Source of the DNA: Octopus vulgaris
Lineage: Eukaryota
Length of the DNA: 64,000 nucleotides
Direction: 5' to 3'
NCBI GenBank assembly: GCA_951406725.2
Contig: OX597842.1
Span: 24,242,001 to 24,306,000, forward strand
Shown: positions 1 through 64,000 of the stretch, in pieces
Layout: every line of letters starts with the position of its first letter
Position numbering within the stretch: the first letter of the stretch is position 1
Position numbers and translations under genes: made by a program
The notes under the pieces: model-generated
Databases searched by the model: none
What the model was told of the DNA's origin: nothing
What the model saw: the letters and a program-made list of their open reading frames with translations, nothing else

Positions 1-395
1 CAGAAACGACCGCCGGTTCCTTCGCCTTCTTTGGCCGCCTCGATTTTGTTCCCTTCGGTTTGGACGTCTCCAGGGAAGAGATCAAGGGTGACTCTGCGTC
101 AACAGGAGACTGTTTATTCAGTAAGAGAGCAACAACAGACTTTAGGTGCTCAACCTCTTGTTTGAGCAACTGTTCGTTGAGCTGACTATTGGTAGGACCA
201 TCATCTTGATGAGAAGCCCTACTTGCAGATCTGTTTCGATGCGTAGGTAGCTGAAATGATGGATGGTTGACTAAAAACAATCTTCTATGGGCTCTAGGAC
301 AAATCGGGGTTAAATCAGGAACAAAAAACAGGTGCAATCCTTGTAGGAGTAGGCAACAGCAGACAAAAACTGAGAGAGTTTGGGCTGAGCCGAAT
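1..395 (-). other. Unidentified coding-like frame running off the window
   Basis: A stop-free minus frame of more than 120 codons (..LNEQLLKQEVEHLKSVVALLL..KSRRPRRG) in GC-richer DNA. No start or family recognised; possibly a TE ORF1. Confidence 0.3.
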
Positions 396-2221
396 CACAA
401 TCCAAGATTGAAAGCAGACGGTGCAACGAGTCGGGAACCCTTCCTAATTGTCTGAAGCAGCTTTAGGATAAGGGATAGTATGTCCAAACTTTAGAATATT
501 GATATGCATGTAACATGTTCCACACGATTAAATATCATTTGACGTGCCATTTAGTACTTCAATAATTGCATCTGCGCATGTTTGTATATGTGTGAATAAT
601 GTGTTTATGTGCGAGAAGGCACATGTTTTTGTCTATTGTTAAATTAGATTATTAATTTTTCTTTTTTTTCTCACGTTTTTCCCTTTTAAAGTATTTCTTT
701 TTAAAGTAAATTATACGTTGGAGGGAGGGCTGGGGGTTTGTTTTTATAGTAAATTCTCTTTTCTCCCAGCACAGAGAAAGAAAGGGATTTTTCGTTGGTG
801 CCACCGGTATAATTCAGACCCGGAGAAAGATATTTCGGTGTCATCGTCAACTTGAATGTTTCTAATTGTAACGATAGTAGTAACTGCAGTAAATTCTGAT
901 AGCAGCAGTAGTAAATAGCTCATAAAGTGAGATGAAGAACGGTCGGTCAAATAGAGTTCAAATTGACCGCAACAGTGTTGATGGAACTTGTGAAACAGTG
1001 ACCTTGACTTTGAGAAAAATCAAAGGAGGGGCCGACTATAAGCAGTACTTGTGAATAGAGTCATGTACGAGAGCGAAACTATAAATAGTATTTTTCTTTT
1101 CTTTTTCTTTCTTCTTATTCTCCGCGTGTTTAATAATGCAATTGCAATAAAAGGTATGTCAAGAAGAAGATAAAGGTTAGCTGGTGTTTACGTCCATACT
1201 TTTAGCGTGCATTTAATTGTGGTGTTACAATAAAGGCATTTTACATAATCTGATACTCAAGGAAGAGGTGACGGCAAAATGTTCACACAAAAATGGAGAT
1301 ATTTATGATTCTAAAATTTTTGTCCCAAACTGTAGGTTTGGAATTCTTTAACTTATTTTGAGGGAAATTCAAATTACTCAAGTTGTGCAGGAAAACGATG
1401 CCAAATTATGTGACAGGGTATTTGGCCCCTCCCAATAAATATATATATATATAATCTAAAACTCTAAAATAATATACATAAAGGAAATAATATAAAAATT
1501 AGAAACGAAATAACAAAAAAATTTTTAAATAAAATATATGAATAACAAGTTAGAACCATGGGGACATTTTGTTTTCTAGACTTTTAGCTATCTTAATCCG
1601 TATGGTATAACAGCCTGGGACATGATTTACGATTCGATTTGTTTTTAATACCCGAGAAGAAAACGTAAGCAAAGTATCAATAAATAAATAAATAAATAAA
1701 AATAAAAATATTAAAATAGATAAAAATAAATATCGAATTTTTCATTTGACTAACTCTGCTTTACATTAATTTTCTTTCAGAGAGAAAGTGAATCTATCTA
1801 AATAAAAGTTTAAAAAAACCCCAAAAAAACACACATGTATATTATTAATTATCTTTTTTGTCCATGTTTGTGCTTTTGCAAAAATATATATTTATCGCTA
1901 ATACTGGGCGGTATCGCGGTATGCTGCAACTTATTTCGATTTTGAAAGTGTTGAACTATTAAGAAGCAATTTTATCCTGGTGAGGATACAAATCTAATGC
2001 AATAACTTGTGTGAGCTTGCTTAACCAATAAGAAATAGTTGCCAGCTTTCGCTCTAACCATACTTTACCCTATCGGGATGAACAAGGAAGGGCATGTTAA
2101 GTAGAGAAATTTAGATGCCATTGCGTAAGAACAGCTAGGCTCAGTTTGGAAGGGCTCTGATAAAAAGTCTGCTTGAAATGAGCTGTTTGATAGCGGACGC
2201 TAAATAGCAGCAGCAGCAGCA

Positions 2222-2590
2222 GTGGAGGCGCAATGGCCCAGTGGTTAGGGCAGCGGACTCGTGGTCGGAGGATCGCGGTTTCGATTCCCAGACCGGGCAT
2301 TGTGTGTGTTTATTGAGCGAAAACACCCAAAGCTCTACGAGGCTCAGGCAGGGGGTGGTGGCGACCCCTGTTGTACTCTTTCGCTCCAACTTTCTCTCAC
2401 TCTTTCTTCCTGTTTCATTTCCCCGACTTTCTATGCAACCGCTGAGCCTGGATGCGCATTCATCCATCCGTCGATGCTCTCGGTGTCGGGGGTTGACCTG
2501 CTTTCTCTTCTGCGGTTCTTACGAATAGCAAAGGACCACGTTTCGGACTTCTCCCACTACTTGCGAACTCTGGGACGATGACCGCGTCGC
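2222..2590 (+). mobile_element. tRNA-derived SINE inside a (CAG)n tract
   Basis: A box TGGCCCAGTGG and B box GGTTTCGATTCCC; flanked by CAG/CAA repeats. Confidence 0.75.
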
Positions 2591-3644
2591 ACAACAGCAA
2601 CAGCAGCAGCAACATCAATCCAGCAGCCGCCTGTCTGTTATAAATATTTTTAGTTTAATCATATGGGCTTAGTAGCTTCAATATATCGAATCACACCTTA
2701 ATTGCCCTAATTATTCCTGAATTAGTCTTGTCGAGATACTAGTGTATCCCTCTGCTAACCTATGGATCGGTGTATTTCGTCATCGACGTTGTATTGGGCT
2801 CCTCGCATAAATATTTAATTCTCAACAAACCACTTCAATTAGCTATGAATGAGAGTCATACAAAGGAACTGCTAGCTTTGTTGCTGTTGTTTCGCTACAG
2901 GCCTTCTTTAGTTGATAAGATCAATGATCAAAAGCTTCCAGCCATGACTGCCGCAACTCCTTTTATTTTCGTAGATCACATTTCTCCAAACTGATCTACA
3001 ATAAATGTTTGTTTTGAAGTTATATAATTTGTTGATATTATTTAATATACAAAATACTTGGTGTTAGATGCTAAGATACAGTGATGAGAGATAAACGAAG
3101 GGATAAGTTTGTTCATTAAATGCTAATGATGGTGGTTATCTAGTGAATATGCGATGGAGCCATTGAGTAGATGGTAACCATGTGAGAGAAGGAGTGTGAA
3201 GGAAATATATTTCCCAGTCACTGATGAAATGTTAAAATAAGACAATGGTAGGAAATTCTCAAGAGAGCTGAACAGCGGAAGGTCTTCGGAGAGGAAACCC
3301 TACTCAGGCAAGATCCAGAGGTAATGCGTTGACATATAAGGTGAATTGAAGGAAAAGCTTATAACATCAGATGAACATATTTTGGAACCACATCTCAAAG
3401 CAAAATAAGGCGAACACATGCACTTGCGGGTGTGTATGTGTGTGACCTGAGTCAATGCATGTCTAGGAGTCAGGAGTCAATGCAAGGGTGGCACAAAATT
3501 AGAATGTTCTGCTTTATATTAGGGATAAACCAGAAGTCCCTGACTGCTATGTCATCTGGAAGTTTATAGGAAGCTTCTTAAATCTCATTTTCATTTTGCT
3601 TTCCTGTCTGACCGCCAGGCATCACTCAGGTTTTAATTATACAA

Positions 3645-3830
3645 GGCGGCGAGCTGGCAGAAACGTTAGCACGCTGGGCGAAATGTGTAGCCGTAATCTT
3701 CTGAGTTCAAATTCCGCTGAGGTCGACTTTGCCTTTCATCCTTTCGGGGTCTGTATAACGGACTTAACCCGTGCGTCTGTCCTTGTTTGTCCTCTCTGTG
3801 TTTAGCCACTTGTGGGTAATAAAGAAATAA
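3645..3830 (+). mobile_element. SINE family 2 (GTCGACTTTGCCTTTCATCC domain)
   Basis: Head GGCGGCGAGCTGGCAGAA, tail CTTGTGGGTAATAAAGAAAT. Copies at 9285-9465(-), 43255-43635(-, rearranged) and 59655-59890. Confidence 0.75.
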
Positions 3831-5501
3831 GTTATACAAGGTTCCCTTGATTGTGTCGAGAATGATGAAAATTTGTGTGGGACTCTGAGCGGGTATTGCC
3901 CTGATTTTGGCAAAATCTGATGCAGATTCTCTGCTAAACTTTCTATCATACTCAATGTGACAATCACACGCTACACACCTTCCTTCCAAGCATTGCTGCA
4001 AACAGCAGAAGAGAGCTAGAATGTTAACACTTAGTGTGAATGGACAGCAGAGTTTAGAGTCAATCTTTCCCAAGTGGCTTCACTCTATGTATCTTAGCTT
4101 CGTTGCTATAGCAACAGTCTGCATATATGTATGTATATATGTATGCCATTGTTCAGTTTTATTTCAAAACTACTTGCCAATTTCTAACCTAAATCCAAGG
4201 ATCCTTCATTGGAATTTCACCATCAACAACAGAGTATGTAGGTCTTTTCGGTTTGAACAGCAGTTTTTAACATAATTTCTAGGTGACTAAACACTTTTAA
4301 ACTTCGTATACTGGTAGAATGTGTTTATAAAACATCTTTTTCTCCTGGCTTTATTGAGAAAATTCTACGGTTTGTAAGATATTTGTTGTCTTTTTTCTTC
4401 AATTTCAAGCAATCAATGACGTCTATTGAGGTGAAAACATTGTGCCGTATGAATATGTCCCTCGTTTAAGAAACAGATTGGGTTTATTTACATTTGTGAA
4501 GAAAAAAAGATACCCTTCCCCCCACCCTAAACCCTAAAAGAGATTGAAATGCAATGGATCGATACTAGGGTCATAATTATGGGTGACAATTTCATATGAC
4601 ACCGCTAGAAAAACTGCCATTCAAACCGAAAAGATCCAATACATTTCTAAATATCTCATAGAGATTTATGCAGTAGTGGTACGATAAAGATACCCTTCCC
4701 CCACCCCTAGCCCAAATAGATTGTAATGCAAAGATCGATACTAGGGTTATAATTATGGGTGACATTTTCATGACACCGCGACAAAAAAATCCCATTTTCT
4801 GTAGCAGTGTCGTATGAAATTGTCACCCACAATTATAACCTTAGTATCGATCTTTGCATTTCAATCTATTTTAGGGTTAGGGGTGGGGGAAGGGTACCTT
4901 TTTTTTCTTTGCAAATGCAAATAAACCCACTCTGTTTCTTAAACAAGGGACATATTCATACAGCACGGTATGTTTTGACTCCAGATGGACGTATTTGATT
5001 GGTTAAAATTGCCAAAATGCTCAATTTTAAAGTGGAAATATGTTACAAACTATAGAATTTTCTCAATAAAGCCAAGATAAAATGATGTTTTATAAACACA
5101 TTCTACCAGTATACGAAGTTTAAAAGAGTTTAGTTAACTAGAAATTGTGTAGACATATGCCATTCAAAAGGAAAAGCTCTGCACAAACTTGTACGAAGTA
5201 CAGACATCTGCGTGTTAACATACATCTCAGGAAAAACAGCCTTCTCATATTCAATACGATTGGTGGCACCCTGGTAGTACATATCATTGTGGAAAACGTA
5301 AAACCACCCATAATTGTTATATATATATTAATTACCAGAGTGACTCACGACTTGACTGGTTATAGACGCCTGGTAATATTTACGTAAAGTGGTCCCGCTG
5401 CGCGCCATCGCGCTAGCTAGTTGTGACTAGTCGATCCTACGACTACCTAGCGCGAGTGCACGTATGCAAATTAATAGATGCGTACATGCGCAAAGCACGT
5501 A

Positions 5502-6012
5502 CTGTAAGTCTTCGAGTATAATCCACATTTCCCCAAAAAAATTTAAAGGTCAAAATCCCAGGTGTGGATTATATACGAGGTTAAAATGAAAAATATTTTC
5601 TAAGCAACGTCCGAGTCTCTATTTGCTCTCCGGAAATGTTTATTCAGACGCAATTTGTGATGTCGGGCGTGAAAATACCTTAAGCTAAGCCTGAAAGCAA
5701 TGAAGTCATAAAAGAATCATCCATAACTTGCAGTAAGCAACATTTATTAAACGTTATTACTGTTATTTCTTTATTTTCTGCAAACAAAATACACAAAAAA
5801 GCTACATGTTTGCATTATGTTATATATACAATAATAAGAAAGGATGTTACCATATACATTTTTACAAACCAAGGATGTTATGTAGACCTCCTTGACTCAG
5901 GTTAGAGAAAGGGTGCATATTATACACAAGGTTTAGGTTTTTCAGAGGTACAGCCCCTAAAAATTCCCCTGAGTATTAGACTCAAGGGCGGACTACACTC
6001 AAAGAATTTTGG
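5502..6012. mobile_element. Tc1/pogo-like MITE with TA TSD
   Basis: TA|C(T/C)GTAA..TCGAGTATAATCC imperfect TIRs; inverted copies at 41260-41773 and 20468-20862 (partial). Confidence 0.6.
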
Positions 6013-6186
6013 TATGTATTTAAAGGCTGTATATCAAATAATTTTTTTTATTTTAAAACAAGGTAAATAATTTTTTCACAAAAAGTAAATAATTATTAAC
6101 TAATTAGGGAGAGAGTCAGTTTAGATGAGATGCAGTTTGGGTTCATGCCAGGGAAAAGCACCACTGATGCTATATATTTCTGGTAA

Positions 6187-9190
<3,004 letters not shown>

Positions 9191-9569
9191 CACAAAAAGA
9201 AAATGACTCTCCCCAGACACAACAGAATATGCTTCAATACACGAATTCATATAAAGAATCTTGCAAACCAAATAGAATTAATATCTGTTTCTTTATTACC
9301 CACAAGGGGCGAAACACGGACGGGACAAACAAGGACAGACTAACGGATTAAGTAGTTTACATTGACTCCAGTGCGTAACTGGTACTTAATTTACCGACCC
9401 CGAAAGGATGAAAGGCAAAGTCGACCTCGGCGGAATTTGAACCCAGAACGTAACGGCGGACGAAATTAATATCGATGTCAGACTAGCAACATTGAATACT
9501 TTCATTATTGTCTGGAGTTCCGAATTTTCCAGGTTCTTCTGCTTTCACTAAAAATAAAATATGTACGAT

Positions 9570-9775
9570 ATCTTACCTGTTATGATAAATAAATCAGTGC
9601 TAAAAGTCAATTAACGCAAACCACACCAAAAAAGCCATTCAGCGGGAAACGTAATTTAAAGAAAGCTCAAAAAATAGACATGGAATATCGACGGAACGAA
9701 CTGAATATCCGGATGTTGTATATATCGTAATACTATACATTTATCGGATGCTAAAACTAAGTTGGTAAATTCTCA
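9570..9775 (-). promoter_or_regulatory. Promoter / exon 1 module (A1)
   Basis: Diverged homologous module; donor CAG|GTAAGA at 9576-9575. Confidence 0.62.
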
Positions 9776-10821
9776 ATGTTTTTTATTGGTATAATTACTT
9801 TTCAAAAATGTGAGTTATGAGGAAAAATCCAAATGATGACAAAACATACAAAACTGACTGCTTATTTTCATATCTATTGGTACTTTTCCACTATCCTGTT
9901 ACCGAACCCTTAAATTACAGGGACGGAACGAAACAAACTCGATTTTGTCAAAGAGGGACGGAGGGAAAACAGGAAGACTCGTGTGTGTTATTTCTACCTG
10001 TATTCGAAAACCATTGTTGCTTTGTTTACATACCTGTATCTTCGTTGTGCAACAGTATAACTACCAAATTAAAAATATGTTCTGGTGTTGCTTTGTTAAA
10101 TGAATCCTACGAGCTGATACTTCAGCCTGGTCGCAGTATAATTATACAGAATTTAAATGAAACACACATATACGCACATGTTTCTGTGTACTTAAACATG
10201 TGCTTGTGTATTTATGTATGTACGTACTTCTCTAGACACGTCCACGTCCATCCATCCATCTTTCCTTCCTACTTTCTCCCTTCCCTCATATTCCTGGTCA
10301 ACTTTGGTATGGTCTCCATAGCTTGATGCCCTCCCTAGCGCTAACAACGTTGCAGTGTGTATAAGGTGTTTGTCTCTTACTACCAACATCAGAGGGGGGC
10401 GCCGAATAACTGTAGGACATGAAGAAATATGGAAAGGGAAAAGTTCTTCAGTTCTATATTTAAGAGATGAGGAATTATTTACATTCTTATTATTATTATT
10501 ATCCAGGTCACTGCCTGGAATCGAACACTTATCCGTCAAATGTAAATAATGTACATAATTCCTCATCTCTTAAATATAGAACTGAAGAACTTTTCCCTTT
10601 CCTTATGTACGTATTCAGATAAGTACGTACATACGTAAATACACAAGCACATGTTTAAGTACACAGATATATGTGCGTATATGTGTGTTTCATTTAAATT
10701 CTGTATAATTATACTGCGACCAGGCTGAAGTATCAGCTCGTAGGTTTCATTTAACAAAGCAACACCAGAACATATTTATCGGTCACTTTTGCTGAAGCGC
10801 TAAGTTATGCTATCTTCCTGG

Positions 10822-12465
10822 TGAGGCAAAAGCAGAAGTACTTGGTCAAAGATATATCTTTGCATTTGGATTTTGTTGACATGGAGAAAGCTTTTGACAG
10901 AGTCCCCTACTCTATTATTTGGTGAGCAATAGAGAAGCTAAGTTAAGTTAATTTTTTGGCTCAAAAAGCAAAAAGCAAGGCCATGTAGGGGGACATGGAG
11001 TTATGTACAGGGAGGGTGGTCATACAGAGTTCAGCCATTTGTGGTCAAGAGGGTCTTTGAACCGAGTGGTCGTCGGCATCTTCACTATCTCATCCGGCAG
11101 CTTATTCCACGGATCCGCAACCCGGACTGAGAAAGCCCCTCTCCTTCGATTGAGATGAAATTGTCGTAGATAGAGCTTTTTGGAGTGACCCCGCAGTGGA
11201 CGCTCTGGAGCAGGAGTGAAGAACAGCTCTTTCGAGAGGTTACACTTTCTGCTTATGATGTTGTGAGCAAGAATGAGATCACCACAGCATCGTCATTTAG
11301 GGAGAGATGAGTGGTTGGTGAGACATGCAAAAGCCATGTATAGGGATGCTGTCAGTAAGGTAAATGTCACCAATGAGTATAGCATGAATTTTAGTGTAAA
11401 AATAGGAGTCCACCAAGGATCGTTTTTCACCCCACTCTTGTTTATCATAGTCCTGCAAGCAATAACAGAGGAATTTAAGATTGGCTTCCCTTGGGATCTC
11501 TTCCAAGCTGATGACCTTCTTATTATTGCTGAATCGCTACCACAATTAGAGAACAAATTTTGGATCTTTTCCTTTTGAACGGCACTTTGTAACATAATTT
11601 CTAGTTAACTAAACACTTTTAAACTTCGTATACTGGTAGAATGTGTTTATAAAACATCACTTTTTCTTGGCTTTATTGAGAAAATTCTATAGTTTGTAAG
11701 ATATTTCGTCTGAATATTCGAATAATTTGGCAATTTTAACCAATCGCTGGAGTCTATTTAGGTAAACACTCCATGCTGTATGAATATGTCCCTCCTTTAA
11801 GAAACAGATTGGGTTTATTTACATTTGTGAAGAAAAAAAGATACCCTTCCCACACCCCTAACTCTAAAATAGATTGAAATGCAATAGATCGATACTAGGG
11901 CCATAATTATGGGTGACATTTTCATTTGACACCGCTAGAAAAAATCCCACTTTCTGTAGCGGTGTCGTATGAAATTGTCATCCATAATTATGGCCCTAGT
12001 ATCGATCTATTGCATTTCAATCTCTTTTAGATTTAGGGTTCGGGGTGGGGGAATGGTATCTTTTTTTCTTCACAAATGTAAATAAACCCAATCTGTTTCT
12101 TAAAGGAGGGACATATTCATTATGCACAGAATGTTATTTACCTAAATGGAGAGCAGTGATTGGTTAAAATTGCCGAAAGATCTTACAACCTACAGAATTT
12201 TCTCAATAAATCCAAGAAAAAATGATGTTTTATAAACACATTCTAATAGTATACGAAGTTTAAAAGTGCTTAGTTAACTAGAAATTGTGTTGAAAAGCGC
12301 CGTTCAAAAGGAAAAGATCCCGAATTGAAAAACTATACAGTAAATTTAGCAAAGACCAAAGACAGATCTTGTCAGAGAGATGGCCCTGCTCGGCATGTAG
12401 AAAAGATGTCAGGAGAAACTCCATGTAGTGTACCCAGTACAAGCTATGGACACATATTGTTCATT
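10822..12465 (+). mobile_element. RTE-type LINE fragment with nested CR1/L2 3' end (about 10940-11295, minus) and MITE
   Basis: FVDMEKAFDRVP and GVHQGS..PLLFIIVL..QADDL motifs; inverted copy at 58675-59431. Confidence 0.8.
11562..12320. mobile_element. Palindromic GGATCTTTTC-family MITE (about 760 bp)
   Basis: The two halves are reverse complements around about 11950. Absent from the paralogous site near 58815. Confidence 0.88.
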
Positions 12466-12904
12466 TGATTATAGGCTGGAGATTGTGGGATAGCCTAAGC
12501 ATGTCCAGCAGAGAACAACTGATCATCGTTGGGAACTGGAATGTGATACAATGGTGTCGGAATAACATATCCACAAGAAAACAGCAAATTAATGTAATTA
12601 AAATTGTTTGAATGAAAACCACACACATCATAATTAATGAGTTGAGGAAAATGTAAAAAATTTATTAGTCTCAAAAAAAGTAATACAATTGCTGTATTTT
12701 ATTCCCCATTTTATCACTGGTATTGTTATTGATCAATATGAATAAATACAGGTTTAGTTAAATTACATTAAGAGAATGATTTTGCACAGATAACACAGCA
12801 ATATGTCTTCTCTCCTGTATGAATGCATTTAAAATTAGTTAAACAACATAATCCAAAGAGAATGATTTACTACAGATATCAAAACCAAAAATCAAAATCA
12901 TAAT

Positions 12905-13192
12905 CGATCAACATCAATGGAATTTGTAGCTGTGATACCAAGGCCGGTGGCACATAAGAGAACCATCCGAACGTGGACGTTTGCCAGCCCCGTCTGGCAC
13001 CTTTGCCGGTGGCACGTAAAAAGCATCCACTACAATCACAGAGTGGTTGGCGTTAAGAAGGGCATCCAGCTGTAGAAACACTGCCAGATCAGACTGGAGC
13101 CTGGTGCAGCCTTCTGGCTTCCCAGACCCCAGTTGAACCGTCCAACCCATGCTAGCATGGAAAGCGGACGCTAAACGATGATGATGATGATC
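12905..13192 (+). mobile_element. (GAT)n-tailed RTE-type SINE/LINE 3' repeat (family 3)
   Basis: GAGTGGTTGGCGTTA(G/A)GAAGGGCATCCAGC..AACCCATGCTAGCATGGAAAG..(GAT)n. Copies at 18135-18370, 25540-25778, 57937-58215(-), 59530-59655, 60160-60435, 60760-60925 and 60960-61113. Confidence 0.8.
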
Positions 13193-13503
13193 ACAGTGAT
13201 ACAATATCTCCCCAATCTAAGTGGATTTGTGATAAAAATATTTTCTTACGCAGAATGATTTACTGCAGATATTACTGTGCTATGCTTTCTCTCCTGTATG
13301 AATGAATTTGTAATTAGTTAAATGTTGTTCCACAATGAATGATTTACCACACCTCTTACAGTGAAAGGGCTTCTCTCTTGTATAAATACATTTATGAGTA
13401 TATATAGTATGTTCCTGAGATATAGTTTGTCTCCTTTATGAGTGGACTTATGATTACTCAAATATTTTCTTACACAGAATGATTTACTGCAGATATCACA
13501 GTG

Positions 13504-14388
13504 CTATGATTTCTCTCCTGTATGAATGTATTTGTGTCTATTAAAATTACTTTTACGAGAGAATGATTTACCACAGATATCACAGTGATATCGTTTCTCT
13601 CCTGTATGAATGTATTTGTGTCTATTAAGGTTACTTTTTCCAGAGAATGATATACCACAGATATCACACTGATATGGCTTTTCATTAGTGTGAGTAAGTT
13701 CATGAACAGTTAAATTACTTCTCACTACAAAGGATTTACCACAGATATTGCAGTGATGTGGTTTCTCTCCTGTATGAATTGATTTGTGATAAGTAAGGCT
13801 AATCTTATGAGGGAATGATTTACCACAAATATTGCAGTGATGTGGCTTCTCACCTGTATGTGTAAGTTTGTGAGTAATAAATTGACTTTTAAATGAAAAG
13901 GATTTATCACAGATATCACAGTGATATGGTTTCTCTCCTGTGTGAATATATTTGTGAGAAGTCAGGCTACCTTTTTGACAGAATGATTTACCACAAATAT
14001 CACACTGATAAGGTTTCTCTCCTGTGTGACTGTGTTTGTGAGAATCAAGGTGATTTCTTTGAGAGAATGATTTACCACAGATGTCACAGTGATACGGTTT
14101 CTCTCCTGTATGAATGTATTTGTGTCTATTAAGGGTACTCCTATTAGAGAATGATTTACCACAAATACCACATTGATATGGTTTCTCTCCTGTATGAATG
14201 TATTTGTGATGAGTAAGATGATCTTTCTTAGAGAATGATCTGCCACAGATATCACAGCGATATTGCTTTCCACTTGGATCAATACACTTGTGAACAGTGA
14301 GATTTGCTGTATTAGAAAAAGTCTTTTTACAGATATCACATTGGTCTGATAATTTTTCTCTTTCTCTTGTCATCTCCGGCGGATTCAT
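13504..14388 (-). CDS. C2H2 zinc-finger protein B1, 294 aa, 10 fingers (first degenerate)
   Basis: The first true ATG is 14388 ([11 protein letters not shown]); the ORF-track start at 14520 is not an ATG. The finger array is intact and ends TGEKS-TAG. Acceptor at 14753-14754. Confidence 0.9.
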
Positions 14389-16169
14389 TATTCTTCTGCA
14401 GTATGCAACACCAAAATATATTTTTCTTTTCTTCTTTATAAATGTCTTTGTAGATTCAAATACTTCTACTGCTATATTTACAGCAAATCTGATCTTCTCG
14501 AATATCTGAAGATAATACAAAGACCTTCACAGATTTTTCCAAATTCAAACAGAATGTAAAATACTGGCAATGAAGAAAACAAACGTTCGTATTAATTCCA
14601 AAGAAATATTACACAGTTATTCACCATAGATTTGTAATAGAAACAGGGTTATATATATTATTTATAATATCTTCCATTAGTCTTCAAATGATGATCAATG
14701 TTCATGATGTATCTGATGTAAAAACTCCTTTATACCACTAACATCTCATATTCTGAAATGACACAGAAACAGTTGAAGATATAGGAAAGACTTGAAAAGC
14801 AGAGATTCAACTATAAAAAATATTACTACATTTTCATAATAATAAACTGTTTATATAAATCTTAACCCGAATAATTAGTCTCTATACACAGACTTTTGTT
14901 CCTTTGCCTTCAGATATTATGTAAAATGTTAAACTACAAAATATTGGACAATAACTTCCTACTATCTTCAGAAATGTGATAAGTCACTGTTGTTTAGTCC
15001 GGAATCATCCCTGGCTGATCAGGTCTATTAATGAAATTAGGTTGTGTTCACGACTTTTAAAATAATAATAATGAAATTACTGTATACAGTGCTCAGGTGC
15101 ACCACAACTTGTCAAAAGTGTGTATAAAGTATATGCAGTAATGTACAAATGTCTGGAAAGTGAACAGTGTATGAGTCAGATACATGCTTGCGTGTGTATG
15201 GAGGGGAGAAAATCAGGTGTAGTGTTGGCGAATCTCAGGAAGCATGGAAAGAAGCCCGTCGTATATATGTGTACATGTATGTTTGTGTGTGTGTTTATGT
15301 GTCTGTGTTTGTCACCCTAACATCGCTGGACAACCGATGCTGGTGTGTTTACGTCCCCGTAACTTAGCGGTTCGGCTAAAGGGACCGAATAGAATAAATC
15401 CTGGGGTCGATTTGCTCGACTGAAAGGTGGTGCTCCAGCATGGCCACAGTCAAATGACTGAAACAAGTAAACAAGAGAACAGAGATAGCTATTAAAGCCA
15501 ATCATTTTGACAAAATAAACAGCAAATAGTGATACGTAGCAAGTTATACCTCTATAATAAAGCGATAGACAGCTTCGAATGGACACAAGTAACAAATGGA
15601 ATGTCTACTGTAATAAAAGAAGACGATCTTACGGTATAAGTACCGGTGTACTTCCGGAAGTACCAGATACATTTCAAAAAAGTGTTTTTTTTTATATATG
15701 GGGAGTTAGGGTTTCTGTGAGGGCTAGGGTTTGTGTTAGGGTTAGGGTATGTGGCGATCCTTCGGTATATGTACACACGTGACTTTGTTTACATTTCTGA
15801 AGATATGAGCTCCAGCGGTGGTGCCCCAGCATGGCCGCGGCTTTCGGGCAAAAACATTTATAAGGATTTTAATGATTTATAACAGAAACCCTAACCCTAA
15901 CACCCCATATATAAAAAAAAACCCACTTTTCTTAAATGTATCCGGTACTTATACCGTAACATCGCCTAAAAGACATAAAAAATTTGGTGCATTTTCATCG
16001 ACATACCAAGTAAAAATTAAGATTAGATTTTCTTGGCATTATTCAAGAAGTTTAACGGAGAATGGAATTAATATCGAAATCAGATTAGCAACATTCAAAA
16101 CTTTCACAATTGTCTGGAGTTTCCAATTAACCAGGGTCATCGGCTTTTACCACAAACAAAACATGTATT

Positions 16170-16375
16170 GTATCTTACCTGTGATGATAAATAAATTAGT
16201 GTTTAATATGAATTAACGTTAATTACGGAAAGGATCGATCTGGCGGGAAATATAATTTAAAGGCACTTTAGAAAAATCGACACGGAACGTCAACGAAACG
16301 AACTAATCTCTAAATATTGTATCCATCCTATAACTACGCATTTGTCGGATGCTAAAACTGAAGTGGTAAATTTTT
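16170..16375 (-). promoter_or_regulatory. Promoter / exon 1 module (B1)
   Basis: Reverse-complement copy of the B2 module; donor GT at 16178-16177. Confidence 0.7.
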
Positions 16376-17079
16376 AATGGTTTTTATTGCTATAATTCCG
16401 TTTACGAAATGTGAATTATAATGAAAAAAACCCGAATAATGTCAAAAAATACAAAAGTATATGCTGACTACTTATTTTCAGGTTTTTTGCTACTCTTACG
16501 ATCTCCTCTTTAAACCTCTAGTATCGTTCTTCGTTTATTTCTTTTTAAGGTTAAGGTGAGAAACCCGTGGGTTGTTTTCTAACCAATACCCAAGAAATTA
16601 TTTTTCTCTTAGCTTTATTGAGAAAATCCTACATTTTGTAAGATATTTGTTGTTTTTTATTTCTGCAATTTCAACTAATAAATGACGTCTATTGAGGTGA
16701 AAACATTCTGTGCCGTTTGAATATGTACCTCGTTTAAGAAACAGATTGGATTTATTTACATTTCTGAAGAAAAAAAAGATAACCTTTCCTCAACTCCTAA
16801 CCCTAAAACATATTGAAATGCAATAGATCGATACTAGGGTCATAATTATGGGTGACAATTTCATATGATGCCGCTAGAAAAAACTGCCGTTCAAACGGAA
16901 AACATTCGATGGGAGTAAGACACACGTGTCTGTTCCCCACACCCACCACTATCTGACAAGTCGTGTTGCTTTCTTTGACATTGTGGTTCGGTACGCGGAG
17001 GACGTAAAAGTAGCAATAAAAATGTCAGCTTTGTATCATTTGTTATTATTTGGATTTTTTCTTACAATTCACATTTTCA

Positions 17080-17270
17080 AAAATTTACCACTTTACTTTT
17101 AGCATCAGACAAAAGTGTTATTAATACGGGAAGCACAACAACCGGATTCTTAATTCGTTTCGTTGACGTTCCGTGTCGGCTTTTCGATGTGTCTTTTTCG
17201 CTAGATCGCTTATTTGTGTAATTAAAAATATTATAAAACACCGACTAATATATTATAAGAGTTAAGATGT
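17080..17270 (+). promoter_or_regulatory. Promoter / exon 1 module (C1), donor altered
   Basis: Same module, but the donor position reads GAGTTAAGA. Lies head-to-head with the B1 module. Confidence 0.6.
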
Positions 17271-19604
17271 AACACATATTTTCTTTTTAGTAAAAGCCTA
17301 TGTATCTGGCTAATTGGAAACAGCAGGCAGTTTTGAAAGTTTTAAATACTGCTTGTCTGAAATCGATATTAATTCTATTGTCCAGTAAACTTCGTAAATT
17401 ATGCCTAGAAAATCTGGATTTTACTTGTGGCCATGAAAAAGCACCAGATTTTTAATTACAATTATTTTAATAAATACTTCATTATTTTAGTAGATATTTC
17501 AGTGTTTTCATTTCAAGTTTTAATTTGGAAAACTGACAGTTCATTCTATTAATAAACTGGTATAATTTTAGTAAAAAATAAAATTAAGAAGTGATTTTGT
17601 TATGGTTATCTGGATTGCTATAACCTTTAGAATGATAACTATCCAAACCGATTTTGGCCATTTTCTGAACCCGAAACCATGTGGTTGGTATACAAGCTAC
17701 TTACCACACAGCCACTCCTGCGTATTGATGTTTTTTAAAAATATTTTTCTCCTATTATATTTTATGGAATGACTGGCAGAGATACCCGGCGTTGCTCAGT
17801 ATTGAAATGTCATAATTTGTGTGTATATATATATTACAATTATGTTGAAATAGGTGATATAGGAAAGTGCAGCATTGATGACAAAAAATTTGTGGAGTAA
17901 AAGATTGGCTAATTGGACTAAGCGACTTGTCATTTGTCCGAGTATTCCTTGCCCTAACCAGTCGTGGAAAATTGGGGGTGGAGGGTATGTGATTTTTTAA
18001 TGCACCGAAAAACTCAGTGGATATGTTTTCCTTTCTGGCAATTGGTCCTGCATCTAACATGACCCATCGTCTGAGGTTTTGACACCTTTGGGTTTATTGT
18101 CCTCCATCACTCATGAAGTAAATTTTGAGGACCTGTGACACATAAAAGCACCAACCGACCGTGGCCATTTGCCAGCCTCCTCTGGCTGGTGGCACGTAAA
18201 AAGCACCCACTATACTCACGGAGTGGTTGGCATTAGGAAGTGCATCCAGCTGTAGAAACACTGCCAGATCAGACTGGGGCCTGGTGCAGCCTCGTGGTTT
18301 CCCAGATCCTGGTTGAACCATTCAACCCATGCTAGCATGGAAAGCGGACATTAAACGATGATGATGAAGATGTGGTTGGTTGTTCATTTGTGGGTAACAG
18401 GGAACCATTGAGGTGACAGACTTGCCCTTCGACTGTGAATGTCAGTGTAAATCCATGTTCAACTATCTCCTTAGATGCACCAAACAATGTCATTTGTGAT
18501 GCAGGATTGTCTGATATTGTTCAGGAAATCCTTTGACTGGATGGAAGTACCTTCCAGAAGAGGTTGAGAAGGAGCTGGTAGTGCTGGCAATATTACCTTA
18601 CTGCCTGGGCATTGCATGCCATTAGTTTCATTTGGAAATTTTAAAGCTTTACAGAAACAACGATTTGAGTTTAGCACACTAATTTGGACAAAATTATCAT
18701 TTTCATAAAAATGGGATGGATTATATCTGAAAGCAGCTCCAGGATTTGTGAAGAACGCATTTATACATAGTCTGTTTGTGAGAGCTATTCTATTGGACCA
18801 CTGTCTAATCATTAAAATGTTTTAATGGCTAAGCATTAAATGCTGCAGCATGTGTTTGCTGATCTTGCAAAAGTCTCATCTCCCTTCTGTATTGAGACTC
18901 CATCTGACGTGCTGCGGCTTGCCTTTGCTCATCTTGAGAAAGTCCCATCTTGCTTCTGTCTTAAGAAGCAAGATGGAAATATTGTCCAATAATATGTAAT
19001 TTAATGTTTTACATAATATCTGAAGGAAGAGGAGCTGAGGTCTGTGTATATGTAGACATTACACAAGGTTGTATCATATGATTTTAATAACAGAATATAT
19101 TTCAAAGACAACTTAAAGGATTATATCCACAGTTTATGATTATGAAAATGTAATTATATTTTCTATTGTTAAATCTTTGCTTTTTAAGTCTTTCCTATAT
19201 CTTCTACTGTTTCTGTGTCATTTCAGAATATGAGATGTTAGTGGTATAAAGGAGTTTTTACATCAGATACATCAGGAATATTGATCATCACTTGAAGACT
19301 AATGGAAGATGTTATAAATAATACATATAACCACGTTTATATAATTTATCTATGGTGAAGAACTGTGAAAAATTCCATCTGAATTAATAGCAACATTTGT
19401 TTCCATCATTGCCTGGAATATTTGCTGAAGTATTTCCCATTCAGTCTGAACTTGGAAAAATCTGCAAAGGTGTTTCTATTACCTTTAGATATTGACAAAG
19501 ACCAGACTTGTGGAAAATATAACTAGAGAAGTATTTGAATCAACAAAGGAATATATAAGAAGAACAGGAAAATATATTTTGTGCTTGTATACTATAGAAC
19601 AATA

Positions 19605-20404
<800 letters not shown>

Positions 20405-21170
20405 CACTGTAATATTTACCTTGTTTTAAAAAGAAAAATGATTTGATATACAGCCTTTAAATACATACCATAAATCTTTGAGTGTAGTCCGCCCTTGAGT
20501 CTAATACTCAAGGGAATTTATAGGGGGCTGTACCTTTGAAAAACCTAAACCTTGTGTATAATATGCACCCCTTCTCTTACCTGAGTCAAGGAGGTCTGTA
20601 TAACGTCCTTGGTTTGTAAAAATGTATATGGTAACATCCTTTCTTATTATTGTATATATAACATAATGCAAACGTGTAGCTTTTTTGTGTATTTTGTTTG
20701 CAGAAAATAAAGAAAAAATGTTTAATAAATGTTACTTACTGCAAGTTATGGATGATTCTTTTATAACTTCATTGCTTTCAGGCTTAGCTTAAGGTATTTT
20801 CACGCCCGACATCACAAAATGCGTCTGAATAAACATTGCCGGACAGCAAATACAGACTCGGACATGCATGCATCTATTAGTTTGCATACGTGCACTCGCG
20901 CTAGATAGTCGTAGGATTGACTAATCACAACTAGCTAGCACGATGGTGCGCAGCGGGACCACTTTTCGTAAATAGTACTCGGCATCTGTAACCAGTCAAG
21001 TCGTGAGTCACTCTGGTAATTAATATATATATAACAATTATGGGTGGTTTTACATTTTCCACAATGATAGGTACTACCAGGGTGCCACCAATCGTATTGA
21101 ATATGAGAAGGCTGTTTTTCCTGAGATGTATATTAACACGCAGACATCTGTACTTCGTACAAGTTTGTGC

Positions 21171-21946
21171 GGATCTTTTCCTTTTGAACGGCATATGTCA
21201 ACACAATTTCTAGTTAACTAAACACTTTTAAACTTCGTATACTGGTAGAATGTGTTTATAAAACATCATTTTTTCTTGGCTTTATTGAGAAAATTCTATA
21301 GTTTGTAACATATTTCCACTTTAAAATCGAGCATGTCGGCAATTTTAACCAATCAAATACGTCCATTTGGAGTCAAATCATACCGTGTTGTATGAATATG
21401 TCCCTCGTTTAAGAAACAGAGTGGGTTTATTTACATTTGCAAAGAAAAAAAGATACCCTTCCCCCCTCCCTAACCCTAAAATAGATTGAAATGCAAAGAT
21501 CAATACTAGGGTTATAATTATGGGTGACAATTTCATACGACACCACTACAGAAAATGGGATTTTTTTCTAGTGGTGTCAAATGAAAATATCACCCGTAAT
21601 TATAACCCTAGTATCGATCTTTGCATTTCAATCTATTTTAGGGTTAGAGTTAGGGGTGTGGGAAGGGTATCTTTTTTCATCGCAAATGTAAATAAACTCA
21701 ATCTGTTTCTTAAACAAGGGACATTCATACAGCACGGTATGTTTTGACTCCAAATGGACGTATTTGATTGGTTAAAATTACCAAAATGCTCGATTTTAAA
21801 GTGGAAATATGTTACAAACTATAGAATTTTCTCAATGAAGCCAAGAAAAAATGTTTTATAAACACATTCTACCAGTATACGAAGTTTAAAAGTGTTTAGT
21901 TAACTAGAAATTGTGTTGAAAACTGCCGTTCAAAAGGAAAAGATCC
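21171..21946. mobile_element. Palindromic GGATCTTTTC-family MITE with 8-bp TSD
   Basis: TSD GTTTGTGC / GTTTGCGC. Truncated paralogs at 4686-5180 and 42096-42610. Confidence 0.88.
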
Positions 21947-22954
21947 GTTTGCGCTCGATATAGACAGGTGATATAAACAGTCAACCAAGTCGGGGGCCAA
22001 CTTGGTATTTAAAATACTAACAAACAGAAAGATTAAAACAAAACACGAAGGTGAAGAATCAAGTGTGAAAAATCAACAGAGACAACGGTGAACTACAACG
22101 CAGTGTGTTATTGTCATGGTAACAAGCCGTTAATGCCACGCTGTCTGTTGATTGGCTAAAATTACCCATATTTTCCTAACTTTAATGCCAAATTACATCA
22201 GATTCTTTAATTTACGAGAGAAAGTAATGGGTTGATCGTAATCAAAATTCAATGTTGCATCGATAAACCAAAATTGAAAACGATCTAAGCAAAATTAATG
22301 ATGGGGAGGGATCATTTTGCAAATAAGAAAGACTATACCAAAACATTTTAAATCTAGTAGCTATACCATCCGACTCTTTTGCTGCAGAACAAGGATCTTT
22401 TCTGTTTGACCAGCAGTTTTTTAAAATAATTTCCACGTAACTAAACACTTTTAAACTTCATATACTGGTAGAATGTGTTTATAAAACATCTTTTTCTCTT
22501 GGCTTTATTGAGAAAATTATATAGTTTGTAAGATATTTGTTGTTGTTTGTTTCTGCAATTTCAACTAATCAATGATGTCTATTCTATGCTGTATGAATAT
22601 GTCCCTCGTTTAAGAAACAGATTGGGTTTATTTACATTTGTGAAGAAAAAAATATACCCTTCCCCCCACCCCTAACAAAGATTGAAATGCAATAGACGAT
22701 ACTAGGGTCATAATTATGGGTGACAATTTCATATGATACTGCTAGAAAAAACTGCCGTTCAAACGGAAAAGATCCGATGGGAGTAAGACACACGTGTCTG
22801 ATCCCCACACCCACCACTATCTGACAAGTCGTGTTGCTTTCTTTGACATTGTGGTTCGGTACGCGGAGGACGTAAAAGTAGCAATAAAAATGTCAGCTTC
22901 TAGTTTGTATCATTTGTTATTATTTGGATTTTTTCTTACAATTCACATTTTCAA

Positions 22955-24210
22955 AAATTTACCACTTTACTTTTAGCATCAGACAAAAGTGTTATTAATA
23001 AGGGAAGTTAGTTAGTTAGTTAATTTTTGGCTCAAAAGCAAATAGCAAGGCCATGTAGGGGGACATGGAGTTAAGTACAGGGTGGTGTTCATGTAAAGAG
23101 TTCAGGCCACTTGAGGTCAAGGGAGACTTTGAACAAAGCGGTCGTCGGTATCTTCACCATCTCGTCTGGCAGCTTGTTCCACGGATCTGCAACCCGGACG
23201 GAGAAATCTCCTCTCCTTCGATTGAGATGAAATCGTCGCAGGTAGAGCTTTTCAGAATGACCCCGCAGCCGACGCTCTTGAGCAGGAGTGAAGAACAGGT
23301 CTTTTGAGAGGTTACACTTTCCGCTTATGATGTGAGCGAGAATGAGATCACCACGGCGGCTGCGTTTTTCTAGAGAATAAAGGTCGAGCGTCCTCAGCCT
23401 TTCTTCATAAGACAAATTTTTGAGACCATGAACCATGCGAGTAGCCAGCTTCTGGACTCTTTCGAGATGCTTTATGTCTTTGAGGAGATAAGGAGAAGAG
23501 GCTTGAATCCCGTACTCCAATATGGGTCTCACCAGCGTGACATAGAGTGGTAGGAATATGGCTGCCGTGAGCATTCCGAATGACCGTCAAATCAAGAACA
23601 GAATTCCGCGTGCTTTGTTGGCAGCATGGATGCACTGGGCCGAAGGCGAAAAGGAGGAATCCACCAAGATACCCAGGTCCTCTACCTGATCAGTCCTCTC
23701 CAGCAGCAGACGACCCGGCTCGAAATCAAGTTGAGTTGCAGGAGGAGAACCAACAGGCAGATGACAGCACTTTGACACGTTCAGACACAGGTCCCATTCG
23801 TTAGACCACCCCAAAATTTGGTGGAGGCATCGACGAAGATCCTCTATATCACCGTGAGGAGCGACCAGTTTGACATCGTTGGCAAATAGAAGGGTGTGTT
23901 GCGTGAGGTCGTCGGGCAAGTCATTTATGAAGACTAAGAACAATATGGGCCCAAGCACTGAACCTTGAGGCACGCCACTGCTTGCACTGGAGACGTCGGA
24001 CCGCGAACCATTAACTTGGACTTGGAAGGAGCGATCTGAGAGGAAGGCACCAACCCATCGTACAATATCCGGAAGCACAACAACCGGATTCTTAATTCGT
24101 TTCGTTGACGTTCCGTGTCGGCTTTTCGATGTGTCTTTTTCGCTAGATCGCTTATTTGTGTAATTAAAAATATTATAAAACACCGACTAATATATTATAA
24201 GAGGTAAGAT
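22955..24210 (+). promoter_or_regulatory. Promoter / exon 1 module (C2), split by a LINE
   Basis: Module halves at 22955-23007 and 24071-24210; donor GAG|GTAAGA at 24204. Confidence 0.6.
23008..24070 (-). mobile_element. 5'-truncated CR1/L2-group LINE (RT C-terminal part and 3' UTR)
   Basis: SGVPQGSVLGPILFLVFINDL..LFANDVKL and RPILEY motifs; (TAAC)n tail; GGAAG TSD. Empty sites at about 17130 and 34622. Confidence 0.9.
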
Positions 24211-27010
24211 GTAAGACATATTTTCTTTTTAATAAAAGCCTATGTATCTGGCTAATTGGAAACAACAGGCAGTTTTGAAAGTTTTAAATACTGCTTGTCT
24301 GAAATCGATATTAATTCTATTGTCCAGTAAACTTCGTAAATTATGCCGAGAAAATCTGGATTTTACTTGTGGCCATGAAAAAGCACCAGATTTTTAATTA
24401 CAATTATTTTAATAAATACTTCCTTATTTTAGTAGATATTTCAGTGTTTTCATTTCAAGTTTTAATTTGGAAAACTGACAGTTCATTCTATTAATAAACT
24501 GGTATAATTTTAGTAAAAAATAAAATTAAGAAGTGATTTTGTTATGGTTATCTGGATTGCTATAACCTTTAGAATAATACCTATCCAAACCGATTTTGGA
24601 CATTTTCATTTATAACTTAAAAACCACGGGAGGGGCCTTTTTGGTTAAAATAAAACAAGTATATATTTTCAGAGGAAAAGGTGAACAATTCAAGGGATGT
24701 TTTGCTGGTGTTTCTAGCACAACCCAAACCACCCTCCCTTTTCACTCTCACATGTATTTTTTTTTGTTTTACTTGTTTCAGTCATTTTGACTGCGGCCAT
24801 GCTGGAGCACCACCTTTAATCGAGCAACTCGACCCTGGGACTTATTCTTTGTAAGCCCAGTACTTATCCTATCGGTGTCTTTTGCCGAACCGCTAAGTGA
24901 CCGGGACATAAACACACCAGCTTCGGTTGTCAAGCAATGCTAGGGGGACAAACACAGACACACAAACATATACACACACATACAAACATATATATACGAC
25001 AGGCTTCTTTCAGTTTCCGTCTACCAAATTCACTCACAAGGCATTGGTCGGCCCGAGGCTATAGTAGAAGACACTTTGCAAAAGATGCCACGCAGTGGGA
25101 CTGAACCCGGAACCATGTGGTTGGTAAACAAGCTACTTACCACACAGCCACTCCTGCGTATTGATGTTTTTTTAAAAATATTTTTCTCCTATTATATTTT
25201 ATGGAATTAAAATGTCATAATTTGTGTGTATATATATATTATAGTTATGTTGAAATAGGTGATATAGGAAAGTGCAGCATTGATGACAAAACATTTGTGG
25301 AGTAAATGATGGGCTAATTGGACTAAGCGACTTGTCATTTGTCCGAGTATTCCTTGCCCTAACCAGTCATGGAAAATTGGGGGTAGAGGGTATGTGATTT
25401 TTTAATGCACCGAAAAACTGTCAGTGGATATGTTTTCCTTTCTGGTAATTGGTACTGCATCTAACATGACCCATCGTCTGAGGTTTTGACACCTTTGGGT
25501 TTATTGTCCTACATCACTCATGAAGTAAATTTTGAGGACCTGTGACACATAAAAGCACCAACTGACCGTGGCCATTTGCCAGCCTCCTCTGGCTGGTGGC
25601 ACGTAAAAGCACCCACTATACTCACGGAGTGGTTGGCATTAGGAAGTGCATCCAGCTGTAGAAACACTGCCAGATCAGACTGGGGCCTGGTGCAGCCTCG
25701 TGGTTTCCCAGATCCTGGTTGAACCATTCAACCCATGCTAGCATGGAAAGCAGACATTAAACGATGATGATGAAGATGTGGTTGGTTGTTCATTTGTGGG
25801 TAACAGGGAACCATTGAGGTGACAGACTTGCCCTTCGACTGTGAATGTCAGTGTAAATCCATGTTCAACTATCTCCTTAGATGCACCAAACAATGTCATT
25901 TGTGATGCAGGATTGTCTGATATTGTTCAGGAAATCCTTTCACTTGATGGAAGTACCTTCCAGAAGAGGTTGAGAAGGAGCTGGTAGTGCTGGCAATATT
26001 ACCTTACTGCCTGGGCATTGCATGCCATTAGTTTCATTTGGAAATTTTAAAGCTTTACAGGAACAACGATTTGAGTTTAGCACACTAATTTGGACAAAAT
26101 TATCATTTCCATAAAAATGGGATGGATTATATCTGAAAGCAGCTCCAGGATTTGTGAAGAACGCATTTATACATAGTCTGTTTGTGAGAGCTATTCTATT
26201 GGACCACTGTCTAATCATTAAAATGTTTTAATGGCTAAGCATTAAATGCTGCAGCATGTGTTTGCTGATCTTGCAAAAGTCTCATCTACCTTCTGTATTG
26301 AGACTCCATCTGACGTGCTGCGGCTTGCCTTTGCTCATCTTGAGAAAGTCCCATCTTGCATCTGTCTTAAGAAGCAAGATGGAAATATTGTCCAATAATA
26401 TGTAATTTAATGTTTTACATAATATCTGAAGGAAGAGGAGCTGAGGTCTGTGTATATGTAGACATTACACAAGGTTGTATCATATGATTTTAATAACAGA
26501 ATATATTTCAAAGACAACTTAAAGGATTATATCCACAGTTTATGATTATGAAAATGTAATTATATTTTCTATTGTTAAATCTCTGCTTTTTAAGTCTTTC
26601 CTATATCTTCTACTGTTTCTGTGCCATTTCAGAATATGAGATGTTAGTGGTATAAAGGAGTTTTTACATCAGATACATCATGAACATTGATCATCATTTG
26701 AAAACTAATGGAAGATATTATAAATGATATATATAATCACGTTTATATAATTTATCTATGGTGAAGAACTGTGAAAAATTCCATCTGAATTAATAGCAAC
26801 ATTTGTTTCCATCATTGTCTGGAATATTTGCTAAAGTATTTCCCATTCAGTCTGAACTTGCAAAAATCTGCAAAGGTGTTTCTATTACCTTTAGCTATTG
26901 ACAAAGACCAGACTTGTGGAAAATATAACTAGAGAAGTATTTGAATCAACAAAGGAATATATAAGAAGAACAGGAAAATATATTTTGTGCTTGTATACTA
27001 TAGAACAATA

Positions 27011-27310
27011 ATGAATCCTCAAGAGATGACAAAAGAAAGAAAAAAGTTATCACACCAATGTGATATCTGTAAAAAGACATTTTCTAATAAGGGAAATCTC
27101 ACTGTTCACAAATTCATTCATGCAGGGGGGAAACAATATCATTGTGATATTTGTGGTAAATCATTCTCTCAGAAAAGTAACCTTACCTCTCACAAATACA
27201 TTCATACAGGAGAGAAACGGTATCACTGTGATATTTGTGGAAAGTCATTCTTTCAGAAGGTTCACCTTACTTCTCACAAATACAGTCATACAGAAACCAC
27301 ATTCCTGTGA
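27011..27310 (+). pseudogene. C2H2 zinc-finger gene C2, truncated after 3 fingers
   Basis: [14 protein letters not shown] plus 3 fingers, then a broken linker, (TATATGTGG)x3 and an antisense RTE fragment. Confidence 0.85.
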
Positions 27311-27339
27311 TATATGTGGTATATGTGGTATATGTGGCT

Positions 27340-27572
27340 ATGTCCATTCCGGTATCACTGTTGATGGTGTCAAGCCAGCGGGTTCTTGGTCGGCCTCGTC
27401 CTCTCTTGCCACTGACCATTTCAAGCATGATGTCCTTCTCCAGGGATTTTCTCTGCATATTATGCCCAAAATATGCCAATCTATGCTTGGTGATCCCTGC
27501 TTCTAGTGACATTTTCGGCCTTTTCTGCTTAAGAACTTCTCCATTGGTGAGCCTCGCTGTCCACGGAATCCG
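27340..27572 (-). mobile_element. RTE-type LINE C-terminal fragment
   Basis: RIPWT..YFGH..SLEKDIML..GKRGRGRPRTRWLD; partial copy at 35003-35145. Confidence 0.85.
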
Positions 27573-27920
27573 GAAATTTGTTGATATCATTTAATTAAAT
27601 ATCAAGATACAGTGAATGGGAGACTTTTACATTTAAATCGCCCGAAATTTCGTCTAGATGTAACTTCTCCCCGTTAATTAAACCTTCAAATTAGTGCTGA
27701 AAGAAGAAATAACGTTTGATTTCATGGTAGGGGTGAAACATCAGTGATATTATAATGGCTCAGAGTTACTTCCCTTAGCATTAAACAGAAAGAAATGCCT
27801 TCAAACTTTATATTTCGTCTTTATTCCTCTTCGACCAGATCCAGCTGGAATAGCTCTCTGCTGTCTCTGATATTGCCTCTAGAGCATTGCTCATGTTCTT
27901 CCCAGAGACTGAGGGTTGTT

Positions 27921-28261
27921 GGATCTTTTCCTTCTGAACGGCAGTTTTCTACACAATTTCTAGTAACTAAACACTTTTAAACTTTGTATACTGGTAGAAT
28001 GTGTTTATAAAACATTATTCTCTCTTGGTTTTATTGAGAAAATTTTATAGTTTGTAACATATTTCGTCTTTAATTTCGAGCATTTCGGCAATTTTAACCA
28101 ATCGCTGACCTCCATTGACGTAAGCAACATTCCGTGCTGTATGAATATGTCCCTCGTTTAAGAAACAGTTTGGATGTTTTATAAACACATTCTACCAGTA
28201 TACGAAGTTTAAAAGTGTTTAGTTAACCAGAAATTGTCTGCCGTTCAAAAGGAAAAGATCC
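27921..28261. mobile_element. GGATCTTTTC-family MITE, short form
   Basis: Perfect TSD GGGTTGTT; copy at 35490-35831. Other members at 4241-4637, 16600-16908, 22393-22775, 28445-28666, 33996-34393, 36015-36234 and 42657-42823. Confidence 0.85.
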
Positions 28262-28859
28262 GGGTTGTTCCTTTAAATCGTAAGGTGATTTGCCCACAAG
28301 ATCTCTCGATCGAACTTCCATGGCTAGAAACTTCACTCGGAAATTCTGTTCCTACAAACTGGAGTATTTTTCGATCTTCCACAGGAGTGCTTCCCTTGTC
28401 CTCCTTTTAAACGGCATTCTTTGTATCAATATATAGGACAGGTACCACTTTTAGACGCAGAAAATGATTTTAGCTCAATAGAGGGCATAGGATTGGTTAA
28501 AATTCGAAAAATTAAACTACGTTAAAATTACAAATTACAATTTTCACAAGAAAGCCAAGAGAAAAAGATGTTTTATTTTGACACATTCTACCAGTATACG
28601 GAGTTTAAAACTTTTTAGTTACCTAGAAATTATGTTAAAAAACTGTCGTTCAAAAGGAAAAGATCCGTTGTTTCTCTTTCGTACGCTCGTGTTGTTGTTG
28701 TTATAGTTGTCTGAGTGAGGAATGTTGTTGTTGCCACCAACACCGCTATTGTTTACATTAATTTGAAATTTGCCAGCAAAATGGCAATGTACTATAAGTC
28801 GTTACCTTGGCCCAATTCACATTTTCAAAAGTTTATTATAGTTATAAAAAAACATTAAC

Positions 28860-29056
28860 AGTTTACCACCTTAATTTCAGCATCAGACAAAAGTGAGTAA
28901 ATACGAAGCGCACAACAACCGGATTGTTAGTTCGTTTCGTTGACGTTCCGTGTCGGCTTTTCTATGTGTCTTCCAGTAATATTTCCCGCTCGTTCGAGTG
29001 TGTAATTAAAAATATTTCTTATAAAATAGCGACTAAATTATCATCAGAGGTAAGTT
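28860..29056 (+). promoter_or_regulatory. Promoter / exon 1 module (D1)
   Basis: Module motif present; donor GAG|GTAAGT at 29050. Confidence 0.68.
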
Positions 29057-29582
29057 GTAATACATATTTTCTTTTTAGTAAAAGCCTATGTATCTGGCTA
29101 ATTGGAAAATCCAGACAGTATTGATAGTTTTAAATAATACTAGTCTGAAATCGATATTAATTCTATTGTCCAGTAAAGCACCTGGTTTTTAATTTCAATT
29201 ATTTTGGTAGATAATCCATTTGCTGGTTGTGTCCATTCAAAGCTGTTTGTTGTTTTATCACAGATGTATCATTTGCTAAACATCTGTATTTGCTGTTTAT
29301 TCTGTCAAAATGATACACGTTAATAATTCTGTCCATTTCAGCTTCTCAGAATAAATAATCTGCAACATCATAAAACATCAATAGCTAACTGAAACATGTG
29401 GCCAGTGATAGTACTATGATAAAAAGCAGATACAGCCTTTTGTAGACAGAATCAGCAAATGTCATCAACTGGCGATGGGTACTACTCTAGAAGAGCGGTC
29501 CCGGTGTGCGCACTCGCGCTTGTTAGTCGTGACTAGTAGATCCTTACTTTGTGTTTTTGTTTTATTTAATTAGTTAAAAAAG

Positions 29583-30804
29583 TCGCCTGTCGTAGCACAC
29601 GTTTTCGTCGATTTCCGTAAAAAACTTTTATTTTTTTACATAAGTAATGAGAGCGAAAGAGACTAAGATGAAGCGATTTTATGACGAGGAAATTTCTCTT
29701 TGAAGTCCCCGTGTGTGTGTTTGATGGAGTGTGGGGGACAGACAGTATGTTGTGTAAGTGAAGTGCTTCTGTTAGTGTGTGCGAAGAGACAGAGAGAGTA
29801 ATGTGTGAAAGAGAGAGATAACTGAAATTTTTTACTCGGTGTATGTGTATATGTATGTCTGCATGTATGTGTGTGTGTATGTATCTATGTATGTGTGTGT
29901 GTGTATGTATGTGTGTATGCATGTATGTATGGCCGATTCAGTGTTTACATTTTTTACGGAAATCGACAATCGATGGAAACTTGTGCTACGACAAGCAAAA
30001 CATCGCCTCGAGGCGATCTTTCGTTTGTAGTAGCATGTTTCCGTCGATGATTTCCGTAAAAAACTTTTATTTTTTTACATATGGGCTTGCGGGAACATTT
30101 AAAGTAATGAGAGCGAAAGAGACTGAGGAAGCGATTTTATGACGAGGGAATTTCTTTTGAAGTTACCGAAGCATTGTTGTACATGTGTGTGTGTTTGATG
30201 GGGTGTGGGAGACAGACAGTATGTTGTGTAAGTGAAGTGCTTCTGTTAGTGTGTGTGAAGAGACAGAGAGAGTAATGTGTGAAAGAGAGAGATAACTGAA
30301 ATTTTTTACTCGGTGTATATGTATGTGTGTGTGTGTATGTATCTATGTATGCGTGTGTGTGTGTGTATGTGTGTGTGTATGTATGTATGTATGGCCGTTT
30401 CAGTGTAATTTTTTACTCGGTGTATGTGTATATGTATGTCTGCATGTATGTGTGTGTGTGTATCTATGTATGTGTATGTGTATGTATGTATATATGGCCG
30501 ATTCAGTGTAATTTTTTACTCGGTGTATGTGTATATGTATGTCTGCATGTATGTGTGTGTGTGTGTATCTATGTATGTGTGTGTGTATATATGTATGTAT
30601 GGCCGATTCAGTGTAATTTTTTACTCGGTGTATGTGTATATGTGCTTCGGTAACTTCAAAAGAAATTCCCATGTCATAAAATCACTTCCTCAGTCTCTTT
30701 CGCTCTCATTACCTTAAATGTTCCCGCAAGCCCATATGTAAAAAAATAAAAGTTTTTTACGGAAATCATCGACGGGAACGTGCTACTACAAACGAAAGAT
30801 CGCC
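29583..30804. mobile_element. Two adjacent GGCGAT-ended foldback elements enclosing a TG-rich minisatellite
   Basis: 30012-30175 is inverted at 30643-30804. Internal repeats of about 105-125 bp (TTTTTTACTCGGTGTATG..GGCCGATTCAGTG). Not present in the D2 intron. Confidence 0.75.
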
Positions 30805-31249
30805 GGATCGACTACTTACGACTACCTAGCGCGTACTGGGTCCAGTCTTCGCTAGTAGTACCTGTGTTTTATTTACTTTGTTTTAAAAAGAAAGGCGATC
30901 TTACGGTATAAGTACCGGTGTACTTCCGGAAGTACTGGATACATTTCAAAAAGGTGTTTCTTTATATGTAGGTGGGGAGAGGAAAGGGTATCTGTTATCT
31001 TCAGAAATGTAAACAAAGTCACGTGTGTACCTATACCGAAGGATCGCCATTCTGTCCTGTCTCTACTCTTCATACGTCAATTCACAGAACACTTTCTCTA
31101 AATTAGTGACCACACCTTCAACATATGTGAGTGCAGTTTGTTTTATTATTAATAAAGTTACGAGAGGAAAAGTCATGATGGGTTGGTTCACTAAATTGTA
31201 GTTTATGTTTATGTTTGATCTGTTACAGAAGTTGTAACAATCATGAACA

Positions 31250-31385
31250 TTACATACCCTGATGTAATCTCCAGGGATACAGGCATCCAGCAACAGGACC
31301 TCCGTAATGCCATGATGGACCGTGAAGTCTGGCGTAGCATGGTAAATTCCATTGTCTCGACCACGGTTGAACAATGATGATGATA
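31250..31385 (+). mobile_element. RTE-type LINE 3' end
   Basis: DLRNAMMDREVWR followed by a (GAT)n tail. Confidence 0.65.
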
Positions 31386-32002
31386 AGAGTTTCTGTTAGG
31401 GTTAGGGGTGGGAGAAAAGGGTTCCTAACACTAGTTGAATAATAACTAAGTTATTTTACTAAATTCTTTATTATATTTAAAATAATTGAAAGAAACACAC
31501 TGAATCTCAAAAGAAATATGGTAACAAAAGGGTTACCATATTATAAATTACCATAAATAAATTTCAAAGACAAATTAAAGGATTATATCCACAGTTTATC
31601 ATTATGAAGATGTAGTTATATTTTTTTTATAGTTGAATCTCTGCTTTTTAAGTCTTTCCTATATCTTCTTCTGTTTCTGTGTCATTTCAGGAGGTGAAAT
31701 GTTAGTGATACTTCATGAATATTGATCATCTAATGGAAGATGTTATAAATATTTGACATAACTCTGTTTATACAATTTGTCTATGGTGGAAAACTGTGAA
31801 ATATATCTTCTGAATTGATGGCAACATTTGTTTCCATCATTGCCTGGAATATTTGCTCAAGTCTTTCACATTCTATTTGGAGCGGGAGATATCTGCAAAG
31901 GTGTTTGTATCATCTTCAGATATTGATGAAGATCAGAACTGCTGGAAATATATAAAAAAGGAAGCAAAATTATATTTTGTGTTTTTATACTATAGAACAA
32001 TA

Positions 32003-33307
32003 ATGAATCCTCAAGAGATGACAAAAGAAAGAGAAAAATTATCACACCAATGTGATATGTGTAAAAAGACTTTTTCTAATCAGGGAAATCTCACTGTTCA
32101 CAAATTCATTCATGCAGGGGGGAAACAATATGAATGTGATATTTGTGGTAAATCATTCTCACATATCAGTAGCCTTACCTCTCACAAATACAGTCATACA
32201 GGTGAGAAACCATATCAGTGTGATATTTGTGGTAAATCATTCTCTAATAAAAGTCACCTTACTAGACACAAATCCACTCATACAGGAAAGAAACCACATC
32301 ACTGTGATATTTGTGGAAAGACATTCTCCCAAAAAAGTCACCTTACTTCTCACAATTACATTCATACAGGAGAGAAACGGTATCGCTGTGATATTTGTGG
32401 AAAGTCATTCTCTCATAAGAGTACACTTACTTATCACAAATCCATTCACACAGGTGAGAAACCATATCAGTGTGATATTTGTGGTAAATCATTCTCTGAT
32501 AAAAGTAACTTTACTAGACACAAATCCATTCATACTGGAGAGAAACTGTATGAGTGTGATATTTGTGGAATATCATTCTCTCGGAAAATTCGCCTGACTT
32601 CTCACAAATACATTCATATAGGAGAAAGACTATATTGCTGTGATATTTGTGGTAAATCATTCTCTGAAAAGAGTGGCCTTATTTCTCACAAATTCATTCA
32701 TACAGGAGAGAAACCATATCGATGTGATATTTGTGGTAAATCATTCTCCCAGAAGCATAGACTTACTTCTCACAAATTCATTCATACAGGTGAGAAACCA
32801 TATCAGTGTGATATTTGTGGTAAATCATTCTCTCATAAGAGTAGCCTTACTTATCACAAATTCATTCATACAGGTGAGAAACCATATCAGTGTGATATTT
32901 GTGGTAAATCATTCTCTCAAAAATGTAACCTTGATTCTCACAAACACATTCATACAGGAGAGAAACCATATCAATGTGATATCTGTGGTAAATCATTCTC
33001 CCAGAAGCATAGCCTTACTTATCACAAATCCATTCATACTGGAGAGAAACCGTATGAGTGTGATATTTGTGGTAAATCATTGTCTTGCTTGCGCTCTTTA
33101 ACCTCTCATAAAAACATTCATACAGGAGAGAAACCATATCAGTGTCGTATTTGTGGTAAATCATTCTCCCATAAGCATAGCCTTACTTATCACAAATCCG
33201 TTCATACTGGAGAGAAACCGTATGAGTGTGATATTTGTGGTAAATCATTGTCTTGCTTGCGCTCTTTAACCTCTCATAAAAACATTCATACAGGAGAGAA
33301 ACCATAG
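32003..33307 (+). CDS. C2H2 zinc-finger protein D1, 434 aa, 15 fingers
   Basis: ATG at 32003, uninterrupted finger array, ends TGEKP-TAG. Acceptor at 31689-31690. Fingers 14-15 nearly duplicate fingers 12-13. Confidence 0.92.
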
Positions 33308-34574
33308 AACTGTAATATCTGCAGTAAATCATTCTAAGTCAGATCTTTTCCTTTTGAACGGCAGTTTTTAACAAAATTTCTAGTGAACTAAACACTTTAA
33401 AACTTTGTATACTGGTAGAATGTATCAAAATAAAACATTTTTTTCTCTTGGCTTTCTTGAGAAAATTGTAATTTATTTATTGAACGTAGTTTAATTTTTT
33501 GAATTTTAACCAATCGTATGCCCTCTATTGAGCTAAAATCATTTGCTGCATCTAAAACTGAGCCCTAACCCTAAATTTTGCCTCTTGTTTTTTTTGTTTT
33601 ATTGTTATCCTTAAATTAATTTAAGGATAACAATTAAGTAAAAAAAAACGAAAGCAAAAACTCAACCAATACAAAACGGTTAGGGTTAGGGGTGCGGGAA
33701 GGGTATCTTCTTTTCTTCGCAAATGTAAATAAACCCAATAAACATATTCATACAGCACAGTTTGATTTGACTCCAAATGGACGTATTTGATTGGTAAAAA
33801 TTGCCGAAATGCTCGATTTTAAAGTGGAAATGGGTTGATCGTAATCAGAATTCAATGTTGCATCGATAAACCAAAATTGAAAACGATCTAAGCAGAATTA
33901 ATGATGGGGAGGGATCATTTTGCAAATAAGAAAGACTATACCAAAACATTTTAAATCTAGTAGCTATACCATCCGACTCTTTTGCTGCAGAACAAGGATC
34001 TTTTCTGTTTGACCGGCAGTTTTTTACAATAGTTTCCACGTAACTAAACGCTTTTAAACTTCGTATACTGGTAGAATGTGTTTATAAAACATCTTTTTCT
34101 CTTGGCTTTATTGAGAAAATTCTGTAGTTTGTAAGATATTTGTTGGTTTTTTTTTCTGCAATTTCAACCAATCAGTGACATCTATTGAGGTGAAAACATT
34201 CTGTGCCGTATGAATATGTCCCTCGTTTAAGAAATAGATTGGGTTTATTTACGTTTCTGAAGAAAAAAAGATACTCCTAACCCTAACCCTAAAACAGATT
34301 GAAATGCAATAGATCGATACTAGGGTCATAATTGTGGGTGACAATTTCATATGATACCGCTAGAAAAAGCTGCCGTTCAAACGGAAAAGATCCGATGGGA
34401 GTAAGACACGCGTGTCTGTGCCCCACACCCACCACTATCTGTCAAGTCGTGTTGCTTTCTTTGACATTGTGGTTCGGTACGCGGAGGACGTAAAAGTAGC
34501 AATAAAAATGTCAGCTTCTAGCTTTGTATCATTTGTTATTATTTGCACTTTTTCTTACAATTCACATTTTCAAA

Positions 34575-34765
34575 AATTTACCACTTTACTTTTAGCATCA
34601 GACAAAAGTGTTATTAATACGGGAAGCACAATAACCGGATTCTTAATTCGTTTCGTAGACGTTCCGTGTCGGCTTTTCGATGTGTCTTTTTCGCTAGATC
34701 GCTTATTTGTGTAATTAAAAGTATTATAAAACACCGACTAATATATTATAAGAGTTAAGATGAAA
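34575..34765 (+). promoter_or_regulatory. Orphan C-type promoter module
   Basis: Copy of the 17080-17270 module. Its coding exon is deleted at the junction near 35002. Confidence 0.6.
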
Positions 34766-36483
34766 CACATATTTTCTTTTTAGTAAAAGCCTATGTATCT
34801 GTCTAATTGGAAACACCAGGCAGTTTTGAAAGTTTTAAATACTGCTTGTCTGAAATCGATATTAATTCTATTGTCCAGTAAACTTCGTAAATTATGCCTA
34901 GAAAATCTGGATTTTACTTGTGGCCACGAAAAAGCACCAGATTTTTAATTACAATTATTTTAATAAATACTTCATTATTTTAGTAGATATTTCAGTGTTT
35001 TCCGAGCATGATGTCCTTCTCCAGGGATTTTCTCCGCATAATATGCCAATCTATGCTTGGTTATCCCAGCTTCTAACGACATTTTCGGCCTTTTCTGCTT
35101 AAGAACTTCTCCATTGGTGAGCCTCGCTGTCCACGGAATCCGCAATTTGTTGATATTATTTAATTAAATATCAAGATACAGTGAATGGGAGACTTTTACA
35201 TTTAAATCGCCCGAAATTTCATCTAGTTGTAACTTCTCTCCGTTAATTAATCCTTCAAATTAGTGCTGAAAGAAGAAATAACGTTTGATTTCATGGTAGG
35301 GGTGAAACATCAGTGATATTAAAATGGCTCAGAGTTACTTCCCTTAGCATTAAACAGAAAGAAATGCCTTCAAACTTTATATTTCGTCTTTATTCCTCTT
35401 CGACCAGATCCAGCTGGAATAGCTCTCTGCTGTCTCTGATATTGCCTCTAGAGCATTGCTCATGTTCTTCCCAGAGACTGAGGGTTGTTGGATCTTTTCC
35501 TTTTGAACGGCACTTTGTAACATAATTTCTAGTTAACTAAACACTTTTAAACTTCGTATACTGGTAGAATGTGTTTATAAAACATCTTTTTCTCTTGGCT
35601 TTATTGAGAAAATTTTATAGTTTGTAACATATTTCGTCTTTAATTTCGAGCATTTCGGCAATTTTAACCAATCGCTGACCTCCATTGACGTAAGCAACAT
35701 TCCGTGCTGCATGAATATGTCCCTCGTTTAAGAAACAGTTTGGATGTTTTATAAACACTTTCTACCAGTATACGAAGTTTAGAAGTGTTTAGTTAACCAG
35801 AAATTGTCTGCTGTTCAAAAGGAAAATATCCGGGTTGTTTCTTTAAATTGTGAGGTGATTTGCCCACAAGATCTCTCGATCGAACTTCCATGGCTAGAAA
35901 CTTCACTCGGAAATTCTGTTCCTCCAACCTGACGTATTTTTCAATCTTCCACACGAGTGCTTCCCTTGTCCTCCTTTCAAAGCGCATTCTTTGTATCAAT
36001 ATATAGGGCAGGTACCACTTTTAGAAGCAGAAAATGATTTTAGCTCAATAGAGGGCATAGGATTGGTTAAAATTTGAAAAATTAAACTACGTTAAAATTA
36101 CAAATTACAATTTTCACAAGAAAGCCAAGAGAAAAAGATGTTTTATAAACACATTCTACCAGTATACGAAGTTTAAAACTTTTTAGTTACCTAGAAATTA
36201 TGTTAAAAAACTGCCGTTCAAAAGGAAAAGATCCGAATGTTGTTGTTCCCACCAACACCGCTATTGTTTACATTAATTTGAAATTTGCCAGCAAAATCTC
36301 ATAAAATGGCAATGTTCTATAAGTTGTACAAGCTTATATGCTTTATATGAAAATAAAGAAGTTAAATATGTTACGTGACTCCGGCGTAACCGTAACGGCC
36401 AAAAACGGGTGGTGTGGCTATTTGTTACATTGGCCCAATTCACATTTTCAAAAATTTATTATAGTTATAAAAAAATATTAACA

Positions 36484-36680
36484 GTTTACCACCTTAATTT
36501 CAGCATCAGACAAAAGTGAGTAAATACGAAGCGCACAACAACCGGATTGTTAGTTCGTTTCGTTGACTTTCCGTGTCGGCTTTTCTATGTGTCTTCCTGT
36601 AATATTTCCCGCTCGTTCGAGTGTTGTAATTAAAAATATTTCTTATAAAACAGCGACTAAATTATCATCAGAGGTAAGTT
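36484..36680 (+). promoter_or_regulatory. Promoter / exon 1 module (D2)
   Basis: Near-copy of the D1 module; donor GAG|GTAAGT at 36674. Confidence 0.68.
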
Positions 36681-38633
36681 GTAATACATATTTTCTTTTT
36701 AGTAAAAACCTATGTATCTGGCTAATTGGAAAATCCAGACAGTATTGATAGTTTTAAATAATACTAGTCTGAAATCAATATTAATTCTATTGTCCAGTAA
36801 AGCACCTGGTTTTTAATTTCAATTATTTTGGTAGATAATCCATTTGCTGGTTGTGTCCATTCAAAGCTGTTTGTTGTTTTATCACAGATGTATCATTTGC
36901 TAAACATCTGTATTTGCTGTTTATTCTGTCAAAATGATACACGTTAATAATTCTGTCCATTTCAGCTTCTCAGAATAAATAATCTGCAACATCATAAAAC
37001 ATCAATAGCTAACTGAAACATGTGGCCAGTGATAGCACTATGATAAAAAGCAGATACAGCCTTTTGTAGACAGAATCGGCAAATGTCATAAACTGGCGAT
37101 GGGTACTACTCTAGAAGAGCGGTCCCGGTGTGCGCACTCGCGCTTGTTAGTCGTGACTAGTCGATCCTTACCTTGTGTTTTTGTTTTATTTCCTTAGTTT
37201 AAGGAAAAAGAAATTATTTACGAAAGAATATGAAAACTAAAAGAATATATCACACACATTTTATTTGATTTGTGTAAAAAAATCATATACATTGTTCTAA
37301 GAAATAATTTATTTACTTTCTTTAAAAAATTCTTTTATTTTATTCTATAAAATCAACTCATTTGCATACGTGCAAGTCGTTATAGGATCGGCTACTTACG
37401 ACTATCTAGCGTGTACCGGGTCCAGTCTCCGCTAGTAGTACCTGTGTTTTTGTGTTTTATTTACTTTGTTTTAAAAAGAAAGGCGATCTTACGGTATAAG
37501 TACCGGTGTACTGCCGGAAGTACTGGATACATTTCAAAAAAGTGTTTTTTTTATAGGGTTTCTGTTATCTTCAGAAATGTAAACAAAGTCACGTGTGTAC
37601 CTATACCGAAGGATCGCCATTCTGTCCTGGCTCTACTCTTCATACGTCAATTCACAGAACACTTTCTCTAAATTAGTGACCACACCTTCAACATATGTGA
37701 GTGCAGTTGACATTCTAGAAATAAACAATCACATCATTGAAACCTCAAAGCCATAAGATAATGCATGATTAATTCAAAACAATTTGAGTGAAAAAGAATT
37801 ACATTTAACAGAATAATCTGAACACTAAAGGGATAATGTTTTACATAATATCTGAAGGAAGAGGAACTGAAGTCCATCTATATGTAGACATTACACAAGG
37901 TTGTATCATATAATTTTAATAACAAAATAAATTTCAAAGACCACACCCTTTTGTTACTAACCCGGCCAAAACGGGCTCTGGTTCTGTGGTAAAATGTCTT
38001 GTTTTCATAAGTTTTGAATTAAAATCTTCCACCAAACCTTAGTTACAATTTATGTTCCTAACACTAGTTGAATGATAACTAAGTTCTTTATTATATTTAA
38101 AATAATTGAAAGAAACACACTGAATCTCAAAAGAAATATGGTAACAAAAGGGTTACCATATTATAAATTACCATAAATAAATTTCAAAGACAAATTAAAG
38201 GATTATATCCACAGTTTATCATTTTGAAGATGTAGTTATATTTTTTTATAGTTGAATCTCTGCTTTTTAAGTCTTTCCTATATCTTCTGTTTCTGTGTCA
38301 TTTCAGGAGGTGAAATGTTAGTGATACTTCATGAATATTGATCATCTAATGGAAGATGTTATAAATATTTGACATAACTCTGTTTATACGATTTGTCTAT
38401 GGTGGAAAACTGTGAAATATTTCTTCTGAATTAATGGCAACATTTGTTTCCATCATTGCCTGGAATATTTGCTAAAGTATTTCACATTCTGTTTGGAGCG
38501 GGAGATATCTGCAAAGGTGTTTGTATCATCTTCAGATTTTGATGAAGATCAGAACTGCTGGAAATATAAGCAATAGAAATATATAAAAAAGGAAGCAAAA
38601 TTATATTTTGTGCTTGTATACTATAGAACAATA

Positions 38634-40142
38634 ATGAATCCTCAAGAGATGACAAAAGAAAGAAAAAAGTTATCATACCGATGTGATATCTGTAAAAAGA
38701 CTTTTTCTAATAAGGGAAATCTCACTGTTCACAAATTCATTCATGCAGGGGGTAAACAATATCATTGTGATATTTGTGGTAAATCATTCTCTCATATCAG
38801 TAGCCTTACCTCTCACAAATACAGTCATACAGGAGAGAAACCATATCAGTGTGATATTTGTGGTAAATCATTCTCTGATAAAAGTAACCTTACTAGACAC
38901 AAATTCACTCATACAGGAGAGAAACCTTATCACTGTGATATTTGTGGTAAATCATTTCCTAATAGGAGTAGCCTTACTTCTCACAAATTCATTCATACAG
39001 GGGAGAAACCATATCACTGTGATATCTGTGGTAAATCATTCTCTCAGAAAATTCACCTGACTTCTCACAAATCCACTCATACAGGGGAGAAACCTTATCA
39101 CTGTGATATCTGTGGAAAATCATTCTCTCGGAAAATTCACCTGACTTCTCACAAATACATTCATTCAGGAGAGAAACCATATCACTGTGATATTTGTGGT
39201 AAATCATTCTCTCAGAAAATTCACCTTACTAGACACAAATCCACTCATACAGGAGAGAAACCTGTTCACAAATTCATTCATGCAGGTAGGAAGCCATATC
39301 ACTGTGATGTCTGTGGAAAGACATTCTCCCAAAAAAGTCACCTTACCTCTCACAAATCCATTCATACAGGAGAGAAACCATATGAATGTGATGTCTGTGG
39401 AAAATCATTCTCTCAGAAAATTCACCTGACTTCTCCCAAACACATTCATACAGGAGAGAAACCATATGAATGTGATATTTGTGGTAAATCATTCTCTCAT
39501 AAGAGTAGCCTTACTTATCACAAATCCATTCACACAGGTGAGAAACCATATCGGTGTGATATTTGTGGTAAATCATTCTCTGATAAAAGTAACCTTTCTT
39601 GTCACAAATATATTCATACAGGAGAGAGACCATATCAGTGTGATATTTGTGGTAAATCATTCTCCCATAAGCACAGCCTTACTTCTCACAAACACATTCA
39701 TACAGGAGAGAAACCATATGAATGTGATATTTGTGGTAAATCATTCTCTCATAAGAGTAGCCTTATTTCTCACAAATACATTCATACAGGAGAGAAACCA
39801 CATCACTGTGATATTTGTGGTAAATCATTCTCTGATAAAAGTCACCTTTCTACTCACAAATACATTCATACAGGAGAGAAACCAGATCAGTGTGATATTT
39901 GTGGTAAATCATTCTCCCATAAGCACAGCCTTACTTCTCACATATCCATTCATACAGGAGAAAAACCTTATCACTGTGATATTTGTGGTAAATCATTCTC
40001 TCAGAGAAGTAACCTTACTAGACACAAATCCATTCATACAGGAGAGAAACCACATCACTGTGATATTTGTGGTAAATCATTCTCTCAGAAGAGAGGTCTT
40101 ACTAAACACAAATCCATTCATACAGGAGAGAAACCTCATTAA
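38634..40142 (+). CDS. C2H2 zinc-finger protein D2; 17 fingers plus a half finger, with 3 more in-frame fingers beyond the TAA
   Basis: ATG at 38634, TAA at 40140-40142. The frame continues with intact fingers to TAG at 40389-40391. Acceptor at 38305-38306. Confidence 0.88.
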
Positions 40143-40388
<246 letters not shown>

Positions 40389-40424
40389 TAGCACTGTAAT
40401 ATCTGCAGTAAATCATTCTAAGCC

Positions 40425-41066
40425 GGATCTTTTCCTCTTGAACGGCAGTTTTCAACACAATTTCTAGTTAACTAAACACTTTAAAACTTCATATACTGGT
40501 AGAATGTATCAAAATAAAACCTTTTTTTTTCTTGAGAAAATTGTAATCTGTTTGTTTAACGTAGTTTAATTTTTAGAATTTTAACCAATCAATGGCCTCT
40601 ATTGAGCTAAAATCATTTGCTGCGTCTAAAACTGAGACAACATCCTGTCACTAACCCTAAATTTTAGCCTTTTGTTTTTTTTTCTTAATTGTTACGCGTG
40701 TGTCTAAAATTATTTGTTTTGTTTTTGTTTAGTTTTTGCTTTTGTTTTAGCCTTTCATTTCTTTTTTCTTAATTGTTATCCTTAAATTAATTTAACAATT
40801 AAGAAAAAAAAAGCCGAAAGGCTAAAATTTAAGGTTAGGGTTAGTCTCAGTTTTAGACGCAGCAAATGATTTTAGCTCAATAGAGGCCATTGATTGGTTA
40901 AAATTCGAAAAATTGAACTACGTTAAACAAACAAATTACAATTTTCTCAAGAAAGCCAAGAGAAAGAAACGTTTTCTTTTCACACATTCTACCAGTATAC
41001 GAAGTTTAAAAGTGTTTAGTTAACTAGAAATTGTGTTGAAAACTGCCGTTCAAAAGAAAAAGATCA
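40425..41066. mobile_element. Palindromic GGATCTTTTC-family MITE directly after D2
   Basis: Long inverted arms; starts 34 bp after TAG 40391. Degraded counterpart at 33341-33830. Confidence 0.85.
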
Positions 41067-44000
41067 GGTATTTCTCCTGCATCTGTCTTACCAGAAAAAT
41101 ATAGCATCAGTGGTGCTTTTCCTTGGCATGAACCCAAACTGCATCTCATCTAAACTGACTCTCTCCCTAATTAGTTGATAATTATTTACTTTGTGTGAAA
41201 AAATTATTTACCTTGTTTTAAAAAAATAAAATTATTTGATATGCAGCCTTTAAATACATACCATAAATCTTCGAGTGTAGTCCGCCCTTGAGTCTAATAC
41301 TCAAGGGAATTTTTAGGGGGCTGTACCTCTGAAAAACCTAAACCTTGAGTATAATATGCACCCCTTCTCTAACCTGAGTCAAGGAGGTCTATATAACGTC
41401 CTTGGTTTGTAAAAATGTATATGGTAACGTCCTTTATTATTATTGTATATATAACATAATGCAAACGTGTAGCTTTTTTGTGTATTTTGTTTGCAGAAAA
41501 TAAAGAAATAACAGTAATAACGTTTAATAAATGTTGCTTACTGCAAGTTATGGATGATTCTTTTATGACTTCATTGTTTTCAGGCTTAGCTTAAGGTATT
41601 TTCACGCCGACATCACAAAATGCTTCTGAATAAACATTGCCGGAGAGCAAATAGAGACTCGGACATTGCTTAGAAAATAATTTTCATTTTAACCTCATAT
41701 ATAATCCGCACCTGGGATTTTGACCTTTAAATTTTTTTGGGGGGAAATGTGGATTATACTCGAAGATTTACAGTACGTGCTTTGCACATGCACGCATCTA
41801 TTAATTTGCATACGTGCACTCGCGCCAGGTAGTCGTAGGATTGACTAGTCACAACTAGGTAGCGTGATGGCGTGCAGCGGGACCACTTTTCGTAATTAGT
41901 ACTCAGCGTCTGTAACCAGTCAAGTCGTGGGTCACTCTGGTAATTAATATATATATAACAATTATGGGTGGTTTTACGTTTTCCACAATGATATGTACTA
42001 CCAGGGTGCCACCAATCGTATTGAATATGAGAAGCCTGTTTTTCCTGAGATGTATATTAACATGCAGCCATCTGTACTTCGTACAAGTTTGCGCTGATCT
42101 TTTCCTTTTGAACAGCATATGTCAACACAATTTATAGTTAACTAAACACTTTTAAACTTCGTATACTGGTAGAATGTGTTTATAAAACATCATTTTTCTT
42201 GGCTTTATTGAGAAAATTCTATAGTTTGTAACATATTTCCACTTTAAAATCGAGCATTTTGGCAATTTTAACCAATGAAATACGTCCATTTGGAGTCAAA
42301 ACATTCTGTGCTGTATGAATGTGTCTTCGTTTAAGAAACAGAGTGGGTTTATTTACATTTGCGAAGAAAAAAAGATACCCTTCCCCCACCCCTAACCATA
42401 ACTCTAAACCTAACCCTAAAATAGATTGAAATGCAAAGATCGATACTAGGGTTATAATTATGGGTGACAGTTTCATACGACACCGCTACAGAAAATGGGA
42501 TTTTTTTCTAGCGGTGTCAAATGAAAATGTCACCCATAATTATAACCCTAGTATCGATCTTTGCATTTCAATCTATTTTAAGGTTAGGGGTGGGGGAAGG
42601 GTATCTTTATCGTACCACTACTGCATAAATCTCTATGAGATACTTAGAAATGTATTGGTTCTTTTCGGTTTGAACGGCAGTTTTTCTAGCAGTGTCATAT
42701 GAAATTGTGACCCTAGTATCGATCTATTGCATTTCAATCTCTTTTAGGGTTAGGGGTTGGGGGAAGGATATCTTTCAGTTACCTAGAAATTATGTTAAAA
42801 AGTGCCGTTCAAACCGAAAAGACCTACATACTCTGTTGTTGATGATGAAATTCCAATGAAGGATCCTTGGATTTAGGTTAGAAATTGGCTCTTTCTCTAT
42901 TGGCAAGTAATTTTGAATTAAAACTGAACAATGGCATACATATATACATACGTACGTACATACATGCAGACTGTAGCAACGAAGCTAAGATACACAGAGT
43001 GAAGCCACTTGGGAAAGATTGACACTAAACTCTGCTGTGCATTCACACTAAGTGTTAACATTCTAGCTCTCTGCTGCTGTTTGCAGCAATGTTTGGAAGG
43101 AAGATGTGTAGCGTGTAATTGTCACATTGAGCATGATAGAAAGTTGAGCAGAGAATCTGCATCAGATTTTGCCTAAATCAGGGCAATACCTGCTCAGAGG
43201 CCCACACGAATTTTCATCCTTCTCGACACAATCAAGGGAATCTTGTATAACTTATTTCTTTATTACCCACAAGGGGCAAAACACCCAAAGGAAAGACGCA
43301 TGGGTTTAGTCCGTTATATCGACCCCAGTGCGTAACTTTCGACCCCGAAAGGATGAAAGGCAAAGTCAACCTCGGCGGAATTGGAACTCAGAACGTGATG
43401 GCAGACACAATACGTATTTCTTTACTACCCACAAGGGGTTAAGCAGAGGGGACGAACAAGGACAGACAAACAGAGTAAGTCGATTACATCGATCCCAGAG
43501 CGTAACTGGTACTTATTTAATCGACCATGAAAGGCAAAGTCGACCTCGGTGGAATTTGAACTCAGAAGATAGTGGCAGATGAAATACGGCTACGCATTTC
43601 GCCCAGCATGCTAACGTTTCTGCCAGCTCGCCGCCTTGTATAACTAAAACCTGAGTGTCCCCTGGCGGTCAGACAGGAAAGCAAAATGAAAATGGGATTT
43701 AACAAGAGTAATCTCCCTCGACCTTCTTAAATACTTTAGAAGCTTCCTATAAACTTCCAGATGACATAGCAGTCAGGGACTTCTGGTTTATCCCTAATAT
43801 AAAGCAGAACATTCTAATTTTGTGCCACCCTTGCGTTGACTCCTAGACATGCATTGACTCAGGTCATGCACATACACACCCGCAAGTGCATGTGTTCGCC
43901 TTATTTTGCTTTGAGACGTGGTCCCAAAATATGTTCATGTGATGTTACAAGCTTTTCCTTCAATTAACCTTATATGTCAACGCATTACCTCTGGATCTTG

Positions 44001-44690
44001 CCTGAGTAGGGTTTCCTCTCCAAAGACCTTCCGCTGTTCAGCTCTCTTGAGAATTTCCTACCATTGTCTTATTTTAACATTTCATCAGTGACTGGGAAAT
44101 ATATTTCCTTCACACTCTTTCTCTCACATGGTTACCATCTACTCAATGGCTCCATCGCATATTCACTAGATAACCACCATCATTAGCATTTAATGAACAA
44201 ACTTATCCCTTCGTTTATCTCTCATCACTGTATCTTAGCATCTAACACCAAGTATTTTGTATATTAAATAATATCAACAAATTATATAACTTCAAAACAA
44301 ACATTTATTGTAGATCAGTTTGGAGAAATGTGTAACTTTTATCATACATTGATCAAGTGTGAATTCTATGCTGTATCATCAATTGTATAGGCTCATAAGG
44401 GACACATTTGGATACGGTTGCCAAATTAGAAAATCATATATACGGGACACTTTTAAAATCTCTCTCTATATATATATTTATACATGCCTACACACCCAAC
44501 ATAATATATAAAAGCAGAGAGATAAGTTAAAAAGATAATGCAATTATTTTAATGGGTTATGAGGTCAAAATTATTTAATACAAGCTAAAGAAATAATAAA
44601 TTCTATTTAAGTGAAATAATTTGAAAATATTTCTTTAATACAGACAACAGAGAAATAAGCAAACAATATCTTGTATAATGTGTACATATA

Positions 44691-45040
44691 GGCGTAGGAG
44701 TGGCTGTGTGGTTAGTAGCTTGCTTACCAACCACATGGTCCCAGGTTCAGTCTCACTGTGTAGCACTTTGGACGAGTGTCTTCTACTATAGCCTCGGGCC
44801 GACCAAAGCCTTGTGAGTGGATTTGGTAGACGGAAACTGAAAGAAGCCCATCGTATATATGTATGTTTGTGTGTCTGTGTTTGTCCCCCTAGCATTGCTT
44901 GACAACCGATGCTGAGGTGCTTTTGTCCCCGTCACTTAGCGGTTCCACAAAAGAGACCAATAGAATAAGTCCTGGGTCTATTTGCTCAACTAAAGGCGGT
45001 GCTCCAGCATGGCCACTGTCAAATGCCTGAAACATGTAAA
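44691..45040 (+). mobile_element. tRNA-derived CORE-like SINE (family 1)
   Basis: GGCGTAGGAGTGGCTGTGTGGT head; GCACCTTGGGCAAGTG CORE-like segment is clearest in the 62037 copy. Copies at 24765-25160(-), 61652-62030, 62037-62440, 15250-15470 and 55040-55210(-). Confidence 0.8.
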
Positions 45041-45064
45041 ATAGATAGGTTCCCCTATTTCCTT

Positions 45065-46075
45065 TCATGTATCCATATTTATTATTGAAATATCACTTCC
45101 AGTATCGAACTGAAGTTTAATATTTATTCCAATCATTTTTACGTGTACAAATTTTCTTATTTGGGAGTCGAATTTTGTTTCTGTTGAGAGCCCTCTAGGA
45201 TCTTTAATGGTTGATCTTCAGAATTTAGTTCTGCAGTGTGAATTTCTGTATTTTCAGTTGTTGTAAGGCCTTGTACAAAAAGAAGACACCTGAACATCTC
45301 AGGTGTAAATTCTCTGAGTTTAAAAATATTCACACATTCTGTTAATTGTTCCTGCGTATGTGATAAAATCACCATCCTCTTTTTTCATTATATTCCAAAA
45401 CACCATCCAAGTGTTAGAGAAGTTTTATCACCGAATATGTTAGACAGTAATTCCATTGTTTCTTTAAAACAAATTTCATTGAGTTTTTTTGGGTAATATG
45501 AAATTAAAGTAATGTTCATACTCAGATGGGGCTCATTTGTGTCATAATAACCTTACTTTTTCTGTGTCTGACCATGTCTTACAATCATCCTTAAAAATTA
45601 CCTGCTGTAGTACAATGCAACAGTTATACCGTCCTCTGGGTTATAACTGGATTCATTGAGTCCAAAACGTTGTCTGGCAAAAATGTACTTCCCTTATTTT
45701 TGGACTTCTTTGAATAAAGCTCCAATAATTGTTGTTGTTGCTGCCTTTGTCGTTGATTTTTCAACAGTTTTATAGAAGCTAATTAGTCTTCCATGATTTA
45801 ACAATTTTTTATCACAAAAATTTGTTAACTGACCTGCAGGAGCTTCGAAACCCTCATCGCCAGATGTTGTAACATAATTATTCCGTACAATAAATAAGAT
45901 AACCAGAAAATTGTAACAACAATCTAATGAACCAACAAATCTTTTACGAACCGACATTCAATATTCCTTAGGAAGTAAACCAAGCGACACCTTCCGACTT
46001 CACTTGACTCTGAACCGCAAACCCACTCAGATCGTTACTATTTATACTTTACTCGAACCAATCTATCTCTCACAA
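45065..46075 (-). mobile_element. Ty3/Gypsy relic: LTR, PBS, gag and protease
   Basis: Minus strand shows ..ACAACA-TC-TGGCGATGAGG (LTR end and PBS-like site), FRCLLFVQGL and the protease motif LQFDTGSDISII. Copies at 6187-6712 (truncated) and 61500-63850. Confidence 0.72.
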
Positions 46076-47046
46076 GGGGACATGGTAACTCTCATCACAA
46101 CAGGTGCCATTCTAACCAGATGCCCATCATAAATCCCTGCTTGGTGTCTGGTAAGAACAAGACCATGAAAACCTGCTCTACAGAATGATTTAGCAAAAAA
46201 TAAGTATCATCCGTTGCAGGGATTGAGCAGGGATGTGTTTGAACCATAGGTAGAGTGGGGCATTAGGCTCTTGAAAAATATTTCCCACTCTACACCCAAA
46301 ACTGTGACAAACAGCAATAAGCCTCCAGCTAGTGCCAGAATATGTGGGCAGTAGCACAAAGGGTGCAGATCCTGGGATCCCTGAGTGTGTCCAGCAGAGG
46401 ATAACTGATCATGGATGGGAACTGGAGTGTAATACATTTGTGTCAAGATAATATATCCTCAAGAAAACAGAGCAAATTAATATAATCAATATTGTTTGAA
46501 TAAAAAACACAAATCGTAATTAGTGAGTTGATGCAAATGAGGAAAATGTGAAAAATGAATTTATTTTGTAAAAAGTAATACATTTGCTGTATTTTATTCA
46601 GCAGGACATCTGTTTTATCATTAATATTGTTATTGATCAATATGAATAAGTATATGTTTAGTTAAGGTAGATTATTGAGAGAATGATTTAGCACAGATTA
46701 CACAGTCATAAGAATCTTCTCCTGTATGAATATGTTTGTGTTTAGTTTATTATTTCTCTCTATGAAAGAATGACTTGTCCCAGATGTCACAGTGATATGA
46801 TTTCTCTCCTGTATGAATGTATTTGTGATGAGTTCAATATTGTTCCACAGAGAATGATTTACCTCAGATATCACAGCAATAGAGTTTCTCTCCTGTATGA
46901 ATACGTTTATAAGTATATACAGCATATTCCTGAGAGAATGATTTGCTGCAGACATCACAGTCACATAGTTTCTCTCCAGTATGAGCAGACTTGTAATTAA
47001 TTAAATATTTTCTTAAACGGAATAATTTACTGCAGATACTACACTG

Positions 47047-48268
47047 CTATGGTTTGTCCCCTGTATTAATGCATTTGTGTCTATTAAAGTACCTCTTCTG
47101 AGAGAATGATTTACCACAGATATAGCACCGATATGGTTTCTCACCTGTATGAACTGATTTGTGAGAATCAAGGTAACTTTTTTGAGAGAATGATTTACCA
47201 CAAATATCGCAGTGATGTGGTTTCTCTCCTGTATGAATGTGTTTGTGAGAATCAAGGGTACTCGTATAACAGAATGATTTACCACAAATATCACAGTGAT
47301 ATGGTTTCTCTCCTGTATGTATGGCTTTGTGTTTAGTAAGGTTATATTTTTTAGGGAATGATTTACCACAGATATCACAGTGATATGGTTTCTCTCCAGT
47401 ATGAACGACTTTGTGATAAGAAAGGGCAGTCTTTTGAGAGAATGATTTACCACAAATATCACATTGATATGGTTTCTCTCCAGTATGAGTGTATTTGTGA
47501 TGAGTGAGGCTATATTTCTGAGTGAATGATTTACCACAAATATCACATCGATATGGTTTCTCTCCTGTATGAATGGATTTGTGAGAAGAAAGGTGACTTT
47601 TTTGAGAGAATGATTTACCACAAATATCACATCGATATGGTTTCTCTCCTGTATGAATGGATTTGTGAGTAGTGAAATAACTTTTTAATGAAAAGGATTT
47701 ATCACAGATATCACACTGATATGGTTTCTCACCTGTGTGAATATATTTGTGAGAATTAAGGCTACTTTTTTTGAGAGAATGATTTACCACAAACATCACA
47801 CTGATGTGGTTTCTCTCCTGTATGAATGTGTGTGTGAGAATCAAGGGAACTTCTATGAGAGAATGATTTACCGCAAATACGACATTGATTTGGTTTCTCT
47901 CTTGTATGAATGTATTTGTGTTTAGTAATATTATATTTTGTAGAGAATGATTTACCACAGATATCACAGTGATATGGTTTCTCTCCACTATGAACAGATT
48001 TGTGATAAGAAAGGACAGTCCTTTGAGAGAATGATTTACCACAAATATCACACTGATATGGTTTCTCTCCAGTATGTGTGTATTTGTGATGAGTAAGGTG
48101 ACTTTTTTGAGAGAATGATTTACCACAGATATCACAATGATATTGTTTCCCCCCTGAATGAATGAATTTGTGAACAGTGAGATTTCCCTTATTAGAAAAA
48201 GTCTTTTTACAGATATCACATTGGTCTGATAACTTTTCTCTTTCTTTTAACATCTCCAGACTATTCAT
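47047..48268 (-). CDS. C2H2 zinc-finger gene A2, 14 fingers, single +1 frameshift in a homopolymer (pseudogene or sequencing error)
   Basis: ORFs 47762-48268 and 47047-48219 join into one finger array if the T7 run at 47766-47772 is T6, as in the equivalent finger near 8232. Acceptor at 48605-48606. Confidence 0.8.
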
Positions 48269-48974
48269 TATTGTTCTGTAGTATACAGACAGAAAATATA
48301 TTTTCCCCTTCTTCTTTATATATATCTTCTACAGCAAATCTGATCTTGAATATCTAAAAATGATACAAACACCGTTCCAGATTTTCTCACATTCAAACTG
48401 AATGTGAAATACTTTTGTAAATATTCCTGGCAATGAGGAAAACAATTGTTGCTATCAATTCAGAAGAAATATTTCACCGTTATTCACCAGAGATATATTA
48501 TATAAACAGAGTTATTATCTATTATTTATAACGGCTGACGTTCGTTTTCAAAACATGATCAATATTCATGATGTATCTCACGTAAAACTCCTTTATACGA
48601 GTATCTGAAATGACACAGAAACAGTAGAAGATATAGGAAAGACTTTAAAAAGCAAAGGGTTAACAATAAAAATTATAACTACATTTTCATAATGATAAAC
48701 TGAGGATATAAACTTTTACCCGAATAAATTACACTTTAAAATGATACTCATGACACAAGACATTACTTTCGTCTATAATGACCTGAGTCATAAATCTAAT
48801 ACTTTCTCTAGTTTAGTTTCAATGCACCCAAACAAACAAAAGGAAAAGCAGTGTAAATAACGGACAGAGTCAAAACTATTGAAAAGGTTGCAAGACGCAA
48901 AGAAAATTTTAGGAAAAAAGGAAATAAGTAAGAAATAACTGCAAAATTTTACCGATGAGTGTGTTAAATTATAA

Positions 48975-49941
48975 GGCATCAACCACAGTGAAAATTTTGT
49001 TGATCCGACAAATGCGTCAGTGAGCACACAAACGATAGAGAGATTGTGGGGGTCAGTTAAGAGATCAGTTGTTCGCCCAGGCATTCGTGCCTGTTACTTA
49101 AAGCAATACCTCTCCAAGTTCCTATTCATGGAAAGCATCAAACCTGCTGCCAAGAGAAAACACGTATTCTTATTGGCAGCAGCAAGTCTTTATCCTGGCC
49201 CGAGATAATTTTTTCCTCCAACCCATCTCATTTCTTTATCATCACTGTCGATGGACCACTCAAAGAGGTATGTATACATTATCATTTTCGTAACATAATT
49301 TCTGTAGTATTTCAAGATGTTTCTGACACGTATTTTGATTCATATGGCGGAGATCCAACATTTCTTCACTTTTTCCAGAATTTCTTCTCTTTTTTTTTTT
49401 TTTTGCGAAATATGTACAAAAATACGGAATTTATGATGTGTGAGTGTGTGTTCTTGATACTCGTTTAGAACAAGTAGTTTTACACCAATTACACTATTTT
49501 TTCTTAGTTTAAAGGCCGTGGACTGAAGATGTGAAATTTCCGAAGCCTCTCCCCCACCCCCTTTCGCGAGTGCGTATTTTTTTTTATCATATTCGTTTAG
49601 AGCAAGTTGTTTTACACCTATTACGCTATTTTTGTTTTTGTGCCCGGGTCAGACGGTTTCGGAAATTCCCGATGCAAATTTTCCCAGGCTTCTCCCCCAC
49701 CCCTCTTTCGCGAGGGCGCATTTTTTTTGTCATATTCGTTTAGAGCAAGTTGTTTTACACATATTACACTATTTTTTTTTGTTTTGGTGCCCGGGTCAGC
49801 CCCTCAGACGCTTTCGGAAATTCCCGATGTGAATTTTCCGAGGCCTCTCCCCCACTCCCCTTTCGCGTGCGCGCATTTTTTTTTCATATTCGTTCATATT
49901 TTTTCTTGTTTCTTTGAATGGTGTAACGCTTTAGTTTAACC
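48975..49941 (+). mobile_element. Merlin/ISXO2-like transposon remnant
   Basis: INHSENFVDP..TQTIERLW transposase C-terminal motif. Three subterminal repeats of about 130-140 bp (49460-49895). TIR ends ..TTTAGTTTAACC at 49941. Confidence 0.75.
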
Positions 49942-50625
49942 GTTAATTCTATTCGCCAATAAATGTCTTTAATTAAGCCAAGAAAATTTGGATTTTACTT
50001 GGCATGGCCATGAAAAAGCACCGAATTTTTAGCTTTTTTTATTACAGTAGATATTCCATTTGCTGACTGTGTCGATTCAAAGCCGTCTATTGATTTATCA
50101 TAGAGGTATTATTTGCTAAACATCTATATTTGCTGTTCCTGTCGAAATAATCCACGTTAATTATGTCTGATTTTTGCTCCTGTGAATAATCTGCAATCTA
50201 ATAAAACAGAAATAGCTGACTGCAACATGAGGCCAGTGGTACCGCGATGATAAAACAAGATACACCTTTTCGTAGACAGAATCAGCAAATGGCTTAAACT
50301 TGAAAAGAAACGAATACACAAACGTATTTATGATCCAGACCTTCAACACATGTGAATGCAGAATTTCTTTAAAAGATTTACATTATTAATAAGGTTACAG
50401 AAGGAAAAGTCGTGGTGGGTTGGTGTTTAAATTATAGTTGTGTTTATGTTTGATGTATTCTAAAAGTCAGGACAGTCGGGAACACAAGCGAATTTCATTA
50501 AGAGGTCTGCTCAATCAGGGATGACCTTGGGCTAAACAACAGTGACTTGCCACGTTTCTGAAGATAGAATATTATTGTCCACCGTTTTGTAGTTTAACAT
50601 TTTCCATAATATCTGAAGGTGGAGG

Positions 50626-50744
50626 GGTTAAACTAAAGCGTTACACCATTCAAAGAAACAAAAAAAAAAAAATGTGTGTAATAGGTGTAAAACAACCCAG
50701 TGTGGTTGGCCATGGATGGCTTCTAAATTTCCTTTAGTTTAACC
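50626..50744. mobile_element. Mini-element with the same TIR (GGTTAAACTAAAG)
   Basis: The left 35 bp is the reverse complement of 49907-49941; the right end is CTTTAGTTTAACC. Confidence 0.7.
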
Positions 50745-50852
50745 GAATTAACATCGATGTCAAACTAGCAACTTTTAAAACTTTTTACTTTTGTTTGGAG
50801 TTTCGAATTAGCCAGGTTAATCGGCTTCTGCTAAAAAATAAAATATATATTA

Positions 50853-51068
50853 CATCTTACCTGTTTTGATAAGTAGATCATATGTTACGATAATTAGATT
50901 AATGTGAATTAATGTTAATTACACAAAAGAGCAATTAACGGGAATATAGTATAAAGACACTCTAAAAGTCGGCATGGAAAGTCAACGAAACGAACTAAAA
51001 ATCTTGATGTTGTATACCTCGTATTACTACACATTTGTCGGATGATAAAACTGAGTTGGTAAATTTTT
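50853..51068 (-). promoter_or_regulatory. Promoter / exon 1 module (A2)
   Basis: Homologous module; donor CAG|GTAAGA at 50860-50859. Confidence 0.65.
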
Positions 51069-51472
51069 AATGTTTTATTATTGCTATAATTACTACTTAA
51101 AATTTTGAATTGTAAGAAAAAATCCAAATGATGGCAAAAGATACAAAACTAAAGCTTATTTTCCAGTCGATTGCTACTTTTACGCTGTTCTGTCGTCGAA
51201 CCCGTAAGTTACAGGGACGGAAAGAAACGAATCCAGCTTAGCAGAGTGATGTTGGATGAGGATAGGGGGAAACATGCATGCATCAGTGTTCGAAAACCAT
51301 TTTTGGTTTGTTTATATTCCAGTAACTTAGTTGTGCAATGGAAGAGGGCGGGGGTAAAGAATACGCACACCACCCGTTTACGGTGTAAGCCTAACCCATG
51401 CGTCGCAGGAGGCGGAAGAGGTCAAGCAGGACGCACGTGTGGTCATCGACGAAGCGACAGTTCGAGCAGAGA

Positions 51473-53645
51473 TGAGAAATCGCACGTTGACGTCGGTTGT
51501 GTTTTTTTTACGCTCGTGAAATTTGGTAAAAAAGAACAAAAAGTGAGAGGGAAAATTGTTGTTGTGGAATTTTGTTTCGTTTGTTGATGCGGTTTCGCGT
51601 TACACTGGTTCTACGCGTTGCACTGTTTCTGTTCGGGCGGCCGTTTTCGGTCTGTCAGACGGAGGGATATGGACGACCACTCCCTAGTGGCGGAGTCGGA
51701 GGAAGAATGGATATTTGAGACCTTGTCGGAGACATCGACCTCTGAAGACGAGCAAATCGGTGATGTAAATAATGTGGAGATAAAAAACAGGAAAACGTAC
51801 GCAGGAGTTGCAAAAAAGAAGACGGCACAGGAAAAGGAAATAAACCTAGAAAAATTGCCAGGTTTCTAGAGGTATATGAGGAAGGACAGCGGTGAGGTGG
51901 AACTAACACCACCACCAAAGAGAAAAGAATGGTTGGAGAAAAGGACCATCATATACAGGGTATTCGCAAGCGGAACGAAAAAGATAGAAGAGTGAATTAT
52001 AATGAAAAAACCCCGAATAATGGCAAAAAATACAAAAGTATATGCTGACTACTTATTTTCAGGTTTTTTGCTACTCTTACGATCTCCTCTTATGGAGTGG
52101 AGAAATGAGGCGCTAAGAAGAACGGAAGAGGAAATCGAATTTCTGTCGAGAGGTTCAAAATATGGTACTGTAGTAGTACAGTTCAAAAGTGAGAAGGCAG
52201 CAAGGAAGATGGCGGCGAAGGCGGTGAAATCCGAGAAGGTAATACTTTTGCCTACGTATTTAAATAGAAAAATCACAAGAGTAAGGGTCGAGGGAATAGC
52301 CCCAAACGTTGAAGCCGAGTGGATTGTGGCGGCTATAATTAGCGGCCACGAGGATGAAGTGGACATCCTCCATGCCTCGGTTAAGACCGAGGGCTGGAGA
52401 GGCGTGACAGTGGAACTAAATGTGCAGGCAGAGAACGATGTACTGGTGGACCTAACAGAAAACATCAGATTGGGAGACGTGATCATGAGAGTGTGGGTGG
52501 AGGGCAGGGCGCCCAGGTGCTATAAGTGTGGCCTGAGGGGTCACATAAGAGCCTACTGCCCTCCCCCACAAAAAGAAACAGTGATCCAGGAAGAGGAGGA
52601 AACGGAGCCGGAAAAAGTTGAAGCGGAAGAACCTGAGGAGGAGAAGGAAATCCAAACTGAGTGGGAAGACGTACGGAAAAAAAGAAAAAGAAAGAAAGTG
52701 AACTTTATTGAATCCCAATCCACCCCAACACCACCCGCACCCTCTGAGCCCCATCCTTCCCCTGCAAACAAAGAGCCCACCCATTCCCCACCTACAAGAA
52801 AACCTAAAAACGCAGACACACAGATGATACAAGAGCCCAAGCCCCATACTTTATGTTTTATAAAAAAGGAAGACAATGTGAAGCCGACAAGTATCTTTGG
52901 TGAAAAATCATGGTATGAGGGAGAAGATGGAAGTTACATGGCGATGAAAGGTGAAATAATGGACGCAAGGAAGATTTTGTCGGAAAAAAAGGGTGTAGAA
53001 GCGATTGAGGTGGAATTTTCGGATGAGAAGATAAAAGAGTGTGAAGAGATATTTGAGATAGTATTAGGAAAGGAGGGGCTTTTGATTGGAGATGATAGGT
53101 GACGAAGGGTTGTGAAGGACAGGTAAGTGATGCTGGCGGATGGGGCCGTTAGCATCGCTTTCATATTACCATTTTTTCATTTAAAATTCATTTTTCATAA
53201 TATTAATTATAATGTTCTATGTCCCCTCTCCGTCGCCCCTTGTGGGTAATAAAAAATCAGAGATGAGAAATCGCACGTTGACGTCGGTTGTGTTTTTTTT
53301 ATACGCTCGTGAAATTTGGTAAAAAAGAACAAAAAGTGAGTGGGAAAATTGTTGTTGTTGTGGAATTTTGTACGTTTGTTGATGCGGTTTCGCGTTACAC
53401 TGGTTCTACGCGTTGCACTGTTTCTGTTCGGGCGGCCGTTTTCGGTCTGTCAGACAGAGGGAGATGGACGACCACTCCCTAGTGGAGGAGTCGGAGGAAG
53501 AATGGATATTTGAGACCTTGTCGGAGACATCGACCTCTGAAGACGAGCAAATCATATTATTTTCATATTATTAATTATAATGTTCTATGTCCCCAATGTT
53601 TTGTAATGTCCCCTCTGCATCTTCCCTTGTGGGTAATAAAAAAAT
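51473..53645 (+). mobile_element. ORF1/Gag-only retroelement with A-ORF-B-A-B repeat layout
   Basis: Direct repeats of about 290 bp (51473-51758 and 53264-53552). Two 3' tails ending CCCTTGTGGGTAATAAAAAA. CAGAGA at all three junctions. No RT. Confidence 0.8.
51669..53102 (+). pseudogene. L1/Tx1-like ORF1 (Gag-like) protein with CCHC zinc knuckle
   Basis: One frame from ATG 51669: acidic N-terminus, TYAGVAK, knuckle CYKCGLRGHIRAYC, basic KKRKRKK. It is interrupted only by TAG 51867-51869 and a 99-100 bp insertion; 52002-53102 remains open. Confidence 0.8.
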
Positions 53646-54089
53646 CAGAGACGAGGAAGCGACAGGACGTGTCAAATTCGTAAGAGACCTCGGATCTTCG
53701 CCGAGGTAAGGCCTTTTGTATTTCTTCCTCCCGTTGCTTCTCCTTCTGTTGTCCTCTTCATCCATCACACTACACATACATACTTGTCCTTCTCATCAAG
53801 CAAACTCTCTTGAATTTGGATTTAATGAAAATAATATTGAATAAGACTTTGCGAGTCAGCTTTACATAATTTCTTGGGTATTGGTTAGAAAACAACCCAC
53901 GGGTTTCTCACCTTAACCTTAAAAAGAAATAAACGAAGAACGACACTACAGGTTTAAAGAGGAGATCGTAAGAGTAGCAAAAAACCTGAAAATAAGTAGT
54001 CAGCATATACTTTTGTATTTTTTGCCATTATTCGGGGTTTTTTCATTATAATTCACATTTCGAAAACGTAATTATAGCAATAAAAACCA

Positions 54090-54295
54090 TTAAAAATTTA
54101 CCACTTCAGTTTTAGCATCCGACAAATGCGTAGTAATAGGACGGATACAATATTCAGATTTCAGTTCGTTTCGTTGACGTTCCGTGTCGATTTTTCTAAA
54201 GTGCCTTTAAATTATATTTCCCGCCAGATTGATGCTTTCTGTAATTAACGTTAATTCATAGTAAACACTAATTTATTTATCATCACAGGTAAGAT
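54090..54295 (+). promoter_or_regulatory. Putative ZNF promoter / non-coding exon 1 module (B2)
   Basis: Contains TTTACCAC..TTAGCATCCGACAAA..GTTCGTTTCGTTGACGTTCCGTGTCG and a strong donor CAG|GTAAGA at 54289. The module recurs upstream of every ZNF exon in the gene's orientation. Confidence 0.7.
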
Positions 54296-54500
54296 ACAAT
54301 ACATGTTTTGTTTGTGGTAAAAGCCGATGACCCTGGTTAATTGGAAACTCCAGACAATTGTGAAAGTTTTGCATGTTGCTAATCTGATTTCGATATTAAT
54401 TCCATTCTCCGTTAAACTTCTTGGATAATGCCAAGAAAATCTAATCTTAATTTTTACTTGGTATGTCGATGAAAAAGCACCAAATTTTTGATGTCTTTTA

Positions 54501-54888
54501 GGCGATGTTACGGTATAAGTACCGGATACATTTAAAAAAAAGTGGGGTTTTCTTTATATATGGAGGGTTAGGGTTAGGGTTTCTGTTAGGGGTGGGAGAA
54601 AAGGGTTTCTGTTATAAATCATTAAAATCCTTAAAAATGTTAAGCCCGAAGGCCGCGGCCATGGTGGGGCATCACCGCTGGAACTCATATCTTCAGAGAT
54701 GTAAACAAAGTCACGTGTGTACATATACCGAAGGATCGCCACATACCCTAACCCTAACACAAACCCTAGCCCTCACAGAAACCCTAACTTTAACCCTCAC
54801 CCTAACTCCCCATATATAAAAATAACACTTTTTTGAATTGTATCTGGTACTTCCGAAAGTACACCGGTACTTATACCGTAAGATCGCC
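54501..54888. mobile_element. GGCGAT-ended MITE with TTAGGG-like repeats
   Basis: TIR GGCGAT(C/G)TTACGGTATAAGTACCGG; TSD (G/T)TCTTTTA. Copy at 15622-15966; short relatives at 30893-31048 and 37482-37618. Confidence 0.8.
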
Positions 54889-56069
54889 TTCTTTTATTAC
54901 AGTAGACATTCCATTTGTTACTTGTGTCCATTCGAAGCTGTCTATCGCTTTATTATAGAGGTATAACTTGCTACGTATCACTATTTGCTGTTTATTTTGT
55001 CAAAATGATTGGCTTTAATAGTTATCTCTATTCTCTCTTTTACTTGTTTCAGTCATTTGACTGTGGCCATGCTAGAGCACCACCTTTTAGTCGAGCAAAT
55101 CGACCCCAGGACTTATTCTATTCGGTCTGTTTTGACGAACCACTAGGTTATGGGGACGTAAACACAGACACATAAACATACATATACACATATATACGAC
55201 GGGCTTCTTTCCATGCTTCCTCAGATTCGCCAACACTACACCTGATTTTCTCCCCTCCATACACACGCAAACATGTATCTGACTCATACACTGTTCGCTT
55301 TCCAGACATTTGTACATTACTGCATATACTTTATACGCACTTTAGACAAGTTGTGGTGCACCTGAGCACTGTATACAGTAATTTCATTATTGTTATTTTA
55401 AAAGTCGTGAACACAACCTAATTTCATTAATAGACCTGTTCAGCCAGGGATGATTCCGGGCTAAACAACAGTGACTTATCACATTTCTGAAGATAGTAGG
55501 AAGTTATTGTCCAATATTTTGTAGTTTAACATTTTACGTAATATCTGAAGGCAAAGGAACAGAAGTCTGTGTATAGAGACTAATTATTCGGGTTAAGGTT
55601 TATATAAACAGTTTATTATTATGAAAATGTAGTAATATTTTTTATAGTTGAATCTCTGCTTTTCAAGTCTTTCCTATATCTTCTACTGTTTCTGTGTCAT
55701 TTCAGAATATGAGATGTTAGTGGTATAAAGGAGTTTTTACATCAGATACATCATGAATAGTAATCATCATTTGAAGACTAATGGAAGATATTATAAATAA
55801 TATATATAACCCTGTTTCTATTACAAATCTATGGTGAATAACTGTGAAATATTTCTTTGGAATTAATACGAACGTTTGTTTTCTTCATTGCCAGTATTTT
55901 ACATTCTGTTTGAATTTGGAAAAATCTGTGAAGGTCTTTGTATTATCTTCAGATATTCGAGAAGATCAGATTTGCTGTATATATAGCAGTAGAAGTATTT
56001 GAATCAACAAAGACATTTATAAAGAAGAAAAGAAAAATATATTTTGAGGTCGTATACTGTAGAACCATA

Positions 56070-57626
56070 ATGAATCCGCCGGAGATGACAAGAGAAAGAG
56101 AAAAATTATCAGACCCATGTGATATCTGTAAAAAGACTTTTTCTAATACAGCAAATCTCACTGTTCACAAGTGTATTGATCCAAGTGGAAAGCAATATCG
56201 CTGTGATATCTGTGGCAGATCATTCTCTAAGAAAGATCATCTTACTCATCACAAATACATTCATACAGGAGAGAAACCATATCAGTGTGGTATTTGTGGT
56301 AAATCATTCTCTCATAGGAGTAGCCTTACTTGTCACAAATACATTCATACAGGAGAGAAACCATATCACTGTGACATCTGTGGTAAATCATTCTCCCAAA
56401 AAAGCCCCCTTAATTCTCACAAATATGTTCATACAGGAGAGAAACCATATCAATGCGATATCTGTGATAAATCCTTTTCACTAAGGAGTGATTTAGCTAA
56501 ACACAAACGTTCACATACTCATGAAAAGCCGTATCACTGCGAAATTTGTGGTAAATCATTCTCTCGAAAAAGTCACCTTGATTCTCACAAATCCATTCAT
56601 ACAGGAGAGAAACCGTATCACTGTGACATCTGTGGTAAATCATTCTCTCAAAGAAGTCACCTTGATTCTCACAAATACATTCACACAGGAGAGAAACCAC
56701 ATCACTGTGATATATGTAATAAATCCTTTTCAATAAGAAGTTCTTTAATTAAACACAAACTTATTCATGCTCATGAGAAGCCATTTCATTGTGATATTTG
56801 TGGTAAATCATTCACTCACAAATGTAACCTTGATTCTCACAAATTCATTCATACAAGAGAGAAACCACATCACTGTGATATCTGTGGTAAATCATTCTCT
56901 CATAACAGTAACCTTACTAAACACAAATACATTCATACAGGAGAGAAACCATATCACTGTGATATCTGTGATAAATCCTTCTCATTAAAAAGTCATTTAA
57001 CTACTCACAAACTTACACATACAGGTGAGAAGCCACATCACTGTGATATTTGTGGTAAATCATTCCCTTATAAGAATAGCCTTACTTATCACAAATCAAT
57101 TCATACAGGAGAGAAACCATATCACTGCAATATCTGTGGTAAATCCTTTGTAGTGAGAAGTAATTTAACTGCTCATGAACTTACTCACACTAATGAAAGG
57201 CAATTTCAATGTGATATCTGTGGTAAATCATTCTCTGGAAAAAATACCCTTAATAGACACAAATACATTCATACAGGAGAGAAACGATATCACTGTGATA
57301 TCTGTGATAAATCATTCTCTCATAAAAGTAATTTTAATAGACACAAATACATTCATACAGGAGAGAAACCATATCAGTGTGATATTTGTGGTAAATCATT
57401 CTCTCAAAAAGGTAACCTTGATTCTCACAAATCTATTCATACAGGAGAGAAACCATATCACTGCAATATCTGTGGTAAATCCTTTGTATTAAGAAGTTAT
57501 TTAACTGCTCATGAACGTACTCACACTGATGAGAGGCCATATCAGTGTGATATTTGTGGTAAATCATTCTCTGGAAAAAGTAACCTTACTAAACACAAAT
57601 GCATTCATACAGGAGAGAAATCATAG
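56070..57626 (+). CDS. C2H2 zinc-finger protein B2, 518 aa, 18 fingers (first degenerate)
   Basis: ATG at 56070 ([11 protein letters not shown]), intact array, ends TGEKS-TAG. Acceptor at 55704-55705. Inverted paralog of B1. Confidence 0.92.
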   Translation: MNPPEMTREREKLSDPCDICKKTFSNTANLTVHKCIDPSGKQYRCDICGRSFSKKDHLTHHKYIHTGEKPYQCGICGKSFSHRSSLTCHKYIHTGEKPYHCDICGKSFSQKSPLNSHKYVHTGEKPYQCDICDKSFSLRSDLAKHKRSHTHEKPYHCEICGKSFSRKSHLDSHKSIHTGEKPYHCDICGKSFSQRSHLDSHKYIHTGEKPHHCDICNKSFSIRSSLIKHKLIHAHEKPFHCDICGKSFTHKCNLDSHKFIHTREKPHHCDICGKSFSHNSNLTKHKYIHTGEKPYHCDICDKSFSLKSHLTTHKLTHTGEKPHHCDICGKSFPYKNSLTYHKSIHTGEKPYHCNICGKSFVVRSNLTAHELTHTNERQFQCDICGKSFSGKNTLNRHKYIHTGEKRYHCDICDKSFSHKSNFNRHKYIHTGEKPYQCDICGKSFSQKGNLDSHKSIHTGEKPYHCNICGKSFVLRSYLTAHERTHTDERPYQCDICGKSFSGKSNLTKHKCIHTGEKS

Positions 57627-58674
57627 CACTGTGATATCTGCAGTAAATCTTTCTAAGTCTATTCATAAAGGAGACAATCCATGTCACTGTGATATCTGTA
57701 AATCATTCTCTTGGGAATGTGCTATATATACTCATAAATGTATTCATACAAGAGAGAAGCCCTTTCACTGTAAGAGGTGTGGTAAATCATTGTCTGTGGA
57801 ACAATATTTAGCTAATCTCAAATTCATTCATACAGGAGAGAAAGCATAGCACTGTAATATCTGCAGTAAATCATTCTGTGTAAGAAAATATTTTTATCAC
57901 AAATCCAGTTAGATTGGGGAGATATTGTATCACTGTGATCATCGTCATCATCGTTTAGCGTCCGCTTTCCATGCTAGCATGGGTTGGACGGTTCAACTGG
58001 GGTCTGGGAAGCCAGAAGGCTGCACCAGGCTCCAGTCTGATCTAGCAGTGTTTCTACAGCTGGGTGCCCTTCCTAACGCCAACCACTCCGTGAGTCTAGT
58101 GGGTGCTATTTACATGCCACCGGCAAAGGTGCCAGACAAGGCTGGCAAACGTCCACGTTCAGATGGTTCTCTTATGTGCCACCGGCCTTGGTATCACGGC
58201 TACAAATTCCATTGATGTTGATCGATTATGATTTTGATTTTTGGTTTTGATATCTGTAGTAAATCATTCTCTTAGGATTATGTTGTTTAACTAATTTTAA
58301 ATGCATTCATACAGGAGAGAAGACATATTGCTGTGTTATCTGTGCAAAATCATTCTCTTAATGTAATTTAACTAAACCTGTATTTATTCATATTGATCAA
58401 TAACAATACCAGTGATAAAATGGGGACTGAAATACAGCAATTGTATTACTTTTTTTGAGACAAATAAAGTTTTTACATTTTCTGCATTTGCATCAACTCA
58501 TTAATTATGATGTGTGTGGCTTTCAATCAAACAATTTTAATTACATTAATTTGCTGTTTTCTTGTGGATATATTATTTCGACACCATTGTATCACATTCC
58601 AGTTCCCAATGATGATCAGTTGTTCTCTGCTGGACATGCTTAGGCTATCCCACGATCTGCAGCCTATAATCTAA

Positions 58675-59431
58675 TGAACAATATGTGTCCAAAGCTTGTA
58701 CTGGGTACACTACATGGAGTTTCTCCTGACATCTTTTCTACATGCCTAAAAGGGCCATCTCTGTCTTTGGTCTTTGCTAAATTTACTGTATGGTTTTTCA
58801 ATCCAGATCTTGCTTCCAAACCTGAAATTTGTTCTCTAATTTTGGTAGGGATTCAGCAATAAGAAGGTCATCAGCTTGGAAGAGATCCCAAGGGCAGCCA
58901 ATCTTAAATTCCTCTGTTATTGCTTGCAGGACTATGATAAACAAGAGTGGGGTGAAAAACGATCCTTGGTGGACTCCTATTTTTACACTAAAATTCATGC
59001 TATACTCATTGGTGACATTTACCTTACTGACAGCATCCCTATACATGGCTTTTGCATGTCTCACCTGCTCCAGAGCGTCGGCTGCGGGGTCACTCCAAAA
59101 AGCTCTATCTGTGACAATTTCATCTCAATCGAAGGAGAGGGGCTTTCTCAGTCCGGATTGCGGATCCGTAGAATAAGCTGCCGACGACCGCTCGGTTCAA
59201 AGTCTCTCTTGACCAGAAATAGCCTGAACTCTTTGTATGACCACCCTCCCTGTACATAACTCCATGTCCCCCTACATGGCTTTGCTTTTTGCACCAAAAA
59301 ATTAACTTAACTTAGCTTCTCTATTGCTCACCAAATAATGGAGTAGGGGACTCTGTCAAAAGCTTTCTCCATGTCAACAAAATCCAAATACAAAGATATA
59401 TCTTTGACCAAGTACTTCTGCTTTTGCCTCA
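58675..59431 (-). mobile_element. RTE-type LINE fragment with nested CR1/L2 3' end, no MITE
   Basis: ORF 58798-59064 carries RT motifs; mirror of 10822-12465. Confidence 0.8.
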
Positions 59432-61199
59432 GGTTTGGAAGCAAGATCTGGATTGAAAAACCATACAGTAAATTTAGCAAAGACCAAAGACAGATCCTGT
59501 CAGGGAGATGGCCCTGCTCGGCATGGAGAAAAGGGCATCCAGCTGTAGAAACACTGCCAGATCAGACTGGAGCCTGGTGCAGCCTCCCAGACCCCGGTCA
59601 AACCGTCCAACCCATGCCATCAAGGAAAGCAGACATTAAACGATGATGATGATGCAGAAACGTTAGCAGGCCGGGCGAAATGCTTTGCGGTATTTCGTCT
59701 GTCATTATGTTCTGAGTTCAAATTCCGCCAGGGTCGACTTGCCTTTCATCATTTCGGGGTCGATAAATAAAGTACCAGTTTCCCTTTGCCTGTCCATGTT
59801 TGTTCCCTCTGTTTAGCACTGGGGTCGATGTAATCGACTTAATCCCTTTTTCTGTCCTTGTTTAGCCCCTTGTGGGCAACAAAGAAATGGATGATGATAA
59901 TGATATAATTAACGGAAGATACAAGAATATTTATTGATCACTGCAATTGTTTCAACACATCTTGCTTCGATCCTTTATGAGTGGAATATTGAAGAGTTGC
60001 TTTATGAGTATCCAACAGTGTAGATGTGTCTTTTCAGGTGATTACAAGATATATTTCATTAAAATAACGTCTGTTCTGCAAAAGTTCTTGTTATGTGTTT
60101 GTTTTATAATTTGTTGATATTATTTGATTTACAAAACACAAGGTATTAAATGTTTAGATGGCCGTTTGCCAGCCTCCTCTGGCCCGTTGTGCCGGTGGCA
60201 TGTAAAAAGGACCATCCGATCGTGGACGTTTGCCAGCCCCATCTGGCAACTGTGCCGGTGGCACATAAAAATCACACACAACACTCACGGAGTGGTTGGC
60301 GTTAGGAAGGGCATCCAGCTGTAGAAACACTGCCAGATCAGACTGGGCCTGATGCAGCCTTCTGGCTTCCCAAACCCCAGTTGAACCACCCAACCCATGC
60401 TAGCATGGAAAACGGACACTAAACGATGATGATGCTGTGAATGTAAGACAAAGAGTTGGCACAAAAGAACTACCATTCGAGCCTTATTGATGCCAGTACC
60501 ATCTGGCTGCCCCCCACCTTCCGTGCCAGTCACACTTGAAAAGCACCCACGACACTTGTTGTTGTTAAGCAACAAGACAGGTAAGGGTGATTAGGTGATG
60601 GTCTAGGGCTCATGGGCAGGAGACCCCAGACCTTGGGAAAAAAAAAAACTTTGGTCATCTTGTAGTCGAGAGCTCTTCGTTGACGCCCGACACCACTGAG
60701 AGGTTGGCCTCGAAGTCATTGGAAACGGTGATCTCCAGCTCCAAATCCTTAGACGGCCCCGCTACACTCTCAGAGTGGTTGGCATTAGGAAGGGCATTCA
60801 GTTATAGAAACCAGGCCAGGACAGACTGCAGTCTCATTGCGGCCTCCTGGCTTGCTAATCTTCAGTCAAACCATCCAACCCATGCCAGCATGGAAAGTAG
60901 ATGTTTAACGATGATGATGATGTATAATGATATATATATATAATTATGATAGATTGTTACCCTCGGAGTGGTTGGCGTTAGGAAGGGCATCCAGCTGTAG
61001 AAACTCTGCCAGATCATAATTGGAGCCTGGTGCAGTCATCTGTCTCGCCAGCCCTCTGTCAAAATCGTCCAACCCATGACAGTATGGAAAGTGGATGTTA
61101 AATGATGATGATGAACCATTTACATTTTTACAATAGATATTTATAGGGAAGTTCCATATTGAATAATTCTAACCAATTGCATTGTAAACTACAGCAATT

Positions 61200-61431
61200 T
61201 TAGAACAGGACAACATTGCATGGTTTCAAGGGCCCACAGCTTTTTAATATTCTCCCAAAGAGTCTGAGGAACTTGCACAAAGTAGATGTAGTGATTTTTA
61301 AATCAAAGCTGGACATCTTCCTGTCGAGAGTCCCAGATGAACCCACCTCACGGCAAGAGGTGCAAATGAGAGTAGCTATATCAAACTCCATTCTTCACCA
61401 AGTGCCACATATTAGAGGAAGTTCTTCGTAA
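61200..61431 (+). mobile_element. CR1-group LINE C-terminal fragment
   Basis: LFNILPKSLR..FKSKLDIFLSRVPDEP. Confidence 0.7.
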
Positions 61432-61499
61432 TAACGTTGTAGTAGAAAACGGCGGTGCATCAGCATGGCCGCAGCTCTGAGCTGAAACAAGTAAAAAAA

Positions 61500-62208
61500 A
61501 AAAATTGGTACCAAACAGATAATCAACATTTTTAACGATGAAGACATTGCATGCTTTCACTTGAAATGTGACATATCCCCACATTTCGCCTATGAAATTT
61601 AATTTGTCACCCGTCATGCTACAAAGAAATTTTGCTGTTTTTCTCAACATAGGCGTAAGAGTGGCTGTGTGGTAAGTAGCTTGCTTATGAACCATAAGAT
61701 TCCATGTTCAGTCCCACTATGTGGCACATTGGTCAAATGTCTTTTACTATAGCCTCGGGCTGACCAAAGCCTTGTGAGTGGGTTTGATAGACGGAAACTT
61801 AAAGAAGCCCGTCGTATATATATATATATATATGCGTGTTTCTGTTTGTCCCCCTAGCATTGCTTGACAACCGATGCTGGTGTGTTTATGTCCCCGTCAC
61901 TTAGTGGTTCGGCAAAAGAGACCGATATCATAAGTACTGGGCTTACAAAAGAATAAGTCCTGGGGTCGATTTGCTCGATTAAAGGTGGTGCTCCAGCATG
62001 GCTGCAGTCAAATGACTGAAACATGTAAAAGAGTATAGGCATAGGAGTGGCTGTGTGGTAAGTTTCTTGCTTCTGAACCATAAGGTTCCGGGTTCAGTCC
62101 CACTACGTGGCACCTTGGGCAAGTGTCTTCTACTATAGCTTCGGGCCATCGGAAACCTAGTAAGTGGATTTGGTAGACAAAAACTGAAAGAAGCCCATCA
62201 TATATATG

Positions 62209-62239
<31 letters not shown>

Positions 62240-63850
62240 AAGTTTGTATGTCTATGTTTCTCCCCCCAACATCGCTTGACAATTGAAGCTGGTGCGTTTA
62301 CGTCCCTGTAACTTAGCGGTTCGGCAAAAGTGACTGATAGAATAAGTACTGGGCTTACAAAGAATAAGTCCTGGGGTCTGTTTGCTCGACTAAAGACGGT
62401 GCTCCACCATGGCCACTGTCAAATAACTAAAACATGTAGAAGAGATAGGTTTCCCTATTTTCTTCCATATACAGTCAACTCTCGCTACTTTGCCACCCTG
62501 CGGGACTGAGCCAAAGTGGCATAGTACCGAGGGTCTGTTATCTAAACACTACATAACCAAAAATTTACTGAACATACGAATAAAAATTCATAGGGTAGGA
62601 AGTAAGGCCAATAAGAAGTTCAATGCGATGGTAAAAAGAAGACATCCATGTTTATTAAGTTCAAATTGCTTTTAGTTAATCCTGAAGCTCTCAAAAATTG
62701 TCGGCTGACGCATCTACTTTCGGCGGTTTTCATTCATTTCATTGTCTAGCCTATCATACGCCTGCATGACCCTGGGTTCTCCGCTGCTCTTCTGCTGCAT
62801 AAACTTTCGGATAGTGCTCCATGCTCTCTGGGCATCTGCAAAACTGGCATAGTAGGGAGAGTTGACTGTATCCATATTTATTATTGAAATATCACTTCCA
62901 ATGTCTAACTGAAGTTTAATATGTATTCCAATCATTTTTACGTGTACGAATTTTGTTTCTGTTGAGAGCCCTCTAGGATCTTTAATGGTTGATCTTCAGA
63001 ATTTAGTTCTGCAGTGTGAATTTCTGTATCTTGAGTGTTGTAAGGCCTTGTACCAAAATAAAACACCTGAACATCTCAGGTGTAAATTCTTTGAGTTTCA
63101 AAATATTCACACATTCTGTTAATTGTTCCTGCGTATGTGATAAAATCACCATCCTCTTTTTTCATTATATTCCAACACACCATCCAAGTTTTAGAGAAGT
63201 TTTATCACCGAATATGTTAGACAGTAATTCTATTGTTTCTTTAAAACAAATTTCATTGAGTTTTTTGGGTAATATGAAATTAAAATAATGTTCATACTCA
63301 GATGGGGCTCATTTATGTCATAATAACCTTACTTTTTCTGTGTCTGACCATGTCTTACAATCTTCCTTAAAAATTACCTGCTGTAGTACAATGCAACAGT
63401 TATACCGTCCTCTGGGTTATAACTGGATTTATAGAGTCCAAAATGTCGTCTGGCAAAAATGAACTTCCCTCATTTTTGGACTTCTTTGAATAAAGCCCCA
63501 ATAATTGTTGTTGTTGCTGCCTTTGTCGTTGATTTTGCAACAGTTTTATAGAAGCTAATTAGTCTTCCATGATTTAACAATTTTGTATCACAAAAATTTG
63601 TTAACTGACCTGCAAGAGCTTCGAAACCCTCATCGCCAGATGTTGTAACATAATTGTTCCGTACAATAAATAAGATAACCAGAAAATTGTAACAACAATC
63701 TAATGAACTAACAAATCTTTTACGAACCGGCATTCAATATTCCTTAGGAAGTAAACCAAGCGACACCTTCCGACTTCACTTGACTCTGAACCGCAAACCC
63801 ACTCAGATCGTTACTATTTATACTTTACTCGAACCAGTCTATCTCTCACA
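61500..63850 (-). mobile_element. Ty3/Gypsy relic interrupted by two SINEs and a MITE
   Basis: LQLDIGSDISIIN near 62900; the protease-like continuation ..VDYLFGT lies at 61500-61650. Confidence 0.7.
62472..62868. mobile_element. Tc1/pogo-like MITE
   Basis: TA|CAGTCAACTCTC..GAGAGTTGACTG|TA; the paralogous site near 45070 is empty. Confidence 0.85.
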
Positions 63851-64000
63851 AGGGGACATGGTAACTCTCATCACAACAGGTGCCATTCTAACCAGATGCC
63901 CATCATAAATCCCTGCTCGCTGTCTGGTAAGAACAAGACCATGAAAACCTGCTCTACAGAATGATTTAGCAAAAAATAAGTATCATCCGTTGCAGGGGTT

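Follow-up and report, generated by a model that had tools for sequence, protein, structure and literature searches.

The window, a 64-kb stretch of Octopus vulgaris DNA, carries two related units in head-to-tail order within a multicopy host sequence. Unit 1 occupies 51473-53257 (1.8 kb) and unit 2 occupies 53264-53645 (0.4 kb), with zinc-finger arrays on either side. The features of the locus are:

46642-48220, minus strand: zinc-finger array left of the site
51347..51466, plus strand: left half of the multicopy host sequence (bin depth about 57-63x unique flank)
51467..51472, plus strand: left target-site duplication CAGAGA, placed by empty-site joints
51473..51758, plus strand: A1, a 196-nt 5′ leader and the first 30 ORF1 codons
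51669..53102, plus strand: ORF1-like gene, broken in the assembled haplotype, with two predicted RRMs, a CCHC knuckle, a charged/Pro linker and a C-terminal domain
51867..51869, plus strand: premature stop
51992..52091, minus strand: inverted templated insert, 100 nt
53125..53160, plus strand: predicted 15-bp 3′UTR hairpin (z -4.1, 0/200 shuffles)
53192..53257, plus strand: B1 tail, with AATAAA at 53248 and a short A tract
53258..53263, plus strand: middle CAGAGA separating the two units
53264..53553, plus strand: A2, head of unit 2, which is internally deleted
53554..53645, plus strand: B2 tail, with AATAAA at 53635
53646..53651, plus strand: right target-site duplication CAGAGA, placed by empty-site joints
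53652..53790, plus strand: right half of the multicopy host sequence (bin depth about 41-64x unique flank)
53957..54056, plus strand: donor of the inverted insert
56202-57608, plus strand: zinc-finger array right of the site

Unit layout and target site

Repeat alignments, BLAST and coordinates reproduced the A-ORF-B-A-B layout that the initial annotation had described. A1 and A2 aligned with 280 matches, 5 substitutions and 3 gap events (by BLAST, 96.3% over 297 columns, E 8e-137), and B1 and B2 (53560-53645) with 61 matches, 5 substitutions, one 19-nt and one 1-nt indel. A2 ends within the coding region, where a 2-nt microhomology joins it to B2 immediately 3′ of the hairpin position. No further copy of A or of the ORF was found in the 64-kb window. 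The CAGAGA motifs reported at 51467, 53258 and 53646 were all present, each exactly at a unit junction. Since CAGAGA occurs 26 times on the plus strand of the window (0.0004 per site), three occurrences exactly at junctions are not due to chance. An empty site with one CAGAGA was recovered in contigs of three of four public runs (X1, X15, and X16); its joints, 51466>53646 and 51469>53649, skip exactly 2179 nt and have sides of 24-62 letters. Because the empty site carries a single CAGAGA, the motif is the target-site duplication (TSD).

The window contains no second copy of the host target. A likely splice donor GT lies at 53706-07, and contigs of X1 and X20, which we guess to be RNA runs, depart from the reference after 53705; the exons joined there do not lie within the 64-kb window. 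Contigs of X20 also cross the left junction out of the host sequence. Absent X20 coverage of the flanks carries no weight as evidence here. The element lies inside a multicopy, probably spliced host sequence, a candidate ZNF first exon. The earlier placement between two divergent ZNF promoters holds in part: the finger arrays do diverge around the site, and the promoters are putative.

The ORF1-like protein and its lesions

The frame 51669-53102 holds one CCHC knuckle (at about 52518-52559), in agreement with the zinc-knuckle ORF first described; the Pfam zf-CCHC match reached only E 0.09, below the cut-off. A structure model of part of the ORF (pLDDT 93) had RRM-like topology. Searched with the 160-residue model, Foldseek gave no match at E<=0.001, and a VIA search gave a best Z of 7.6 to ferredoxin-like folds, which is not discriminating. 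One relative (P0020) had 13 PDB matches at E<=0.001, the top ones being the tandem-RRM proteins IMP3, Raver1, Sxl, and U2AF65, and another (P0023) was assigned by the Atlas to the ZCCHC3 RBD1/RBD2 clusters with a score of 0.90. The C-terminal domain had no match in the Atlas, and the Pfam ZCCHC3 RBD models were absent from the families listed for the ORF and its relatives. Transposase_22, the type II ORF1 family, was not matched by Pfam in the ORF or in the scanned homologues, and the 50 matches listed from a viral structure library included RRM proteins and no Gag capsid. As to the choice between LINE ORF1 and DIRS/Ngaro Gag raised earlier, the two modelled RRMs and the CCHC knuckle fit a LINE ORF1. 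We predict that the ORF encodes a LINE type I ORF1 protein (RRM-RRM-CCHC) that is ZCCHC3/Tx1-like. In the accessible text of PMC5203782, RRM plus CCHC denotes type I LINE ORF1 and is consistent with Tx1; the combination is also found in clades other than Tx1, and is hence not diagnostic.

In the assembled haplotype two lesions interrupt this frame: the stop at 51867-69 and an inverted 100-nt copy of neighbouring DNA, which carries a second stop. The stop at 51867-69 was present in one X1 contig and absent from all covering contigs of X15, X16, and X20. The inverted insert is 100% identical to its donor at 53957-54056, of which a paralogue at 16411-16510 is 98% identical, and it replaces 7 nt for a net gain of 31 codons; all homologues spanning the position show a 31-residue gap. 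The insert-free joint 51990>52091 was found in all four runs, and an X1 contig includes both the insert and its left junction (51961-52091, 0 differences), so that the insert is polymorphic. Contigs of X20 cover the uninterrupted frame. The assembled haplotype would have gained the stop first and a repair-type inverted insertion later.

The 3′ end and related copies

The polyadenylation signal AATAAA at 53248 lies only 146 nt past the stop, which leaves no room for a reverse transcriptase (RT), as the initial annotation had noted. From the ORF1 stop to the 3′ end all three frames are closed, and this segment is contiguous in contigs of X1 and X20. The hairpin sits in a high-depth block that begins 12 nt past the stop, the bin 53120-53230 having about 90x unique-flank depth in two DNA runs. 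Near-identical contigs of X1 and X20 pass from ORF end to hairpin UTR, as does a single diverged contig of X16, with 9 differences in 130. In X15, X16, and X20 the UTR block is also preceded by other upstream ends, all of which have TGA 12 nt upstream of the block, the spacing found in the window; these ends are 30-letter majority strings with agreement of 0.6-0.72, and could be ORF2 ends. A B2-type tail directly follows the 3′UTR in contigs of all four runs. One X20 contig (record 29) joins 53117-53191 to 53560-53660, giving 3′UTR, tail, CAGAGA and flank with no second A, and runs only 15 letters beyond the tail where our bar for bridging into flank is 31.

The tail is common to a SINE-like repeat, which we take to be of tRNA origin and to bear the OK/OR name, and which lies at four places in the window:

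3640-3832, plus strand: SINE-like repeat copy
9280-9466, minus strand: SINE-like repeat copy
43250..43640, minus strand: SINE-like repeat, tandem dimer, the 3′ end of which matches B
59654-59890, plus strand: SINE-like repeat copy

The last ~40 nt of B1 and B2 aligned to the 3′ end of all five SINE-like units (matched by 0-3 of 500 shuffles). A resemblance of the hairpin to the SINE head was rejected, as 22-244 of 500 shuffles were as good. All four SINE-like insertions with this tail have other TSDs, of 10-13 bp. ARAGORN found no tRNA, and an Rfam scan of element and target found no ribozyme and no snRNA.

At E<=0.001 we obtained 285 homologous proteins, and the species names returned were all Octopus or Argonauta. 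Family members from these two genera share 21-50% protein identity, and homologues are annotated as gene models in four species. None of 148 homologues scanned had a Pfam match to RT or endonuclease; two proteins left out of that scan are knuckle-repeat proteins, likewise without RT in a separate scan. A weak search for longer, RT-fused relatives found none. A metagenome scan gave three loci, of which the two examined (L001 and L003) were unrelated LTR-type elements. Homologue contigs in Logan/ENA were mostly 1.1-3.5 kb, with three far longer, and are too indirect to serve as evidence. Papers, as distinct from repeat collections (Repbase, Dfam, the Zenodo deposit of PMC13282606), yielded no report of an ORF1-only octopus element.

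Summed contig depth, which does not equal copy number, was of the same order over the UTR block (about 87-93x) and the RRM region (28-78x). The C-terminal part of the ORF had 1.2-2.8x depth, which is near single-copy, so very close ORF1-only sisters must be few. The bin over the B1/A2 junction had 7-9x depth vs. about 90x for the UTR. No contig spanning B1-CAGAGA-A2 was present among the 32 of 2922 pieces listed; an X15 contig matches A2 (53280-53410, 0 substitutions). Both tail variants occur among other contigs, and one X1 contig departs from the reference at the B2 end into other sequence, which may be a SINE-like copy. The two units differ by 10 substitutions in 351 nt vs. 4 in 1362 when the window ORF is set against the X20 contigs (Fisher p = 5e-5; p = 7e-4 without one dinucleotide). 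As the units differ more than the ORF does between samples, unit 2 is most likely not a recent local copy. Summed depth, the stop spacing and the absence of RT matches among the 148 homologues point to a family that may have amplified in the ORF1-only form.

Origin of the two units and known systems

We conclude, with a probability of roughly 0.66, that unit 1 is a non-autonomous, ORF1-only LINE derivative akin to HAL1 and HeT-A, and that unit 2 is a copy of it deleted in the middle, the A-B-A-B order arising from two units that sandwich the 6-bp TSD. The HAL1-like element with an internally deleted second unit, one of two options offered initially, fits the ORF1-type protein (predicted tandem RRM and CCHC) and two marks of retrotransposition, namely the CAGAGA TSD and the LINE/SINE-type tail shared with the SINE-like repeat. 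RNA would come from the element's own leader or from read-through out of the surrounding host exon, and would be coated by ORF1p. The ORF2 protein of some autonomous LINE may then recognise the shared 3′ tail and nick the target, where target-primed reverse transcription would copy the RNA and leave the TSD. There is about an even chance that a sister copy or allele with slight differences, placed at that same target duplication, gave rise to unit 2; an older local duplication is somewhat less probable. Tandem copies that sandwich a TSD have a precedent in SINEU-3, as described in the available part of PMC4494074. We consider it rather improbable that a long-lived, octopod-wide ORF1-only lineage shares the RT of the abundant octopus SINE through the common 3′ tail, the helper perhaps belonging to a different LINE clade from the source of ORF1, and homes into a transcribed first exon of ~50 copies, from the promoter of which ORF1 is then expressed.

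Within this explanation a Tx1-type endonuclease might cut CAGAGA in the ~40-60-copy host exon, with two sequential insertions. Such target specificity is possible but doubtful. The multicopy target, the identical 6-bp border on both units and the two tail variants among other contigs speak for it, and many Tx1 families target multicopy sequences, with tandem insertions that sandwich the TSD (PMC4494074, in the part available). Yet the site-specific insertion at CAGAGA proposed earlier is at odds with the unrelated 10-13 bp TSDs of all four SINE-like insertions with the same tail, and the X1 contig that exits at the B2 end into other, possibly SINE-like, sequence also counts against it. An ordinary two-ORF Tx1-like LINE could instead have lost ORF2 here as a one-off event, with unit 2 duplicated locally at the TSDs and a further template switch. 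Recently active L1-Tx1 families of full-length size are known in O. vulgaris (mean about 5.4 kb; 421 insertions, 2.29 Mb; PMC13282606) and are possible two-ORF parents; a local templated inversion lies on the same haplotype, the A2/B2 joint has 2-nt microhomology, and the C-terminal ORF is near single-copy in depth. We nevertheless regard this loss as unlikely, because the diverged contig likewise passes from ORF end to UTR, the other ends have the stop-to-hairpin spacing in common, UTR and ORF1 are similar in order of depth, and RT and endonuclease matches are absent from the 148 homologues. The greater divergence between units than between ORFs of different samples also argues against it, although an old local duplication still fits.

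The other initial option, a non-autonomous split-direct-repeat element of the Ngaro/PAT type in which B1-CAGAGA-A2 mimics a circle junction and CAGAGA is a recombination core, is very improbable. The order A1...B1 A2 B2 matches (PMC9210276, in its accessible text), and a single CAGAGA at the empty site is equally compatible with a recombination core and a TSD. However, A1/A2 and B1/B2 should be identical and differ (post-insertion decay could account for part), the protein is RRM-RRM-CCHC and not Gag-like, A2 stops inside the coding region at a microhomology, and the tail is SINE-like with AATAAA. The X20 contig that runs from 3′UTR through B tail to flank has neither A nor the B1-A2 junction, which is itself shallow relative to the UTR, and DIRS and Ngaro are reported to be almost absent from cephalopods in the available text of PMC10294476. 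A LINE-type ORF1 inside a split-repeat element is unlikely as well. There is equally little to commend a domesticated family of ZCCHC3-like host genes (retrogenes): its domains, the gene models in four species and the X20 contigs that keep an intact frame and cross the left junction from host sequence (their RNA status being a guess) are outweighed by the TSD with its empty site, the high summed depth, the SINE-like tail and the segregating ORF lesions. An origin in faulty assembly, whether of unit 2 or of the inverted insert, is just as hard to sustain; B1-CAGAGA-A2 is unspanned among the contig pieces listed, but the insert and its left junction are present in an X1 contig, A2 is matched by an X15 contig, and both repeats of unit 2 diverge from their counterparts in unit 1.

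If unit 1 is indeed an ORF1-only LINE derivative, RT-based surveys would overlook its kind, and annotation labels such elements as 'uncharacterized' or 'CCHC-type' genes. The shared tail offers a direct route to the LINE responsible for mobilising the SINE-like repeat, and the forms of the locus (empty, uninterrupted, with stop, with stop and inverted insert, tandem) could be used to study repair-templated insertion in a zinc-finger cluster.

Among known systems, ZCCHC3 resembles the octopus protein in two RNA-binding domains and a knuckle, as judged by Atlas features. It is a single-copy host gene, whereas the octopus sequence is multicopy with a TSD and an empty site. HeT-A forms head-to-tail arrays. 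HeT-A (Jockey clade) and Ag-Sponge (CR1 clade) are, as unit 1 probably is, ORF1-only bipartite LINE derivatives, the protein of which is thought to multimerise with that of the helper (PMC5786205, available part); they belong to other clades and hosts, and the octopus insertion, with its TSD, lies at an interstitial site instead of a telomere. Mammalian HAL1 is likewise a non-autonomous LINE derivative that has only ORF1p and the ends of its LINE (PMC5753468 and PMC5786205, in the parts available). It derives from mammalian L1 with a type II (Transposase_22) ORF1, in contrast to the type I RRM-RRM-CCHC protein and SINE-like-shared tail of the octopod element, which is therefore no HAL1 in the narrow sense. 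LINEs of the Tx1 clade, together with SINEU-3, which Tx1 mobilises, share type I ORF1, frequent multicopy targets and tandems that sandwich the TSD (PMC5203782 and PMC4494074, accessible text); the octopus element is without ORF2, and so has no RT by which to place it in a clade. Ngaro/PAT elements have the same repeat order, unlike which the octopus element lacks RT/RH and YR, has a non-Gag ORF and non-identical repeats, and exists in a form without B1-A2. Unit 2, a fusion of 5′ and 3′ ends, resembles the bipartite non-coding LINE derivatives RIME, NARTc, and Bov-A; the available part of PMC5786205 has reports of that kind for RTE, Ingi, Vingi, and R2 only, and unit 2 is without the hairpin. 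The same part of that source gives ORF1-only LINE derivatives from three clades, L1, Jockey, and CR1, and an octopod family with a Tx1/ZCCHC3-type ORF1, if true, would be a further independent origin of such derivatives.

Organization of the element and its surroundings

The initial annotation described a retroelement with the order A-ORF-B-A-B and CAGAGA at all three junctions, between two divergent ZNF promoters. The layout was confirmed in the window sequence and the tandem feature is real. CAGAGA occupies 3 of 3 junctions, compared to a background of 0.0004 per site in the window. Unit 1 (51473-53257) carries the ORF and unit 2 (53264-53645) is a head joined to the UTR just beyond the hairpin position, at a joint with 2-nt microhomology.

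Repeats of the two units
51473-51758 and 53264-53553: heads A1 and A2, 5 substitutions and 3 gaps between them
53192-53257 and 53560-53645: tails B1 and B2, separated by 5 substitutions and two indels (19 nt and 1 nt)

The proposed absence of ORF2 behind the ORF is shown at the locus: AATAAA lies 146 nt downstream of the end of frame 51669-53102. C2H2 finger arrays diverge on either side. A ~440-bp module, probably part of a duplicated ZNF unit, flanks the site in inverted orientation (50745-51184 and 53967-54402, 75% identical), with paralogues at 9464, 16065, 17003, 24077, 28813, 34489, and 36436. At 54500-54889, a GC-rich core is flanked by inverted arms bearing CCCTAA/TTAGGG-like units; this arrangement recurs near 15.6, 30.9, and 37.5 kb and may be a MITE-like or a promoter module. 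A ~400-bp repeat has numerous copies throughout the zinc-finger cluster (4240-5180, 11565-12320, 21170-22780, and others), frequently arranged as inverted pairs.

The ORF1-like protein and its relatives

An exhaustive search yielded 285 homologous proteins at E<=0.001, the closest being an Octopus sinensis gene model (50% identity). Among 30 homologues looked up, the species named were Octopus sinensis, vulgaris, bimaculoides or Argonauta only, the remainder carrying no species name. The modeled translation of 52092-52571 (mean pLDDT 93) retrieved tandem-RRM proteins on top in Foldseek, with 0 at E<=0.001; a full-length relative, P0020, gave 13 matches at this threshold, the best being IMP3 RRM12, Raver1, Sxl, and U2AF65. 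Atlas look-alikes of another relative, P0023, include ZCCHC3 RBD1/RBD2 clusters. RRM plus CCHC corresponds to type I LINE ORF1, described as consistent with Tx1 elements (PMC5203782).

A Pfam scan of 148 of the 150 listed matches (from the 285) detected RT or endonuclease domains in 0/148; the other two are knuckle-repeat proteins. On indirect evidence, we put the probability that the family as a whole lacks RT at roughly two in three. A C-terminal domain of ~60-80 residues (window ~52840-53099) recurs in P0006, P0016, P0020, P0023, and P0025, and its model in P0020 (residues 321-380) has good confidence; the domain has no Pfam match, and the window's version no Atlas match. P0053 is a gene model of a Helitron helicase with an ORF1 fragment inside it, which likely reflects nested insertion.

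Empty site, single-unit form, and lesions in public runs

At least half of the stretch's words were present in 20 of 24 listed runs (9 studies, three organism labels). Contigs from four runs (X1, X15, X16, and X20) were aligned at 85% likeness, and the following observations are among the matches listed. Joints omitting exactly 2179 nt and retaining one CAGAGA were found in X1, X15, and X16, and CAGAGA is therefore host sequence duplicated on insertion. X1 contigs stop and start exactly at CAGAGA and continue into locus-specific flank, which suggests an empty allele, or else a near-identical paralogue.

X20 contigs span the left junction (51347-51695) and extend over the ORF. One X20 contig joins 53117-53191 directly to 53560-53660 (UTR, B2-type tail, CAGAGA, and 9 flank letters, which differ from the start of A). 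It is a single unit without B1-A2, its flank reach being below the tool's 31-letter bar; this form may be ancestral, or the tandem may have collapsed to give it.

Summed contig depth relative to unique flank, which is not a copy number, was 28-78x for the RRM region, 87-93x for the hairpin block after the ORF stop, 7-9x for the B1/A2-spanning bin, and 1.2-2.8x for the C-terminal part of the ORF. Other sequences running into the hairpin block (X15, X16, and X20) have a TGA 12 nt upstream, as in the window ORF, and one diverged X16 contig continues from the ORF end into the block.

Both immediate flanks reached 41-64x by the same measure, in two DNA runs; they form a ~260-nt host sequence (51347-51466 plus 53652-53790) with no further copies elsewhere in the window. 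X1 and X20 contigs depart from the reference at GT 53706, the pattern expected of spliced RNA, into sequences not found in the window; the GT is likely a splice donor, and the sequences joined to it downstream differ from one another. Flank depth and this departure place the element in sense within multicopy, probably exonic sequence. This could be a first-exon or promoter module that is shared, or a repeat so far unrecognised; one unproven candidate is the first exon of a ZNF gene.

Lesions in the ORF
51867: premature stop in frame 51669-53102
51992-52091: 100-nt inverted copy of 53957-54056, 100% identical to this donor, replacing 7 nt

A paralogue of the donor at 16411 matches the insert less well (98%), and homologues show a 31-residue gap at its place. 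The insert-free joint was found in 4/4 runs, X1 also having an insert-bearing contig. The stop is in X1 and absent from X15, X16, and X20 contigs; given this distribution, the stop likely preceded the insert. The insert is segregating and, with its template 1.9 kb downstream, is a clean case of repair with template switching.

Proposed mobilization, origin of unit 2, and known systems

Folding predicts a 15-bp hairpin at 53125-53160 (z -4.1, 0/200 shuffles). In both B1 and B2, the terminal ~40 nt can be aligned with the 3' ends of 5/5 SINE-like units in the window (0-3/500 shuffles).

SINE-like repeat (~230 nt, TSDs 10-13 bp)
43250-43640 (-)
3640-3832
9280-9466
59654-59890

This repeat is a candidate for the tRNA-derived octopus OK/OR SINE. 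Its 43-kb copy is a tandem dimer, while only one copy is present at the paralogous site at 3.6 kb. The TSDs of the four insertions are 10-13 bp and unrelated to CAGAGA, which disfavours strict site specificity. SINEs and partner LINEs commonly have such tails in common (PMC3747384, PMC4494074), so the element and the SINE-like repeat likely use the same RT.

The locus has an ORF without ORF2, a TSD, a tail in common with a SINE-like repeat, and relatives across octopods. We propose that a transcript would arise from the element's leader or from a host exon, that ORF1p would bind this RNA, that a helper's ORF2 would mobilize it in trans via the tail, and that insertion would occur by target-primed reverse transcription.

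The units differ at 10 of 351 nt, more than the window and X20 ORFs (4 of 1362; p 5e-5), and unit 2 is therefore not a recent local duplicate. The reading we favor, at about even odds, is that this duplicated target received a sister copy, or else a diverged allele; sequential insertions with the TSD sandwiched between are described for SINEU-3 (PMC4494074). An older local duplication ranks second and is somewhat less probable. That the whole is instead a non-autonomous Ngaro/PAT-type split-repeat element, an option in the initial annotation, is very improbable. The order of repeats matches, and the single CAGAGA at the empty site could be read as a recombination core. However, only the order agrees: Ngaro/PAT repeats are identical and enclose gag, RT/RH, and YR ORFs (PMC9210276), whereas A1/A2 and B1/B2 are not identical in the window and that ORF set is not matched. 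DIRS and Ngaro are also reported as almost absent from cephalopods (PMC10294476), which further counts against this option.

We found no report of an ORF1-only octopus element in the literature, and repeat libraries may hold it; none is named in the available part of a survey of O. vulgaris elements, which describes 13 recently active L1-Tx1 families (PMC13282606). These are candidate parents or helpers. The octopus ORF is type I (RRM plus CCHC), as Tx1 allows, but that clade is defined by RT, which the element does not carry. ORF1-only derivatives are on record for L1 (HAL1), Jockey (HeT-A), and CR1 (Ag-Sponge) (PMC5786205, PMC5753468). The earlier comparison to HAL1 holds for the ORF1-only way of working but not in the strict sense: the octopus element is not HAL1, and works like HAL1, HeT-A, and Ag-Sponge.

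Follow-up and report, generated by a model that had tools for sequence, protein, structure and literature searches.

Organization of the locus and of the host element

The window analysed, i.e. the whole stretch of 64,000 nt from Octopus vulgaris (contig OX597842.1, forward strand, position 1 being its first letter), is occupied by a C2H2 zinc-finger (ZNF) gene cluster. A conserved ZNF upstream module was found there in eight copies; it has an initiator-like motif as well as a splice donor (AG-GTAAG), the latter retained in six of the eight and lost near 17.3 kb and 34.8 kb. These conserved motifs make it a reasonable inference that the module, which also holds the template described below, is a likely promoter, the label given to it in the initial annotation.

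9451-9900, 16065-16500, 17003-17375, 28813-29163, 34489-34868, 36436-36787, 50745-51184 and 53967-54402: conserved ZNF upstream module, eight copies

Flanked by two divergent modules of this kind, A2 on the minus strand and B2 on the plus strand, lies a 2.2-kb element that contains an open reading frame (ORF) coding for a zinc knuckle protein.

51467-53651, plus strand: element, in the order head 1, ORF, tail 1, head 2, tail 2, with CAGAGA at three of three junctions (repeat comparison)
51467-51758, plus strand: element head, copy 1, starting with CAGAGA and containing ORF codons 1-30
51669-53102, plus strand: disrupted ORF1p-like gene, with a conserved N-terminal module, two predicted RRM-like domains, a CCHC knuckle and a low-complexity tail
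53125-53160, plus strand: strong stem-loop in the element tail, 15-bp stem (z -4.1; none of 200 shuffles as stable)
53192-53263, plus strand: element tail, copy 1, ending in AATAAAAAAT followed by CAGAGA
53258-53651, plus strand: second, short copy, made of head copy 2 and tail copy 2 and ending in CAGAGA

Head copy 2 (53258-53553) is 96% identical to head copy 1, and the two tail copies are five substitutions and a 19-nt indel apart. The element ends in a short A-run, and CAGAGA stands at all three junctions. Contigs of four public runs (X1, X17, X18 and X20; three genome-sized and one small) were compared over positions 51200-53250. The run search listed 24 runs, 20 of which contain half of the words or more, in 10 studies; none of the 24 is recorded as RNA, and the RNA nature of X1 is a guess only. 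The join of head 2 to tail 2 seen in the short copy is also present in X20, and the tail from 53115 onward is joined to other upstream sequences in contigs of all four runs. In other copies of the element the frame is open through position 51867 and through the insert site described below. Of 150 relatives of the predicted protein, one has an end that resembles the sequence to which the shared tail is joined, an uninformative comparison.

Within the window no further copy of the element was found. No second long frame occurs in 51300-53900 and the tail follows directly after the ORF, hence there is no ORF2 (endonuclease plus reverse transcriptase) in this region. A search of 50500-54500 against Rfam gave no match at E 0.5, and thus no ribozyme hint of a Penelope-like element.

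The tail stem-loop overlaps a perfect-looking splice donor at 53123 (region 53110-53160). Another donor-like site, GAG-GTAAGG at 53706 (53700-53712), lies between the element end and the B2 module and is absent from the B1 paralogue; it could splice read-through transcripts of the element into ZNF gene B2. Just upstream of the element, 51338-51406 is a short repeat of very high depth, and contigs related to it join telomere-like TTAGGG/CCCTAA letters. A similar CCCTAA-rich inverted repeat is found at 54500-54895.

Predicted product of the ORF

Among the relatives of the knuckle ORF a protein of Octopus sinensis is the closest, with 50% identity over 238 aa. All the named relatives are octopod (nine names among ten looked up, seven of them with an organism, Octopus or Argonauta, plus P0001).

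52518-52559, plus strand: CCHC zinc knuckle, C-x2-C-x4-H-x4-C (weak Pfam match, E 0.064, below the cut-off)

P0005 and P0012 are among the relatives that pass the Pfam cut-off for the knuckle. The predicted model of a further relative, P0004, has pLDDT above 85 for residues 71-290 and places two RRM-like domains before the knuckle. When this model was searched with Foldseek, all 33 rows listed were RRM proteins (best E 7.6e-5, with a low whole-chain TM), and VIA-align gave the La RRM with Z 9.4, rmsd 2.4 and 81 aligned residues; no capsid fold was present among the matches listed by either search. Neighbours in the ESM Atlas, to be taken as leads only, were CCHC and ZCCHC3-type clusters, with ZCCHC3 RBD clusters at 0.89-0.90. 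The name Gag, under which the ORF had first been described, does not suit a protein whose relatives fold as RRM-like domains; judging from the predicted models, the product resembles a type I LINE ORF1p more than a retroviral-type Gag. In one relative, P0052, the knuckle domain is part of a predicted Helitron/PIF1 helicase protein, which probably reflects a nested insertion that gene prediction has fused with it.

Comparison with known retrotransposons

Type I ORF1 proteins are described as combining RRM with CCHC, and in animals other than mammals they are associated with the Tx1 clade (PMC5203782); for O. vulgaris, the recently active L1-Tx1 families on record number 13 (PMC13282606). The octopus ORF is comparable with the type I non-LTR ORF1p of the Tx1/L1 clade, as presented in PMC5203782, and with ZCCHC3-like proteins in having predicted RRM-like domains before a CCHC knuckle, the RRM being recognized through the P0004 model and not through Pfam. 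It differs from the type I systems in having one knuckle and named relatives that are exclusively octopod, and in the absence from 51300-53900 of the ORF2 that marks an autonomous L1/Tx1 LINE.

An ORF1-only organization ending in a short tail that contains an A-run is also reported for the non-autonomous LINE derivative HAL1 (half-L1; PMC5753468). However, HAL1 is described as mammalian and derived from L1. A further likeness is to the PAT/Ngaro tyrosine-recombinase retrotransposons as outlined in PMC4157794, which share the A1-B1-A2-B2 repeat order, a zinc finger in the first ORF and a hexamer at three junctions; in contrast, the octopus element has neither a reverse transcriptase/RNase H nor a recombinase ORF, and its head repeat includes coding sequence. 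Nor are its paired repeats identical (heads at 96%, tails differing), although they may have decayed since insertion. The repeat order would be explained equally well if a complete copy and then one with an internal deletion had inserted at a preferred site. The element is treated here as a putative ORF1-only LINE derivative, with a non-autonomous PAT/Ngaro-like element as the alternative.

An LTR retrotransposon is contradicted by the lack of any frame the size of pol and by a direct repeat that includes the start of the ORF. The region before the knuckle is predicted to be RRM-like, though it may belong to a family outside the matches listed. Troyka LTR elements were set aside as well, their termini and structure being different as portrayed in PMC12440569. 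Among the literature titles listed, none concerned this element family, which may be contained in the repeat library supplementing PMC13282606. Lying between divergent ZNF promoters, restricted to ORF1 and with its frame open elsewhere, the element may merit more attention than the insert it carries.

An inverted copy of ZNF upstream sequence within the ORF

51992-52091, plus strand: exact inverted match, six native and 94 copied bases
53957-54056, minus strand: nearest template with full identity, within the conserved module upstream of ZNF gene B2
16411-16510, plus strand: paralogous template upstream of ZNF gene B1, 98/100 identical

As the initial annotation stated, 51992-52091 is an inverted copy of 53957-54056: the two agree at 100 of 100 bases (E 7e-47 in a search of the window), and a spacer of 1,865 nt separates the arms. 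Among the 26 exact inverted matches within 6 kb found in the window it is the longest, the runner-up measuring 69 nt. The assignment to the B2 and not the B1 version was also borne out: the B1-side sequence matches at only 98 of 100 bases, with mismatches at 52011 and 52023. The initiator-like motif near 54161 follows the template at about 105-205 nt, and the splice donor at 54289 follows it at about 230-330 nt. An intronic template, an idea derived from the donor-like site at 53706, was discarded, the conserved donor of the module sitting at 54289 instead.

Template-type contigs reached depths of 818 and 490, against about 300-480 for the element and its flank, depth being no measure of copy number; the high values could reflect collapsed B1 and B2 sequences or an amplified unit. 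Further B2-type templates may exist outside the window.

Junctions and insert-free forms

51992-51997, plus strand: GTGAAT microhomology, common to insert-free copies and to the template end
51998-52091, plus strand: 94-nt copied segment, the final T of which could equally be native

The insert had been expected to be missing from other copies of the element, and insert-free forms were indeed found in all four runs. In X18 (depth 110) and X20 (depth 249) position 51990 is joined to 52091 with TGGTGAA between; in X1 (depth 5), 51992 is joined to 52091 with GTGAA between; X17 has the same loose end at the insert site in five contigs. The X18 and X20 insert-free contigs are identical to the window at all 122 bases left of the junction, and in X18 their depth, 331, is similar to the 467 of the flank contigs (a hint only); the insert-free contigs may stem from elsewhere than this very locus.

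In every insert-free form GTGAAT precedes the ATG at 52092, and the same hexamer makes up the first six bases of the 100-nt match; together with the preceding GAA, target and template agree at 9 of 11 bases. At the right junction microhomology amounts to at most 1 nt, a T shared with the left junction. The spacing between two anchor motifs was compared in the 15 homologues, out of 150 relatives, that have both: it is 34 residues in 11 of the 15, and 32 in the window if the two GTGAAT codons are left out. From the insert-free joints and the homologue spacing it follows that GTGAAT is native. The reading by which a clean removal of 99 bp would restore KKIEE-MEWRNE was therefore abandoned, since 11 of the 15 homologues call for two extra residues. 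What was inserted is a templated stretch of 94 nt at a microhomology of 6 nt, with the loss of one G, as judged against the X1 insert-free form, for a net gain of 93 nt. The hexamer GTGAAT is rare nearby (six occurrences per 12,000 strand positions), therefore a coincidental microhomology is unlikely.

The insert-bearing form was recovered in X1, where a 108-nt contig of depth 6.7, identical to 51963-52070, spans the left junction, missing G included, with 35 bases to the left of the microhomology end and 73 to the right. No contig bridging the right junction was present among the 32 pieces listed, beside which there are 3,597 more, and the insert junction was not among the listed contigs of X17, X18 and X20 (76-80% of two of these runs was read, and rare forms drop out). 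The assembly chimera that the initial annotation had named as a refutation is thus countered at the left junction. An artefact of this kind, formed by fold-back during assembly or library preparation, would account for the perfect identity to a nearby inverted template as well as for the unbridged right junction, and several window letters (51279, 51867 and others nearby) are absent from the compared contigs of all four runs, being either private variants or base errors. Against it stands the X1 contig with its missing G; X1 may come from the same animal, yet its library is separate from any listed DNA run. We consider such a chimera very improbable.

Age of the insertion

At the divergence between B1 and B2, 3.3-4.0% of sites, the chance of finding no difference in 94 nt is 0.02-0.04. 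On this sequence comparison the insertion is probably later than the B1/B2 duplication, in line with the order first suggested. The two diagnostic bases on which that suggestion was based are weak dating evidence when taken alone, the B2 state at one of them being shared by the A2 module. The absence of differences over 94 nt and the existence of near-identical insert-free copies point to a recent event, and the insertion is likely to be recent.

Proposed mechanism and known parallels

An insertion templated from about 2 kb away had been proposed, and it is confirmed with an inverted, B2-type ZNF upstream source. With good confidence, we interpret the 94 nt as an inverted copy of nearby ZNF upstream sequence, made in a single microhomology-mediated repair or template-switch event, which brings a TGA that breaks the ORF and likely rescues nothing. 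The insertion is likely an ordinary DNA-repair scar.

The event may have started from a break or a stalled strand beside GTGAAT, with about 100 nt then being synthesised on a B2-type template. Rejoining would have occurred via GTGAAT, whose annealing together with the preceding GAA, at 9 of 11 bases, would loop out the missing G. Without that G, GAA and GTGAAT come into register with the template, which suggests imperfect annealing. In the favoured geometry the resected right-hand end would fold back onto the template 1.9 kb away, because the side and the strand are those of the template, and the new ATTCAC end would then anneal to the left end in a snap-back, polymerase-theta-like manner. The right junction, with its single nucleotide of microhomology at most, is weak as a primer, a point against this proposal. 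A fork template switch (MMBIR/FoSTeS) would be an alternative route to the same product; primed at GTGAAT it fits equally, and it accounts better for the absent right-hand primer. Replication-type template switching and polymerase theta end joining both yield the same product.

Nearby, inverted and microhomology-flanked insertions are given as the signature of MMB-TI, of which 103 and 99 germline calls were reported in two human genomes, 10 and 11 of them classical (PMC8421209). The octopus insertion resembles the classical class, as characterized there, in its near and inverted template, in the microhomology or microhomeology at a junction and in being present in some genomes only: the insert is absent from the ancestral form, the inverted template is close by and the left junction carries microhomology. 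It differs in occurring in a cephalopod, within a transposon ORF, and with at most 1 nt of microhomology on the right, and the class is assigned by signature and not by pathway. Snap-back SD-MMEJ by polymerase theta, as set out in PMC2943611, likewise gives an inverted repeat made of a net insertion and its flanking microhomology; however, the templates described in that source lie within about 20 bp, whereas here 94 nt were copied from 1.9 kb away with no clear primer repeat. The mutation type is therefore a known one, and with both junction forms visible its microhomology can be read directly. The insertion opens no long-standing question.

Capture at the RNA or cDNA level, by a reverse transcriptase jump to an antisense transcript of the ZNF promoter, or gene conversion from an insert-bearing copy of the element, would suit a retrotransposon-like host with many relatives, and the insert has the sense that a promoter-upstream antisense RNA of B2 would have. 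We regard these origins as unlikely: the nearest identical template is in cis at a distance of 1.9 kb, which speaks for a local event at the DNA level, no other copy of the element is found in the window, and the match of the X18 and X20 insert-free contigs left of the junction, with the similar depths in X18 as a hint only, also speaks against them. On balance the templated insertion is real, likely recent, disruptive and microhomology-mediated, and of a known kind.

Effect of the insertion on the coding sequence

51867-51869, plus strand: TAG, found in the window only (contigs of four runs compared); private variant or base error
51876-51878, plus strand: native in-frame ATG just past the TAG
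51942-51965, plus strand: conserved first strand of the predicted RRM1, RTIIYRVF; upstream of the insert and missing from the chimeric ORF
51993-51995, plus strand: TGA created at the left junction, ending the ORF after 108 codons where 51867 reads CAG
52002-53102, plus strand: chimeric ORF of 366 aa, 30 insert-encoded residues and then native sequence from the Met at 52092
52092-52094, plus strand: native in-frame ATG directly after the insert

The stop and the following ATG attributed to the insert by the initial annotation are both present, TGA at 51993-51995 and ATG at 52002, and the 366-aa chimeric frame is indeed open from 52002 to 53102. This TGA interrupts the first of the predicted RRMs once its initial strand is complete. 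The TAG at 51867, on the contrary, is not the older lesion it had been taken for, as this position reads C (CAG) at full depth in all four runs, the insert-bearing X1 included. In X1, positions 51822-51990 are contained in one contig that continues into the insert junction, and from this contig layout we infer that insert-bearing X1 molecules carry C at 51867. The TAG is either private, or younger, or an error.

It had further been suggested that the insert rescues an N-truncated knuckle protein, with translation reinitiating at ATG 52002 to give a 366-aa product in which the insert peptide replaces the first RRM strand. Some features would fit: ATG 52002 is in frame with an A at -3, the 30 codons supplied are open, the left junction is present in X1, guessed to be RNA, and AlphaFold predicts a strand for insert residues 12-19 in the slot of the lost one. 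That strand has pLDDT of about 67, with 51 in the next block, against 93-96 for the native strand of the intact relative P0004, and it is weak, the input alignment having already placed these residues in those columns. An open in-frame ATG occurs in 22.8% of 127,812 random 94-nt stretches of the window, and an open stretch of 28 codons or more in 1.6% of random 94-nt pieces.

For a family profile, 19 relatives covering the N-terminus were picked by hand, and the native part was read through with X. Against this profile, the native upstream part adds 43 bits (111.6 versus 68.2), whereas the insert peptide adds nothing (66.8, a score equalled or exceeded by 200 of 200 shuffles). The chimeric product has lost the conserved module ahead of RRM1, modelled with pLDDT 87-96 in P0004. 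With no TAG in any of the four runs there was nothing to restore, and the insert itself brings a stop. Even with an earlier TAG, a longer frame that includes the first RRM strand would already have been open from ATG 51876, and this frame is closed by the TGA of the insert; the native ATG at 52092 tells against the claim too, as do the insert-free copies. Reinitiation is reported to be best after an early stop and with about 78 nt before the restart (PMC6614817); here 108 codons precede the stop and 6 nt separate it from ATG 52002, unlike that optimum.

A functional rescue or new protein is thus very unlikely on our assessment. Equally slight is the probability we give to the model-based scenario in which 90 nt of antisense promoter have become a translated N-terminus filling the RRM-strand slot, with a folded truncated knuckle protein made by reinitiation from a still polymorphic allele; such a folded chimeric protein would possibly be dominant-negative on the element family and, if really made and folded, would offer a rare one-step snapshot of non-coding DNA turning into structural coding sequence. 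In DNA this rich in A/T, ATG 52002 probably arose by chance, likely as a by-product of the insertion, and the insert allele likely means that one copy of an ORF1-only, LINE-like element was lost neutrally.

A neighbouring inversion

Upstream of the A2 coding exon, a segment of about 680 bp (49942-50625) is inverted with respect to the paralogous B2 region. This segment is flanked by a 36-nt exact inverted duplicate, 49906-49941 and 50626-50661, which extends to 43 nt at 98%. By this sequence pattern, 49906-50661 is read as an in-place inversion, 1.3 kb from the insertion. The insertion and this second inversion at such a short distance hint at active template switching in cephalopod zinc-finger clusters.
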